NCBI GenBank assembly: GCA_963664395.2
Contig: OY761159.2
Coordinates: forward strand, 1,344,001-1,408,000
DNA length: 64,000 bases
Direction: 5' to 3'
Origin: Candidatus Binatia bacterium
GTDB taxonomy: Bacteria > Desulfobacterota > Binatia > Bin18
Shown here one piece after another: positions 1-64,000 of the stretch. The first letter of the stretch is position 1, and each line of letters begins with the position of its first letter. The notes below the pieces were generated by a model. The model saw only the letters and a program-made list of their open reading frames with translations, did not search any database and was not told the origin of the DNA. The position numbers were made by a program, and so were the translations under genes.

Positions 1-75
1 CAGGCATTTGGGCGTTGTTGCGGTCAGAGGCAGGAGTCGCTTGCCCTGCCCCGCGCTCAAGATGATAGCCTTCAT
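1..75 (-). CDS. Nucleotidyltransferase (NTP_transferase / phosphocholine cytidylyltransferase-like), N-terminus only, runs off the window edge
   Basis: Reverse strand from ATG at 75 reads MKAIILSAGQGKRLLPLTATTPKCL, the G-x-G-x-R-L-x-P-L-T-x3-P-K signature. Confidence 0.85.
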   Translation of the reverse strand, partial: MKAIILSAGQGKRLLPLTATTPKCL

Positions 76-294
76 GTATTTCTGCTCGGGAGATATGCTC
101 CGGGATGAACCTGGGATAGTCTATCCACTATGTGCCACATAGTCCCACATAGTGCCGCCTTCTATTATCCGATTATCCGATCCTGCAATGGGACAGTAGC
201 CGAATGATTCTGCCCGGTATAAGAGAAAACCTGCAACGAATCAAGCAGGACGAGGCCGCCCGATAGCTGGACTGGCTGGTGATGGGCTTCCGGT

Positions 295-2022
295 ATGCAT
301 CAGACCTCTGCGCTCTTCAGACGACGGCTGGGACGAACGCTCAGTCGTTACGTCGCCGAAGAACTTGTTTTTCCCATACTCCTGGCCTTCGGAGGGCTCA
401 CCGGGTTGCTCTTGGCCCAGGACTTGGTCGGGCTGTCGGATCTCATTATTAATCGCGGCTCCGGTGCGTCAGCGGTTATTCAGATTATTTTCCATACCTT
501 TCTGCCACTCGCTACCTTGACCCTGCCCTTTGCCTTTCTCATTGGTACACTGCTCGGCCTGGGGCGGCTGAAGGCGGATTGCGAAGTTCTTGTCATTGAA
601 GCCATGGGCATTTCGGGGCGGACGCTGCTCTGGCCCGTGTCACTGATTGCCATTGTGATGACAATTTTTGCCTTCCTGCTCACTCTGGAGATTGCTCCCT
701 ATGCAGCGCGTTCACGCTCTCAATTATTTCAGCAACTGGTCCAGGATAATCCCGGCGTGATTCTGCGACCGGGGATAGTCCATGAATTTGGTGGATCGAA
801 AATCGTTGTTCGAGAGATTTCTGCACGTGGGGATCAGCTTCGTGGCGTCCTGCTGTGGATGGAGGAGGATGGACAGACCAATCTGATCGGCAACACTATT
901 TTTGCTGAGCAGGCGACTCTCACACCGCAACACAATGCGTCGGCAACCTTGACTCTGCTGGATGGGGTGGCATTGATCCCGCCGCAACAAGGGGGAGGAG
1001 AAACACGTTTTAATAGATTCAGCACGACGCTTGAAGGCTATGCGATTGCGAAGGATGACAGCGAAGATCGTCTCGCCCGAGCCTCACTGGCATCCTTAGC
1101 CCGGCTCGCTGCCGACCCCGGCCCGTCCCCCCGGCTCGCGCTTCAAGCCCACACCGAATTTCATCGCCGCTTTGCCTCCCCGGCTGCGTGTCTGGTCTTT
1201 GGCCTGCTTGCCGTCGCGCTGGTACTCCAGAGCCGCCAACTTTCTCGCGCAACAAGCGGGATTGCCGGCCTCTTTGTCACCATCGCCTACTATGGCCTCG
1301 TCCAACTCGGCGAAGGGCTTGCCCAAGCACAGATCCTCGGTGTTGGGGTCAGTGCCTGGCTACCAAACATCACTATTGGGAGCTTTGCGCTCCTGCTTTT
1401 GTACCAAGGAGAACTCAAAGCCAAGACTGCCTGGTCAATCGGCCGTCTGACCCGACCAGCATTCCGGCCAGTCCAGAGGATACGTTTTCAGCGCGCTCTG
1501 TTACGGGCGCGCGGCGTGGTTGCGCATTACTTCTTTGAGCCAGTCCGGAAGCTATGTGCCCGGCGCTATCTGTTATCCCGCTATATTGTGCGGCAGTATC
1601 TCCAGAGGATACGTTTTCAGCGCGCTCTGTTACGGGCGCGCGGCGTGGTTGCCGGCGCTATGCCCGGCGCTATCTGTTATCCCGCTATATTGTGCGGCAG
1701 TATCTCCAGAGGATACGTTTTCAGCGCGCTCTGTTACGGGCGCGCGGCGTGGTTGCGCATTATTTCTTTGAGCCAGTCCAGAGGCTATGTGCCCGGCGCT
1801 ATCTGTTATCCCGCTATATTGCGCGGCAGTATCTCCAGATGCTGGGGGTCGCATTTGGTCTGTTACTCGTGGGCTATTTCCTGGTGGATATTCTTCGTCG
1901 CTTCCAGCAACTGGCCCGCTATCAGGCCGAGAGCATGGAGGTTGTTCGGTTTTATGCGGCCCGGCTTCCCCTCTTGGCTTCCCGCATCCTTCCGATGGCC
2001 CTCCTCCTGGCCACAGCGCTGA
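295..2022 (+). CDS. lptF: LptF/LptG-family permease, LptF-like half; sequence after ~1650 is out-of-frame repeat-derived
   Basis: LSRYVAEELVFP, LGRLKADCEVLVIEAMGIS, TEFHRRFASPAACLVF and AWLPNI are YjgP/YjgQ hallmarks. Confidence 0.8.
   Translation: MHQTSALFRRRLGRTLSRYVAEELVFPILLAFGGLTGLLLAQDLVGLSDLIINRGSGASAVIQIIFHTFLPLATLTLPFAFLIGTLLGLGRLKADCEVLVIEAMGISGRTLLWPVSLIAIVMTIFAFLLTLEIAPYAARSRSQLFQQLVQDNPGVILRPGIVHEFGGSKIVVREISARGDQLRGVLLWMEEDGQTNLIGNTIFAEQATLTPQHNASATLTLLDGVALIPPQQGGGETRFNRFSTTLEGYAIAKDDSEDRLARASLASLARLAADPGPSPRLALQAHTEFHRRFASPAACLVFGLLAVALVLQSRQLSRATSGIAGLFVTIAYYGLVQLGEGLAQAQILGVGVSAWLPNITIGSFALLLLYQGELKAKTAWSIGRLTRPAFRPVQRIRFQRALLRARGVVAHYFFEPVRKLCARRYLLSRYIVRQYLQRIRFQRALLRARGVVAGAMPGAICYPAILCGSISRGYVFSALCYGRAAWLRIISLSQSRGYVPGAICYPAILRGSISRCWGSHLVCYSWAISWWIFFVASSNWPAIRPRAWRLFGFMRPGFPSWLPASFRWPSSWPQR
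1472..1839 (+). repeat. ~3x tandem repeat (units of 129, 104 and ~129 bp) at the LptF/LptG junction
   Basis: tccagaggatacgttttcagcgcgctctgttacgggcgcgcggcgtggttgc starts at 1472, 1601 and 1705; tgcccggcgctatctgttatcccgctatattg starts at 1557, 1661 and 1790. Confidence 0.95.
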
Positions 2023-2864
2023 CCGTCAGTCTCCTGTCCGCCCAGCGCGAACTCATTGCCGTGCGAGCCTGCGGTATTGCGGCATCACGAGCATTAGCCC
2101 CGATTTTTCTCATCGCGGCACTCATCACACCAGCCTATTTCCTCTTTAATGAAATCGTCGTCCCTCAAACAAACGCGCTGGCTGACCATCTCAAAGAAAC
2201 ACAGATCAAGGACCGCGGCGCAGGGGCACAGCGCCTGGAGAAAGCCATCTGGTATCGTGCCGGGACGCATGCGTATCAAGCAACCCAGCTCGACCCTACG
2301 CTCGGGAAAGCTCAAGACCTTTCGATCTATGAGCTGGGAGCGAACGGCTTGCCAGTGAGCCGCACGGACGCACGCTCAGCCTCTTATGTTGGGCAGGGTA
2401 TGTGGGAACTGGTTGACCCGGTGCGGGTCGAAATCTCAGAGCAAGGATTACGGACCACGCCTGCTGAGCCCCTGACCCAGCTCGGCACGACGCCCCGTAA
2501 AAAAAAGGTGGATACCAAGAGTTGGAACGTGCAGCGGCTCACCCAAGAGATACGGGAAGCGGAAGCCGCAGGATATCAGGCTACAACCTATCGGGTAGAT
2601 CTGCACGCCAAGCTTGCCCTGCCGTTGACCTGTCTCCTCTTCCCGGCGGTCGTCTTGTTCTTTGCGGTACACGGACCACCATTTCCTGGTCCGGCGCCGA
2701 CGTTCTTTGCCAGCATCATCCTCGGGGTGAGCTACATCGTCCTGTCCGATGTCTTTATTTCACTCGGCTATGGCGGCTTCCTCCCACCGAGCCTTGCCGG
2801 TTGGAGTGTCTCTGGGCTCCTGTCCATACTTGCCGTCGGATTCGCTCTCCGCCTCAAAAACTAG
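1554..2864 (+). CDS. lptG: LptF/LptG-family permease, LptG-like half (true domain starts ~1795, RYLLSRYIARQYL)
   Basis: LSRYIARQYL, LSAQRELIAVRACGI, FNEIVVP, YRVDLHAKLALPL, LPPSLAGW. Confidence 0.8.
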   Translation: MCPALSVIPLYCAAVSPEDTFSARSVTGARRGCRRYARRYLLSRYIVRQYLQRIRFQRALLRARGVVAHYFFEPVQRLCARRYLLSRYIARQYLQMLGVAFGLLLVGYFLVDILRRFQQLARYQAESMEVVRFYAARLPLLASRILPMALLLATALTVSLLSAQRELIAVRACGIAASRALAPIFLIAALITPAYFLFNEIVVPQTNALADHLKETQIKDRGAGAQRLEKAIWYRAGTHAYQATQLDPTLGKAQDLSIYELGANGLPVSRTDARSASYVGQGMWELVDPVRVEISEQGLRTTPAEPLTQLGTTPRKKKVDTKSWNVQRLTQEIREAEAAGYQATTYRVDLHAKLALPLTCLLFPAVVLFFAVHGPPFPGPAPTFFASIILGVSYIVLSDVFISLGYGGFLPPSLAGWSVSGLLSILAVGFALRLKN

Positions 2865-2871
2865 GTGTTCC

Positions 2872-3648
2872 ATGCGCGCTCCGGCTGTTATTTTTCCCCT
2901 GAGATATATCGGTACTATATCTCAGGTCAGGCTGCTACTTATTTTGTTGTGGCTTACCTGTGGCCTGCCGATGAACGCTGGCTGTACGGCCACTAGTGAC
3001 ACGAGCCAAGAAGACACGTCTTACACAGCCGCACGGAACCGCATGGTGATAGAGCAGATAAAGAAACGGGGAATTCAGGATGAACGCGTCTTACACACGC
3101 TCACGACCGTCCCGCGGCATCTGTTTATCCCGCCAGCCTACCGGGATCATGCTTACGACGATGGCCCTCTCCCCATCGGTCAGGGACAGACCATCTCCCA
3201 GCCCTACATCGTGGCGCTCATGAGCGAGCGTTTGGAACTCAGCGGCGATGAGCGCGTGTTGGAAATCGGTACGGGCTCAGGCTATCAGGCTGCGGTTTTG
3301 AGCCTCCTGGCGAAACAGGTGTATTCCATTGAGATTGTCCCCCAACTGATGTCCACAGCGAGTCGGCTGCTCGCACAACTCGGTTATGACAACGTGACGG
3401 TGCTACTCGGAGATGGGAACGTTGGTTGGGAAAAAGAAAAACCGTATGACGCGATTATTGTCACTGCCGCCGCACCCCATATTCCTCCTGCGCTGATAGA
3501 ACAACTCGCCGAAGGCGGGCGTATGGTCCTGCCGGTTGTCCGCGGCGAGGAGCAGTACCTCCTGAGACTGCGGAAACAGCAGGGCCGGATTGTTGAGGAA
3601 GACTTGGGGCTGGTCCGGTTTGTCCCGTTAGTGGGAGGGGCATCGTAG
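2872..3648 (+). CDS. pcm: Protein-L-isoaspartate(D-aspartate) O-methyltransferase; start uncertain
   Basis: VPRHLFIP, AYDDGPLPIGQGQTISQPYIVA, VLEIGTGSGYQAA, PYDAIIVTAA, VRFVPL. Confidence 0.93.
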   Translation: MRAPAVIFPLRYIGTISQVRLLLILLWLTCGLPMNAGCTATSDTSQEDTSYTAARNRMVIEQIKKRGIQDERVLHTLTTVPRHLFIPPAYRDHAYDDGPLPIGQGQTISQPYIVALMSERLELSGDERVLEIGTGSGYQAAVLSLLAKQVYSIEIVPQLMSTASRLLAQLGYDNVTVLLGDGNVGWEKEKPYDAIIVTAAAPHIPPALIEQLAEGGRMVLPVVRGEEQYLLRLRKQQGRIVEEDLGLVRFVPLVGGAS

Positions 3649-3658
3649 CACAACCCGG

Positions 3659-3703
3659 CGCTGCTCCAGGGCACAAGCCCACACGGCTGCCCTTGGAGCA
3701 GCG
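3659..3703. terminator. Stem-loop between convergent pcm and cupredoxin genes
   Basis: cgctgctccagggca ... tgcccttggagcagcg imperfect inverted repeat. Confidence 0.5.
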
Positions 3704-3716
3704 GTCAAACCGCTCG

Positions 3717-4138
3717 TTATTCTTTCTTCCCCCCCGCATGCACAATCAGTTGCGCAGAAACGTGGGCGGGGTGCAGCTGACACTTCACATCAAACAGACC
3801 GGCTTTGTCTGCCACAAACTCGACCGTCTTGGTCTCGCCGCTGTTGACCACCTCTTCGACGCCAAAAGCCGGAATGGAAAAACCGTGGTTGGGCGGGTCG
3901 CCGGGAATCTTATTCACCACTGTGATCTGGACCTTCTCGCCTTGCTCGGCAATAAGCACGGACGGAACAAACATTTTTGCGCCTTCATACAAGACGTTTA
4001 CGACCGTAAATTTCCGAGTCGCAGCCATCTCTCCCTCAGCGTGCTGGTCGGCCCAGGCCGCGGGTGCGACCGTCACCGCGAGCCGAGTGCGAGCAGGCTC
4101 AGCGTTGTTCGTGTGATTCTCCACCACTGCTGGATCAT
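3717..4138 (-). CDS. Periplasmic cupredoxin, nitrosocyanin-like; signal peptide separated by a 1-nt frameshift near 4080
   Basis: HGFSIPAFGVEEVV...FVADKAGLFDVKCQLHPAH. AAGGAGG precedes ATG 4138, which encodes MIQQWWRITRTTLSLLALG and joins AVTVAPAAWA only with one extra base. Confidence 0.8.
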
Positions 4139-4385
4139 ACCATCCTCCTTCACTACGTTAGGATAATGATTGTAGTGAGCCCAGGTGGGCCGAGCTCAAC
4201 GTGCTGCCTGTTACAAGGAGGCGAGCTGGATAGTCGGGTGTCGGTTCGGGCTAACCGCAGGAGAGTTTATAGCAGTCCCTCGCTGGGACGTGGAAAAGGC
4301 CACCATGCGATGATTGCAACGGGACCGCCTGTTCGTTCGCTTCCAGGGCTGACCCTCCCGTACTTCCTTGCTATGATGCGCCGAC

Positions 4386-6577
4386 ATGTCCGCCCACGCC
4401 GCCTTCAAACTCGTCTCGGACTTTCAGCCCCAGGGTGACCAGCCCCAGGCGATTGATCAACTCACCCAAGGCTTGCAAAACGGTCTGGATCGGCAGGTTT
4501 TGCTGGGCGTCACCGGCTCGGGCAAAACCTTTTCCATGGCGCATGTCATTGCGCGGCTGCTAGGTCGTTAACCGGCCGGCACTGGTGATGGCGCCCAATA
4601 AAACGCTGGCAGCCCAGCTCTACAGCGAATTCAAAGAACTCTTCCCTGAAAATGCGGTGCGCTACTTCGTCAGTTATTACGATTACTACCAACCCAACAG
4701 AGATTAAAGGCTACGAACGCCTACGTCCCCCAGAGCGATACCTATGTGGAGAAAGACGCCTCGATTAACGAAGAAATCGATAAGATGCGCCACTCCGCGA
4801 CCAAGGCGCTATTAGAACGGCGCGATACCATTATCGTCGCCAGCCCGGTGTCTCGTGTATCTATGGGCTCGGGTCGCCCGAATCATATTTCGACCTCATC
4901 CTCTTTGTCGAAGAGAGCAGCGAAGTGAACCGCGACGCGCTGCTCCGCAAGCTGGTCGATATTCAGTACCAGCGCAACGACTTTGACTTTCATCGCGGCA
5001 CGTTTCGGGTACGGGGCGATGTGGTCGAGGTCTTTCCTGCCTATGAAGAGAGCCGGGCGATTCGGATTGAATTCTTTGGCGATACGGTTGAGGCGATTGC
5101 CGAGATCGATCCGCGCAGAGGCAAGGTCCTGCGGCGGCTGGATAAAATTGCTATCTATCCGGCAAGCCATTATGTCACCACCTCCAGCCGGCTGAAGCGC
5201 GCCACGCAGGCCATCCAAGAGGAACTGACCGAACGGCTCACAGAGCTGCAAAAGGAAGACAAGCTCGTTGAAAGCCAGCGCTTGGAGCAACGCACCCGGT
5301 ACGATTTAGCCCTCTTACGAGAAATGGGCTTTTGTCCGGGTATCGAGAATTACTCGCGTCATCTGGATGGCCGACAACCAGGCGAACCGCCCCATACGCT
5401 GCTCAACTATTTTCCTGACGACTACCTCGTCTTCATTGATGAAAGCCATGTCACCGTTCCTCAGATTGGCGGCATGTACCGCGGCGACCGCTCGCGCAAG
5501 ACCACCCTGGTGGAGTATGGTTTTCGTCTGCCCTCCGCGCTGGATAACCGCCCCCTCAGCTTTCATGAATTCGAGCACCGCGCCGGCCAGACCGTGTATG
5601 TCTCAGCCACGCCGGGTGACTATGAACGCGAGCAGGGCAAAGGCCGCATTGTTGAACAGCTCATTCGTCCCACCGGCCTGCTGGACCCCGAAATTGCGGT
5701 CCGGCCAGCCGGAGAACAGGTGGATGATCTCCTGGAAGAAATTCGGCTGCGGAGTGAAAAAGGCGAGCGCGTGCTCGTAACCACACTGACCAAACGGTTG
5801 GCTGAAGACCTGACCGATTACTATCAGGAAATAGGCATTCGGGTGCGCTATCTCCACTCGGATATCGACACCCTTGAGCGCGTAGAAATCATTCGCGCCC
5901 TACGCCAAGGCAGCTTCGATGTCCTGATTGGCATTAACCTGCTGCGCGAGGGACTCGATATTCCTGAGGTGTCTCTGGTGGCCATTCTCGATGCGGACAA
6001 AGAGGGCTATCTGCGCTCTGAGCGTTCACTGATCCAAACCATTGGCCGCGCCGCTCGAAATATCAATGGGACCGTCCTGCTCTACGCAGATAAAATAACC
6101 AATTCGATGCAGCGGGCCATCGATGAAACCCTCCGGCGGCGGCGTCTCCAATCCAAGTATAATAAGAAGCACGGCATCACACCTGAAAGTATCCGCAAAG
6201 CCCTGTCTTCGCCACTCGTGACGGTCTATGAAGCCGACCATGTGACGGTTCCCATCGTTTCTGAAGACAGCGCAGACTATAGCGCAGTCCGCGACCTGCC
6301 CAGGCTGATTGAACAGACCCGCAGGGAAATGAAGGCGGCGGCGGCGGCGCTGGACTTTGAACAGGCCGCAGAACGCCGGGATCGCTTACAAAATTTGGAA
6401 CGGCGTGCCCTGGGTTTGCCTGGTGAAGCAGCCGTCTCTCCAGTAGGGATAGGTTTGAAACCCGCCCCTACTGCGCCAGGCACGAAACCGGCCACAAGAG
6501 GCCGCAAGAAAAAGACCCCTTCACAGAACTCAAGCAAAGCCCTGTCCCGAGGCCGCCGCGCGCGCTGGCGGGGTTGA
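4386..6577 (+). pseudogene. uvrB: Excinuclease ABC subunit B, interrupted by short insertions near 4560, 4696-4718 and 4845-4856 (probably sequencing error); main ORF 4925..6577
   Basis: [63 protein letters not shown] and the UVR motif [11 protein letters not shown], spread over several frames. Confidence 0.93.
6443..6471. repeat. GTAG-type REP-like palindrome inside the uvrB 3' extension
   Basis: gtagggataggtttgaaacccgcccctac. Confidence 0.7.
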
Positions 6578-6736
6578 AAGGCTGAGTGGAGTCGGCTGGC
6601 GCTACGCGGGCTCGACCTACAGGACTCTTCCCCTGCTTTCCGCTAGGGGGGCTCCCGCGTAGGATGTCAGGGTACTTCCACTCCGCTCGCAAACTGCTAA
6701 AAGCGGACAGCCAGACGGAACGGTCAAGGAACAGCC

Positions 6737-7384
6737 ATGTCACAAGACCGAAAAGACCCCACCGAACACACGGACGAGATTGCCCACGCTCGCGCCATTC
6801 TCAATGTAGAAGCAGAGGCCGTACGTGCTATTCATCTCAACAACGATTTTCTTCGAGCACTGGATATCCTGGAGCACTGTACCGGCAAAGTTATTCTCAC
6901 CGGCATGGGAAAAGTCGGTATTATTGCCATGAAGATTGCGACCACGCTTTCCTCAACCGGCACCCCGGCCTGTTTTCTGCATCCCGGAGAAGCGGCTCAC
7001 GGCGACCTTGGACTGATCGGCAAAAACGATGTCATCATCACGTTTTCCAACAGTGGCAAAACGCGCGAGGTTTTGGAAACCATAGATCGAGCAAAACAGT
7101 TGTACGACGTACCGCTGATAGCCGTGACCGGTCATCCGCGCTCGCCCATTGCCCGTAAAAGCGACCTGGTTCTCAGTGTTGGTGCCATTAAAGAACCCTG
7201 CCCGATCGGCCTGACTCCCTCAGCTAGTACCACAGCCATACTCGCCTTGGGCGATGCCTTGACCCTCGTCCTCATGACCCGCAAACGCTTTACCAAGGCC
7301 GATTACGCCAAATTCCACCACGGCGGATATTTGGGTCAACGCGCCCGCAAAGAAGCAGAAGAAGAACTGACCGCCAGAACGTAA
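6737..7384 (+). CDS. kdsD: KpsF/GutQ-family arabinose-5-phosphate isomerase, SIS domain only (no CBS pair)
   Basis: TGMGKVG, TLSSTGTPACFLHPGEAAHGDLG, SNSGKT, EPCPIGLTPSASTT, YAKFHHGGYLG followed by the stop. Confidence 0.85.
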   Translation: MSQDRKDPTEHTDEIAHARAILNVEAEAVRAIHLNNDFLRALDILEHCTGKVILTGMGKVGIIAMKIATTLSSTGTPACFLHPGEAAHGDLGLIGKNDVIITFSNSGKTREVLETIDRAKQLYDVPLIAVTGHPRSPIARKSDLVLSVGAIKEPCPIGLTPSASTTAILALGDALTLVLMTRKRFTKADYAKFHHGGYLGQRARKEAEEELTART

Positions 7385-7396
7385 AGCCCAAAAGCA

Positions 7397-7696
7397 TTGA
7401 TCCACCTACTGACCGAGCGGTTGGGGCTGGTCAATGAGGTTGTTCCGCGTGACCAGCTCGAAGCAGAAACCATGAAACTCGCCCAACGCATTGCCCTGCA
7501 GGACGCCTATGCGCTGCGGATTGCTAAATTCTCGATGAACCAGATGCAAGACGAAGCCGGCTTTCGGACCGGCGTCACCGGCGCGTTTCAATCGTATGCA
7601 CTCACGCGCATGTATCGTCTGGAAAAAGGCGAAGACACATTTGCGGGGCCGAAGCGTGCCAAGGAACGCGACGCGGCGTTTGGGGATAATCGCTAA
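7397..7696 (+). pseudogene. C-terminal fragment of an enoyl-CoA hydratase/isomerase
   Basis: ERLGLVNEVVPRDQLEAETMKLAQRIA is the crotonase C-terminal motif; the catalytic N-terminal part is absent. Confidence 0.75.
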
Positions 7697-7699
7697 GTG

Positions 7700-8644
7700 C
7701 TACTCCAAACGAAAGCAGGGAAACAGCTCAGCCGCAAGGTGGCGCAATTGATCCATGGTCGCGGCCGCGGGTACAGCCGGAAGAAGCGTGATATGCCGTG
7801 CCCCGGCGTCAATATAGCGCTGTAGCGTGGCGGCGCACTCCGAAGCCGGACCGAGCGCGCTGTACTTATCAATAATCGTATCAAAGGATTGGTTGTACTC
7901 GGTTGACAGCGTGCGCACAGCGTTGGCTCTCGCTTCTTCGTAGGTCGGGGCGATGCAGAAATAGAGGACAACGCCTCCAGTAAACGTGGTACGCGACGCT
8001 TCGTCGCGTTGCTGCCAGTGCTCCAGCGCCTTGTCCAAACTCGTACGAAAACGCTCTGGCGTTACAAAATACGCGAGCCAGCCGTCCCCATACGTCCCGG
8101 CCCGCTTCAACGCGGCATCAACTCGGCCACCGACCCAGATAGGCGGATGCGGTTGCTGAAGTGGACGCGGGGCCATATTGGCATTCTCAAATTGCAGGAA
8201 CTGTCCATCAATCGTCGCCGAAGGATCGGTCCAGAGCGCCTTAATCACCCGCAGCCCTTCAGTGGCACGCCGGCCCCGTTCTCGTAACGCAATGCCGCAG
8301 GCTTCATATTCTTTTTGAAACTCGCCTCCAACACCAACGCCTAGAATGGATCGCCCACCGGACAGCCAATCCAATGTGCCTATCATTTTGGCGACCAGGG
8401 TCGGATTCCGTAACGGCAGGAGCAGCACCCCGGTGCCGAGTTTGATTGTTGTCGTACGCGCGGCAAACGCCCCCAGCATGGTAAACGGGTCAAGCACCGG
8501 GCTGTGCCAGAGCACATGGTCGCGGTAGAAAAGAATGTCATAGCCAAGCTGTTCGATTTCCTCGGCCCAACGACACAGCGTCGGTCCGGAAACCAGCCCG
8601 CCCCCAAACCCGCCTAAGGTTGTCCCGAATGTGACCTGGCTCAT
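7700..8644 (-). CDS. LLM-class flavin/F420-dependent oxidoreductase
   Basis: LDPFTMLGAFAARTTTIKLGTGVLLLPLRNP, LSGGRSILGVGVG, QQPHPPIWVGG. Confidence 0.9.
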   Translation of the reverse strand: MSQVTFGTTLGGFGGGLVSGPTLCRWAEEIEQLGYDILFYRDHVLWHSPVLDPFTMLGAFAARTTTIKLGTGVLLLPLRNPTLVAKMIGTLDWLSGGRSILGVGVGGEFQKEYEACGIALRERGRRATEGLRVIKALWTDPSATIDGQFLQFENANMAPRPLQQPHPPIWVGGRVDAALKRAGTYGDGWLAYFVTPERFRTSLDKALEHWQQRDEASRTTFTGGVVLYFCIAPTYEEARANAVRTLSTEYNQSFDTIIDKYSALGPASECAATLQRYIDAGARHITLLPAVPAAATMDQLRHLAAELFPCFRLE

Positions 8645-8659
8645 CTTCCGTATCCTTGA

Positions 8660-9532
8660 CTAGCCGTGTTTGACCACGACTTCGTCGGCAAAACGCTCCA
8701 TGGCGGTGGTGACATCGCCAGCCCGTAGGGCGTGCATGTTGACCAAGAGACGCTGGACGCCGAGGTCTTCGTACACCGCGAGACTGGCCAGCCCTTCACC
8801 GGAGTAGTTCCAGTACGCGGTGATTTCGAGTTCCTGTCTGTCACGGCCCTGTCGGTCACACTCTTCTGCCAGCGCCTGCATATGTGCCCGGTAGTCGTCC
8901 AGGTCTTTGCCAATCACATACCAGCCGTCGCCATATTTGACCGTGCGCCGGATGGCAGATGCCGTCACACCCCCAATGACCAGCGGCACTCCACCCGCCT
9001 GCACGGGTTTGGGGTGCATGCTAAAGCCCTGCCAGTTGACAAACTCGCCGCGGAAATCGATCTCCTCACCGGTCCAGACTGCCTTGAGCGCTTCGAGATA
9101 TTCGTTGGCCCGTTTTCCCCGTCGCTCGAATGGAACGCCGATAGCGGCAAACTCCTCACGCAGCCAGCCTATGCCCAGGCCGAGCATCAGTCGTCCTTGG
9201 GACAGATGATCAATCGACGCGGCCCATTTGGCCAAATAGAGCGGGCTCATCTGGGGCAGGATGTTGACTCCGGTACCCAGCCGAAGCGTGTTGGTTGCCG
9301 AGGCTATAAAGGTTAATGCAACCAAAGGGTCGATAATCGGTGCGTCAGGTTTGAACGGCAGTTTTCCGTCCGGGTTGTAGGGATACACAGAGTCATAGCG
9401 CTTGGGAATGATCACATGCTCCGCTGTCCAAACGGACTCATACCCGAGCGCTTCCGCTTTTTGGACAAACGGAATCAGCATGTCCGGGTATGTGAATTCA
9501 CGCAGGTTAATCGGGACGATACCGAATTTCAT
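8660..9532 (-). CDS. LLM-class probable F420-dependent oxidoreductase (Rv2161c-like)
   Basis: ESVWTAEHVIIP, DPLVALTFIASAT, GLGIGWLREEF, PKPVQAGGVP. Confidence 0.88.
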   Translation of the reverse strand: MKFGIVPINLREFTYPDMLIPFVQKAEALGYESVWTAEHVIIPKRYDSVYPYNPDGKLPFKPDAPIIDPLVALTFIASATNTLRLGTGVNILPQMSPLYLAKWAASIDHLSQGRLMLGLGIGWLREEFAAIGVPFERRGKRANEYLEALKAVWTGEEIDFRGEFVNWQGFSMHPKPVQAGGVPLVIGGVTASAIRRTVKYGDGWYVIGKDLDDYRAHMQALAEECDRQGRDRQELEITAYWNYSGEGLASLAVYEDLGVQRLLVNMHALRAGDVTTAMERFADEVVVKHG

Positions 9533-9708
9533 ACCTTACTCCTTCCGAGGGAAGAGCCGTCCAGGTGTTTTCAGGAGTCTACGCCCGACCAGGAGGCTCG
9601 AAGGCGGCGGGTAAGACTATAGCCGCCCGATTTCCTCATCATGCCTGCCGTTTGGGTGCTTTTCCTGAAGGGAATCAAGGTCGGCTCAGAGACTATTCGA
9701 CTCGTTGC

Positions 9709-10635
9709 TTACATCATTCCCGTGTTCCCAGCGACAGTCCGGCTGCCGGCACCCTCTTCCATCTGCTGCACGGCAAAGATGGAACGGTAGCCGGCGGACC
9801 AGTCGGGCGGCATGAGGCACGGGCGCGGGTCGAAATCGATCCACTTCGCGGCCTCGCCACGGATAATTTGATTCGAGAGCGGGAACCGGTCTGTCAGGTT
9901 TGTGAGCGTAATGGCATCGGCCGCCGCGTACGTCTGGAGGAGGAGGGGCCGCATGCGCGGCGAGTGATTGGGCATCGACCCGTGGACCATACGGCAGTTA
10001 TGGACGGTCACAGAGCCTCTCGGGCCTTTCAGCCACACGGCATTCTGTGTGCCAACGCGGGCCACATCCCGGCCGTTGAGGGCGCCGGTCCACTCATTGT
10101 TCTCGTTGTACAGATCAAAGAGCGGTCCCTTATGGCTTTCAGGAATCACCCCCATCGGCCCCATCTCCTCGTCCACATCGCTCAGGTAGACGCCAATCGT
10201 GAGGGGTGAATAATTGGTGTGCGGCCAGTACTGAATATCCTGATGCCACTTCACCTCTTCGCCCCCAGCCGACCATTTGAAGTTGAGCTTTGAGTGGTGG
10301 TATTTCACGTTCGGACCGAGCAGGTCTTGGGCGAGGTCGGCCAGCGGTCCTTCAAACGTAAACTCGCGATAGACCGGATGCGTATCGACCGGGCTAAGGA
10401 GACGCCGCAGGCGGGGATTGCTCGGGGTATGACTCGGTTCCACGTCAAAGAGTTTTTTGGACGGGGTTGCTACCCTGCTCTGCTCAATGAACTCGTTGGT
10501 CGTTGCCCAGAGGGTATCCAGCCAGTCATCAGAGATGAATTTCTCCAACAGCAGATATCCCTGATCGAAATAAAACTCACGCTGCTCTTGGGTGAGGACC
10601 TTTGGGCTATGGGCGAGGATCTCTTCCGTTTTCAT
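9709..10635 (-). CDS. Phytanoyl-CoA dioxygenase (PhyH) family Fe(II)/2OG enzyme
   Basis: LTQEQREFYFDQGYL, WHQD (HxD), GVIPESHK, VHGSMPNHS. Confidence 0.9.
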   Translation of the reverse strand: MKTEEILAHSPKVLTQEQREFYFDQGYLLLEKFISDDWLDTLWATTNEFIEQSRVATPSKKLFDVEPSHTPSNPRLRRLLSPVDTHPVYREFTFEGPLADLAQDLLGPNVKYHHSKLNFKWSAGGEEVKWHQDIQYWPHTNYSPLTIGVYLSDVDEEMGPMGVIPESHKGPLFDLYNENNEWTGALNGRDVARVGTQNAVWLKGPRGSVTVHNCRMVHGSMPNHSPRMRPLLLQTYAAADAITLTNLTDRFPLSNQIIRGEAAKWIDFDPRPCLMPPDWSAGYRSIFAVQQMEEGAGSRTVAGNTGMM

Positions 10636-10670
10636 AGTGTCTCCCTCTGTTGTGGACAGGCCGAAGCATA

Positions 10671-11792
10671 TCAATCGCCAAAGCTGGTCCCGACCAGACG
10701 AGCCGATTCAACGAGGGGATGATCCGGGGAGACCAGTTTCTTTTTCCCAGCTATTTCTTCCAAGGGTACGGGGCGGATTTTCTGGTCCTGCACGGCCAGC
10801 ATAAAGCCGTCACGGCCTTCTTGCAGAAACTGCGCACAGCGCGTGCCCAGCCAGGTGGCGAGGACACGGTCTGTGGCTGAGGGTGTCCCACCGCGTTGGA
10901 GATGACCAAGAATGGTCAGGCGCGATTCCTGGCCCGTGAGACGTTCCAGCTCTTCAGTCAGATGAATCGTATGTCCGATGTGGGCTTTATGGAATTTTTC
11001 GAGCTTGCCGGAAGCCTTTTCTTTTTCATCTTTGTCTTTCGCATTCCTTTTTTGGGAGACGAGCGCCTCAACCTTTTCTGCAGCGCTTATGGACATCGCA
11101 CCTTCTGCGACCACAACAATACTAAAATGTTTCCCCTGTCGGGTGCGATCTCGAATCGTTTGTGCAACACGTTCAACCTTATAGGGAATTTCCGGGATAA
11201 GAATGACATCCGCCCCACCAGCCGTCCCGGCCTGGAGGGCGAGCCAGCCCGCCCTATGGCCCATGACCTCGACTACGATAATGCGGTCGTGACTGGTCGC
11301 GGTTGAATGCAGGCGGTCTAGGGCTTCGGTCGCAGTGTCCACAGCAGTGTTGAACCCGAAGGTCACATCGGTCTTGGCAATATCGTTGTCAATTGTTTTC
11401 GGCAGGGTGATGATACTCAAACCGGCCTTTTTGAGACGCAACGCATTTTTCTGCGTGCCGCCTCCGCCCAGACACACCAGCGCATCCAAATGATGCCGGC
11501 GGTAGGTATCAACAATCGCATCCGTCATGTCATGGATTTTGCCACCAATGGACATCCGGTGCGGTTTGTCTCTGCTCGTGCCGAGAATGGTTCCTCCGTC
11601 GGTGAGAATACCCGAGAACGCTTTACTGTCTAACTCCAGTGTCTGGTTCTGAACCAGGCCGCGAAAACCATTTTGAAAACCGATCAGCCGAATATCATAC
11701 GCATCCAGGCAGGCCTTGCCGATTGCGCGAATTGCGGCATTCAGCCCTGGACAATCACCGCCGCTGGTTAAAATTCCTACGTATTGCGCCAT
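10671..11792 (-). CDS. pfkA: 6-phosphofructokinase, probably ATP-dependent
   Basis: [48 protein letters not shown]. Confidence 0.93.
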
Positions 11793-11947
11793 GCCTGTGT
11801 GCCTCTATTATGGTCTACGTCTACTCGATATCGAGAGCGAGTCAAAAAATCCAGTCTATACAAGAGAATGCAACGGACGGTAGCCGACCGTGAAGGCGAA
11901 AACAAGTTGGCCGCGGCATACAAACGCATAATGAGGAGGGCAAACGC

Positions 11948-12352
11948 ATGCAAACAGAAGAAACCCGGGCCTTAATCAAAACCTATTACGAAACGCTGCC
12001 GACCGGAGATCGGAAAAAGCTGGCGTCTCTGTTTACCGAAGACATTGTCTGGTATCCACCCCAGAGTGCGCCGATTGGTGTCATTGAAGGTCCAGAGGCG
12101 GTGGCCGCCGAACTGGGCGGCGATACACCCAAAAAAATGTTCGACATGAAGACCTTCCGCCTGACCATCCATCGTATTCTGGCTGATGGAGATACTGCGG
12201 TTGTTCAGCACGCCATCTCTGCCAAGTCCAAAGAAGGCGAGCAGTACGATAACGAATACTGCTGGGTGTATCAGTGTCGCGACGGCAAAATCGCCAAGAT
12301 CGAAGAGTACGCGGATACGCTCAAGGCCGCCCGGATTTTCAAGTGGGTGTGA
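11948..12352 (+). CDS. SnoaL-like / NTF2-family protein
   Basis: LFTEDIVW, ILADGDTAVV, YDNEYCWVYQCRDGKIAKIEEYADT. Confidence 0.88.
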   Translation: MQTEETRALIKTYYETLPTGDRKKLASLFTEDIVWYPPQSAPIGVIEGPEAVAAELGGDTPKKMFDMKTFRLTIHRILADGDTAVVQHAISAKSKEGEQYDNEYCWVYQCRDGKIAKIEEYADTLKAARIFKWV

Positions 12353-12439
12353 GTGAGAAATATGGGGGGCTCAGACTCGTCCGCCCCCCACAACACGGTA
12401 GATACCTCGTCTCACGGAAGCATATCCGCCATTGAGTGT

Positions 12440-13354
12440 TTACTGGGATTGATCGTCGTCCCCTGGTATCTTTTCGGATTGCTCCTCGTATCCTGGGTCA
12501 GGTCCCCCCGCTGGTTCGACGGTTACTTCGATAGTATCAGCCCCATACTTCTCAGCCAGAAATCTTTCCCGGTAGAGGGAATAGGCGGCGTCACAGACTT
12601 TTGTCGTATAGTGCGCGTTATAACCACCGCCTACGACCGCGCCTACGACCGGAACAAATTGAGCCAACTTCGCTTTGGTAAGACGTATGCCCAGCGCCTT
12701 TGATATTTGTTGGATGATCTTCACAAAGGCGTGCCCCTCAAGAGTCTTCCATGTTTTCTTTTTAGCGGCATCCTGAGCAATTCTTACGAGTTGGGCCATT
12801 GCGATTGCTTTTGCTGCATCATTTGGGCTAGACGCTAAGCCCAATATATTCATGGCGAACAGGCGTTCTTGTTGTAAAGAAACGTCAAAGCCGTAATACG
12901 TGGCATATTCGCCAATCGCACGAAGGTTCAGAGTCACGAGGGCCGGGATGTCAACAGCAATTCCAAGGGCACCGGCAACACCCGTAGCCGCACCCTCTCC
13001 AAGCGCCAAACCCTTGTACTTTGCGGCGAGCCAGCCAACCACTTTATCAACATCCTCTAGGTCGAGAGAGAAAATATCGGGACGTTCATGAATATCATGG
13101 CCGGCGGTACGAAATTCCTTGTAAATAGCCTCCGGTCTTACCGACCACTGAGCAAAGTCATTCAAGACATTAAAAATACCTCCAATGGCTTTTTTGATCA
13201 CAGTTCCTAAGAGGGGGGTTTCCATAATGAAATCCCCAGCTTTATCGAGGGGCCGGTTTATTATTTGCATGGCTCGGCCAAACCAACTGGTTTTTTGAGT
13301 TTTCCACGCGTGAATTTGCTCAAGAGCGCTACGTTCGTAGGCTGACATTGGCAT
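12440..13354 (-). CDS. EcsC-family protein
   Basis: GEGAATGVAGALGIAVDIP, IGEYATYYGFD, TKAKLAQFVPVVGAVVGGGYN; visibly more AT-rich than its neighbours. Confidence 0.82.
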   Translation of the reverse strand: MPMSAYERSALEQIHAWKTQKTSWFGRAMQIINRPLDKAGDFIMETPLLGTVIKKAIGGIFNVLNDFAQWSVRPEAIYKEFRTAGHDIHERPDIFSLDLEDVDKVVGWLAAKYKGLALGEGAATGVAGALGIAVDIPALVTLNLRAIGEYATYYGFDVSLQQERLFAMNILGLASSPNDAAKAIAMAQLVRIAQDAAKKKTWKTLEGHAFVKIIQQISKALGIRLTKAKLAQFVPVVGAVVGGGYNAHYTTKVCDAAYSLYRERFLAEKYGADTIEVTVEPAGGPDPGYEEQSEKIPGDDDQSQ

Positions 13355-13583
13355 ATTTATTATCCATCTCCTTTTGAAAGATACTCTATGCACTTCAGGC
13401 GCAGAACGATTTGATGAGCAAAGATATAGCTCTTACGGTGTGCAATTCGACGACTGTCAAGCTGACGGGACAAGAATATATAGCCTGCTCTGAAGAAGGT
13501 GCAAGTAAGGTGTGCCTGATTGTCCCGCCTGCCCAGAACCGTTAAAACGACTCCCTACTACCGACACACGAGGGAAGCAAACA

Positions 13584-14052
13584 ATGAGCGAACGACCGTT
13601 TAGGGTGCTGGGGATTCAACAAATCGCCGTGGGTGGGCTGGATAAGAATCCACTGCGGAAGTTTTGGGTCGATACCCTGGGGCTGACCCTGAGCGGCAAT
13701 TATCGCAGTGAGAACGAGAATGTGGATGAGGATATTGCGGTGATTGGCTCGGGACCTCTCAAGCTGGAAGTGGACTTGATGCAGCCTATCGATCCCGAGA
13801 AACGGCCTAAGGTCCAGGACCCGCAGCTGAACCATATTGGTCTGTGGATCGACGATCTGCACGCAGCCGAAAAATGGCTAGCAGAGCAAGGCGTACGCTT
13901 CACGCCGGGCGGCATTCGGAAAGGCGCGTCCGGCTATGATGTGTGTTTCATCCATCCCAAGGGGAACGTGCGTAGAGTTTCCGCTGTGTGGTGAGGGCGT
14001 ATTGATTGAGTTGGTACAGGCTCCGGCTGAGGTAGTTGCGGCGTTGTCGTGA
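13584..14052 (+). CDS. VOC/glyoxalase family protein (methylmalonyl-CoA epimerase-like), frameshifted near 13967
   Basis: [18 protein letters not shown]...[11 protein letters not shown]...VCFIHPKGN; continues in another frame as [17 protein letters not shown]. Confidence 0.85.
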
Positions 14053-14057
14053 GAGGG

Positions 14058-14113
14058 GAAACCCACCCCGGTCCTTCGACAAGCTCAGGACCTCCCCTCC
14101 AAGGAGGGGATTA
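14058..14113 (+). repeat. Dispersed 56-bp repeat, copy 1 (CCTTCGACAAGCTCAGG core)
   Basis: 51/56 identical to the reverse complement of 63674-63729. Confidence 0.9.
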
Positions 14114-14122
14114 TATACTAAA

Positions 14123-14205
14123 GTGCCCAATTTCCCCCGCACCTAAAGCCAGAGTAGCGTACTGGCTTTCTGTTTCTCAACTTATAGTCGTGGGAAGTTA
14201 GGCAC
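14123..14205. mobile_element. MITE-like element
   Basis: Terminal inverted repeats gtgcccaatttccc / gggaagttaggcac (12/14) enclose the hairpin aaagccag...ctggcttt. Confidence 0.45.
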
Positions 14206-14236
14206 GAACAATCATTCAAAGGAAGGATTTGGACTG

Positions 14237-14704
14237 ATGCCGATAGCGAAGACAGACTGCCCCCATTGCGGTGCCCCCTTCTACCCACAATGGGAAGCCG
14301 CGGACCTCAAAACAGCCAGCCCAGACCGCACCCAAGGCACCCTTGTGGGTCGGACGTGGACGACAACATGCACGTCTTGCGACAAGGTGATAATCGAATT
14401 TGGAGCTGTGGTAGATAATGTACCGGCGGAGGAATGGGATTCCCAGCAGGTTTTCCCCGTTCCACCAGAAACGGTCATCGAGATCATCATCAAAGTATTC
14501 ATCGATTTGGAGAATATCCGCCGCCGTCAGGAAGGCGCACCCAAAATGACAGACGATGAAGAGGATGCCCAGCGAACATCCTTGCGAGGGTTCTTCAAAG
14601 ACGCTTGGGAAACCGTGAAGACCGGAGGCGACGCGGTGCAGGTTATTGGCAAGTACCTCCCATTCTTCCAGACGTTGCTTGCCCAACTACCGCCGCCTTC
14701 CTGA
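14237..14704 (+). CDS. Hypothetical protein with N-terminal Zn-ribbon-like CxxC...CxxC
   Basis: CPHCG and CTSC motifs; AAGGA upstream. Confidence 0.6.
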   Translation: MPIAKTDCPHCGAPFYPQWEAADLKTASPDRTQGTLVGRTWTTTCTSCDKVIIEFGAVVDNVPAEEWDSQQVFPVPPETVIEIIIKVFIDLENIRRRQEGAPKMTDDEEDAQRTSLRGFFKDAWETVKTGGDAVQVIGKYLPFFQTLLAQLPPPS

Positions 14705-14866
14705 AGATTATCCCTCTGAAAAAATGTTCATGTCCCCCTCACACAGCATAATAGAATAGTTGAGAGTAGAGAGACTGGGGTGCTACCCTAGTTTTTGGTG
14801 TCAGGGTTTTTGGGTACTATTGTATGCAATTCCCTCCGAGGAGGGGATTTTCCGGGGAATTAGGAA

Positions 14867-14892
14867 GGGCAACCACGGGGGGTTGCCCCTAC
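14867..14892 (-). repeat. GTAG-type REP-like palindrome
   Basis: Reverse strand reads GTAGGGGCAACCCCCCGTGGTTGCCC. Confidence 0.7.
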
Positions 14893-14920
14893 ACTATGCC
14901 TTCCCCAACTCCCAGATTCT

Positions 14921-15754
14921 TCACTTTCCGGGTACTCGGTACATTCGGATCGGATGGGGCGTGCGGTGGAATTCGGGCAGGTCGCGCCAGGGCCGACCGG
15001 CGGTGATACCGCCATCTACGGCTAGAGCCTGACCGGTCACAAAACTCGAATCATCACTGGCCAGCCATAAGGCGGCTTTGGCGATCTCTTCAGGTTCACC
15101 AACCCGACCGAGCGGATGCAGATGGGCCGCGCCTCTGCGCAGACCAGCAACCTGTTTGTCCGTTGGCGACGGCCGGCCTACGGCGAGGGGCGTCACAATC
15201 GCGCCCGGACAGATGCAGTTCGCTCGAATATTGAACTCGCCGAGTTCCAATGCAACCGACTTGGTCAGATGAATCACCCCCGCCTTTGCCACACTATAGA
15301 GGTGGGTCGCCATGCCGGCTTCAACCCCGGCAGCGCTGGAGGTGCTGATAATACTGCCGGATTGCTGTTTCTTCATGACAGGCGCTGCGTGTTTCATGCC
15401 GAGAAATACGCCTTTGAGCAGCACATCAAAAGTCATATCGTAGTCTTCAACGCTGATACTCTCTATCGGTCCCAGCGCGCCACCAAATCCGGCGTTATTA
15501 TAGATACAGTCTAAGCGTCCCCAGCGTTCGACCGCGGCATCAATGGCCGCTTTGACCTCAGACTCCTGGGTCACGTTCACTTGAACAAAAGCGCCTTGGT
15601 CTCCCAGCTCTTCGGCGACTTCCTGGCCCTTGTCTGCCTGCATATCGGCAACCACAACACGCGCCCCTTCTGCGGCGAACAGGCGAGCTGTTGCTGCGCC
15701 AATACCGCTGGCTCCGCCTGTAATCAAAGCGACTTTTCCGTCCAGCTTGCCCAT
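14921..15754 (-). CDS. SDR-family oxidoreductase
   Basis: TGGASGIG, NNAG, YSVAK, NCICPG, FVTGQALAVDGG. Confidence 0.93.
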   Translation of the reverse strand: MGKLDGKVALITGGASGIGAATARLFAAEGARVVVADMQADKGQEVAEELGDQGAFVQVNVTQESEVKAAIDAAVERWGRLDCIYNNAGFGGALGPIESISVEDYDMTFDVLLKGVFLGMKHAAPVMKKQQSGSIISTSSAAGVEAGMATHLYSVAKAGVIHLTKSVALELGEFNIRANCICPGAIVTPLAVGRPSPTDKQVAGLRRGAAHLHPLGRVGEPEEIAKAALWLASDDSSFVTGQALAVDGGITAGRPWRDLPEFHRTPHPIRMYRVPGK

Positions 15755-15794
15755 CTTCTCCCCCTTATTCTTTGCTCCGCTCTTTGCTCTCTGC

Positions 15795-17210
15795 TCAATG
15801 ACCGGCGTCTGCTTGTGGTCGCTGTTCCGGAGAGAGCGAGAGCACGTAAAAGACCAGGTCCCAAAGGTCATTTGGCTCCAATACCTCTTCGTATGCCGCC
15901 ATAGACGAGCCGTCCATGCCGTTGGCAATACGTCGATAGATATCACCAGGCGTATGGCCACCCCGGAAATTCCATTTGTGGGTTAAATCGCGCGGTTGGA
16001 CAGGATCGCCCTCCGAAGTTTTCAACTCCTGACCCGAGCGCCCATCGCCCCTGCCCTCCACCCCATGACAGCTTGGACAGCCGGAATCCACATACACCGA
16101 CGCGCCGCGGGCAATACGTTTCTGCGTCACTTGGGGTGGAGCGGAAACCGGAGTTGGCGGGGTCCCTGACTCGGGTGCAAACCGCTTTGAGAATTGCTTG
16201 ATGTAAGCGACAACCTCCTGCCGCTCCTGGTCGCTGAGGATAGCCTCAAACGCCGGCATCCCACTCCCGGACAGCCCTTTTGACACGATTCGGAACAGGT
16301 CGGCATCGGTGGGTGGACTCCCGGTGGGTGTGGAACGATAGCGGAATGAGCCATGCACGAAGTCACGCGGTCGTGGAAGCCAATTCAGGGCAAGCGTCCC
16401 CTGCCCGTCACCAGCCACGCCGTGACAGCCACTACACTGGCCGGCGTATATGGCTTTGCCTCGTTCTGGCGTAGCGGGTTGCTCAGCGGCCTCGTCGTGA
16501 GGAACGGCAGGGGATCGATCGTACTCCCGAAAGAATGCGGCAACGGCACAATCAGTCAAAAATGAGGACAAGTCACTCCGCAGTCGGTCTGCCAGATAGA
16601 TCGTCGTTCGATCTTGTCCAAGTGCAATTGAGGCAGACTGTCCGTCTGAGGCAATGCTGAGCAGCCGGGCATTGAGAAGAGGCAACGCCGGGCTTTTGGG
16701 TGCGGTGACGCTTTGAAAAAACTCTTGCCAGGGGCGCAGCGTCTGCGCATCCAGGCCGGACAATCGCTCGGCAAGATCAACGCTGAATATGCCGCCACGA
16801 GAGGAAAAAAATACTGGAAAATCAGTGTCTCGCCAGCGGCGTTCGACGATCATATGTCCAAGGGCCTGTCCGAAAGGGACGACCACATCCTTTTGCCAGG
16901 CAGTGTCTTTGGCCCAGCGGAAGATGATGCCGGGCGGCGCATCTTTTCTCGTTTCCCGGTTCAGTTCTTGGCCCAGTCCAACGAGCTGAAAGGTATAGAT
17001 TTTTTTCGCCTTGGCCCATGCGAGAAACGCCGACCAGCGTGGATTGCCGGGAGTCAAGGTGAAGGTGTCTGACCGGAGAGCCGCGGCCGGATTATAGCTC
17101 GTTCGGATATCGCTACAGGCTGGTGTCTCCGCAGTGGGAGAAGAAAGCAGAGCGGAACAGTGCAAGAGCAATACGAGCGCAACAGAGCACCGACCAACTT
17201 TTCTCAGCAT
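15795..17210 (-). CDS. Exported di-heme c-type cytochrome with an unassigned N-terminal domain
   Basis: Signal-like N-terminus; CSGCH and CPSCH hemes with GSGMPAF and GSSMAAY Met-ligand motifs. Confidence 0.85.
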   Translation of the reverse strand: MLRKVGRCSVALVLLLHCSALLSSPTAETPACSDIRTSYNPAAALRSDTFTLTPGNPRWSAFLAWAKAKKIYTFQLVGLGQELNRETRKDAPPGIIFRWAKDTAWQKDVVVPFGQALGHMIVERRWRDTDFPVFFSSRGGIFSVDLAERLSGLDAQTLRPWQEFFQSVTAPKSPALPLLNARLLSIASDGQSASIALGQDRTTIYLADRLRSDLSSFLTDCAVAAFFREYDRSPAVPHDEAAEQPATPERGKAIYAGQCSGCHGVAGDGQGTLALNWLPRPRDFVHGSFRYRSTPTGSPPTDADLFRIVSKGLSGSGMPAFEAILSDQERQEVVAYIKQFSKRFAPESGTPPTPVSAPPQVTQKRIARGASVYVDSGCPSCHGVEGRGDGRSGQELKTSEGDPVQPRDLTHKWNFRGGHTPGDIYRRIANGMDGSSMAAYEEVLEPNDLWDLVFYVLSLSPEQRPQADAGH

Positions 17211-17239
17211 CGTATTAATTATGCTGCACCGCGGGCAGA

Positions 17240-19012
<1,773 letters not shown>

Positions 19013-19129
19013 ACGATCTCCCTTGTGCTGTTACCTGGCAGGGGACTATTCCGGCCAGGGTTATGATTATGCCCAGAATGCATGCTCGTCTTGTGAGGGG
19101 CGGTAGTATGCCAGAGGGCGTTCGATCGA

Positions 19130-19963
19130 TCAATGCTGAGGGGTAAAGAATGCTTCAAGCTGCCTCACTGCCTGCTGGGGTAGTGCCGCGATCTCTCCGG
19201 CGGCCGTATTTTCCCGGACCCGTTCCAGGCGCGAGGTGGCGGGCAGCAGAATCGCGTCTTCGGATTTTGCCAGGAGGTAGGCGAGCAGCGCCTGCCCCGG
19301 AGTTGTCACCCCATAGGGCTCCAGGAAAGACAGGTCGTGCCGTTGCAGGACACGCAGCAGTTGGGAGCGATTAAAGATGGGGCACAGCGGCGTCATGATT
19401 AAGACACCCATATTACACTGCTGGGCCAAGGGGAGGATGGCATGTTCGGCTTCTCGCTCTCCGACATTGTACGGAATCTGGATCGTATCAAAGATGCCGG
19501 TTTGCATGGCCGCCATCATTTCCGGGAACATGCTGGTTCGATAGTCCGTAATGCCCAGAAACCGAATGCGGCCCGCGGCCTTGTATTCTTCAAGGAGCGG
19601 AGCAACTGTGCGCCAAGCCGCCATATTATGGACCTGCATGAGGTCAATAACTTCGACCTGAAGTTTCTGGAATGATGCTTCGATGCGGCGCTGAGCGGAG
19701 GCGCGATCCGTCGCCAGGACCTTGGTTGCGATAAGCACGGCCTCGCGCCGTCCCCGCAGCGCCCGGCCTAGCACGCTTTCCGCCTCACCATACATGGGCG
19801 CGGTGTCAAACAGATTCACCCCACAAGCCAAGGCTTCGGCCACCAGCCGTCCGACATGCTCGATCGCCCGCTCTCCCTGCACATCGAACGCATTCCACGT
19901 GCCCATGCTCACGGCACTGACGCGCAGGCCGGTTCGACCCAGAGTGCGGTATTGCATCGCCAT
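19130..19963 (-). CDS. Aldo/keto reductase
   Basis: YRTLGRTGLRVS, FDTAPMYGEAE, IATK, IDLMQVH. Confidence 0.92.
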   Translation of the reverse strand: MAMQYRTLGRTGLRVSAVSMGTWNAFDVQGERAIEHVGRLVAEALACGVNLFDTAPMYGEAESVLGRALRGRREAVLIATKVLATDRASAQRRIEASFQKLQVEVIDLMQVHNMAAWRTVAPLLEEYKAAGRIRFLGITDYRTSMFPEMMAAMQTGIFDTIQIPYNVGEREAEHAILPLAQQCNMGVLIMTPLCPIFNRSQLLRVLQRHDLSFLEPYGVTTPGQALLAYLLAKSEDAILLPATSRLERVRENTAAGEIAALPQQAVRQLEAFFTPQH

Positions 19964-19990
19964 CCTCAGTGAAGAGCGCCTGACACCAGT

Positions 19991-22399
19991 CTAATACAAC
20001 ACTTCCGCCGCTTTGAATTGGGCAATCTCCTCGTCCGTATATCCCAGCAGGTCCTTCATCACATACTCAGTATCCTGACCCATGAGTGGAGCGGCGGAAC
20101 GGACGCCGTTTGGCGCGGCGGTGAGCCGCCACGGAATGCCGATATGGGTCTGGACCTCCACCTCGGCATGCGGCAAGCGGGCAAAAAAGCCACGTGCGTT
20201 CAAATGCGGGTCCTCGCTCAGGTCTTTACTATTCATTGACGGAAAGGCCGCCACCCCCACGGCCTGGAGCGTTTCCGTTACCTCCCATTTCGTTCGCTCT
20301 TTGGTCCACTCCGTCAGGAGGCGTTCGAGTTCATCTTCGTTGGCTTTGCGGTCTGCCGCGGTGTGAAAGCGGGCGTCCTGACCGAGCTGGGTGTGGCCGA
20401 TGGCCTGGCACAACGCCTGCCACTCTTCATCCGTCCCGCAGACGATGCTGACCCATTCATCCTGGTCGGCCTCCTGCCCGGCACAGCGGAAGCAGTTATG
20501 CGGAGCCATCCACGCATCCCGATTGCCTCTGCGAGGCGGTTGGGTTGTATTCATGGCGTAGTCCATCCAGCCTTCCGCCAGTAATGCCGCCATGGTTTCC
20601 CATAATGAGGCATCAATATGCTGCCCTTTTCCAGTTCGCTTTCGTGCGGCCACAGCAGCAGTAACGGCCACGGCAGCGTTCAGACCGCCGTTTGGGTCAC
20701 CATACGAAATGCCAACTTCCTGGGGACCGCTCTCGGGATAGCCAGTCAGCGAAGACAGGCCGGTCAAGGGCACGATGGCCGGACCATAGCCCATATAGTT
20801 TTTCTGTGGTCCTGTATGTCCATAGCCGGAAATTGAGGCCATGATCAGATCAGGATGACGTTGTGTGAGCTCCTCATAGCCTATGCCCAGGCGCTCCATC
20901 ACGCCCGTCGCAAAATTTTCCACCACAACATCAGATTTCTCAATCAGAGCTTTCACAATAGGCAGGGCTTCCGGTTTACTCAGGTTGAGCAGGGTACTCT
21001 TTTTGCCCTGATGCCATTGGTTGAAATAGCCCGAACGATTGAGACTCGGCTCCATGCCTGTCGGATAAATGGGGACCCGTCGTCCGAGGTCAGGGCGCAC
21101 GTGAGATTCAACCCGAATGACCTCTGCGCCAAGATGGGCCAGTTGTAAGGCACAGTATGGCCCTGCCCACGCCCAACTGAAATCAATAACACGAAGACCC
21201 TCAAGGGGCAGCGTGTTGTTGGGGGTTGGGGACTGGGGGTTCGGGGTTGGGGGGGCTGATTTGCCCAAAATATCGTCATTATGCTCGCCCAGCAGGGGGG
21301 CCGGGCGGCGAATGGCCCACCAGGGCTCTTTGAGCTGGTAGGGTGGGCCCAGATGGGTCAGTGTCCCGGCCTTCGGGTGGGTCACGTCAACAAAAAAATT
21401 GCGGGCTTTGAGCTGTTCCTGTTGGGCCATGGTTTCCATGGACAATACGGGGGCAAAACAAATCCGGCGCTCCTGGCCGGCCTCGAAGAGGTCCTGGACT
21501 GTCCAGCCCCGCATCCATTCGTCGAGATAGGTCTTGAGCACGTCCCAGTTCTCAGCGCGGACAAAGGGATCTTTGAATATTTCCCAACTCGCCCACTCGG
21601 GATTCCCCATGAGATCAACCAGGCGCTCCCACTGATCCTGCTCCACCGTTACCACAAAGATCAGGCCGTCCTGACACTGATACATGCCCCAGGGATAGAG
21701 CAGGCGTCGACCCAGCCGGGATGCCACCTGCCCCATATAGGAGTAGTAGACAAAGTTTTGTTCCAGGAAGGACGCCACAAACTCCTGAATCGAAAGATCG
21801 ATATGCTCACCCTGGCCGGTTTCGTAGGCTTTGCTATACGCGGCCAGGCTGGTCATGGCCGCAGCCAGCCCGCCCTGAAAGTCGGCTTGGTGGCCGGCCG
21901 CTTTGAGCGGGGGTAAGTCCGGCCAATTTGACGCGCCGGGACTCAGCCAGGCCCAGCCGCCCCCGTGGGCCAAGTTCAATTCATAGGCTCTGTAGTCTTT
22001 ATACGGGCCGGTCAGCCCAAACGGTGTGATTGAGCACATCACCAAGCTGGGATTCACCTGCTGAAACGCCGTATAGGAAATGCCCAGCTCAGCCATGGCA
22101 GGCGGGGCGTAGTTGTGAATGAGCACGTCGGTCTGCGCAATCAGGGCGTGCAGACGTTCAGCGTCCTGGCGGATATCACAGGTAACGCCGCGCTTATTGG
22201 TATTCAAATATAAAAAGAGACCACTCTGTTCCGGGTCGGGCTGCCCCTGAGGAAACGGGCCGCGGGCGCGCGCCAAGTCACCACTCGGTTCTTCGACTTT
22301 GATCACCTCGGCGCCCAAGTCTGCCAGCAACTTTGTGGCATACGCCGCAGATACCATATTGCCGAGTTCTAATACACGAACGCCTTCCAAGCCGTGCAT
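19991..22399 (-). CDS. Class III (CaiB/BaiF) CoA-transferase, two domains fused
   Basis: Two LEG(V/L)RV...LA(D/H)LGAEVI(K/R)VE units, each ending in APL(L/M)G(E/Q). Confidence 0.93.
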   Translation of the reverse strand: MHGLEGVRVLELGNMVSAAYATKLLADLGAEVIKVEEPSGDLARARGPFPQGQPDPEQSGLFLYLNTNKRGVTCDIRQDAERLHALIAQTDVLIHNYAPPAMAELGISYTAFQQVNPSLVMCSITPFGLTGPYKDYRAYELNLAHGGGWAWLSPGASNWPDLPPLKAAGHQADFQGGLAAAMTSLAAYSKAYETGQGEHIDLSIQEFVASFLEQNFVYYSYMGQVASRLGRRLLYPWGMYQCQDGLIFVVTVEQDQWERLVDLMGNPEWASWEIFKDPFVRAENWDVLKTYLDEWMRGWTVQDLFEAGQERRICFAPVLSMETMAQQEQLKARNFFVDVTHPKAGTLTHLGPPYQLKEPWWAIRRPAPLLGEHNDDILGKSAPPTPNPQSPTPNNTLPLEGLRVIDFSWAWAGPYCALQLAHLGAEVIRVESHVRPDLGRRVPIYPTGMEPSLNRSGYFNQWHQGKKSTLLNLSKPEALPIVKALIEKSDVVVENFATGVMERLGIGYEELTQRHPDLIMASISGYGHTGPQKNYMGYGPAIVPLTGLSSLTGYPESGPQEVGISYGDPNGGLNAAVAVTAAVAARKRTGKGQHIDASLWETMAALLAEGWMDYAMNTTQPPRRGNRDAWMAPHNCFRCAGQEADQDEWVSIVCGTDEEWQALCQAIGHTQLGQDARFHTAADRKANEDELERLLTEWTKERTKWEVTETLQAVGVAAFPSMNSKDLSEDPHLNARGFFARLPHAEVEVQTHIGIPWRLTAAPNGVRSAAPLMGQDTEYVMKDLLGYTDEEIAQFKAAEVLY
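21218..21252. repeat. 5x heptamer tandem repeat (GTTGGGG variants) encoding the linker PTPNPQSPTPN
   Basis: gttgggg gttgggg actgggg gttcggg gttgggg. Confidence 0.8.
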
Positions 22400-22507
22400 A
22401 ACGGATCCTCCTTCTGTGAAGAGTAAATGTGTCCTCCAACAGAGACAAAAAGCTGGACACGTTTACTCTGTGTACCGTAGCGGGCCTATCAAGGCGGCAA
22501 CAGCGCG

Positions 22508-24208
22508 TCAACGCGGTCGGCTTCCTGCCGCCCAATTGAGGCGAATATCCCAGGTATAAATTTTGTCTGGCGGGAGTGTCGGGGCGGTTGTGTTATCAAC
22601 CTGCTCGTACACGTTTGCCGGCGGGCGTAGCGTTGCGTCGCGACCGTAGACAAAGTCCTGGTCTTCGACAATGAGCTTATAGGCCTTATTGAGCAATAAG
22701 GCCCGCGCGGGGGATGGGGTAATCAGCTCGTAGACATCCCGTGCCGCGGCAACGGCTGCATAGTTGACCGATCCGTCCGCCCGGTACCAACGCGCCGCCA
22801 TTTCCGCATTATTGCGAAACTCGGTGCCGCCTCCCACGCGTTCGAGATAGGTCAGGATTTCCCCCTGCTGTTCGTTCATATTGGGCGCATCCGGCATGCC
22901 GCGCAGATTGATATAGCCCCAGCCGGCGGCCCCGTCGATTTTGCGCGGGAAGCTATACGTCTTGTCAATCGAAGAGCCGACCGCGTTATGGCAGCCCATG
23001 CAGAACATGGTCTCTTCGTAGGTATTGAAGCGCAGCCGTCCGTCCTTGTCCTCAATAAACCCCTGGAGCAGCCAACCCATTTTATTGTACAGACCCGCAT
23101 GGCCGCGGTCCGGATAATGAGGCAGCGTGCCTTCCAGCTTTTCCTGATATTCCTCGTCGTAGTAATGCGCGAGGATGGTGGGAGACAGGAAATCCCGCTT
23201 CAGCATATAGCGCACTTCTTTCATCCGCCGCGCATTCGTGATGCTCCCGTCCGCGCCGACGCCGACATAGCGCACCGTATGCAGGAATTCCGTCCGGTGG
23301 GGATAGACATACGGTTCAACCCGCGTATCACTCCCTGCTCCCACATAGGTTGTCGGTCGGGTGAGGGCGTGAATGCGCCCGAGTGCGCCGTCCCCGTTCA
23401 GGTCCTGGCCGAGTTGAGTCTCATCAATGGGCAGGCTGCCAATGGTCTCAAAGCCCTTAATCGCGGCTTCGAGAATCGCCAGATTGGCTTTATACACTTC
23501 GCGCGAATAGACCCCGTCCTGTGTGTGTCGAAACTTGGCCGGCAACCGGAGCAGCACATCATCGGTAGATCCATTGGTCGGCCAAAACGTGCTCGGAAAG
23601 GGTTTATAGGCAAAGGCCACCCAGTGGCTGCCATCTTTGGCAAAGCCCTGCTCATCAAAGGCGGCCGCCCCAGCGGCCAGGTTGTGAAGCCGGGGAATAT
23701 AGCCCCGAAATTGCACCGCCTCCAATCGGCCGGCCAGTTCGGAAAAATTATCGTGGTTAATCCACGCCTGTATGGCAGCGTCACTCATGGCGGCGACCCG
23801 CTCACTACGGTCTTCAAACAGATTCCGCCAGCGATTGGTTTGCCCGGCCTGACTAAAACTGTACGCCCGCTGTAAGCGGGCATCGTTCATCCGATTTTCA
23901 CGGCCCGGGATATGATCTTGATGACAGACGTAGCACGGATTAAAGCGGCCCTCGGTCCGGGTATAGCATTGCGGAGGGATCACCGCTTCGGGGTTATAGA
24001 CGCCGACCAGGCCCGGTCCGGGAGAGCGGGGCGGCAACACCTCAGTCCAGCCTCTCAGCAGGGCAACCTTTTGAACTGAAGTGATTGGATGGGTTGTCGA
24101 ACGAGGTGGGCGCGTCCTGTCCGCTGTGTGCTGAACAGGCGCGTCTGCCCGTACCTCCGGAAAAACACTAAGAACACTCAATGTAATAAGACTGAGGAGG
24201 AGTTTCAT
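22508..24208 (-). CDS. Exported uncharacterised protein with two CxxCH heme motifs
   Basis: Signal peptide MKLLLSLITLSVLSVFPEVRA; CYVCH and CMGCH; 4-bp overlap with the upstream PhoX-like gene. Confidence 0.8.
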   Translation of the reverse strand: MKLLLSLITLSVLSVFPEVRADAPVQHTADRTRPPRSTTHPITSVQKVALLRGWTEVLPPRSPGPGLVGVYNPEAVIPPQCYTRTEGRFNPCYVCHQDHIPGRENRMNDARLQRAYSFSQAGQTNRWRNLFEDRSERVAAMSDAAIQAWINHDNFSELAGRLEAVQFRGYIPRLHNLAAGAAAFDEQGFAKDGSHWVAFAYKPFPSTFWPTNGSTDDVLLRLPAKFRHTQDGVYSREVYKANLAILEAAIKGFETIGSLPIDETQLGQDLNGDGALGRIHALTRPTTYVGAGSDTRVEPYVYPHRTEFLHTVRYVGVGADGSITNARRMKEVRYMLKRDFLSPTILAHYYDEEYQEKLEGTLPHYPDRGHAGLYNKMGWLLQGFIEDKDGRLRFNTYEETMFCMGCHNAVGSSIDKTYSFPRKIDGAAGWGYINLRGMPDAPNMNEQQGEILTYLERVGGGTEFRNNAEMAARWYRADGSVNYAAVAAARDVYELITPSPARALLLNKAYKLIVEDQDFVYGRDATLRPPANVYEQVDNTTAPTLPPDKIYTWDIRLNWAAGSRPR

Positions 24209-25818
24209 TGAATTTTATTTTTTGATCCAAAACCGAAATATCGATAGGACTGCCTTTCGAGACGGTACGCCGTCCGTGCGCCAAAATCATACTTCAGCGG
24301 TCTGACCCGAAAACCCGACAGCCGAATGAGGTCATCGGTCCGAAAATCATCCACCAACGGCATATTGCCGTCGGCACTATGCTGGATAGCAAAATACGCT
24401 TGGGTCCCGTCTGGCGTAAAAAGAAAACCGGTTGACTCGGCAGACCCATCGGCAATTTTGAACAGTCGCACACAGCCGTCAGACTTGATATCGTCGTCCG
24501 CGCCGTCCGGCAGACACGCCCACACATCACTATTCCCCCGGCTCGTCCCATTGTCTTCGATGACAAACAGCACCCCCGTTGTCGGCTGAAAGGCAAGGTT
24601 ATCCGGCTGACTGAACTCGGGGTTGCCTTCAACGAAACGGTTCAGCACGATCTCCCCCGTTGTCCCGGTTGCCACGGTCACATCCTGATCAATCGCGCAT
24701 TGCACCTCGCCGTAGTTGCCCCCGGCATGGTTGCCGGTGACGGCGAAGCAGAAGCGAATGGCATCCGGCTGGTCGGGGTCGCTGAACAGCGGATCACGGT
24801 GGAGGTCCTCAGGACGGTAATAGGCCGTTGCCCCAGCCGCATTGGCGGCCTCGCGGCCAATGCGGGGTGCACCCGCATCAACAGACGCTGCCGTTGGCGT
24901 CAGTGGAATCCAGGCTCCGTTTCCAATCTCGCAACCTTGGCCGAACTGCTGTCGGTCATCCCGACACGACACTTGCAGCGCATAGGTTGTCCCTTCGATA
25001 AATGGAGAGTGATCGAGTGACGGGATGTTCCCCGTGCCGGGGTCGTACAGGTTGGCAGGGATGAATTTATACACTGCGCCGCCATCGGTATCGCCCCGCC
25101 CATAGCTCCCAGGCCGCTCTTCATCGCCCGCAATCACAACCCCTGTTTCATGCACCAGAAAGCCTTCGTACCGGATCACAGGAAAGGCGGTGCGCTTGAT
25201 AATGCGATCCGAAGCGTCTCGTCCGGCCTGATCTACGATCCGGGCCGGAGCGCCGCCCTTGCCTCGCGCAAGGATGGTGAACTCGTCAGCCGTCAGAGGG
25301 TCAAGGATTTCATACACGGACCCCGCGTCGCTGACGAAGTCTTCTTCGGTTGCGATCACCGTGCCCCACGGCGTGGTCCGAATCCCATCGCAAATCGTCA
25401 TCCCGCGTACGAGGGTTGTGACGGCCCGTGTTTGCAGGTCAACGACTTGGACGCCCGGTGTCAGCTTATCCCCAACGGCAAAGGACGCACCGCATGAACC
25501 GCTCAGGCAGCCGAGGACTTCTTCAATACAGCCGATCAAGTGGGTTGGGTGAGCAGCAGCGTGCGGCCAGAAAGCCATCTGATCCCAGTCCTGTCCGACT
25601 TCACGCGAAAAGTATTCTGCCTGAATACCTTTCCGCAGAAAAAGAAACTGCTCCTCCACGGTTTGGGTTGGCGTACGGAAATCGGGTTCTTCTTGACTTG
25701 CTGCTTGTAGCGTACACGTCAGGACAAGAGCCGCTGTCGTGAAGAGTGAACGTGTCAACAGCTTGAGAGTAGTGGAGGACACGTTCACTCTTTTGATTAC
25801 ACGCGTGAGACCAAACAT
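24205..25818 (-). CDS. PhoX/DUF839-family alkaline phosphatase-like beta-propeller
   Basis: CDGIRTTPWGTVIATEE, RYEG, RPED, QPDNL, IED, ESTGFLF, AIQH. Confidence 0.78.
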   Translation of the reverse strand: MFGLTRVIKRVNVSSTTLKLLTRSLFTTAALVLTCTLQAASQEEPDFRTPTQTVEEQFLFLRKGIQAEYFSREVGQDWDQMAFWPHAAAHPTHLIGCIEEVLGCLSGSCGASFAVGDKLTPGVQVVDLQTRAVTTLVRGMTICDGIRTTPWGTVIATEEDFVSDAGSVYEILDPLTADEFTILARGKGGAPARIVDQAGRDASDRIIKRTAFPVIRYEGFLVHETGVVIAGDEERPGSYGRGDTDGGAVYKFIPANLYDPGTGNIPSLDHSPFIEGTTYALQVSCRDDRQQFGQGCEIGNGAWIPLTPTAASVDAGAPRIGREAANAAGATAYYRPEDLHRDPLFSDPDQPDAIRFCFAVTGNHAGGNYGEVQCAIDQDVTVATGTTGEIVLNRFVEGNPEFSQPDNLAFQPTTGVLFVIEDNGTSRGNSDVWACLPDGADDDIKSDGCVRLFKIADGSAESTGFLFTPDGTQAYFAIQHSADGNMPLVDDFRTDDLIRLSGFRVRPLKYDFGARTAYRLERQSYRYFGFGSKNKIQ

Positions 25819-25869
25819 CCAGACTCCTCCTCAAGAAAATATGTATAAGGCGGGCAGACAGGTAGTCGC

Positions 25870-27813
25870 CTACAGCCGGATACGCACCTCAATCGCCCAG
25901 AACACGGCTTGGGTCGATTCCTCGACGGTGTGACCAACCGTCGTCAGTCGGAGCGCCGGCTCCGGCGGCGGTTCATACGGGGAGGAGAGGCCGGTAAATT
26001 CCTGAATCTCCCCTGCCCGCGCCTTATGATACAGCCCTTTCACATCGCGCTCCTCACACACTTCAAGCGGGGTGTCTACATACACCTCAAAAAAGCGGTC
26101 AGCGCCGATGATCTCTGCCGCGTGTTGCCGGTCGGTGTGAAACGGTGCAATAACCGGCACAAGCACAATCACGCCAGCCTGATTAAAGAGCCGCGCGACT
26201 TCGGCAATGCGGCGGATATTTTCCGCGCGGTCACCTTCCGAGAAGGTGAGGTCTCGATTCAGACCAAAACGCAGATTATCACCGTCGAGCCGATAGACAT
26301 GGAATCCTTCCGTATGCAGACGCTGCTCAAGCTGTTCCGCAATGGATGATTTTCCAGAGCCGGACAAACCCGTCAGCCAGACCGTCAGCGCGCGTTGCCG
26401 CAGGGCGCGCTGACGCTCAGCAACTGAAATCAACCCGGCTTCCGCCCGGATATGGACTGACTGTTGACCTCCTGTCCGAACGGACACGTTCGGCTGAGCA
26501 AGGGGTTCCGGCCGGCGGTCAATAATCATCCCGGCACCGACCGTATTATTCGTCAGACGGTCAATGACGACAAAGGCACCGGTCGCGCGGTTCTTACGGT
26601 ACGGATCAAAGGCAAGCGGCTTTTCGAGCTCAAATGCACACCGTCCGATTTCATTGAGGGCGAGTTGAGCGGCGTCCTCACGGTGGAGGGTATTCACGTC
26701 CATACGATACCGCACCTCGGCAATCACCCCCGGCGTTGTGTTGGTGGTGTGCTTGATAAAATACTGCTTGCCAGGCTGCATGGGCTCTTCAGCCATCCAC
26801 ACCAGCATGGCTTCAAAGCGCGTGGCTATGAGGGGCACATTGTTGGGATGAACGAGCATATCTCCACGACTGACGTCGATTTCGTCTTCAAGCGTCAGGG
26901 TCACGGCCAACGGCGGCATGGCCTGCTTCAGTTCCCCCTCAAAGGTATGGATGGCTTTCACCCGGCTTGTTTTGCGTGACGGAAACACCATGACTGCATC
27001 GCCCGGGCGCACGATGCCGGAGGCCACCGTTCCACAAAAACCGCGAAAGTCCGGATTGGGGCGATTGACGTATTGGACCGGAAAACGAAAGTCGATCAGA
27101 TTGGTATCCGAAGCAATATAGACGTGCTCCAACAGGTGCATCAGCGGGCTGCCCGCGTACCACGGCAGGTGCGCGCTTTTGTTCACCACGTTATCGCCGC
27201 TCAGCGCCGCCATGGGCAGGAAGTGCACCTCGCCCAGCTCGAGTCGGGCGGCAAAGTCGGTATAGTCTTTGACAATCCGCTCAAAGGCCTCTTGGCTGTA
27301 GTCAACCAGATCCATCTTATTGACGGCAACAATAATGTGCTTGATGCCCAACAGAGAGGCGATAAAGCTGTGTCGCCGAGTTTGGGTCAGGACGCCATAG
27401 CGGGCATCGATCAGGATAATAGCCAAGTCGCACGTCGACGCGCCGGTTGCCATGTTCCGGGTGTACTGCTCATGACCAGGGGTGTCGGCAATAATGAATT
27501 TTCGTTTGGCGGTCGAAAAATAGCGATAGGCAACATCGATGGTGATGCCCTGTTCACGTTCGGCTTTGAGGCCGTCGGTCAGCAGGGCGGGGTCAAATTC
27601 CGTATCTGTCGTGCCATGTCGGACCGAGTCTTTTTTCATCGCCTCAAGCTGATCCTCGTAGATCATCTTGGAGTCGTATAAGAGCCGGCCGATAAGGGTG
27701 CTTTTGCCGTCATCCACACTGCCGCAGGTCAGGAAGCGCAGCAGGTCCTTGCGTTCATGTTGGGCAAGATAGGCTTCAATATCTGTCGCGATCAGGTCAG
27801 ACTGGTGAGACAT
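25870..27813 (-). CDS. cysNC: Bifunctional sulfate adenylyltransferase subunit 1 / APS kinase (CysN/CysC)
   Basis: [33 protein letters not shown]; C-terminal [11 protein letters not shown] and RDVKGLY. Confidence 0.97.
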
Positions 27814-27855
27814 ACCGGAGTACCGTTCTTTCCGTGGGAGCGCGGCCAACTTGCC

Positions 27856-28836
27856 TTAGAAGTAGCCTTCCTTTTTCTTCTCTTCCATGGAGCCGGACTG
27901 GTCGAAATCAATGACGCGGCCTTGCCGTTCGGACTGCGTAGCCAGCAGCATTTCCTGAATAATCAACGGCAGGGTGTCGGCCTCGGATTCAATTGCGCCC
28001 GTCAGCGGATAGCAGCCCAGGGTGCGAAAGCGGACTTTCTTCAACTGCGGTTGTTCGCCCGGATGGAGCGGCAGACGGTCGTCGTCTACCATAATGAGCA
28101 CCCCGTCGCGCTCGACAACCGGACGCTCCTTGGCAAAGTACAGCGTCACAATCGGGATGTGTTCGCGGTAGATGTATTGCCAGACATCCAGCTCGGTCCA
28201 ATTCGACAACGGAAAAACACGGATGCTCTCGCCTTTATCAAGCCTGGAATTATACAGATTCCACAGTTCGGGGCGTTGGTTCTTGGGGTCCCAGCGATGG
28301 TTGCGGTCACGGAACGAATACACCCGTTCTTTCGCCCGTGATTTCTCTTCATCACGCCGCGCGCCCCCAAAGGCCGCATCAAATCCGTACTGATTGAGTG
28401 CCTGTTTGAGCGCCTGCGTCTTCATCACATCGGTGTGCTTTTTGGAGCCATGCGTCATGGGACTGATACCCGCTTTTACCCCGTCCGGGTTGATATACAC
28501 GATGAGGTCGAAGCCGAGTTCGTGTTTGATATAGGTATCTCGGAAGGTGATCATCTCTCGGAATTTCCAGGTCGTATCAACGTGCAGCAGGGGGAAGGGC
28601 AGCGTACCCGGCGCGAACGCTTTGCGGGCCAGGTGCAGCATGACCGCCGAGTCTTTGCCGATGGAGTACAGCATGACCGGATTGTCAAACTCAGCCGCCA
28701 CCTCCCGAATGATATGAATACTCTCGGCCTCAAGACATTTGAGATGCGTGAGGGAATAGGAAGTCTTTTCATGCGAGGGCTGCTGATTGGACGGATTCCC
28801 AAGGGTCTCCACTGCCGACACTCCTTCCTCAATCAC
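27856..28836 (-). CDS. cysD: Sulfate adenylyltransferase subunit 2
   Basis: [58 protein letters not shown]. Confidence 0.98.
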
Positions 28837-28858
28837 ACGGCGTCAATTGGATCTCAGC

Positions 28859-29599
28859 TTAGCCGGCAGGCGTCGAACAGACCGCGCAGTGCGGATTCTT
28901 CTCAATCGTCTGCTCGGTAAAATGAAACGCCGGAACTGTCCACTCCAGCAGTTTGGGCTGGCTGTCCGCAGCGGCCTGCACGATGATTTTGAGGGCTTCG
29001 GTCGCCTGCTGCGCACCGGCAAAGAGCGCATGTGGCGCGTCTAGCGGGAGGGCTGCGAGCGTTGTTCCGGCCTGCCCTCCATCACACCCTACTACGGAGA
29101 AGAGACAGCGCAGGCACGGCCACTCGTCCCTGTCACCTCGACTCACGAATAGTTGTCCGCGCTCCTGGGTGGCGACTGTCCACACGAACGGCTTCTGCCG
29201 GGCGTAACACACATCGTGTAAGGCAGGCGTTGTTGCCACTATCAGATCATACTGTTGACCCAATTGGTCAGGCTGCTGGTCGGGCCGGTCGGTATGGGTC
29301 ACAATCGTGCAATCGGGGTTGAGACGCCTGAGCGTGTTCGCTATGGGCGACGTATCCGGTCCACGGCCCGGTCCACAGAATTGTTCAGCCAATGCGGAAA
29401 AGACCAGTGGAGCCTTGGAGCCGGCCACACCTATAGTCCCAACTCCGGCAGCGGCCAGATAGAATAGAGCGGCGGCGGCTAACGGCCCGTCCCCGTCAAC
29501 ATAGACGCGACTCCGGAGAATCTTTTCCTGCCCTGTACCGCCAACCTGAGGCAGGATGATCTGTCGGCTGTAGCGTTCAATCTGAGTGTCTCCGAGCAT
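28859..29599 (-). CDS. Degenerate ThiF/MoeB-family protein (RYSRQ present, P-loop lost)
   Basis: IERYSRQIILPQVGGTGQEK and CLRC/CAVC present; DGDGPLA replaces GxGxxG; no SNLxRQ. Confidence 0.8.
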   Translation of the reverse strand: MLGDTQIERYSRQIILPQVGGTGQEKILRSRVYVDGDGPLAAAALFYLAAAGVGTIGVAGSKAPLVFSALAEQFCGPGRGPDTSPIANTLRRLNPDCTIVTHTDRPDQQPDQLGQQYDLIVATTPALHDVCYARQKPFVWTVATQERGQLFVSRGDRDEWPCLRCLFSVVGCDGGQAGTTLAALPLDAPHALFAGAQQATEALKIIVQAAADSQPKLLEWTVPAFHFTEQTIEKNPHCAVCSTPAG

Positions 29600-29648
29600 G
29601 GATCATTCCGAAGCAGTGAAGAACGTACGGTCAAAGAGAACGGCTCAG

Positions 29649-30662
29649 TCAGGCCGCTCCCTGTGCCTGGCTTTTAGTGTGACGGGCGTGACGCTGGTTA
29701 TACTCTTTCCAGCCGGCCCACAGATTTGTACTCAGATATTTGTCTCCAAAATCCGGGAAGAGCGTCACGACGCTGCCTGCCTCGATTTCACGGGCAACCT
29801 GGAGTGCGGCCCACATCGCCGCACCGGACGATTGGCCGACTAAGATCCCTTCTTCCCGGCCGAGTCGATATACCGTTTCATAGGCATCTTCGGTCGAAAC
29901 ATTGATCTTTCGGTCAAGCCGCTCTTCAGAGTAAATGCCGGGTACGATCGAACTGTCCATATGCTTGAGCCCCTCAAGCCCATGGAAGGCGTCATCCGGT
30001 TCCACCCCAATAATCCGGATATCCGGATTTTTCTCCTTCAGGTAGCGCCCGGTTCCCATCAGTGTGCCGCCGGTCCCCATGCCGGCCACAAAATGGGTTA
30101 TTTGCTCTTTAGTCTGCCACCACAGCTCCGGTCCGGTTGTCTCATAGTGGGCCAAGGGATTATGCGGATTAAAGTATTGATCCGGTTTGAAATAGTGCTC
30201 GGGATCCTTCTTCAACATGTCCCGACACAGTTCCAAGGCGCCATCCGAGCCCTCCATGGGGCTGCTGAAGATCATCTTTGCACCATACGCGGCAATGATT
30301 TTTTTCCGTTCCATACCAACGTTGGCCGGGATACATAGCTTGACCGGATAGCCCAGCACTGCCCCAATCATGGCCAGCGCAATCCCGGTATTCCCGGATG
30401 TCGAGTCGAGAATAATTTTGCCCTGGGTCAGCGCGCCGGTCTCAAGGCCCTTGCGGACCATACACAGCGCCGGGCGATCTTTGACCGACCCACCAGGATT
30501 GAAGCCTTCGAGCTTGGCATAGATTCGAACGCCTGGGGCAATAGGCGTGGTCAGTCGGGTAATTTCGAGCAGCGGCGTATTCCCGATCAGATGCAGGACG
30601 GACGGAACACGCAGGGGTCCTGCCGGAGGGGGCCCCTCGGTCGGACTAGGCAGGAGTGACAC
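29649..30662 (-). CDS. cysM: PLP-dependent cysteine synthase, CysM-like
   Basis: IGNTPL, KLEGFNPGGSVKDR, TSGNTG, GMGTGGT, FPDFGDKYLS. Confidence 0.85.
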   Translation of the reverse strand: MSLLPSPTEGPPPAGPLRVPSVLHLIGNTPLLEITRLTTPIAPGVRIYAKLEGFNPGGSVKDRPALCMVRKGLETGALTQGKIILDSTSGNTGIALAMIGAVLGYPVKLCIPANVGMERKKIIAAYGAKMIFSSPMEGSDGALELCRDMLKKDPEHYFKPDQYFNPHNPLAHYETTGPELWWQTKEQITHFVAGMGTGGTLMGTGRYLKEKNPDIRIIGVEPDDAFHGLEGLKHMDSSIVPGIYSEERLDRKINVSTEDAYETVYRLGREEGILVGQSSGAAMWAALQVAREIEAGSVVTLFPDFGDKYLSTNLWAGWKEYNQRHARHTKSQAQGAA

Positions 30663-30665
30663 GCC

Positions 30666-30941
30666 TCATCCTCCGGCAATAGCAGGCACGATGGACACTT
30701 CGTCGCCCTCTTTCACCGGAGTGTCCAGACCATTGAGGAAACGAATGTCCTCACCATTCACAAAGATATTGACAAAACGACGGACCGCGCCAGCTTCATC
30801 ACACAACCGTTCTTTAATACCAGGAGAATTGTTCTCCATATCATTGACCAACGCCCCAACCGTGGCTCCATCGGCCGAGACTGCTTCCGCACCTCCAGTA
30901 AAGCGGCGCAACGGGGTTGGGATACGTACCTGAGCACTCAT
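30666..30941 (-). CDS. MoaD/ThiS-family ubiquitin-like sulfur carrier, CysO-like
   Basis: VRIPTPLR...[16 protein letters not shown]...SIVPAIAGG with a free C-terminal GG. Confidence 0.92.
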
Positions 30942-31039
30942 GTTCACTCCCTCCTGATTCAGAATCACTCGTCTACTCTTTCGAGCTTCTACTGTTACGT
31001 TTTTGCTCCGGTCTGACAATCACCCTGCCTGATTTTCAT

Positions 31040-31813
31040 TCAGACCGGAGTGCAGAGTCTTTCCAACTCATAGGCTTCGGAGTGTAAGCCCGTAATCGTC
31101 CGCGGCGTGCCGCACAGCGGACAGTGCGGGCTGGGGCGCACCCGGACCTCTCGCCAGCGCAGGGCGAGGGCGTCATAGGTCAGCAAGCGGTCGGTCAGGA
31201 GTTCTCCCGTTCCGCTCAGATATTTTACCGCCTCGGCAGCCTGAACACTGCCCAGACTGCCGGCCAGGCTGCCAAGGATACCGGCCTCCTGGCAGGTGGG
31301 ATTCTCATCGGGATGAGGCGGAACCGGGAACAGGCAGCGCAAACACGTCGTCTGATGGGGTAAGACCGTCAATGCCTGACCGTGGAACTGGACAATGCCG
31401 GCGTAAGAGAGTGGTTTGTTGAGCAGCCCGGCACCGTCATTGATCAAAAATTTTGTAGCCACGCCATCCGTTCCGTCAATAATAAAATCATAGCCGGCAA
31501 AGACATCCGCGAGATTGCCCGCATGCAGCCGCTGGTTATAGGTCAGCACCGTTATCGAGGGGTTGAGTTGCTGAATTTTTTCCCTGGCCGAATCGACCTT
31601 TGGCTTTCCTATATCCGGGGTAAAGTGCAAGATTTGCCGTTGCAGGTTTGACAGCTCGACACTGTCCGAATCCACCAGACCAATCGTTCCCACACCCGCG
31701 AGGGCGAGCCCAAATGCGGCCGGAGAGCCAAGTCCGCCAACGCCAACCACCAGGACTTTCCCCTCACGAACGCCGGTGGGAATCGCCGCTTGTGCCGGTT
31801 TCCGCTTCTTCAT
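31040..31813 (-). CDS. moeB: HesA/MoeB/ThiF-family E1-like adenylyltransferase lacking the N-terminal RYSRQ segment
   Basis: VVGVGGLG, DSDSVELSNLQRQ, DGTD, CLRC, PTCQEAG, CPLC. Confidence 0.85.
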   Translation of the reverse strand: MKKRKPAQAAIPTGVREGKVLVVGVGGLGSPAAFGLALAGVGTIGLVDSDSVELSNLQRQILHFTPDIGKPKVDSAREKIQQLNPSITVLTYNQRLHAGNLADVFAGYDFIIDGTDGVATKFLINDGAGLLNKPLSYAGIVQFHGQALTVLPHQTTCLRCLFPVPPHPDENPTCQEAGILGSLAGSLGSVQAAEAVKYLSGTGELLTDRLLTYDALALRWREVRVRPSPHCPLCGTPRTITGLHSEAYELERLCTPV

Positions 31814-31854
31814 TTTCCTGACTCATTTCCTTGGCGTATCCGACAGCGTATGGC

Positions 31855-31884
31855 AAAAAGCCTCTTCCCAACAGGAAAGAGGCT
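31855..31884 (-). terminator. Intrinsic terminator after bamD
   Basis: Minus strand agcctctttcc-tgtt-gggaagaggc followed by ttttt. Confidence 0.75.
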
Positions 31885-31918
31885 CGGCTTCGATCTCTCT
31901 TTGCCCATGCTAAAAGTC

Positions 31919-33418
31919 TTATTCGTCCTCAAACTCGAAATCTATTTCCTCAATATCGATACCTAGAACGGCCCCTCGTCCTGTTCTGACCGCGACATCT
32001 GATCGTTTCACAGAATCAGAAGAGGCTTCGGCCTCATATGTTTCGACTTGCTCAACACCTGACTCAACCGGCTCAACTGCGACAACTTCTTCGTCGCCCT
32101 CGGCCTCTTCTGCCACATCTTCGCTGACTTCAAAGTCGTCGTCTTCAATCATGTCATCGACTGATGCAGTCTCTTCAACACGCGTGCTTGCAGGGCTTGC
32201 AGGGCTTGCAGGGCGGGCATTCTCAGCTTCTTCTTCAGCGCTCAACACGCCAGCGGCTTCAAGCGCTTCAGTATCATCTTCAAGCTCAAAATCATCGGCA
32301 TCGATTTCAAGGGTGAGTATTTCGTCGTCAGAAGGACCACGGCCCTCCCCGGCGGAGGCCTCATTCTCGGCCTGTTCCAATGCTCCGAAGTCGTCTTTAT
32401 CATCCTCGAACTCCAGCGCTTCGATGTCAGCAGACTCAAAGCCTTCTCGCTCTGCTTCCAATGCCTCCAAGTCCACTTCTTGATAGGTGTCGCCCACTTC
32501 GTAGGACCGTTCATCATCTTCAAAGGCGTCATTAAGGGCACGCTCTTCCTGCTCGGTCTCTTTCTCCGCGGCCAGCCTTTCCGTGTCAGCCTCCGTCCGG
32601 GCCAGGCGTTCCCCGTCTTCTTGTTTTTTCAACTCGGAAACAAGCAACAATAATGGATCGACTCCAGCAACAGGGACTCCGTTCGAGCCGACGGCTTCGT
32701 CCTCTTCAACTTGGCCGTCATTGATATTTGCCATGCGGGCGGCCTGCGCCCGGGCCGCCAAATCGGCCAACTCGACATTGCCTTCTTCGCTCAAGATCCG
32801 TTCGAGCCGGCCCAAGGCTTCCGCGGTGGCATCGGTCTCGGAGTATTGCTCAATCAGGCTGCGCAGGCGTGCTTTTGTGGCAGCAACATTACCACGTTTC
32901 TTATTGAAATTCGCAACGAGCAGTTCGTGGCCGGCCAGGGTATCACGGGCAGATTTGCTCTTTTCTTCCGCTTGGAGGACAAAAGCACTTTCCGGATAGC
33001 GGTCTATCACCTCTTGGAAAAATCCGTCTGCCCGGCGCGTCACCGCCTGATCACGATCCATGGAACGGATCTGGCTATAGTTCGTAATCCCAAGAAAATA
33101 CTTGACAAACGGCATATGTCGGCTGGTCGGATACGCCCGCTCAAAATCCTTAAAGGCTCCCGTGGCCTCGGCGTAACTTTCTTCCATAAAAAGCCCATAG
33201 GCCGCTTTGAGCTGGGATTCCTCGGCATACGGGTTGAGCGGATATTGATCCAGCAATTCCTGATACTGCTCGGAAGCCCCCAGATAGTCCTCGTCGGTAA
33301 AAGACTCGGCTGCCTGCTGATAATACTCTTTTGCCGAGGGGCGTCTGAGGGTTGCTGAGCACCCCCACACGCCCAGCAGAACGATGCTCAAACAGAGGAC
33401 CCATATTCGTTCGGACAT
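31919..33418 (-). CDS. bamD: Outer-membrane assembly lipoprotein BamD with a long acidic C-terminal extension
   Basis: Lipobox VWGC; TPR helices LLDQYPLNPYAEES, FERAYPTS, DRDQ, LAGHELLVA. Confidence 0.85.
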   Translation of the reverse strand: MSERIWVLCLSIVLLGVWGCSATLRRPSAKEYYQQAAESFTDEDYLGASEQYQELLDQYPLNPYAEESQLKAAYGLFMEESYAEATGAFKDFERAYPTSRHMPFVKYFLGITNYSQIRSMDRDQAVTRRADGFFQEVIDRYPESAFVLQAEEKSKSARDTLAGHELLVANFNKKRGNVAATKARLRSLIEQYSETDATAEALGRLERILSEEGNVELADLAARAQAARMANINDGQVEEDEAVGSNGVPVAGVDPLLLLVSELKKQEDGERLARTEADTERLAAEKETEQEERALNDAFEDDERSYEVGDTYQEVDLEALEAEREGFESADIEALEFEDDKDDFGALEQAENEASAGEGRGPSDDEILTLEIDADDFELEDDTEALEAAGVLSAEEEAENARPASPASPASTRVEETASVDDMIEDDDFEVSEDVAEEAEGDEEVVAVEPVESGVEQVETYEAEASSDSVKRSDVAVRTGRGAVLGIDIEEIDFEFEDE

Positions 33419-33544
33419 TGTTCTGCACGCTAGAGGATTTCCGCAAGGGTTTCAATGTACCCGGCGTTGAGCGGCGCGCCGGCGAATGGGAGTATGAAAT
33501 ATGTGTGACCGCGGCGCATGGGCGCGGGCTGGCCGCGTTAGCCT

Positions 33545-35647
33545 TCAAATGGCTGCAAACCGGTCGGGCTCTTCCTCGACTGGCATCTGTGCCTCGGACT
33601 GTACCTTTGTAAATTCATACAGGCGTTGCTGAGAACGGACGGGTTGGAGCGGGTCAGGCTCCACCCGCTGGGAGCGTCCATCGGGTAGGATTATGCGGGC
33701 CTTGACCGTATCTGCCAGTTGAATGCTGAGCATTTCAAACAGCTGGTCCTGGATATGGGGGTCAAGGATAGGGAAGGCCACTTCCACTCGGCGGTCCAGA
33801 TTGCGCGGCATCCAGTCGGCGGAGGATAGGAAATACTCGGCCTCGCCATCATTATGAAAATAAAAGATGCGGGCATGTTCGAGGTAGCGATCAATAATAG
33901 AAATCACCCGGATACGTTCGGATATGCCTGGCAGTCCGGGCCGCAGGCAGCAGATGCCACGGATGATGAGATCAATCTCGACGCCCGCCTGACTGGCGGT
34001 ATACAACTCCTCAATCATGGCCGCGTCAACCAGACTGTTGATCTTGGCAATGACTCTGGCGGGTCTCCCCTCCAGGGCGTGTTCCGCTTCGCGCCGAATC
34101 CGCTCGATCATCCCCTCCCGCATACTCGTGGGAGCGACCAGGAGATGGTGAAACGCCTGCGGACGGGTATAGCCGGTTAACAGATTAAACAGATCCGTGA
34201 GATCGTCGCCAAAGGACTCACGGCAGGTAAAGAGACCGAGGTCGCCGTATATGCCACTCGTATTCACGTTATAGTTGCCGGTTGCCAGATGACAGTAGCG
34301 GCGGATACCATCATTCTCACGCCGCACCACCAGACACGCCTTGCAGTGCGTCTTATAGCCAACCAGACCATACACAACATGGGCGCCGACTTCTTCGAGC
34401 GCACGCGCCCAGGTAATATTGGCTTCCTCATCAAAACGGGCTCGGAGCTCGACCAGGACGGCCACTTCCTTGCCCGCTTCTGCGGCCCTGGTGAGCGCGT
34501 GGGCAATAGGCGAAGTCGGGCTGACCCGGTAGAGGGTCATTTTAATGGCAAGGACATTCGGGTCTGTTGCCGCCTCGTCCACAAAACGCGTGACCACATC
34601 GAAAGATTGGTAGGGATGATGCACCAGGATGTCACCCTCCCGAATCGCACTCCACATATCAGGCTTTTGCTCAAAGGCCGGGGTCGGGAGGGGCGTCCAC
34701 GGCTGGTCTTTGTGCTGCGGCAGGTCAACCGCTCCATAGAGTTGAAACAAGTCGGTAAAAGCGGTGAACCCCTCACCGGGATACAGGTCTTCGGGTTGCA
34801 GGTCGAGCTCATCAATAAACATATTGAGGACGCCCTGAGGCAGATCAGGGTCGTATTGCAGCCGCACCGCAGTCCCCATGCGTCGCTCTCGAACGCTCTC
34901 TTCGATACTCGTGAGTAAATCTTCCGTGCGGCCTATCGACAGGGCAGAGTCCGCGTCCCGCGTCACCCGGACGGCATGACACGACAGGATCTCATAGCCA
35001 TGATACGGGCGGGGTAAATACAGCCGAACGACATCTTCAAGCAAGATAAAGATGTGCTTGCCGGGTGGGGCCGGCAGAGCCATAAAGCGGTGGACGACTT
35101 GGCTGGGAACATGGACAACCGCCAGTTTGGTCTGGGGCAGACGGGAGGGCCCGGCGGAGCGCAAGGCAGCGACCAGGCACAGAGACCGATTGCCCAGGTG
35201 GGGAAAGGGATGGCCGGGATCAATCGCCAGCGGCGTGACAACCGGCAGCAAGGTCCGACGAAAGAACTCTTCCAGAAAATGGCTTTGCTCGGCACTCAAC
35301 TCTTCTGGATGGGCAAAATGAATCCCCTCAGCCTCCAACTGCGGCTGGATTGTCTCCAGAAAGCCACGATGTTGTTCCTCGGCCAGCTCATGGACTCGCT
35401 TTGAAATAGCTTTCAGTGTCTGGGCCGGCGTCATTCCATCCGGGCCAGCCTCCAGGTCGCCCTGAGCAATGCGACGCTTGAGCCGCGCCACCCGGATCAT
35501 AAAAAATTCGTCCATATTGGCGCTGAATATGGCCATGAACTTGACCCGTTCGAGCAGGGGTACACTTTCATCGAACGCTTCTTCAAGCACGCGTCGGTTA
35601 AATTCGAGCCAGGACAACTCACGGTTAATGAACGGCTTGTATTCCAT
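33545..35647 (-). CDS. ppk1: Polyphosphate kinase 1
   Basis: FINRELSWLEFNRRVL, HHPYQSF, ELRARFDEEAN, KTHCK, SSADWMPRNLDRRVE. Confidence 0.98.
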   Translation of the reverse strand: MEYKPFINRELSWLEFNRRVLEEAFDESVPLLERVKFMAIFSANMDEFFMIRVARLKRRIAQGDLEAGPDGMTPAQTLKAISKRVHELAEEQHRGFLETIQPQLEAEGIHFAHPEELSAEQSHFLEEFFRRTLLPVVTPLAIDPGHPFPHLGNRSLCLVAALRSAGPSRLPQTKLAVVHVPSQVVHRFMALPAPPGKHIFILLEDVVRLYLPRPYHGYEILSCHAVRVTRDADSALSIGRTEDLLTSIEESVRERRMGTAVRLQYDPDLPQGVLNMFIDELDLQPEDLYPGEGFTAFTDLFQLYGAVDLPQHKDQPWTPLPTPAFEQKPDMWSAIREGDILVHHPYQSFDVVTRFVDEAATDPNVLAIKMTLYRVSPTSPIAHALTRAAEAGKEVAVLVELRARFDEEANITWARALEEVGAHVVYGLVGYKTHCKACLVVRRENDGIRRYCHLATGNYNVNTSGIYGDLGLFTCRESFGDDLTDLFNLLTGYTRPQAFHHLLVAPTSMREGMIERIRREAEHALEGRPARVIAKINSLVDAAMIEELYTASQAGVEIDLIIRGICCLRPGLPGISERIRVISIIDRYLEHARIFYFHNDGEAEYFLSSADWMPRNLDRRVEVAFPILDPHIQDQLFEMLSIQLADTVKARIILPDGRSQRVEPDPLQPVRSQQRLYEFTKVQSEAQMPVEEEPDRFAAI

Positions 35648-35721
35648 TGCGCTTACCGCCGGGTATCGGCACACTCTGAAAATGATACAAGCTCAGAGCG
35701 CTGCATGGCAACCCCGTGAGG

Positions 35722-35827
35722 CGGCAGGAGGAAAGAGGAAGGGGCGCTGCCAGGGCATGTGACCCTGGGGGAGGGAGGTCTGACACCGCACCTAGCAGCG
35801 CCGGGGGGAGGGATAGCGGCTGGTGTC
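35722..35827 (-). ncRNA. Candidate structured RNA or ppk1 leader with two UCCCUCCCCC motifs
   Basis: 12-bp stem 35743-35754/35791-35802; inner GACC/GGUC hairpin with a C-rich loop; second motif at 35804-35813; lies just downstream of a Pho-box array. Confidence 0.45.
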
Positions 35828-35844
35828 TTTCTACTGCCTCTCAC

Positions 35845-35882
35845 GTGACAGCATTGTGACCCTACGGTGAAAAGTGTATGAC
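35845..35882 (-). promoter_or_regulatory. Pho-box array (4 half-sites) oriented toward ppk1
   Basis: Plus strand gtgac, gtgac, gtgaa, atgac at 35845, 35856, 35867, 35878 (exact 11-bp period). Confidence 0.7.
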
Positions 35883-35991
35883 TCCGGAGGCCCATTGTGC
35901 CGCCCCCCTCCAGCCCAACTTGATCCACCCCTGAATCCAACGCTATGGTACGCAGAGCTTCCTCTCACCAACCTCAGTAAGAACACGACGC

Positions 35992-37413
35992 ATGGAAACG
36001 CATACGCCAGATTCAGCAACTTCGGCTGCCTCTCCTCAGGCGCCGGCGCAAGCACCTTCACAAGCACCTTCACAAGCACCTTCATTGGAACATCTCATCA
36101 TTCAGGCTGAGCTGGGTCAGGATGAGATTGTCCGGACGGGGGTCGCAGCCCTCCATCCGGCGGACACGGCAGAGTTGTTGAATGTGTTGGAAGAGCCCGA
36201 GGTGAAGCACAAAGTGTTTGGCTTCCTGGCCGTACCGCAAGCAGCTGAAGTCCTCAGCCTCGTTTCTGCACACACCAAAGACGCGCTGGTCGAACGCTTG
36301 TCGGATGACGGGCTGGGAGATCTGGTCGAATATCTTGACTCTGATGATGCCACTGACTTGCTGGCCTCCTTATCGGCCCGCCGCGCCAGAGCTGTTCTCG
36401 ACGAGGTGCCGCAGGACCTGTCCGACGAGGTAGCGCAACTCTTGCGCTATCCCGAGGATACGGCCGGTGGGATCATGCAGGTCGAATATATGGCGGTGTC
36501 CCAAGGCACGCGTATCGACCAGGCCATTGAGATGATTCGCAGTCGGAGCGATGAAATCCCGGACATCCACATCGTCTTTATCGTGAGTAACACCAATCAC
36601 CTGGTCGGTGTTTTACCTCTCCGAAAATTTATTCTCGCCCGCCCGACTGATCTCGTTGAAACCGTCATGGACCAGCAGGTCATTTCGGTTCGGGCGGATC
36701 TGGACCAGGAACAAGTCGCCCAGATGTTTAAAAAATATGACCTGATTTCTCTGCCCGTGGTCGATAGCGAAGGCCGCTTACTCGGGCGTATTACGGTCGA
36801 TGACGTGGTTGATGTGATGGAAGAGGAGGCGACGGAAGACATTTACAAGCTCGCCGGGCTCGATGAAGAGGAAGAAGTTCTGGACTCACCCTGGCAGTCT
36901 ATCCGTCTGCGGCTGCCCTGGCTGGCACTCAATTTGGTGACCACAACGCTGAGCGCCCTGGTCATTGCCTTTTTCGAGGGGACGATTCAGCAAATTGCCA
37001 TTGCCGCGGCCTTTATGACCATTGTGGCGGCCCAAGGTGGAAATGCCGGCGTGCAAACGCTCACCGTCATCGTGCGGGGTATTGCTTTAGGGGAAGTCCC
37101 CCTGACACAAACCAGGCGCGTGTTGGTCAAGGAATTGACCATAGCGCTGGGCAATGGTCTTGCCCTTGGCTGTGCGGCCGGCATTGTTGCCTACCTGTGG
37201 AAAGGCGATGCCACGCTGGGTGTTGTGCTGGCGCTGGCGCTGCTGATCAACCTGATTATTGCTGCGTTTGTCGGGAGTATGGTCCCACTGACCCTGCGTC
37301 GCCTGGGTATTGATCCGGCAGTGGCCTCAAACGTGTTTGTGACGGCGTGTACCGATATCTGCGGCTTTTTATCTTTTTTGGGTATTTTAACCCTGTTTCT
37401 ACAATTTGCCTGA
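35992..37413 (+). CDS. mgtE: Magnesium transporter MgtE
   Basis: LHPADTAELL, YPEDTAGGIM, CBS pair, RLPWL, QGGNAGVQT, DPAVAS...TACTD. Confidence 0.96.
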   Translation: METHTPDSATSAASPQAPAQAPSQAPSQAPSLEHLIIQAELGQDEIVRTGVAALHPADTAELLNVLEEPEVKHKVFGFLAVPQAAEVLSLVSAHTKDALVERLSDDGLGDLVEYLDSDDATDLLASLSARRARAVLDEVPQDLSDEVAQLLRYPEDTAGGIMQVEYMAVSQGTRIDQAIEMIRSRSDEIPDIHIVFIVSNTNHLVGVLPLRKFILARPTDLVETVMDQQVISVRADLDQEQVAQMFKKYDLISLPVVDSEGRLLGRITVDDVVDVMEEEATEDIYKLAGLDEEEEVLDSPWQSIRLRLPWLALNLVTTTLSALVIAFFEGTIQQIAIAAAFMTIVAAQGGNAGVQTLTVIVRGIALGEVPLTQTRRVLVKELTIALGNGLALGCAAGIVAYLWKGDATLGVVLALALLINLIIAAFVGSMVPLTLRRLGIDPAVASNVFVTACTDICGFLSFLGILTLFLQFA

Positions 37414-37567
37414 CAGTGGCTCTGCCGGTAAGGAAGCCTATGCGTCCCCTATCCCTGCTCGTTGCTATTATCAGTCTTTCTAATAATTGAGATTCGTATA
37501 ATTCAGGTCGAATTATCTTCCCAAACCCGTATATCCATGCTATAGGACCTGCTTTCTTGTTAAATGT

Positions 37568-37647
37568 ATACATAGCTGAGTTCTCCCCGACTCGGCATGT
37601 ATCAAGGCCCGTGGGTTTCCCCTCCTTTTTCCCACGGGCCTTTTTTT
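37568..37647 (+). ncRNA. Candidate two-hairpin sRNA with C-rich loops and intrinsic terminator
   Basis: atacat-a-gctgag-[ttctccccga]-ctcggc-atgtat, then aaggcccgtggg-[tttcccctccttttt]-cccacgggcc-ttttttt. Confidence 0.5.
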
Positions 37648-37733
37648 GTCTCTCGCGGCTGAGCGGTGTGGAGCGGGACAGGCCGCCATGCTGAAGCCAG
37701 CGCCTACTCTTGCAATACTGAGAATATATATAG

Positions 37734-37771
37734 TTCATGCAGATGTCTTTGCTCTGTAACGTCAGTGTCAT
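37734..37771 (+). promoter_or_regulatory. Pho-box array upstream of acr3
   Basis: ttcat, gtctt, gtaac, gtcat at 37734, 37745, 37756, 37767 (11-bp period). Confidence 0.65.
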
Positions 37772-37851
37772 ATTCTTTGGCTTAGGTTACAGGGCTCGAG
37801 TTCTTCCCTTTTGGACTCCGTTTTCTTTCAGGAGCAGGAGAGAGGACACCA

Positions 37852-39081
37852 ATGGCAACCAAACCATCTCCGTTCAAGCCGTCACAGGGGCTGAGTGTTT
37901 TTGAGCGCTACCTCACTGTCTGGGTCCTGCTGTGTATTGCCGTGGGCATCGGTCTTGGGAGTGTCGCGCCAGGTATGGCGACCTTTCTTGACGGGCTGTC
38001 CCTGTATGTCGGAGACGCCCCGGTTGTCTCGATTCCTATTGCGATTTGTTTGTTCTTCATGATGTACCCCATCATGGTCAAAATCGACTTCGCCGAAGTC
38101 ATTCGAGCGGGTCAAAGCGTCCGGCCGGTTGGACTCACCTTGTTTATCAATTGGGCCATCAAACCCTTCAGCATGTATGCGATTGCCGTTCTTTTTCTCG
38201 GGAGCTTCTTTCTCGATGTGATCGGCCCGGAGGCGGTTGACCACGTTAAAATGCCGCTCGGTCTCAATCTGCCGGTTGGGTCGGCTCACGGCTCCGGTAC
38301 CGTCGTGTTGATTGACGGCCTCAAGATGTTGGAGGTGCCGCTGTGGCGCAGCTATCTGGCCGGCTGTATTCTGCTGGGCATCGCGCCGTGTACGGCCATG
38401 GTCCTGGTCTGGGGCTATCTGGCCAAGGGGAATGACAGCCTGACCCTTGTCATGGTCGCTATCAACTCTCTGACCATGCTGGTCCTGTATGGCGTGTTAG
38501 GCGAGGTGCTGCTCGGTATCGGCCGGCTGCCGGTCCCCTGGCAAGCCCTCCTGTTCTCCATTGGCGTATATGTCGCGCTGCCACTGGTGGCGGGCTATTG
38601 CTCCCGTCAGTGGATTATTCGTACCAAAGGCGAACAATGGTTTCGTGAGCGCTTTCTCCACTTTCTCACGCCTGTCACCATTAGCGCGCTCCTCATCACC
38701 CTGGTCCTGCTGTTCTCCCTCAAAGGCGCAATGATTCTGTCCAATCCGCTGATGATAGTCTGGATTGCGATTCCCCTCTTCATTCAAACGGTCTTTGTTT
38801 TCGCGCTGGCGTATGGGCTGGCGAAAGCCCTGGGAATGTCTTACCAAAACGCAGCCCCGACCGCACTCATTGGTGCCTCAAACCATTTCGAGGTTGCCAT
38901 TGCCACGGCAACCATGCTGTTTGGGCTGTCATCCGGAGCCGCCTTGGCAACGGTTGTGGGTGTACTGATTGAGGTCCCGGTTATGTTACTGCTGGTTCGC
39001 TTTTGCCAACGAACCGAGGGCTGGTTTGCAGCGGCCGCTCCCCGACCCACTTCTCAGGAAATGCCGCGTCCGGAAGGATAG
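37852..39081 (+). CDS. acr3: Acr3-family arsenite efflux transporter
   Basis: [60 protein letters not shown]. Confidence 0.95.
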
Positions 39082-39157
39082 AGAGCCGGGGAGCAATTTT
39101 CTCAGTCTTTTATGCATTTATACGGCTGTCTTTCGGTCGTAAGGAGGGAACGCACTG

Positions 39158-39571
39158 TTGAAAAAAATTATGGTAGTGGAGGACGAGACCAGTATTGCCC
39201 ATCTGATCGCCTATAATCTGGAGCAAGCCGGCTACTGGGTCGAAACCGCCGAAGATGGAGAGCAAGCCTGCACGCGGGTTGAATCATTTAGGCCCGATCT
39301 GGTGACCTTGGACCTGCTGCTGCCGCTCAAAAGCGGCTGGCAGGTCTTAGCATGTATCCGCCGGCATCCTGATGCACACATCCGTCAGGTGCCGATTATT
39401 GTAGTGAGCGTTCTTGCTTCTCAGAAGCAGCAACAGGAACTGAAACACAACGGCGTGCAACACTGTCTAAGCAAGCCATTTTCTCTTTCCGAACTCTGCC
39501 GGCTGGTCCACCAACAGACCCGCCCTGCTCTTCATAAGCTGATACAGGCCGCGTACCGGACAACCGGCTAG
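39158..39571 (+). CDS. Single-domain response regulator (receiver only)
   Basis: IMVVEDE, PDLVTLDLLLP, SKPF; no output domain. Confidence 0.88.
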   Translation: MKKIMVVEDETSIAHLIAYNLEQAGYWVETAEDGEQACTRVESFRPDLVTLDLLLPLKSGWQVLACIRRHPDAHIRQVPIIVVSVLASQKQQQELKHNGVQHCLSKPFSLSELCRLVHQQTRPALHKLIQAAYRTTG

Positions 39572-39691
39572 CTGCGTCGCTGCATTCGTGCGCATACGTC
39601 CTTTTCGGACCTCCTTGTCGCCCGAAATCCGCCTTGACATTCAGCGTGTTCCATTCCCTCCAGTCAGCTCTCGATATATGCGACCCGGATC

Positions 39692-39730
39692 TTCACACAC
39701 TCATAACGATCCCGTCATTTTCTCGTAACA
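39692..39730 (+). promoter_or_regulatory. Pho-box array upstream of the phosphate porin
   Basis: ttcac, ataac, gtcat, gtaac at 39692, 39703, 39714, 39725. Confidence 0.7.
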
Positions 39731-39853
39731 GCCCGGATTTATCCTGGCCTCTGTCCAGTCCACCTGAGAGGGGGTGATCTACGACCTATAGACGCATCCG
39801 TACCGGAAGGAATGCAGAGAAAGAATTCAATCTATGAGGAGGAGAAACACGAT

Positions 39854-41281
39854 ATGAGAAGATTGGGATTAGCGCTCTGTGCCGGCCTTGTTGCTGCAGG
39901 GCTGCTCATGGCACGACCGGCGCAGGCAAAGAATGTAGCCGCGGAAATTCTTGATATTCTGAAGGCTAACGGGCAGATCAGCGAGCAGCAGTACCGCGAT
40001 CTGATGATTAAGGCCCAAGCCGAGGACGAGCAGGCGACCGCCGCGGCAGAGGTCGGTCCTGGCCTGACGGAAAAGATCGAAAAAATCGAAAAGAGCGTCG
40101 ATAAGAAAAACTTCCTGGCCGCGTACTGGAAGAGCGGCCTGCGGCTCGACTCGGCCGACGACAAGTTCAAGCTCAAAATCGGCGGACGGGTGCAGAACGA
40201 CTGGAGCGTCTACAGTACGCGCAAAAAGCTACGAACGAAGTTCGGTCGGATTGGCGACGGCTCGGAGTTCCGACGTGCCCGCCTGTTCATGGAAGGCAGT
40301 GTGTACGGCAATATCAAGTACAAAATGCAGTACGACTTCGCCAGCTCCGACCCGTTCAAGGACGCCTATATTCAGGTCAAGAAGCTGCCCCTGGTCGGGA
40401 ACTTTACGGTCGGCCACTACAAGGAGCCGTTCTCGCTCGAAGAGTTGACCAGCAGTAAATACATTACCTTTATGGAGCGCTCGTTGCCCAACGTGTTCTC
40501 CAGTGGACGTAACCTCGGGGTGCGGCTGAACAGGGATTTCATGGATAAACGCGCCACCGCGGCGTTCGGTTTTTTCCGCGAGGGCAATCCGGCCGATACG
40601 AGTACGACCTTCGGGAACAGCGGGATATACAACGCCACGACGCGGCTGACCTTCCTGCCCTGGTATCAGGAAAAGGGCAGGCGGCTGGTCCACCTCGGGC
40701 TGTCGTACAGACACGCGTTTCACGACGAAGCCAATCAGATTCGGTTCCGCCAGCGACCCGAGGCCCACCTCGGCCCCCGGTTCGTCGAAACACCGAAGTT
40801 CCAGGTCGAGGCCATTGACTACTTCAACCCCGAGGTGGCTTTGGTCTACGGCCCGGCCTCGTTGCAGTTCGAGTGGATGAGCGCATTGGTCGACCGGCCT
40901 ATTGGCGACGCTATCCAATACAACGGCTACTACATCTTCGGTAGCTTCTTCCTGACCGGCGAGCACCGTCCGTACAAGACATCGAGCGGCGCGTTCGATC
41001 GGGTCAAGCCCAAGAACAACTTTGACGGGAAGGGCGGCTGGGGCGCTCTGGAGCTCGCGGCCCGCTACTCCATGCTGGACCTGAACGACGAAGACCTGAA
41101 CGGCGGTGAGTTGTCCAACTTCACCTTCGGCCTCAACTGGTACCTCAACCCCAACGTGCGCTTCATGCTCAATTACGTGCGGGCGATGTTGGACGAGGAT
41201 GACTGCTATTTGAAAGGCAGCAAGGGCAACCACTGCAGCGACACCGACATTGTCCAGGCGCGGTTTCAAGTCGATTTTTAA
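39854..41281 (+). CDS. OprO/OprP-family phosphate-selective porin (alternative start 39812)
   Basis: KIGGRVQND, FRRARL, KEPFSLEELTSSKYITFMERS, GALELAARYS, GLNWYLNPN, terminal ARFQVDF. Confidence 0.92.
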   Translation: MRRLGLALCAGLVAAGLLMARPAQAKNVAAEILDILKANGQISEQQYRDLMIKAQAEDEQATAAAEVGPGLTEKIEKIEKSVDKKNFLAAYWKSGLRLDSADDKFKLKIGGRVQNDWSVYSTRKKLRTKFGRIGDGSEFRRARLFMEGSVYGNIKYKMQYDFASSDPFKDAYIQVKKLPLVGNFTVGHYKEPFSLEELTSSKYITFMERSLPNVFSSGRNLGVRLNRDFMDKRATAAFGFFREGNPADTSTTFGNSGIYNATTRLTFLPWYQEKGRRLVHLGLSYRHAFHDEANQIRFRQRPEAHLGPRFVETPKFQVEAIDYFNPEVALVYGPASLQFEWMSALVDRPIGDAIQYNGYYIFGSFFLTGEHRPYKTSSGAFDRVKPKNNFDGKGGWGALELAARYSMLDLNDEDLNGGELSNFTFGLNWYLNPNVRFMLNYVRAMLDEDDCYLKGSKGNHCSDTDIVQARFQVDF

Positions 41282-41288
41282 TGTTCAC

Positions 41289-41316
41289 GTCATCACTCCG
41301 TAACACGAGTGCAACA
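41289..41316 (+). promoter_or_regulatory. Pho-box array upstream of pstS
   Basis: gtcat, gtaac, gcaac at 41289, 41300, 41311. Confidence 0.65.
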
Positions 41317-41345
41317 CTCACCCATCTATAGTGGAGGATAACGGT

Positions 41346-42314
41346 ATGCGAATAAAGAAAATACTGGCAGCCTGCGGAGCCGTGGCTCTCAGCACTTCTC
41401 TGGCTACCGCCCAGACGATTGAAGTCGATGCTGGTTTGCCAAGCTACGAAAAGGTCAGCGGTGTCTCGGGAAACCTGAACAGTATCGGTTCAGACACGTT
41501 CAACAATCTGATGACCCTGTGGGCAGAAGGGTTTAAGAAAGTCTACCCCAACGTGAACGTCCAGATCGAAGGAAAGGGCTCAAGCACGGCTCCCCCAGCT
41601 TTGATTGAAGCCACGGCCCAACTTGGTCCTATGTCGCGGGCCATGAAGAGCAAAGAGCAAGACGCCTTTGAGGAGAAGTTCGGCTACAAACCGACCCCGA
41701 TCCGGACCTCGCTTGACTCATTGGCCGTCTTTGTCAATAAGGACAATCCGGTCACAGGCCTCAATCTTCGGCAGGTCGATGCCCTGTTCTCAAAAAATCG
41801 CAAATGCGGCGCAATTGCCGACGCCTCTACATGGGGCAACCTTGGTCTGACGGGAGACTGGGCATCAGCTCCAATCAGTCTGTACGGTCGTAATTCTGCC
41901 TCTGGGACGTACGGCTTCTTTAAGAAAAAAGCGCTGTGCAAGGGCGACTACAAAGACACGGTTAAAGAACAGCCGGGTTCGGCCTCTGTGGTCCAAGGCG
42001 TGAGCGAAGACCGCAACGGCGCAGGCTACAGCGGTATTGGCTACACGACCTCCGGCGTGCGTCCTATTCCCCTGGTCAAGAAAGGCAGTGACTATGTCGC
42101 GCCCACATACGGAAACGTCGCCAGCGGGAAATATCCCTTATCCCGTTTCCTGTACGTCTATGTGAATAAGGAGCCGAACAAGGCGCTCGATCCCCTGACC
42201 AAGGAATTTCTCAAGTTTGTCCTGAGTAAAGAAGGCCAGAAGATTGTGGTCAAGGACGGCTACTACCCGCTGTCCGCCCAGCTGGTGGCTGCCGACCGAG
42301 CCGCGTTGGAATAA
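41346..42314 (+). CDS. pstS: Phosphate ABC transporter substrate-binding protein
   Basis: [40 protein letters not shown]. Confidence 0.97.
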
Positions 42315-42352
42315 TCGCGCTGCCCACATATGCATTCGTATCGGGATTAACC

Positions 42353-42380
42353 AAGGGCGGGGGAAACCTCGCCCTCCTTC
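42353..42380 (+). terminator. Intercistronic stem-loop after pstS
   Basis: gggcggggg-aaa-cctcgccc. Confidence 0.45.
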
Positions 42381-42419
42381 GTTCGTCCTGTCCTCGTAGT
42401 ATCATAAGATAGGTCCGTC

Positions 42420-44768
42420 ATGCCGGAGATGCAGGAACATACATCCCAACCGTCGCCGCTGCCGACCTCAAGCGGGGAGCATCCGGTTGAGGTCCGTCTC
42501 TCGGCGACTGAAGATAAAAGCCGGATGCAACGCAAAAAGCTGGCGGATAAGGCCGCGACTATCCTGATCACCTGTGGCGGCTTTGCCGTGATTCTGAGCA
42601 TCGCGGCGATTCTTTTTGTGATCGTGGCAGAGACCTTACCCCTCTGGAACGCGCCAACCGCCGAGCTTGAGGCTCCGCCAACTCCGCTGGCCGACCTGGT
42701 CGGCAGTGAGCACGCTGCGGACGTTCTTGCTCTGGGCATTGGTGAATATCGAGAGATCGCCTACACGATTACCCAGGCGGGAACCGTTGACTTTATTTCC
42801 CTCACAGACAACCGACTCCTTCAGCGCTATGAGGTCCAGGCCCTTCAGGGACGCCGGATCACTGCGCTGCACTATCGCAACCTGACCCACACCGCTGCGC
42901 TCGGAACCGCCGACGGTGTCGTTATTCCCCTGACGATTTCCTTTCCCATCTCCTTTGAGGGTAAAACGCGCATTACCGCGCCTCAGGTCACGGAAAAAGA
43001 TGCGATTGTCCTGGACCCACACGGTCGCGCTATTAGCGCGCTGGCCTATCAATACACGAATGACACCGATGAGGATGAAGAGCGGTGGGCGCTGGCGGCC
43101 CTGCTCGGCCCCCACACCCTGCTCTTTATGACCCAAACAACACAAGAATCATTTTTAGGCGAGCCCGAAATCATAGAGCACCGGACAGAACTTTCAACTG
43201 CTCTGGACGCTGCGGCCACTGCAGTAACACTAGATGCCGAACAGCGAAATCTATTTGCCGCGCTAGAGACCGGTGAGGTCATACACTGGGATATTAGTGA
43301 TGCTGCTGCACCGCGGGTCGCCCAACGCCTACGGGGCGGGAGTCAGAAGCGGGCCCCGGTTCGGACAATGGCCTGGTTGATTGGAGATCGTTCTCTCGTC
43401 ATGGGCGATGACGCCGGAGGGGTGAGTGTCTGGTTCCAAGTCCGCGATCAGGATAATCCAGCCGAACTCCCATTTCGTGAAATTCATGTGATGCAGTCTC
43501 ACCAGGCGGCCATCACTGCCATCTCTGCCTCTCCCCGCAATAAAGGCTTTGTCACCGGCGATACGACCGGCGCGGTTCGGGTGCAATACGCCACCACCGA
43601 AGCCACCATGTTGAGCCGCGACACCAGCGGCAGTCCGGTTACGCATCTTACCTATGCCCCACGTACAAACGGCATCCTGGCCCTCAATCAACGGGGCCAG
43701 CTGTATCACTGGGCAATCGACAATCCCCATCCGGAAATTACCCTCTCCACCCTGTTTGGAAAGGTCTGGTACGAAGGCTATGACGCCCCGGATCATACCT
43801 GGCAATCCAGTAGTGGAACGGATGATTTTGAGCCGAAATTCAGTCTTTCTCCGCTAGCCTACGGGACGTTGAAAGGAACGTTTTACGCCCTGCTGTTGGC
43901 CATTCCCCTCAGTCTGTGCGGCGCTCTGTATACCTCCCAGTTCATGCACCCGCGCCTGCGCAATATCGTCAAGCCCTCGGTTGAGGTTATGGCCGCCCTG
44001 CCCAGTGTGGTGCTCGGCTTTTTTGCCGGCCTCTGGCTGGCGCCCCTTGTTGCGGACATGGTGCCGGCGCTGTTGCTAGTGTTTGTGGCGCTGCCACTTG
44101 TGACCCTGAGCGCCTCATTTGCCTGGCGTCTGCTCCCTCTTGCGTTTCGCAGTAACCTGAAACCCGGTGCCGAACTCTTTTTTCTGGTCCCGTTACTGAT
44201 GGGTACGATCTATGTCTGTATATTGCTCGATAATCCGCTCGAAGCCGCCCTCTTCGCCGGCGATTTTCCCCAATGGCTGTATGACACCAGCGGGGTTCGG
44301 TATGACCCGCGCAACTCCCTTATTGTGGGGTTTGCTATGGGCTTTGCCGTGATCCCCATCATTTACACCATCTGTGAAGATGCGTTTTCCAACGTCCCGC
44401 AGCATCTTATTTCAGGCTCTTTAGCGCTGGGGGCGACGCGCTGGCAAACCGCCCTGCGAGTCGTGCTGCCAACCGCCAGCCCCGGTGTGTTCTCTGCGAT
44501 GATGATCGGCTTTGGTCGAGCGGTCGGTGAAACGATGATTGTCCTTATGGCCACCGGCAACACGCCCATCATGGACTTTGATCCCTTTACCGGCTTCCGA
44601 GCCTTATCGGCTAATATCGCCGTGGAAATCCCCGAAGCTCCCCACGGCGGGACACTCTACCGAGTCCTCTTCCTCGCCGCCCTGCTCCTTTTTATTTTAA
44701 CGTTTTTGGTGAATACCGCGGCGGAAGTTGTCCGCCAACGCTTACGAGACCGCTATGGACGCATCTAA
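42420..44768 (+). CDS. pstC: Phosphate ABC permease PstC, long form with periplasmic WD40-like domain
   Basis: KVWYEGY...[48 protein letters not shown]. Confidence 0.93.
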   Translation: MPEMQEHTSQPSPLPTSSGEHPVEVRLSATEDKSRMQRKKLADKAATILITCGGFAVILSIAAILFVIVAETLPLWNAPTAELEAPPTPLADLVGSEHAADVLALGIGEYREIAYTITQAGTVDFISLTDNRLLQRYEVQALQGRRITALHYRNLTHTAALGTADGVVIPLTISFPISFEGKTRITAPQVTEKDAIVLDPHGRAISALAYQYTNDTDEDEERWALAALLGPHTLLFMTQTTQESFLGEPEIIEHRTELSTALDAAATAVTLDAEQRNLFAALETGEVIHWDISDAAAPRVAQRLRGGSQKRAPVRTMAWLIGDRSLVMGDDAGGVSVWFQVRDQDNPAELPFREIHVMQSHQAAITAISASPRNKGFVTGDTTGAVRVQYATTEATMLSRDTSGSPVTHLTYAPRTNGILALNQRGQLYHWAIDNPHPEITLSTLFGKVWYEGYDAPDHTWQSSSGTDDFEPKFSLSPLAYGTLKGTFYALLLAIPLSLCGALYTSQFMHPRLRNIVKPSVEVMAALPSVVLGFFAGLWLAPLVADMVPALLLVFVALPLVTLSASFAWRLLPLAFRSNLKPGAELFFLVPLLMGTIYVCILLDNPLEAALFAGDFPQWLYDTSGVRYDPRNSLIVGFAMGFAVIPIIYTICEDAFSNVPQHLISGSLALGATRWQTALRVVLPTASPGVFSAMMIGFGRAVGETMIVLMATGNTPIMDFDPFTGFRALSANIAVEIPEAPHGGTLYRVLFLAALLLFILTFLVNTAAEVVRQRLRDRYGRI

Positions 44769-46437
44769 TTCTTCAGCGCTTTCCGCGCCGCACTCATCCG
44801 GAGGCGGTATGTTCAAAAGTTTTCTACGCAGCGGCGACCCTTTCATCTGGCTGACGGGGGGAACCTTGGCCTTCAGTCTGCTCATGATCGCTGCCTTAAT
44901 TTGGATCGTTGGGGCCAATGCCCTTGGATTCTTCTGGCCCACTCAACTCAGAGCCGTTGCCCTTCAGGACGGACACAAGCTCCTGGGAGCAGTCCGGGCC
45001 CAGGAGGCTATTCCGCAACAGACCGGAGACGACCTGGAACAGTATCGGACGCAGTTCCAGGTCGCGAACCGTGACCTGTATGGGGCTGATTTTCGTTGGG
45101 TCGATGACAGCCTGATGACCGGGCACTCGTTTCCGGAGCAGGCAATTTATTTAGAACGGTATGAATGGGGGCCCTTTTTTGGCTTTCTCACCACGGTGCG
45201 CCAAGACCGCGTGGCCGTGGCCGAGGGCTTTGCCCAAGCCTGGCCACAATTCCTCGCCCTCCACACCCAGACGCAGGCGACGCTCGATGCCATTCACACC
45301 ATCGAAAAGAAAGACATTGGTCAGATCAGCTATGAACTCGAACAACTGCGCATTGCCGTCAAGCGCGTCCAACGCAGAGAAACCGATCCTGGCCGCGCCC
45401 CCGAAAAAATTGCCGCCCTCGAGCAAGCCATAGCAACCTGGCAACAGACCTATGAGGAGAAGGCCCAAGAACTGGCTGCTCTGTACGCAGAAAACGCGCG
45501 TTATCACATTGTTGTGCAGGACATTAATGGCAAAGAGAAAGAGCTGTTGATCGCTGGTATTGTGCGCGGCTTTCTGCCCAATAATATGAGTTGGTTGGAA
45601 CGGCTCGGCCTGTATGTGGCTCGATTTTGGGAATTCTTTTGGGAAGACCCGCGCGAGGCAAACACCGAAGGAGGCGTGTTCCCCGCCATTTTTGGCACCG
45701 TCATGATGGTCATGGTCATGAGCATTGTTGTGGTCCCCTTTGGCGTGGTCGCCGCCCTGTATCTCCGAGAATATGCCAAGCAGGGCCCCCTCGTCCGCGT
45801 CGTCCGGATCGCAGTCAACAACCTGGCTGGTGTACCCTCTATTGTTTTTGGCGTCTTTGGCTTGGGTTTTTTTGTCTATGGTATTGGCGGGACGCTGGAC
45901 CAACTCTTCTACCAGGATGCCCTCCCAACCCCGACGTATGGCACCGGCGGGATTCTGTGGGCTTCGTTGACCTTAGCCTTGCTGACCGTCCCGGTGGTGA
46001 TTGTAGCAACCGAAGAATCGTTGTCCGCCATACCACGCGAGTGGCGGGAGGGCTCCCTGGCACTTGGAGCGACCAAGTGGGAGACCCTCCGAAAAATTGT
46101 TATTCCAGGCGCGTTGCCGGGGATTCTGACTGGGACTATTCTGGCCATGGCACGCGGCGCCGGGGAAGTCGCCCCGCTTATGATCACTGGTGTTGTCAAA
46201 CTGGCCCCGACATTACCCGTTGACGGCCACTGGCCGTTCTTTCATCTGGAACGTAAATTTATGCATCTCGGATTTCATATTTACGATGTTGGTTTCCAGT
46301 CGCCCAATGTCGAGGCGGCAAAGCCCATGGTCTTTATGACGACCCTGCTGCTGCTTGTGATCGTCATTGCTTTGAACCTGGCTGCGATTACGATTCGGAA
46401 TCGCTTACGCAGCCGCTTGCGCTTTGGAGCTTTCTAA
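44755..46437 (+). CDS. pstA: Phosphate ABC permease PstA, long form
   Basis: [39 protein letters not shown]. Confidence 0.95.
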
Positions 46438-46450
46438 AGGGAGTGTTAGT

Positions 46451-47308
46451 ATGGAAAGTCAGGAAAGATCGCCGGTCGGCCATGCCGTCACACTGCCGCC
46501 GCGACCGGAGTCGGGCAACAGTCATGACCCAACGGCCCTCGGCACGCATGACACAATAGAGATCGAGATTCGGGATGTCTGCCTCAGTTACGACGGCACG
46601 ACTCAGACCCTCAAGCACATCAATATGGACATTGCAAAAGGACAAGTGACGGCGTTCATCGGTCCTTCGGGCTGTGGGAAGTCAACCCTGCTGCGCTGCC
46701 TGAATCGCCTGAACGACCTGGTCGATGGCTGTACGATGAGCGGCAGCATTATCATGGCTGGCCTCCAAATCCTTGACCGAACGCTTGATGTGACAGCACT
46801 CCGCAAACGGGTCGGTATGGTGTTCCAAAAGCCGAATCCTTTTCCCAAGACTATCTATGAAAATGTTGCCTACGGGCCGCGTGTCCTCGGCATTCACAAC
46901 AAGGCTCAACTTGATGATATTGTTGAGAAGAGCCTGCGCGACGCGGCCCTCTGGAATGAAGCCAAGGATCGTCTGCATGACAATGCCCTGGGTTTATCCG
47001 GTGGTCAGCATCAACGCCTGTGTATTGCCCGGACCATTGCGATTGAGCCGGAAGTCGTCCTGATGGATGAGCCCTGTTCTGCTCTTGACCCGATTGCCAC
47101 GACAAAAATTGAAGAGCTCATTCATGAGCTCAAAAAGCAGTACACCATTGTCATCGTCACCCACAATATGCAGCAGGCCGCGCGTGTATCCGACGCTACA
47201 GCCTTTCTGTATCTGGGTGAATTGATAGAATTCGGGCAGACCGAAAAATTATTTACCACCCCGGAAAAACAGGCAACAGAATATTATATTACGGGCCGGT
47301 TCGGCTAG
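46451..47308 (+). CDS. pstB: Phosphate ABC ATPase
   Basis: [42 protein letters not shown]. Confidence 0.97.
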
Positions 47309-47330
47309 AGCGGTAAGAAACGGGGGCACT

Positions 47331-48086
47331 ATGCCACTACATACGGATAGCCAGTACGAAGAAGAACTTCAGCAACTCCGGGCCAAGGTATTGGAAATGG
47401 GGGGGCTGGTTGAAAAACAGATCGGTGACGCAGTCACCTCGCTTATAGAGCGCGATTCGGCAATGGCCCACGCGGTGATAGAACGCGACCATATGGTCAA
47501 CTATCTTGATGTCGTCATTGATGAGGCCTGTATCCGTTTACTGGCCCTGCATCAGCCCGCCGCTCGGGATTTGCGCTTTATTACCACCAGTCTGCGGATT
47601 TCAACTGATCTTGAGCGTATCGGCGATATTGCCGAGAATATCTGCGAGCGGGCGCTCGAACTCAATCAGGAGTCGCCGCTCAAACCGCGGCCCGAATTAC
47701 CCGAAATGGCTGAGGGGGCACGCGCCATGCTGCGCGATAGTCTCGACGCCTTTTTGCAGTCCTCGTCCGATGTCACAGCCTCCTCCAACACACGCGCCAC
47801 GCTACAAGATAGTCTCGACGATTTTGCGCGTGAGGCTCCCGACCTCGCCCTCAGCGTGTGTCAGCGAGATGACCGGATTGATGATTTAACCGCCCAGATC
47901 TTCAACGCGATACTCTCTCAGATGCGGCAGGACCCTGAATACGCCAGCCGCGCAACGCGGATATTGTTTGTCGCCAAATACCTTGAGCGCGTTGCCGACC
48001 ACGCGACCAATATTGCCGAGATGGTCATCTATCTGGCGAAGGGCAAGAGCATACGCCACGTCTCGCCTTTACCCGATTCGGTCTGA
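47331..48086 (+). CDS. phoU: Phosphate signalling protein PhoU with a 24-aa internal duplication
   Basis: MGGLVE, QPAARDLR, DLERIGD, LERVADHATNIAE. Confidence 0.96.
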   Translation: MPLHTDSQYEEELQQLRAKVLEMGGLVEKQIGDAVTSLIERDSAMAHAVIERDHMVNYLDVVIDEACIRLLALHQPAARDLRFITTSLRISTDLERIGDIAENICERALELNQESPLKPRPELPEMAEGARAMLRDSLDAFLQSSSDVTASSNTRATLQDSLDDFAREAPDLALSVCQRDDRIDDLTAQIFNAILSQMRQDPEYASRATRILFVAKYLERVADHATNIAEMVIYLAKGKSIRHVSPLPDSV

Positions 48087-48099
48087 AACAGAGGAGGCT

Positions 48100-48855
48100 A
48101 TGGCAGTACAACAGGCAGCAGGGGTAGTCGTGGGGACCAAGCGAAAAATTCTCATTGTTGAGGATGAAAAAGATATCCGCGACCTGATTCGGTATAATCT
48201 GGAAACCGAAGGCTTTGCCGTCCTCGAAGCCGGTGACGGCGAGGTGAGTCTGCATCTGGCCGCTGCCGAACGGCCGGCGCTTGTGATTCTCGACTTGATG
48301 CTGCCCGGCCTGTCCGGCCTTGAGGTGTGTCGAATCTTACGCTCGAAAGACAAGACGGCCACCGTCCCGATCCTGATCCTGACAGCACGCGCCTCCGAGC
48401 TCGATAAAGTCCTGGGCCTCGAAATGGGGGCGGACGATTACGTCACCAAACCCTTTAGTCCGCGCGAACTCGTCGCTCGGGTCAAAGCCGTCCTGCGGCG
48501 GACCTATGGTCCAGCGGCGGACCAACCGCATCAAATGTATGAACGGGGTCGGCTGCAGGTCGATTACGATACGTACGAAATTATGCTCGATGGCCAGCCT
48601 CTGGAACTCGGTCTGCGCGAATTTGAATTACTCAAATTTTTCGTGCAGTCCCCCAACCGGGTCTTCAGCCGTACCCAAATTCTTGATCTGGTGTGGGGAC
48701 AGAACGTCTATATTGAGCCCCGCACGGTTGACGTCCATATCCGCCGCTTACGGCAGCGCATTGAGCAGGACGATGCCAACCCAAGCCTGATCCTTACCGT
48801 GCGTGGGGTTGGGTATAAATTTAACCCGGACGCGCTTGACGCCTGGCAGCGCTGA
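48100..48855 (+). CDS. phoB: PhoB/PhoP response regulator (OmpR family)
   Basis: LDLMLP, GADDYVTKPFSPREL, RTVDVHIRRLR, TVRGVGY; located in the pst operon. Confidence 0.9.
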   Translation: MAVQQAAGVVVGTKRKILIVEDEKDIRDLIRYNLETEGFAVLEAGDGEVSLHLAAAERPALVILDLMLPGLSGLEVCRILRSKDKTATVPILILTARASELDKVLGLEMGADDYVTKPFSPRELVARVKAVLRRTYGPAADQPHQMYERGRLQVDYDTYEIMLDGQPLELGLREFELLKFFVQSPNRVFSRTQILDLVWGQNVYIEPRTVDVHIRRLRQRIEQDDANPSLILTVRGVGYKFNPDALDAWQR

Positions 48856-48881
48856 CACCGGACGAAGAGCGGCACCTTCGC

Positions 48882-50435
48882 GTGAAAAACAGCATTACCT
48901 TTTCCATTCTGTTTCCGGTTGGTCTGGCGCTGCTGGCCCTGCTCTTCCTCCAGCTCTTTTTTCTCTTTCCTGCGGAAGCGCGCCCGCTGTGGGTCTGGTA
49001 TGGCACCCTTGTCTGCGCCCTTGCCGCGCTGGGCGGTGCGTTCGCTCAGAGTACCCAACTCCGGCAACGCTTGCGTGCTCTCAGCACCTTTCTGACTAGT
49101 GTCCCGGACCGAACCCCGCTGCCCACTCTCCTGGTCCGAAAAAACGACGAGTTGGGCAATATCGAGCACCAGCTCTCCCGGCTCCTCAATGCCCAGAGCC
49201 AACAGCTCCAACAGCTCCAAGACGAGAAGAAAGAACTCGAAGCCCTCCTCCACACGATGGCCGAAGGCATTGTCGTGATTGACTTGAGTGGCAGTATCGT
49301 GCGTTGCAACCCGGCCGCTTTGCACCTGTTTGGTCTCAACCCGGCGGAAGACTGGCGGGGAAGACCCTTTCACGAATTTTCCCGCCACCCTGTTCTGCAC
49401 CAGCTTTTGTCCGCGGACGCGGCTGAGGGGGTTACCCGGGAAATCGAAGTGGAAGGGCGGGAGCCACGCCAACTCGCCGTGAGTGTCTTGCGCCTGTTAC
49501 ATACCGATGGAAATGGAACGCATAGGGTCAGCCGCCCAACGGCCAACGGGTACGTGTTAAGCTGTCACGACTTGACCCCAATCAAACGGCTTGAATCCAT
49601 CCGGGCAGACTTTGTGGCCAATGTGTCGCACGAACTCCGCACCCCGCTCACCGCGATCAAGGGCTATGCGGAAACCCTCCTCACGGGTGCACTGCAAGAT
49701 CCCGAGCACGCCACCCGCTTTCTCACGATTATTGACCGGCACTCGGAACGCCTCAGCCGTCTCATAGACGATCTCCTCACCCTGTCCAACTTAGAACTTG
49801 GCCGGGCCGAGCTCCACCGCAAAGAACTGCTCATCTCCGAGTTGATCCAGGAAGCGTTTGATGTGGTACAAGAGAAAGCCCAACGTGGGAAAGTGACCCT
49901 CTCTCAGCATATCCCGCCGGCCCTCCCGGCAGTGAGAGGAGATCGTGATCGACTGCATCAAGTCCTGATCAATCTGATCGATAATGCCGTCAAATATACC
50001 GCCGCTCAGGGTCAGGTCACCGTCTCTGCCAAAATGCACAAAATGCACAAAATGTATAAGATGCATACTCCGCGTGCCGACGGAGAGGAGTCTGAATGGT
50101 GGGGGCAATCCGCCGGGGCGGAGCAACCCCGTACGACCACTGTTGCCAGCGCTCCTGTTGTCGGGGGAGACGACTGGCTGGAGATCGCCATAGCCGATAC
50201 CGGCTGTGGCATCCCGGAAACGGATATCCCGCGTCTGACCCAGCGTTTTTACCGGGTGGATAAAGCCCGTTCACGCGAACTGGGCGGAACAGGATTAGGG
50301 CTGGCGATTGTCAAACACATTGTCCTGGCCCATGGCGGCGCACTCAAGATAGAGAGCAAGGTCAATCACGGCACAACGGTACGCGTCGCCCTGCCGCTCA
50401 CTCCTCTCCCGTCGGATCAAACCACGCATGTGTAA
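48882..50435 (+). CDS. phoR: PhoR sensor histidine kinase
   Basis: Two TM helices, PAS, FVANVSHELRTPL, RFYRVDKARSRELGGTGLGLAIVKH. Confidence 0.92.
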   Translation: MKNSITFSILFPVGLALLALLFLQLFFLFPAEARPLWVWYGTLVCALAALGGAFAQSTQLRQRLRALSTFLTSVPDRTPLPTLLVRKNDELGNIEHQLSRLLNAQSQQLQQLQDEKKELEALLHTMAEGIVVIDLSGSIVRCNPAALHLFGLNPAEDWRGRPFHEFSRHPVLHQLLSADAAEGVTREIEVEGREPRQLAVSVLRLLHTDGNGTHRVSRPTANGYVLSCHDLTPIKRLESIRADFVANVSHELRTPLTAIKGYAETLLTGALQDPEHATRFLTIIDRHSERLSRLIDDLLTLSNLELGRAELHRKELLISELIQEAFDVVQEKAQRGKVTLSQHIPPALPAVRGDRDRLHQVLINLIDNAVKYTAAQGQVTVSAKMHKMHKMYKMHTPRADGEESEWWGQSAGAEQPRTTTVASAPVVGGDDWLEIAIADTGCGIPETDIPRLTQRFYRVDKARSRELGGTGLGLAIVKHIVLAHGGALKIESKVNHGTTVRVALPLTPLPSDQTTHV

Positions 50436-50507
50436 GGAGGAGCGTGGCCTTCCAGGCCGCACTTCCATTCATGACTGTCGACTTTTCGACCTCCGACTTT
50501 CGACCTT

Positions 50508-51830
50508 TCAGCATTTCGCCGTATACCGCTGCACCCAAGAGAGTGCCGCCTGCCGGGTGAGCACCCTCCCTTCGAGCTGTGCCTCCTCCAGCGCCTCAAG
50601 GATTGTGGAGAACTGGGGGCCTGGTTGAAATCCCATTTGGATAAGATCACGCCCACTCAACAGACCAGGCGGGCTCAGTTCCTCAGGTTCAAGTGCTGCG
50701 AGTTTTTGACGGCAGAAGATATACGCCTCAAGATTGCCGTTTGAGGCCAGGGCATCCAGGCGGGCGAGGTCCAGGAGTTCTTCAATACCGTCCAGGCGCA
50801 GGAAGCGCTTGAGCGTTGCCGCTCGCATGCGGGGCGCGTCAAGGAGACGCAGATGGTTTTTGACCAGAAAGGCCACTCGTTCCCAGGTAGTCCGTGACCG
50901 CTTCAGACGCTGGCAGATTTGAATTGCCATGTCCGCGCCTTGTTCGCAGTGGCCGTAAAACGTAACCCGCTCTCCTTTCTGCCCCTGACACACCGGTTTG
51001 GCGACATCGTGGAGCAGCGCGCCTAGGGCCAGCGCCTCGCTCGGCTGATGCAGCGCGTCGAGCTGCTTCAACACCAGCAGGGTATGGACGAATACGTCTC
51101 CTTCGGGATGAAAATCCGGTGACTGCGCGACACCACGCAGTGTCATGATCTCGGGCAGAATAACGTCCAGCAGTCCGGAGGCAGTGAGCAGTGCAAATGC
51201 CGGCCACGCACGGCCTTCAGTCAGAATTTTGACGACCTCCTCTCCAATCCGCTCCCACGCAATCTCAGCCAGCGTTGGTGCGAACTGCTGCATGGCGGCA
51301 AACGTCTCCGCAGCAATGGAAAAGCCCAGCCGGGCGGCAAAGCGGACGGCTCGAATCATTCGCAAGTGATCTTCTTGAAAGCGTGCCGTCGGGTCTCCAA
51401 TGGCGCGAATGATACGATTGTTGAGATCTGCCTGCCCACCAACATAATCAATGACGGCGTCCGTCAGCGGGTCAAAGAACATGCCATTGATCGTGAAATC
51501 CCGTCTCAGCGCGTCCTCTCGGGCATCGCTGAAACGAACCGCCACCGGGTGACGGCCATCGAGATAGTCGCCATCGGCACGAAACGTCGCCACCTCATAG
51601 GGAACACCCTCCAGAACAACGAGGATGACGCCGAACTGCGCCCCGACCGGGATCGTGTGAGGGAATAATGCCTGCACCTCGGCGACACGGGCATCCGTTG
51701 CGATATCGAAATCTTTGGCTTGCACGCCAAGGAGGCGATCCCGCACACAGCCACCGGCAAAATAGGCCGTATAGCCATGGCGGCGCAGCGTCTGCACAAT
51801 CGTCCTGGCCTGTTCTTCCCGCTGGCTCAT
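50508..51830 (-). CDS. cca: CCA tRNA nucleotidyltransferase with HD domain
   Basis: GGCVRD, DFDIAT, RRDFTING, EDHLR, HPEGDV, LLHDVAK. Confidence 0.88.
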   Translation of the reverse strand: MSQREEQARTIVQTLRRHGYTAYFAGGCVRDRLLGVQAKDFDIATDARVAEVQALFPHTIPVGAQFGVILVVLEGVPYEVATFRADGDYLDGRHPVAVRFSDAREDALRRDFTINGMFFDPLTDAVIDYVGGQADLNNRIIRAIGDPTARFQEDHLRMIRAVRFAARLGFSIAAETFAAMQQFAPTLAEIAWERIGEEVVKILTEGRAWPAFALLTASGLLDVILPEIMTLRGVAQSPDFHPEGDVFVHTLLVLKQLDALHQPSEALALGALLHDVAKPVCQGQKGERVTFYGHCEQGADMAIQICQRLKRSRTTWERVAFLVKNHLRLLDAPRMRAATLKRFLRLDGIEELLDLARLDALASNGNLEAYIFCRQKLAALEPEELSPPGLLSGRDLIQMGFQPGPQFSTILEALEEAQLEGRVLTRQAALSWVQRYTAKC

Positions 51831-51945
51831 ACGCGCATGGTGACACGCGACACACAGCAGAGCAATGGAGCACGCCGTGTTGGTATACACGCCTTGTACA
51901 AGCACGCTTGCGACGCCTGGGCAGCCTCGATAGAGTTGGGCTATT

Positions 51946-53364
51946 GTGGGAGTTGCACTACGCGCGCAAGATGTCTGTACCGCCACCAAAGGAACCCTGA
52001 AATGGGGTCGCCCGGACACGCTCTTTACCTCGGTCAGCATCGATTCACGCCACATCGCGCCCCAGGCGCTGTTCGTCCCGCTCGCCGGCGAGCGGGTCAA
52101 TGGCCACCGCTATATCCCGGCTGCGGTGAAGGGCGGAGCGGCCGGCTTTCTTTTTTCGGCGTCTTTCCCGGTCGGGCAATCCGACGGCGCCACCGGGATC
52201 GCAGTCGCCGATCCGCTGACCGCCCTTCAAGACCTCGCCACCTGGCACCGCCAGCGGCTGTCCGCACGGGTGATTGGCATTGCCGGCAGCAATGGCAAAA
52301 CAACGACCAAAGAACTCATGGCCCAGGTCTTTAGCGCCCAGCGACCCACCCGGGCGACCCAGGGGAATCTGAATAATCACATTGGCCTGCCACTGACCCT
52401 GCTATGCGCCGCGCCGGAGGACGACTTCCTGGTCCTGGAAATGGGGACCAGCGGCCCTGGAGAACTCACCGCGCTGGGCCGCTTCGCCCAGCCCCATATT
52501 GGTGTCATTACTACCATTAGCGAAGAACACACCGAGACGCTCGGCGACCTTGAGGGTGTGCTGGCAGCCGAAACCGAATTACTCGCGGCCCTGCCGCCGG
52601 ACGGCGTGGCTATTGTCAATGGCGACGACCGTGTTCTTCTGGACGCCGTCCGGCGCCGGACCCATTGTCGGATTATCACATTTGGCGAACAGCCCACCAA
52701 TCAGGTTCGGGCGTCGCGTATTCAGGTTGCGCGCACGGGGACAAGTTTTCAGATTCATGCCCAAGGACAGAGCCGCCAGGTTCATCTCTCGCTCATTGGC
52801 AGTCATTGTGTCCCTGCTGCACTTGCGACCCTTGCGGCAGCCCTGGAGAATGGCTTGGACCTTGATGCGGCCTGCGCGGCGCTGCGGACCGCCCAGGGCG
52901 CGCCACGTCGTCTTGCCAGGCTCACCGTTCCAGCCTATCAACTGACCGTTCTGGACGATTGCTATAACGCGAATCCAGCCTCCATGCAGCACGCCATACA
53001 GACCGCCACTACGATTCGGAATACCGACGAGCGCCTGCTCCTTGTCTTGGGCGATATGCTCGAGTTGGGTGCGGTCAGTGAGCTACGGCACCGAGAGATC
53101 GGGGCCTATGTCGCCGGGCTCAAACCCGTCCCGGACGCTCTGGTGACGGTTGGCCGGTACGCCCCGCAGCTTGCCGAGGCAACGGTTCAGGCTGGGCTCC
53201 CGGCCCACGTCTTCCCCGATGCAACCGCCGCCGCCCCGTGCGTCCGGGCTCTGGTGCGGCAGGCCGACGGGCCGCAGCTCATGCTGGTCAAAGGCTCCCG
53301 CGGTGTGCATCTGGAGCAGATACTGGAAGCGCTCGTTGACCGGAATGAAAAGGAGGAAGCATGA
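51946..53364 (+). CDS. murF: UDP-MurNAc-tripeptide--D-Ala-D-Ala ligase
   Basis: [49 protein letters not shown]. Confidence 0.96.
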
Positions 53365-53867
53365 CCCCTCAAATCGGCATCATTATGGGAAGTGATTCAG
53401 ACCTCGAGACGATGAAACAAGCGGCCAAAGTCTGTGAGGAGTTTGAGGTTGGGTATGAAATCCGCGTCCTGTCCGCCCACCGCACCCCGCACGATGCCAC
53501 CGACTATGCGAGTCAGGCGCACGAAAGAGGCCTCAAGGTCATTATTGCCGGAGCCGGAGGAGCCGCCCATCTGGCAGGGGTAGTTGCCGGACATACACCC
53601 CTGCCGGTTATTGGTGTTCCGATAAAGAGTGCGGCCTTCAGCGGACAAGACTCACTGTTGTCCATTGTCCAGATGCCGGCCGGTGTGCCGGTAGCGACCG
53701 TCGCCATCGATGGCGCCCGCAACGCCGGCCTGCTGGCCATTCAAATCCTGGCAACCAGCAACGCGGGTCTGCTAGAACGGTTCCAGGCCTTCAAAGCCGA
53801 ACTGGTTGAAAAGACACGAGACAAAGACCGGCGCTTGCAGGAGCGCGTCAAGGCAGGTGCGCTGTAA
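53361..53867 (+). CDS. purE: N5-CAIR mutase
   Basis: [35 protein letters not shown]. Confidence 0.97.
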
Positions 53868-53899
53868 CAGCTCAAACGGACTTTTCTGAGGGTATTCTT

Positions 53900-55138
53900 A
53901 TGATCTCCGTACATGAAGCGCTGACCCGGATCTTGGAGACGGTCTCTCCGCTGGCCGGTGAACGTATCAGTTTGCTTGAAGCAAGCGGACGCGTCCTGGC
54001 TGAGGATGTCCACTCTATCCGCGAGGTCCCGCCGTTTACCAACTCGGCCATGGATGGCTATGCCGTCCGGCATGACGACATTCAGTCCGCCAGGGCGGAC
54101 CAGCCCGTTGCGCTGTCCGTCCTGGAAGTCATTCAAGCCGGTGCCGTCCCAACCAAAACTGTCGGACACAAGACGGCGAGTAAAATCATGACTGGCGCCG
54201 TCCTGCCGGCGGGCGCCGATACGGTCATCAAGGTCGAAGACACACAGGAACAATCGGACCAGGTGCTCATTCGCAAGGCCGGTCCCAAAGGCAATAATAT
54301 TCGCGCAAGCGGTGAGGACATCCAATCCGGCCAGACGATTCTCAAGTCGGGCCGGGTCCTCCGTCCGGCGGATATCGGTCTGCTGGCCTCGGTCGGGCGC
54401 AGCTTTGTGCTGGTGCATCAGCACCCCAGGGTCGCCATCTTGAGTACGGGCAATGAGCTGGCCGAAGTCGATGTCCCACTACAACCGGGTCAGATCGTGA
54501 ACTCCAACGCCTACACCCTGGCCGCAGCCGTGCGTGAGGCCGGCGGTCAGCCCGTCCCCCTGGCCATTGCCCGCGATAGCCTGGAAGAAACGCGCGCCGC
54601 GCTCGAAGAGGCCGTACGCCATGACGTCGTGTTATCCACCGGTGGGGTGTCCGTTGGGGATTTTGATTTTGTCAAAGCGGCCATGGACGACATCGGCATT
54701 GAGCGCCTGTTCTGGCGGGTCGCCCAAAAGCCGGGCAAGCCGCTGACGTTCGGTCTGCTCCGAGGACGGCCGTACTTTGGCCTGCCCGGTAATCCGGTCT
54801 CTGCTCTGGTGTGTTTCTATCTCTACACCTGGGCTGCGCTGCGCCGCATGGCCGGCTACCGCAAGCTCTTTTTTCCTACTGTCCAGGTCACTCTTGGTGA
54901 AGACATTCCCAAGGCAAAGGGACTGACCGAATTCGTCCGGTGCCAGTTGACCCGGAACGGCACAGGGTATGAAGCGCGTTTGACCGGCACCCAAAGTTCC
55001 GGCGTCCTGAGTTCGCTTTCTCTCGGAGAGAGCCTGGTGATCGGCCCGCCCGATACCGATATGCTACGGAAGGGCACCACCGCGACCGCTATCGTCCTTG
55101 ATCGGGAAGAGTTCATGCCCACCGAGCTGCCCTTTTAG
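53900..55138 (+). CDS. moeA: Molybdopterin molybdenumtransferase
   Basis: PPFTNSAMDGYA, STGNEL, TGGVSVGDFD, KPGKP, GLPGNPVS. Confidence 0.96.
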   Translation: MISVHEALTRILETVSPLAGERISLLEASGRVLAEDVHSIREVPPFTNSAMDGYAVRHDDIQSARADQPVALSVLEVIQAGAVPTKTVGHKTASKIMTGAVLPAGADTVIKVEDTQEQSDQVLIRKAGPKGNNIRASGEDIQSGQTILKSGRVLRPADIGLLASVGRSFVLVHQHPRVAILSTGNELAEVDVPLQPGQIVNSNAYTLAAAVREAGGQPVPLAIARDSLEETRAALEEAVRHDVVLSTGGVSVGDFDFVKAAMDDIGIERLFWRVAQKPGKPLTFGLLRGRPYFGLPGNPVSALVCFYLYTWAALRRMAGYRKLFFPTVQVTLGEDIPKAKGLTEFVRCQLTRNGTGYEARLTGTQSSGVLSSLSLGESLVIGPPDTDMLRKGTTATAIVLDREEFMPTELPF

Positions 55139-55172
55139 GCGACTCGGACCTTTGTTCTTCCGTATTCCCGAC

Positions 55173-55411
55173 TCAACCGTAGTGATACCGGCAGGCAATG
55201 ATCGTCACATGGGTATCGGTCACTGCGTAAACGAGCCGGTGTGTCACGTCGATTCTCCTTATAGCGCCTCCGACTTTCCAATACCTTCAAGTGGAGTCCG
55301 GAGCACACTCGTTATCAAAATATTAATGCGCTTTACTGTCTTTTTATCCTGGCCTTGCCAGTACACATAATCGGACCAGGCAGCGTCGGTCCAAGCCAAA
55401 TGCCTACTCAT
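55173..55411 (-). pseudogene. yoeB: Txe/YoeB toxin inactivated by an internal deletion and frameshift
   Basis: AWSDYVYWQGQDKKTVKRIN...GIGKSEAL then stop; RRIDVTHRLVYAV...IIACRYHYG follows in another frame. Confidence 0.88.
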
Positions 55412-55658
55412 CCAGCAGTTCTCTCTCCTTGGCCTGGCCGGTACGGAACTGTTCAATAGATTTACTGAGATGGACAGCGTTAGCTGGAGATTTGAGCAGA
55501 TGAATCGTTTCCATGAGACTGTTGTAGTAGTCTAAAGACATGACGACAGCATCCTGACTGTCCCGACGGGTTATCACGGTACAGTCAGCATCGTTAATCG
55601 CTTGATCTAAAATCTTTTTCAGTCCATTGCGCGCTTCTGTAAAGGAGACGGTACGCAT
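55404..55658 (-). CDS. yefM: Phd/YefM antitoxin
   Basis: MRTVSFTEARNGLK...VITRRDSQDAVVMSLDYYNSLMETIHLLKSPANA; overlaps the yoeB start. Confidence 0.92.
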   Translation of the reverse strand: MRTVSFTEARNGLKKILDQAINDADCTVITRRDSQDAVVMSLDYYNSLMETIHLLKSPANAVHLSKSIEQFRTGQAKERELLDE

Positions 55659-55808
55659 CTTTCCTCCGCATATTGGATGTATGGTGCAGATATAGGCTTT
55701 CCCATAGACATAGACAAGACATCCGACCTGTCTCTCGGCGCTACCCACCCGTTGACTTTCCCCAGGGCTTCTGATTTGCAAAAAGCCTCTTTTTGTAAGG
55801 AGGTTTCT

Positions 55809-56723
55809 GTGGAAAACGGCACAATCTGGATGGACGGTGAACTCGTTCCCTGGGACGAGGCGAAAGTCCACGTCCTCACCCATACACTCCACTACGGGGT
55901 GGGAGTATTTGAAGGCATTCGCTGCTATGCGGGTGAAGACGGCCGGTCAGGCGTTTTCCGCCTGCCCGAACATATTGAGCGGCTGTTCGACTCGGCCCAC
56001 ATCCTCGGGCTCACTATCCCCTTTTCCCAAGACGCCATTCTCAATGCCTGCCTTGAAACTGTTCGTGCCAATGAACTCAAGGAATGCTATATCCGCCCGC
56101 TGGTCTTTGTTGGCGAAGGGGACCGTGGTCTCCACGCCAGGACAAATCCAATTCGCGTTTCCATTGCGGCCTGGGCCTGGGGGGCCTATCTCGGCGAAGA
56201 AGGGCTGCTCAAGGGTATTCGGGTCAAGACTTCGTCGTTTCAACGCTTTCACGTCAATACCATGATGACCAAGGCCAAGGCCGTCGGTACCTACCTGAAT
56301 TCCATTCTGGCCGGGCAGGAGGTCTGGGCACTTGGCTATGACGAGGCCCTGCTGCTCGATACCGACGGCTACGTGGCTGAAGGACCGGGAGAAAACATTT
56401 TTATCGTACGGCGGGGCAAGATCAAAACGCCGCCGCTCTCGTCTTCACTCCTGCCCGGTATTACCCGCGATACCGCCATCACCCTGCTGCGGGAGATGGA
56501 TGTCCCGCTGGAAGAGGACCGGATTACTCGGGACGAAGTCTATCTTGCCGACGAGGTCTTTTTTACCGGCACGGCCGCAGAGGTTACACCGATTCGTGAA
56601 CTCGATGGCCGTATAATCCGTGGCGAAACACCCGGAGCGGTGACAAAAGAACTCAAAAAGCGCTTCGATGCCGTCATTACAGGAGCCAATCCGAAGTACA
56701 AGGATTGGCTGACCTATGTGTAG
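55809..56723 (+). CDS. ilvE: Branched-chain amino acid aminotransferase
   Basis: IWMDGE, HTLHYGVGVFEG, EGPGEN, LPGITR, TGTAAEVTP; AAGGAGG before the GTG start. Confidence 0.97.
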   Translation: MENGTIWMDGELVPWDEAKVHVLTHTLHYGVGVFEGIRCYAGEDGRSGVFRLPEHIERLFDSAHILGLTIPFSQDAILNACLETVRANELKECYIRPLVFVGEGDRGLHARTNPIRVSIAAWAWGAYLGEEGLLKGIRVKTSSFQRFHVNTMMTKAKAVGTYLNSILAGQEVWALGYDEALLLDTDGYVAEGPGENIFIVRRGKIKTPPLSSSLLPGITRDTAITLLREMDVPLEEDRITRDEVYLADEVFFTGTAAEVTPIRELDGRIIRGETPGAVTKELKKRFDAVITGANPKYKDWLTYV

Positions 56724-56796
56724 AATTAGGGATTGGAAGTTGGAGATTGGGGACTGGCTCTCTGTTCTTCCCCCAATCCCTAATCCCTAACCCCCC
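56724..56796. repeat. Inverted arrays of heptamer repeats (GATTGGG / CCCTAAT type)
   Basis: aattagg gattgga agttgga gattggg gactgg ... ccccaat ccctaat ccctaac. Confidence 0.7.
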
Positions 56797-56802
56797 TGCT
56801 TC

Positions 56803-59800
56803 ATGTCATCCATTCGAAACCTGTGGTTTGATACGCGCCATTTGCTCGGCGATGCCCGCGGCCACGCCTTGTTGGCGGAACTCAATGCATTGCCAGAGTC
56901 GGCACGGGAAGCCATTCTTGCGGCTGGCGACCGGCTTGCTGACATCTCGCTCACGTTAGCCCAAGTGTTTTGCCGCAATGCCCCTGCTTCCTGGCACGCG
57001 TTTGGAGAGGAGGACGTATTTTCTCGTTGGGTGCAGGTCGGCGAACAATTTGTCCGGCACGAGCCGACCTCGCGTGAAGGAGCGGCTGCGTATTTTTCCA
57101 TCCCCCCCGCCGCACTCGCCCGGCTCGGATTGGATCAAGCCGAGGCCTGGGCCGCAATCGGTCGGGAAGTCCTCCGGATTTCGCGCCGCCTAGGCTCTCA
57201 ATTTTTACAGACCTCAGCTCCCCTGCTCGCCAGCCTGCCGACTCCTATCGAGACCCGCCTGCAAGCCTGGGCAAAGCACGGGAGTGCGTTGCTCAGAGAA
57301 AAGGGCTGGAAGGGCGAGTTTCTGGCGGTCTCCTACTTTTCTGCCGCCCCAGTAGCCCTGCCCATTCTGAGCCCGCAAGAGATGCAGGAATGGGCCGCAT
57401 TGGGCATTCTCGTCCAGGATGCCGGACCGTGGAAGTTTTACACTACTTTGCCAAACGGCTTTGCCGAGTTGGCTGAAAAGATACGCCTCCAACTATTACT
57501 TGACTGCCAGACTGCGGCCAGCCGTTCGCCCCAAGCGGCAGAGGCCATCTTTGTCCGCTTACCGGCTGTTCTGGCTGGGTTGCCAACACCCCTCCAGGCT
57601 TTTCTCCTGACCATCCTGGCACCAGTTATCCGGTCCGACCCTACGGCCCTGCCCCCGCTCTTTCCGCTCATGGGCCCCTGCCTCAAGGCTATTGAGAGCA
57701 CGCAACGCCCGGCACTGCGCGCCGCATTAGTCGCACTGGCCCAGGATTTCGCGCCAGGCATTCCACCCGCCCTGCGGACCTTACCCAGGGCGTATGAGGA
57801 AGCCGGCGAGCAGCGTTTGCTGGAATGGATAGCCAAAGGACGGGCTATAGGGCGAGCCGGCACGCAAGCAGGTGTGGCATTTTTTGCGCTGGAATCCCGG
57901 ACCAGCCTGCGCGTACTCCGACACGACGACACTGGGGTCGATTTGGAAGAAGTCCAAGAGGTGCTGCGCAAATATATCCAGATGTTGTCCGGCTTGGCTG
58001 CCGGTATCGAGCGTCAGGAATTTTTCTCCTATCCACCCGCACTCGAAGAATTTCCTGTTCCCGGAGACGCCGTCCCACTGCCGGCTCGGATTGACCTCTT
58101 TTCAACCTATGAAGAGAATTTCAGACTCTTTCGGGCGTTGGCGATGTTGCAGGCCGGCCGGCGTGAGTTTGGAACATACGCCTTCAGCCTGGAACGCTTG
58201 TGGCCACAGCTCTCCGAGGAGGTGCGCGCGCTCAGAGAGGAGCGAAAACCGGCACACGAGCAGCCACAAAAGCAGCCAAGCGGTGGTCTGCCCGCTTTCT
58301 TCTCCTGTTTTCCGCACCCACATGTTGTAGAAGCCCTTTTTCTCCTGGTGGAAACGCGGCGCATTACGCACCGGGTCGGCCAGTCATACCGAGGGCTGCG
58401 GGAGGACCTCGCATGGTTGAACAGCGTGTCTCTCCCCTCGCTCTTGCCCGAAACCCTACGGACGCTCTTTGCCACTCTTGCTCTCCCCTCACAGCCGTCT
58501 CACACGGTCTATGATTCTGCCCGGTGGGCAGCGGACACGTATCAGCGCATGGTGTCCTCCCTGGTCATGCTGCAACGTCAAGATCAGGACCCGGCAGCGT
58601 TTGAAGCAGCGCTGTTTGAAAAAATGACCGGCGATGCGCTCATTGACCCGGACATGGACGATGACAGTCCACCACCGGATGCGCTGGAGCTGCCCGAGTT
58701 GGATACACTGAAATTGGAGCCCGAGGGCGACGATGATGCGGGCGGAGCGCCGCTCTCTCCCGAAGAACTCAAGGCCCTCATCGAGGCGGGAGTAGAGTTG
58801 CAGATTCGGCCAGGCAAGCCGGATAGCCTGACTCCGCAAGGACTGTATATCACTGATTTGGACGGCAAGCTGCCGGCCCAAGCCGACCCGGACGCCCTCC
58901 TGCCTGAGCATGGCACGCTGGTCAACGCCGGACGCCGCAGGGAGCGAGCGGAAGCGCTGACCTTTTTCTATGACGAGTGGGATTACCACATTGCCGATTA
59001 TCGTTCACGCTGGTGTCGGCTGCGTGAAATTATCCTCAGCGGTGATGCCGGCGAGTTTTTCGCCAAGACCCTGGGCGACTACGTCGCCCTCACCCCCGCG
59101 ATTAAGGCAGAGTTTCAACGCATCCGCCCCGAGCAGTATCGCCTCGTACGCGGCCTTGAAGATGGCGAAGAGTTTGATCTGAACGCGGTGATTACCGCAG
59201 TCAGCGACCGCCGGGCGCGGCTTACTCCATCGTCCAAAGTCTACACGACCAAACGGCAGACCGAGCGAGATGTGGCGGCCCTGTTTCTGCTTGATATGAG
59301 TGCGTCAACAGACGAACCCATAGTGCCGCTTCCACCCCAGTATGGTAATGACGAGCCTGACGATTGGCTGGCGACATGGAAGAAAAAACCCGAGGTCCCT
59401 CAGCCCAAGCCACGCCGCATTATTGATGTCGCCAAAGAAGCCCTGGTGTTGATGGCCGAAGCGCTGGAAGAGATCGGCGATGCGTACGCGGTCTATGGCT
59501 TTTCCGGTCAGGGCCGTGACAATGTCGAGTTCTATCACATCAAATCATTCACCGAGGCACTCTCACCAACCATCAAGGGCCGTCTTGGAGCGATTGAACC
59601 CAAGCGTTCGACCCGGATGGGTCCGGCCATTCGACACTCACTGGAAAAACTGAAAGATATCGCCTGTCGGGTCAAACTCCTGGTCCTGCTCAGCGATGGC
59701 TTTCCACAGGACATGGACTATGGCGATGACCGGCGTTCCGCCACATACGGCATTCAGGACACCATGATGGCGCTGCGTGAGGCCGACCGGGCCGGAGTGC

Positions 59801-59952
59801 TGACATTCTGTCTGACCATAGATAAGGCCGGCCATGACTATTTACGAGACATGTGCGCGCCGTCTCGGTATATGGTACTCGAAGATGTGGCATCTCTTCC
59901 CACGGAATTGCCAAAAGTATATCAACGCTACATCCGTCCCTGGCAGACGTGA
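56803..59952 (+). CDS. NorD/CbbO-like VWA-domain protein
   Basis: FYDEWDYHIADYR, DGEEFDL, MIDAS DMSAS, TRMGPAIRH, LLSDGFPQD. Confidence 0.88.
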   Translation: MSSIRNLWFDTRHLLGDARGHALLAELNALPESAREAILAAGDRLADISLTLAQVFCRNAPASWHAFGEEDVFSRWVQVGEQFVRHEPTSREGAAAYFSIPPAALARLGLDQAEAWAAIGREVLRISRRLGSQFLQTSAPLLASLPTPIETRLQAWAKHGSALLREKGWKGEFLAVSYFSAAPVALPILSPQEMQEWAALGILVQDAGPWKFYTTLPNGFAELAEKIRLQLLLDCQTAASRSPQAAEAIFVRLPAVLAGLPTPLQAFLLTILAPVIRSDPTALPPLFPLMGPCLKAIESTQRPALRAALVALAQDFAPGIPPALRTLPRAYEEAGEQRLLEWIAKGRAIGRAGTQAGVAFFALESRTSLRVLRHDDTGVDLEEVQEVLRKYIQMLSGLAAGIERQEFFSYPPALEEFPVPGDAVPLPARIDLFSTYEENFRLFRALAMLQAGRREFGTYAFSLERLWPQLSEEVRALREERKPAHEQPQKQPSGGLPAFFSCFPHPHVVEALFLLVETRRITHRVGQSYRGLREDLAWLNSVSLPSLLPETLRTLFATLALPSQPSHTVYDSARWAADTYQRMVSSLVMLQRQDQDPAAFEAALFEKMTGDALIDPDMDDDSPPPDALELPELDTLKLEPEGDDDAGGAPLSPEELKALIEAGVELQIRPGKPDSLTPQGLYITDLDGKLPAQADPDALLPEHGTLVNAGRRRERAEALTFFYDEWDYHIADYRSRWCRLREIILSGDAGEFFAKTLGDYVALTPAIKAEFQRIRPEQYRLVRGLEDGEEFDLNAVITAVSDRRARLTPSSKVYTTKRQTERDVAALFLLDMSASTDEPIVPLPPQYGNDEPDDWLATWKKKPEVPQPKPRRIIDVAKEALVLMAEALEEIGDAYAVYGFSGQGRDNVEFYHIKSFTEALSPTIKGRLGAIEPKRSTRMGPAIRHSLEKLKDIACRVKLLVLLSDGFPQDMDYGDDRRSATYGIQDTMMALREADRAGVLTFCLTIDKAGHDYLRDMCAPSRYMVLEDVASLPTELPKVYQRYIRPWQT

Positions 59953-60019
59953 GCCGGAAGAAAAAGAAAGCCGAGATCATACAGCGCGCGGATAACGCGG
60001 ATAAAGATGGAGGACAGAC

Positions 60020-60790
60020 ATGGATATTCAGAATAGTGTGGCGGTCATCACCGGGGGCGGTTCCGGCCTGGGCGAAGCAACGGCGCGGGCCCTGTCTGCA
60101 AAAGGGGCCAAAGTGGCGGTGCTTGATCTGAGCAAATCGAACGGAGCCGCCATTGCCGAAGAACTCGGGGCCACTGCCACGTTTCTCGAAGCCGATGTCA
60201 CCAATGACGAGCAGTTAGCGGCAGCCATCGCCCAGGCGGCTGAACGGTTGGGCGCGATTCATGTCGCGGTGAATTGCGCCGGCATTGCCACCGCGGGCAA
60301 GACCTTGGGCAAGGGCAACGAGCCGCTGAACATAGGACCGTTTCGGAGAACAATTGAAGTCAACCTCATCGGGACGTTTAATGTGATTCGTTTTGTTGCC
60401 GCACAAATGGCGAAAAACCCGCCGGGTGACGATGGCGAGCGGGGCGTTATCATCAATACGGCCTCGGTGGCCGCCTTTGATGGGCAGATCGGTCAAGCTG
60501 CCTATTCTGCCTCAAAAGGCGGCGTTGTCGGCATGACGCTCCCGATCGCTCGGGATCTATCTCGGGATGGGATTCGCTGCTGTACTATCGCTCCAGGTAT
60601 CTTTGAGACGCCGATGCTGATGGGACTGCCCGAGCCGGCCCGTCAGGCACTCGGAGCCAGCGTGCCCTTTCCGCAGCGTCTGGGCCGTCCGGCGGAATAC
60701 GCGGCGCTGGCCTGCCAGATTATAGAGAACTCGATGTTAAACGGTGAAACCATTCGGCTCGACGGCGCTATTCGGATGGCGCCCAAATAG
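60020..60790 (+). CDS. SDR-family 3-hydroxyacyl-CoA dehydrogenase (type 2 / HSD10-like)
   Basis: [55 protein letters not shown]. Confidence 0.94.
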
Positions 60791-60793
60791 CCC

Positions 60794-61393
60794 GTGGCTT
60801 ATACACGCAAGGATGCCTTCTATAAAAAAGCCAAGCAGGAAGGCTATCGCTCCCGCGCAGCGTATAAACTCCTCGAACTCAACCGCGTCTGGCGCTTTTT
60901 GCGGTCGGGGAACCGGGTCATTGATCTCGGCTCCTGGCCGGGTGGTTGGGTGCAGGTCGCGGCCAAGGCGGTTGGGCCATCCGGGCAGATTCTTGGCATT
61001 GACCTGGTCAAGCTGGAACCCCTCCCCCTTGCCAACGTCACTCTGGTTCAAGGGGATGCCACCGACCCGGCTCAGCAGCAATCCCTGCTTTCCTCTTTAG
61101 GACGCCCGGCTGACGTCCTCCTCTCGGACATGGCGCCCAAGCTGAGCGGGGTGCGTGAAGCCGACGACGCCCGCATCACCGCGTTATGCCAGACCGCTCT
61201 GACCTGCTGCGGCCCCCTCCTGAAGCCAGGGGGCGTGTTATGCCTCAAAGCTTTCATGAACGAAGGGTATCAGCCTTTTGTGGCAGCGCTCCGCTCCGCC
61301 TTCAAGACTGTCAAAACATCCCGTCCGGAAGCTACGCGGAAAGGCTCGGCGGAGGTCTACGTGCTGGCGACAGACAGGAAAAAAATGGTTTGA
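60794..61393 (+). CDS. rlmE: 23S rRNA Um2552 methyltransferase
   Basis: AKQEGYRSRAAYKL, DLGSWPGGW, LSDMAP, RKGSAEVY. Confidence 0.94.
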   Translation: MAYTRKDAFYKKAKQEGYRSRAAYKLLELNRVWRFLRSGNRVIDLGSWPGGWVQVAAKAVGPSGQILGIDLVKLEPLPLANVTLVQGDATDPAQQQSLLSSLGRPADVLLSDMAPKLSGVREADDARITALCQTALTCCGPLLKPGGVLCLKAFMNEGYQPFVAALRSAFKTVKTSRPEATRKGSAEVYVLATDRKKMV

Positions 61394-61424
61394 CAGCCTG
61401 ATAAGCGCGCCCTTTCAGACTGTC

Positions 61425-61658
61425 GCTCAGTTCCACGTACAGGGAGAAGTCTTTCTCTATAACGGCCGAGACGGACGACATTTGATTACCTTTGACAATC
61501 CCTACCCGCACCAGGGCTCGATGTTCGGCTATGCGCTGGCCTCGCCCGGCGATATTAACGCCGACCACATTCCGGAGTTTGTTTTTGGTGCGCCAGGCCA
61601 GCACATCAGGGATAAGCCGGCCGTTGGCCGTGTCTTTCTGTTTGTGTCCAAACGCTAG
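61425..61658 (+). pseudogene. 3' remnant of an FG-GAP repeat protein
   Basis: QGEVFLYNG...SMFGYALASPGDINADHIPEFVFGAPG...VGRVFLF with no credible start. Confidence 0.6.
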
Positions 61659-61668
61659 ACAGGGAGCA

Positions 61669-61698
61669 TTGACACCAGAGCGTCAAGATTCCTAGAAT
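61669..61698 (+). promoter_or_regulatory. Sigma70-type promoter overlapped by a TTGAC-N8-GTCAA palindrome
   Basis: TTGACA (61669), 18-bp spacer, TAGAAT (61693). Confidence 0.55.
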
Positions 61699-61754
61699 GC
61701 GCTCACTCCTAGCCCCCGCCGCGTGAGCAAAAGGAGACGATCAAGGAAACCATC

Positions 61755-62390
61755 ATGGAGACCATCATGGGGAAGTCCATCCTGACCTTATCTCACTCAT
61801 ACGGTAGCGGCGGCAGCCTGATTGCCCGCACTGTGGGCCGGCGCTTGAACTGGACGGTCTGGGAAAAAGAGATCGTGCGGCAGATCGCCTCGCAGTATCA
61901 AGTCTCGGAAGACTACATTGAGGCAAAAGACGAGCGGGTTGACTCGTTTATTGAACGGATGGTCGGTCTGTTCGGCCTGGGCGGCTTTGAGTCCGCCTAC
62001 GATATTCCGCCGCCCCTCTGGCTCAACGATGCGCAACTTGTCCGCATGACCAAAACTATTGTCGAAGAGGTTGCCCAAAGAGGGAACACCATTCTTGTGG
62101 GCCGAGGTGGAAATCGCATCCTTGAGCACCACCCAAACGCCCTGCACGTTTTCCTGCACGCTCCGCTCGAAACTCGCCTGGAGCGCATGGTACAGGCCGA
62201 AGGCCTGGACCGAGCCAAAGCCCGGCAGCGTATTGTCGGCATGGACAAACTCCGGGCAGATTACGTCCACACCTTCTACCACGACGATTGGCGCGACCCG
62301 AGCCATTACAACCTGACGATCGATTCCAGCCGCTGGGGTGATGCCGGGACTGCCGACCTGATCATGTGGGCCTTGGAGCATATTCAGTAG
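61755..62390 (+). CDS. Cytidylate kinase-like family protein
   Basis: LTLSHSYGSGG, ILVGRGG, HVFLHAP, YNLTIDSS. Confidence 0.88.
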   Translation: METIMGKSILTLSHSYGSGGSLIARTVGRRLNWTVWEKEIVRQIASQYQVSEDYIEAKDERVDSFIERMVGLFGLGGFESAYDIPPPLWLNDAQLVRMTKTIVEEVAQRGNTILVGRGGNRILEHHPNALHVFLHAPLETRLERMVQAEGLDRAKARQRIVGMDKLRADYVHTFYHDDWRDPSHYNLTIDSSRWGDAGTADLIMWALEHIQ

Positions 62391-62425
62391 CTCAGCGGCG
62401 CCTCCCACCTATCAGGACTTCCGCG

Positions 62426-63649
62426 ATGAATCCCGTCCAGCCCTTTCTCAACAATGAGCGCGGCCCGGACCACGCCCTTCTATGTGCCCCTATTCTGCCC
62501 GCTATTGCTGAGCAGGCCGCCCAGGCAGACCAGACTCGCAGCGTCGCTCCACACGTGATCGCAGCCATCAAAAACACCGACCTTATTCGGGCGTCAGCCA
62601 CCCGTAATATTGGTGGCATAGAGGCCGGTATTGGGGCGATCGCGCAGGAACTTGAAGCCGTGGCAGGGGCCTGTGCCTCAACCGCCTGGTGTCTGTGGAA
62701 CCACTTGTGCGTGTTCCATTTCATCTGTGGTCAACTCGGCCCGGATGGGAGTGGCGTCCTGCGGCAGATTGTCGCCCAGCGTGAATGGGTCAGTTTTCCC
62801 GCTGGAGCAGGCACCGGCGTACACGGAAAAATTGACGGGGAAGACCTGATTCTCAATGGTCGGGCCAGCTTTGCCTCCGGCGCTCGCTATGGAGATTGGG
62901 CCGCCTGCTTGTTTGCGCTGGAGCGGAGTACGCAACAGCCCGGCGAAAAACCGGACCTGCGCTTTACCGTTGTCCGTACCCATGCCCAGGGCGTATCCGT
63001 TGACCCAACCTGGCTCTCAATGAGCCTGCGCGCCTCGGCAACCGACCACATCAATTATGAGGCAGTGACCGTTCCGGCCGCGTTGATCCGGCCCTTTCCC
63101 ATAGATTTTCGAGTGCAATTTCGAGACGCGGACCGCCCGATGGTCGCGCATCGCTACCGTGAAGACTGGACTGCGGTGTCCGATCTCTGGCTTGGCGCGC
63201 AGGCCGTTGGGGTGGCCGCCGCGGCGTTGGAGGAAGCCTGCCAAGAGCTGAGCGGCCGGATTGCCATCTTCGGGACCAAAGTCGCCGAACGGCCCGCGGT
63301 CCAGCTCAATATAGGCCAGGCCGGAGCCGCCATTACCTCCGCCCGCGCCGCCGTCCTGACGGGCTGTGCGGAAACAGACGCGCGGATTGAGTCGGGTATC
63401 ATCCCGACGGAGGCGGATTATCTGCGTCAGCTTGGCTATAGCATGACAGCGCTTCGGCTATGTGACGACGCCATGCGGCTACTGCTGCGCGTCCAGGGTG
63501 GGAATGGCTTGCGTGAAGGTGGCTCTTTCGAGCGCCGCTATCGTGACTTTCAGGCCATGCCGCTGCATATCAACGCCCATCCCGACCGGGTAGCGGAACT
63601 GGTTGGGAAACACTTATTAGGCGTAGACAACGACGCCCCGTTTCAGTAG
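62426..63649 (+). CDS. Acyl-CoA dehydrogenase-fold flavin monooxygenase (HsaA/DszC-like)
   Basis: AGACASTAW, NGRASFASG, WLSMSLRASATD, FERRYRDFQAMPLH. Confidence 0.82.
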   Translation: MNPVQPFLNNERGPDHALLCAPILPAIAEQAAQADQTRSVAPHVIAAIKNTDLIRASATRNIGGIEAGIGAIAQELEAVAGACASTAWCLWNHLCVFHFICGQLGPDGSGVLRQIVAQREWVSFPAGAGTGVHGKIDGEDLILNGRASFASGARYGDWAACLFALERSTQQPGEKPDLRFTVVRTHAQGVSVDPTWLSMSLRASATDHINYEAVTVPAALIRPFPIDFRVQFRDADRPMVAHRYREDWTAVSDLWLGAQAVGVAAAALEEACQELSGRIAIFGTKVAERPAVQLNIGQAGAAITSARAAVLTGCAETDARIESGIIPTEADYLRQLGYSMTALRLCDDAMRLLLRVQGGNGLREGGSFERRYRDFQAMPLHINAHPDRVAELVGKHLLGVDNDAPFQ

Positions 63650-63673
63650 TCTTCCCCACTCTCCTCCCACTAA

Positions 63674-63729
63674 TAATCCCCTCTTGGGAGGGATGGTCCT
63701 GAGCTTGTCGAAGGGCCGGGGTGGGTTTC
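63674..63729 (-). repeat. Dispersed 56-bp repeat, copy 2
   Basis: Reverse complement matches 14058-14113 at 51/56. Confidence 0.9.
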
Positions 63730-63768
63730 TCTCACGCATGCCCTATCCGTAGATCCATCCCGCCCCTA

Positions 63769-64000
63769 CTAGAAAAACACCGTCAGCCCGCTGCGGACAT
63801 TGAGGCCGTAGCCGGACACTATATTCGTATCCGATATCCCCGGCCCGCCGCCATTGATGGGACACCGACGGTCTGTGCCGACTTCGTGCCGGAGACAGGA
63901 GTCCGTGGCAAACTGTGTCTCTCGCCAATTGGTGTCGGCGAGGTTGAGCACATCAAGGGACACCTCGATGTTGCGCCAGCGGTAACGCACGAGCAGGTCG
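63769..64000 (-). CDS. TonB-dependent receptor, C-terminal end (partial)
   Basis: SLDVLNLADTNWRETQF...NVRSGLTVFF barrel C-terminus with terminal Phe. Confidence 0.75.
   Translation of the reverse strand, partial: DLLVRYRWRNIEVSLDVLNLADTNWRETQFATDSCLRHEVGTDRRCPINGGGPGISDTNIVSGYGLNVRSGLTVFF

Follow-up and report, generated by a model that had tools for sequence, protein, structure and literature searches.

Two genes around one carrier

The window analysed here, a stretch of 64,000 nucleotides from an uncultured Candidatus Binatia bacterium, holds a minus-strand operon in the order A, carrier, CysM, B, CysD and CysNC with short intergenic gaps (Table 1), in which A and B both belong to the ThiF/MoeB family of E1-like proteins. 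The question raised by this locus is whether A and B are two enzymes, an enzyme and a relic, or the two halves of a single activating enzyme. A preliminary description of this DNA had proposed the last of these, on the grounds that each protein has lost the motifs that the other keeps. Both open reading frames and their complementary motif losses were confirmed by alignments to MoeB and by Pfam searches.

Table 1. Features of the operon and of its upstream neighbour
Feature	Position	Strand	Evidence
A, catalytic subunit of the E1 (ThiF/MoeB family), 257 aa, lacking the arginine-finger segment at its N-terminus	31040..31813	-	Pfam ThiF 236.3 bits
CysO-like sulfur carrier, ThiS/MoaD fold, 91 aa, GG-ending	30666..30941	-	Pfam ThiS 68.8 bits
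CysM-type PLP-dependent cysteine synthase	29649..30662	-	Pfam PALP 240.6 bits; NCBIfam cysKM 353.9 (cut-off 344.15)
B, degenerate E1 paralog, 246 aa, ERYSRQ...GGxGQ and dimer face kept, ATP-site residues lost	28859..29599	-	Pfam ThiF 80 bits
B residues 5-28, arginine-finger segment (R9, R12 = MoeB R14, Q13)	29516..29587	-	Ortholog conservation
CysD, sulfate adenylyltransferase small subunit	27856..28836	-	NCBIfam NF009214 540.8 bits (cut-off 413)
CysN/CysC fusion (sulfate adenylyltransferase large subunit and APS kinase), last gene of the operon	25870..27849	-	NCBIfam NF004035 1009.4 bits (cut-off 715)
BamD, long acidic C-terminal extension	31919..33418	-	TIGR03302 176.6 bits, residues 7-228 of 499
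Terminator-like hairpin after bamD: 12 bp stem, UGUU loop, then U-tract	31858..31885	-	Fold of 31814-31921

The hairpin lies about 40 nt upstream of A, in a region (31814-31921) that folds at -34.9 kcal/mol (z -2.18), and it is absent from the list of the consensus scan. It separates bamD from A, and BamD is by synteny a conserved upstream neighbour that stands outside the system. At the other end, the next gene beyond CysNC is PhoX-like and unrelated.

The open reading frame of the carrier extends to 31019, its likely start being the ATG at 30941, and the orthologs (91-100 aa) begin at the equivalent Met. The carrier scores 63.3 against SAMP1 (cut-off 60) and 50.6 against moaD_arch (cut-off 49.5) in NCBIfam, and it is indeed the GG-ending, ThiS-family protein that had been placed between A and B. 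The score of the CysM gene against the cysM equivalog (385.6) is slightly below the cut-off of 394.2. Carrier and CysM are paired in 29 of the 33 named loci, the remaining four having the carrier and no CysM match. Contigs from RNA libraries of two studies span parts of A, carrier, CysM and B, but are weak evidence for the operon because they show presence rather than transcription, its level or its ends. The uncovered stretches in these contigs, and a lone 24-letter joint from 30152 to 31625 (run X15), have no meaning.

Complementary losses in A and B

The Pfam ThiF match of A (residues 16-232; cut-off 28.1) spans profile positions 19-237 only, and residues 15-235 of A align to residues 29-248 of E. 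coli MoeB. Because the alignment begins at MoeB residue 29, A is without any counterpart of MoeB 1-28, Arg14 included. An in-frame TGA (31825-31823) lies 12 nt upstream of the ATG of A, a search for the missing N-terminus further upstream or in another frame found none, and in all six frames of the window the motif [ED]R[YFW]xR[QH] occurs in B only. The earlier claim that A lacks RYSRQ and that the stretch up to the hairpin and its U-tract does not encode it is thus upheld. A retains the motifs GVGGLG, SNLQRQ, DGTD, two CxxC and PTCQEAG, the residues R59, K72 and D116 (equivalent to R73, K86 and D130 of MoeB) and its own dimer-face helices. Across 23 orthologs there is little or no variation in the three residues, the Gly loop, the four Zn cysteines and Cys174. 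In the A of genome G285, SNLQGQ stands for SNLQRQ and the R73 equivalent is lost. A reaches no NCBIfam equivalog cut-off for MoeB, ThiF, MoeZ or UbaA (the best being PRK08762 MoeB, 277.7 bits vs 449), and profile searches of A and B found no rhodanese domain in either, both matching the ThiF family only.

B aligns to MoeB 4-248, with family homology over its full length (Pfam cut-off 28.1), and from this alignment Arg12 of B is equivalent to MoeB Arg14, both R11 and R14 of MoeB having counterparts in B. The ATP site is where B has degenerated: as had been described, it is without P-loop and SNLxRQ, the Gly loop being replaced by DGDGPLA and SNLQRQ by SALAEQ, an Asp occupies the position of MoeB Lys86, the DxTD motif is deleted, and the equivalents of Arg73, Lys86 and Asp130 are lost. 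The Zn motifs reported for B are present (CLRC and CAVC), but one or both have been lost in several families, so that they are not a conserved feature of this protein. A and B are both now annotated as ThiF/MoeB adenylyltransferases, and B should not count as an enzyme.

Co-variation of the two paralogs across the class

We classified 31 genomes of the class, sampled from the side of A and covering all 19 families sampled from it. In 25 of them A lacks RYxRQ, and every one of these 25 carries a degenerate B that keeps the segment. Both paralogs are complete in two genomes (G076 and G303), and in the remaining four (G233, G202, G224 and G308) A is complete and B is absent, the matches to the B profile being limited there to A and to an E1 of about 400 aa; single complete E1s are the type of families f86, f93 and f95. 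Among the 31 genomes there is hence no exception to the complementary pattern, any ortholog of A that retains RYxRQ coming from a genome in which B is missing or intact, and the co-occurrence expected in the preliminary description was found. In the named contigs, which overlap the 31-genome set, 30 of 30 complete A neighbours are without RYxRQ even when the in-frame upstream stretch is included, while RYSRQ occurs in 33 of 33 B proteins and the Gly loop, SNLxRQ and DxTD in none of the 33. Since the pattern recurs at every related locus examined, it is not a chance feature of one genome. When partner states, labelled by hand, were placed on the tree of A, with L137 entered as having RYSRQ, only two phylogenetically independent pairs were available, with which the test cannot reach significance (sign test p 0.5), and the co-variation corresponds to only about two independent transitions.

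Among the genomes searched the split pair was found only in Binatia, one partial case (G020) aside. A search of the phylum returned matches that were confined to the first ~60 residues of B, and the 10 of 10 that we inspected were ordinary complete E1s of an SNLNRQ subtype rather than proteins like B. Two sub-threshold ThiF matches, considered as further N-terminal E1 pieces in the bacterium's own genome, proved to be dehydrogenase-like Rossmann proteins.

Selective constraints on B

The B family comprises at least 120 clusters. In the alignment of 32 degenerate B proteins, R12 and Q13 are found in 32 of 32 and R9 in 31 of 32, and mean column identity is 0.69 in the N-terminal segment vs 0.21 elsewhere. 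The dN/dS values of B ranged between 0.24 and 0.41 in nine pairs, hand-picked from close loci and not all pairs, and its open reading frame is intact and located within the A operon at every locus examined across the class. By these measures, B is under purifying selection and not decaying. It evolves nonetheless faster than A, with end branches about 2-5 times longer and higher dN/dS in seven of the nine pairs, and it tolerates insertions in its former Gly-loop region. In four families, f94 and f96 among them, B is reduced to 119-168 aa, and these small proteins match positions 1-48 of the ThiF profile alone, which is the part absent from A. In G271 B is partly degenerate.

A model of the proposed complex

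Modelling of A with B and ATP gave an ipSAE of 0.93 (runs 0.94, 0.93 and 0.93) vs 0.01 for the best of three controls, the pass mark being one that is met by 58 of 80 solved complexes and by 2 of 110 mismatched pairs; custom alignments and a ligand were used here, unlike in the calibration of the tool. At least 92% of contacts were common to the runs, and partner pLDDT was at least 83. In keeping with the arrangement that had been anticipated, the model places B residues 8-13 against A residues 54-61, the stretch of the SNLQRQ motif, the contacts in full being those of B residues 8-13, 15-16 and 18-19 with A residues 54-55 and 57-61. The residues of B in the modelled interface are better conserved than the others (0.31 vs 0.19; permutation p 0.0007). 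This pass may reflect memory of solved MoeB/ThiF homodimers. Moreover, the 119-168 aa B proteins are without the C-terminal helices that form much of the modelled interface, and the geometry of the interface therefore cannot be identical in all families.

A proposed single activating enzyme from two genes

From the sequence states, the co-variation, the selection on B and the passing model we infer, as the fairly probable reading of this locus, that A and B make up an asymmetric E1, with only one active site, by which the carrier is activated for the synthesis of cysteine. The only site for ATP and for adenylation of the carrier would be that on A. B would be a pseudoenzyme seated on the dimer face of A, its N-terminal segment with Arg12 covering the ATP site of its partner, and this donated segment would be the one that the subunits of a MoeB or ThiF homodimer exchange mutually. 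Sulfate would be activated by CysD and CysNC, while the E1 would adenylate the GG-ending C-terminus of the carrier; the carrier would then become a thiocarboxylate and act as the sulfur donor with which CysM makes cysteine. An A:B stoichiometry is likely, and an A2B2 complex is possible where B is a small N-terminal protein. The operon genes include neither an E2 nor a UFD, and instead of a catalytic-cysteine domain A has the cysteine of the crossover loop only; by its gene content, the system would make cysteine by way of a sulfur carrier, and nothing in it indicates protein conjugation. No JAMM gene is found in the operon, the genome having one Prok-JAB match (C1:895063-895407) about 450 kb away.

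The preliminary description had called the A:B heterodimer obligate. The heterodimer itself gains from the co-variation and from the model of A, B and ATP, but the word obligate is unsupported, as published work calls the arginine non-essential in MoeB and ThiF. Because of this published non-essentiality A alone may be active, and the strongest alternative, although unlikely in our view, is that A works by itself as a homodimer without the finger, like E. coli TcdA, and that B has some other job in the pathway, for instance in the regulation of A or in binding the carrier, CysM or a sulfur donor. The finger is reported as non-essential in MoeB and ThiF and as absent from TcdA (PMC13139853), A has kept every cis-acting catalytic residue together with its dimer-face helices, and much of the modelled interface is missing from the 119-168 aa B proteins. 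An A acting alone leaves unexplained the match, in 31 of 31 genomes, between a retained RYxRQ and an absent or intact B on the one hand and between a lost RYxRQ and a degenerate B on the other. It also leaves unexplained that the invariant part of B is the finger segment, precisely what A lacks.

A further possibility is that the partner of B is not A but a rhodanese-MoeB fusion, the third E1 of the genome, which B would connect with the cysteine operon. A full-length rhodanese-ThiF protein is encoded in the genome (G000:C1:80746-81450; Pfam Rhodanese 77.4 and ThiF 290.6 bits), A has no rhodanese domain, so that a sulfur donor is needed, and close paralogs can get high scores in complex models. 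Yet this fusion protein carries a RYARH segment itself and its active site is complete, and genomes without B also have a ~400-aa E1 of such kind, so that the state of the third E1 does not track B, whereas the state of B tracks the N-terminus of A and B lies in the A operon at all loci; we hold a partnership of this kind to be very improbable. Least credible of all is that B is a functionless decaying duplicate and the short N-terminus of A an unrelated loss, for which speak the faster evolution of B, the insertions in its former Gly loop and the Zn motifs lost in some families, but against which stand an intact B reading frame at every locus, dN/dS of 0.24-0.41, R12 and Q13 in 32 of 32 proteins, and a segment still kept when B is only 119 aa long.

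Comparison with known activating enzymes

The trans-acting arginine assumed in the preliminary description is confirmed by a published source, according to which the N-terminal arginine of MoeB (Arg14) and ThiF (Arg11) acts on the site of the neighbouring subunit (PMC13139853). E. coli MoeB and ThiF (PDB 1JW9 and 1ZUD) are like A in fold, family and ATP-site and Zn residues, and their substrate is a GG-ending carrier of the ThiS/MoaD fold, as would be that of A. They are homodimers with two complete sites, finger and site being present in each subunit, whereas in Binatia these features are found on two gene products.

The CysO-CysM-MoeZ(-Mec) system of Mycobacterium tuberculosis is a protein-thiocarboxylate route to cysteine, and it resembles the Binatia operon in that a GG-ending carrier stands beside a CysM-type synthase and an E1. 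However, the E1 of that route, MoeZ, is one protein that includes a rhodanese domain, while A and B are two split paralogs, neither of them with such a domain, and the Binatia operon includes CysD and CysNC and has no JAMM gene.

In the E1s of SUMO and NEDD8 the arginine is supplied by the inactive subunit. SAE1/SAE2 and NAE1/UBA3 resemble the proposed Binatia pair in having their inactive and active adenylation domains on separate subunits that form a pseudosymmetric pair (PMC12355090). In UBA1, Arg57 of the inactive domain helps to hold the gamma-phosphate site, as in MoeB (PMC12355090). Of the eukaryotic division of roles invoked in the preliminary description, the inactive/active make-up is documented by this source. 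Canonical E1s differ by their catalytic-cysteine domains, their UFD and the hand-over to an E2, none of which is seen in the Binatia operon. A and B probably function as a pair, in the manner of the two-subunit eukaryotic activating enzymes of the ubiquitin type.

The closest logic is that of yeast Tcd1-Tcd2, the ThiF-family tRNA ct6A dehydratase heterodimer, in which the inactive Tcd1 supplies Arg59 to the active Tcd2 and receives no finger in return, leaving one active site per dimer (PMC13139853). The R59A change in Tcd1 is reported there to have a mild effect only (PMC13139853). Tcd1-Tcd2 is unlike the Binatia pair in being eukaryotic and membrane-anchored, in having a tRNA substrate and an extra C-terminal domain, and in not being an E1 for a carrier protein. 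Among bacterial proteins, BilD, the E1 of Bil antiviral ubiquitination, similarly has an inactive and an active adenylation domain forming a pseudo-dimer, but its domains are fused in one polypeptide and it has a CYS domain, an E2 partner and a role in phage defence (PMC10557695). The preprint states that all known bacterial E1-like proteins other than BilD are homodimers, which makes BilD the sole described exception that we found (PMC10557695). A literature search, which did not cover the 2009 survey of the E1 superfamily by Burroughs and co-workers and for which some sources were available only in part, turned up neither a comparable two-gene bacterial E1 nor any account of this Binatia operon.

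Origin of the pair and its implications

Quick trees were built without L133 (a 145-aa fragment), the L131 pair (same contig as L057) and L123_3470 (internal deletion). In them the A-position genes group together (SH-aLRT 96), the complete forms lacking a B partner being basal, and the B-position genes form a separate clade (100) with the complete forms of family f3 at its base; B nests, weakly supported, among other complete E1s and is not the sister of A. On these phylogenies, the Binatia pair arose from bacterial paralogs, independently of eukaryotic E1s. The pair would have derived from two complete paralogs by complementary loss.

A complementary E1 of two genes in a housekeeping sulfur pathway would mean that ordinary duplication and complementary loss can give rise to the asymmetry seen in the E1s of SUMO and NEDD8. 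The importance of the arginine that acts in trans in MoeB/ThiF-type enzymes is disputed, and a pair in which it has been removed from the catalytic subunit and preserved in the partner alone would offer a natural test of it.

More tentatively, and with somewhat more doubt than belief, we suggest that one class spans the whole route from a single complete E1 to two complete paralogs, through complementary loss, to an obligate two-gene enzyme in which a protein of 119-168 aa serves solely to donate the arginine segment to a catalytic subunit without one. If so, bacteria would have arrived independently at the combination of inactive and active subunits known from eukaryotic E1s, and a stand-alone "finger donor" subunit would be a point at which the activation of the carrier, and with it the synthesis of cysteine, could be switched. 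The living intermediates along such a route would be the complete pairs of family f3 (the type of G076), the partly degenerate B of G271 and the very small B proteins of four families.

Sequence state of A and B

We consider it probable that A, the catalytic ThiF/MoeB-type E1 subunit (257 aa), and B, its degenerate paralog (246 aa), form an asymmetric enzyme with one active site, to which B would provide the N-terminal arginine segment (RYxRQ, the "finger"), and that the pair would have arisen from two complete paralogs by complementary loss. B may matter to A catalytically, as a stabiliser or as a regulator. The two proteins are 33% identical. The Pfam ThiF profile match of A begins at position 19 and covers positions 19-237, the alignment of A to E. 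coli MoeB starts at residue 29 of the latter, and a TGA lies in frame 12 nt upstream of its ATG. In this alignment R59, K72 and D116 of A are equivalent to MoeB R73, K86 and D130, the conserved catalytic set being Gly41, Arg73, Lys86 and Asp130 according to a review (PMC12355090). B spans MoeB 4-248, so that its R12 corresponds to MoeB R14, and has lost all four catalytic positions. When the motif [ED]R[YFW]xR[QH] was sought in all frames of the window, B was the only site. The preliminary description of A as devoid of the N-terminal segment, and of B as keeping it with the P-loop and SNLxRQ lost, was correct.

Both genes belong to a run of seven lying head to tail on the minus strand, from bamD through a CysN/CysC fusion (window ORFs; families assigned with Pfam and NCBIfam), beyond which the downstream gene is PhoX-like and unrelated to the operon. 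Because a 12-bp hairpin and then a U-tract sit 3' of bamD, A is the first gene of the operon. Portions of A, the GG-ending carrier gene, CysM and B are matched, with 98-100% identity, by RNA-library contigs from two studies; this hints weakly at expression. The BamD/YfiO match of BamD stops near residue 228, and what follows is a long tail of low complexity and very acidic composition, also conserved in relatives.

Coordinates of the operon genes (window positions) and of features in other loci and genomes
Feature	Location	Strand	Remarks
BamD	31919-33418	-	Pfam/NCBIfam; 499 aa
A	31040-31813	-	Pfam/NCBIfam
Small ThiS-family protein with GG end (carrier)	ORF 30666-31019	-	likely start 30941, giving 91 aa
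CysM	29649-30662	-	Pfam/NCBIfam
B	28859-29599	-	Pfam/NCBIfam
CysD	27856-28836	-	Pfam/NCBIfam
CysN/CysC fusion	25870-27849	-	Pfam/NCBIfam
Prok-JAB (JAMM), own genome	G000:C1:895063-895407 (L134)		71 bits
Extra PLP enzyme	L053:3736-5133	+	465 aa; Pfam PALP 228.9 bits; threonine-synthase-like by eye
B gene with tandem duplication	L040:6974-7771	+
ORF between CysM and B	L008:5722-5997	+	91 aa
A with SNLQGQ	L167:4093-4863	-	genome G285
E1 pair of L122	G020:C159, ORFs 7522-8307 and 4796-5623	-	non-class genome
TGA-containing MoeB-like frames, family f16	G053:C10:43925-44659; G156:C37:5043-5777; G124:C13:36653-37384; G090:C9:191803-192537

Conservation across relatives and selection on B

The B family comprises at least 120 clusters, with identities of 40-98%, and RYxRQ is present in all 120 of the clusters listed; the N-terminal segment is nearly invariant, and the region of the former Gly loop is variable and tolerates insertions. 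In the 33 B-type loci on named contigs (L040-L072, among the best 80 of 539 kept) the recurrent order is BamD-A-(ThrC-like gene, some loci)-carrier-CysM-B-CysD-CysNC. All 33 B proteins carry RYSRQ and none has the Gly loop, SNLxRQ or DxTD, and the 30 complete A neighbours all retain GxGGxG and SNLxRQ and all lack RYxRQ, including in the in-frame stretch up to the preceding stop. Since this sample had been selected by B, we added sampling from the A side by class-wide searches of 151 genomes (the unpublished G282 being counted only in these tallies), with E1 genes adjoining carrier and CysM retrieved from further genomes; the classified genomes and the named contigs share members (L057, for instance, is the same contig as G110).

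B is under constraint, though looser: in nine close pairs its dN/dS lies at 0.24-0.41, with A at 0.075-0.34 and CysM at 0.04-0.28. Across the class, all of the 32 degenerate B proteins compared have R12 and Q13, 31 have R9, and mean column identity is 0.69 for residues 5-28 against 0.21 elsewhere. Past position 28, residues of the modelled interface show a conservation of 0.31 against 0.19 for the others (permutation p 0.0007).

Exactly at the former Gly-loop site, one B gene (L040) has a 13-residue tandem duplication and those of L057/L131 (G110 type) an insertion of 13-16 residues, which is consistent with lost nucleotide binding. One relative has an ORF between CysM and B that the window lacks. 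Metagenome bins titled Enterobacteriaceae or Klebsiella pneumoniae (L053, L056, L059, L060, L066, L070) have the Binatia-type operon in BamD-A-...-B order, and their titles look like mislabelled taxonomy.

A natural series of A and B states

We classified 31 class genomes drawn from all 19 sampled families. Four (G233, G202, G224 and G308; families f86, f93 and f95) have a complete A with RYSRQ and no B, their B-profile matches being A and a ~400-aa E1 and nothing else; two of family f3 (G076, G303) have both paralogs complete; and the remaining 25 combine an A without the segment with a degenerate B-position gene that has it. The expected co-occurrence of A-type and B-type genes was therefore borne out, as 25 of 25 genomes with a segment-less A carry a degenerate B that keeps the segment. 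In none of the 31 genomes does an arginine-less A lack this partner or a degenerate B stand alongside a complete A. G271, of family f3, belongs to the 25, and its B still has the Gly loop, with TALRRQ where SNLxRQ is expected. In families f91, f94, f96 and f98, B is reduced to 119-168 aa matching ThiF profile positions 1-48 alone.

In quick trees, the A-position genes formed one clade (SH-aLRT 96) with the complete B-less forms basal, and the B-position genes another (SH-aLRT 100) with the complete f3 forms basal. The three f3 A-position genes formed their own clade (SH-aLRT 96), and the loss of the N-terminus in G271 is therefore independent. B was not sister to A; its placement within other complete E1s is weakly supported, which leaves its source paralog uncertain. 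On the A-gene tree made without N-terminal columns the trait requires 2 changes and gives only 2 independent pairs, each in the expected direction; with so few, significance is out of reach and the co-variation is perfect but shallow.

In G285, A has Gly at the MoeB Arg73 position and thus lacks the R73 equivalent. The B of this genome (168 aa) retains the finger, and the Gly in A reflects either an error of sequencing or greater reliance of the site on the partner's arginine. In L122 a finger-less A-like E1, which groups with the Binatia A clade, has as neighbours a carrier gene and an E1 that is complete (RYSRH, Gly loop, TNLQRQ). In this case the partner of the arginine-less subunit would still be active. 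In four genomes of the phylum family f16, a MoeB-like frame of 412-449 aa contains one in-frame TGA, perhaps a codon for selenocysteine, perhaps a break common to the four.

Complex model and known systems

The model of A + B + ATP had an ipSAE of 0.93 (runs 0.94, 0.93 and 0.93; best of three controls 0.01), a mark that 58 of the 80 solved complexes attained, as did 2 of the 110 mismatched pairs. Custom alignments and an added ligand set the run apart from the calibration of the tool. At least 92% of contacts were common to the runs, partner pLDDT was at least 83, and residues 8-13, 15-16 and 18-19 of B contacted residues 54-55 and 57-61 of A (the SNLQRQ motif). Because MoeB and ThiF homodimers are already solved, the pass of the model may reflect likeness instead of binding.

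The premise that the N-terminal arginine acts in trans is confirmed by PMC13139853, where ThiF Arg11 and MoeB Arg14 are fingers donated by the adjacent subunit and, as a close precedent for A and B, Arg59 of the inactive yeast Tcd1 is supplied to the active Tcd2. The same paper describes the MoeB and ThiF fingers as non-essential, Tcd1 R59A as lowering product by only 26%, and E. coli TcdA as finger-less, all of which weakens the earlier claim that the heterodimer activating the carrier is obligate. In eukaryotes SAE1 and NAE1 are inactive and SAE2 and UBA3 active subunits (PMC12355090). PMC10557695 describes the known bacterial E1-like proteins as homodimers, the exception being BilD, in which an inactive and an active domain are fused, and BubCD is a homodimer according to PMC11601596; no description of a two-gene bacterial E1 was found in the literature searched. 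The A/B pair would be a variation on a known design and not a novel kind of enzyme.

Pathway context

A protein-thiocarboxylate route to cysteine employs a carrier, CysM and an E1, to which the carrier, CysM and E1 of the operon correspond. A Pfam profile search gave no rhodanese domain in A or B, and the third E1 of the genome is a complete rhodanese-ThiF fusion. The single Prok-JAB match in the genome, ~450 kb from the operon and unlinked, is a candidate for the hydrolase required by the known CysO pathway.

Many related loci, though not the window, have an extra PLP enzyme between A and the carrier, with A-carrier gaps of 1.2-1.5 kb in L055, L058-L070, L137, L138, L152 and L153. Since L065, L068, L069 and L072 gave no CysM match, this enzyme may replace CysM as the user of the carrier.
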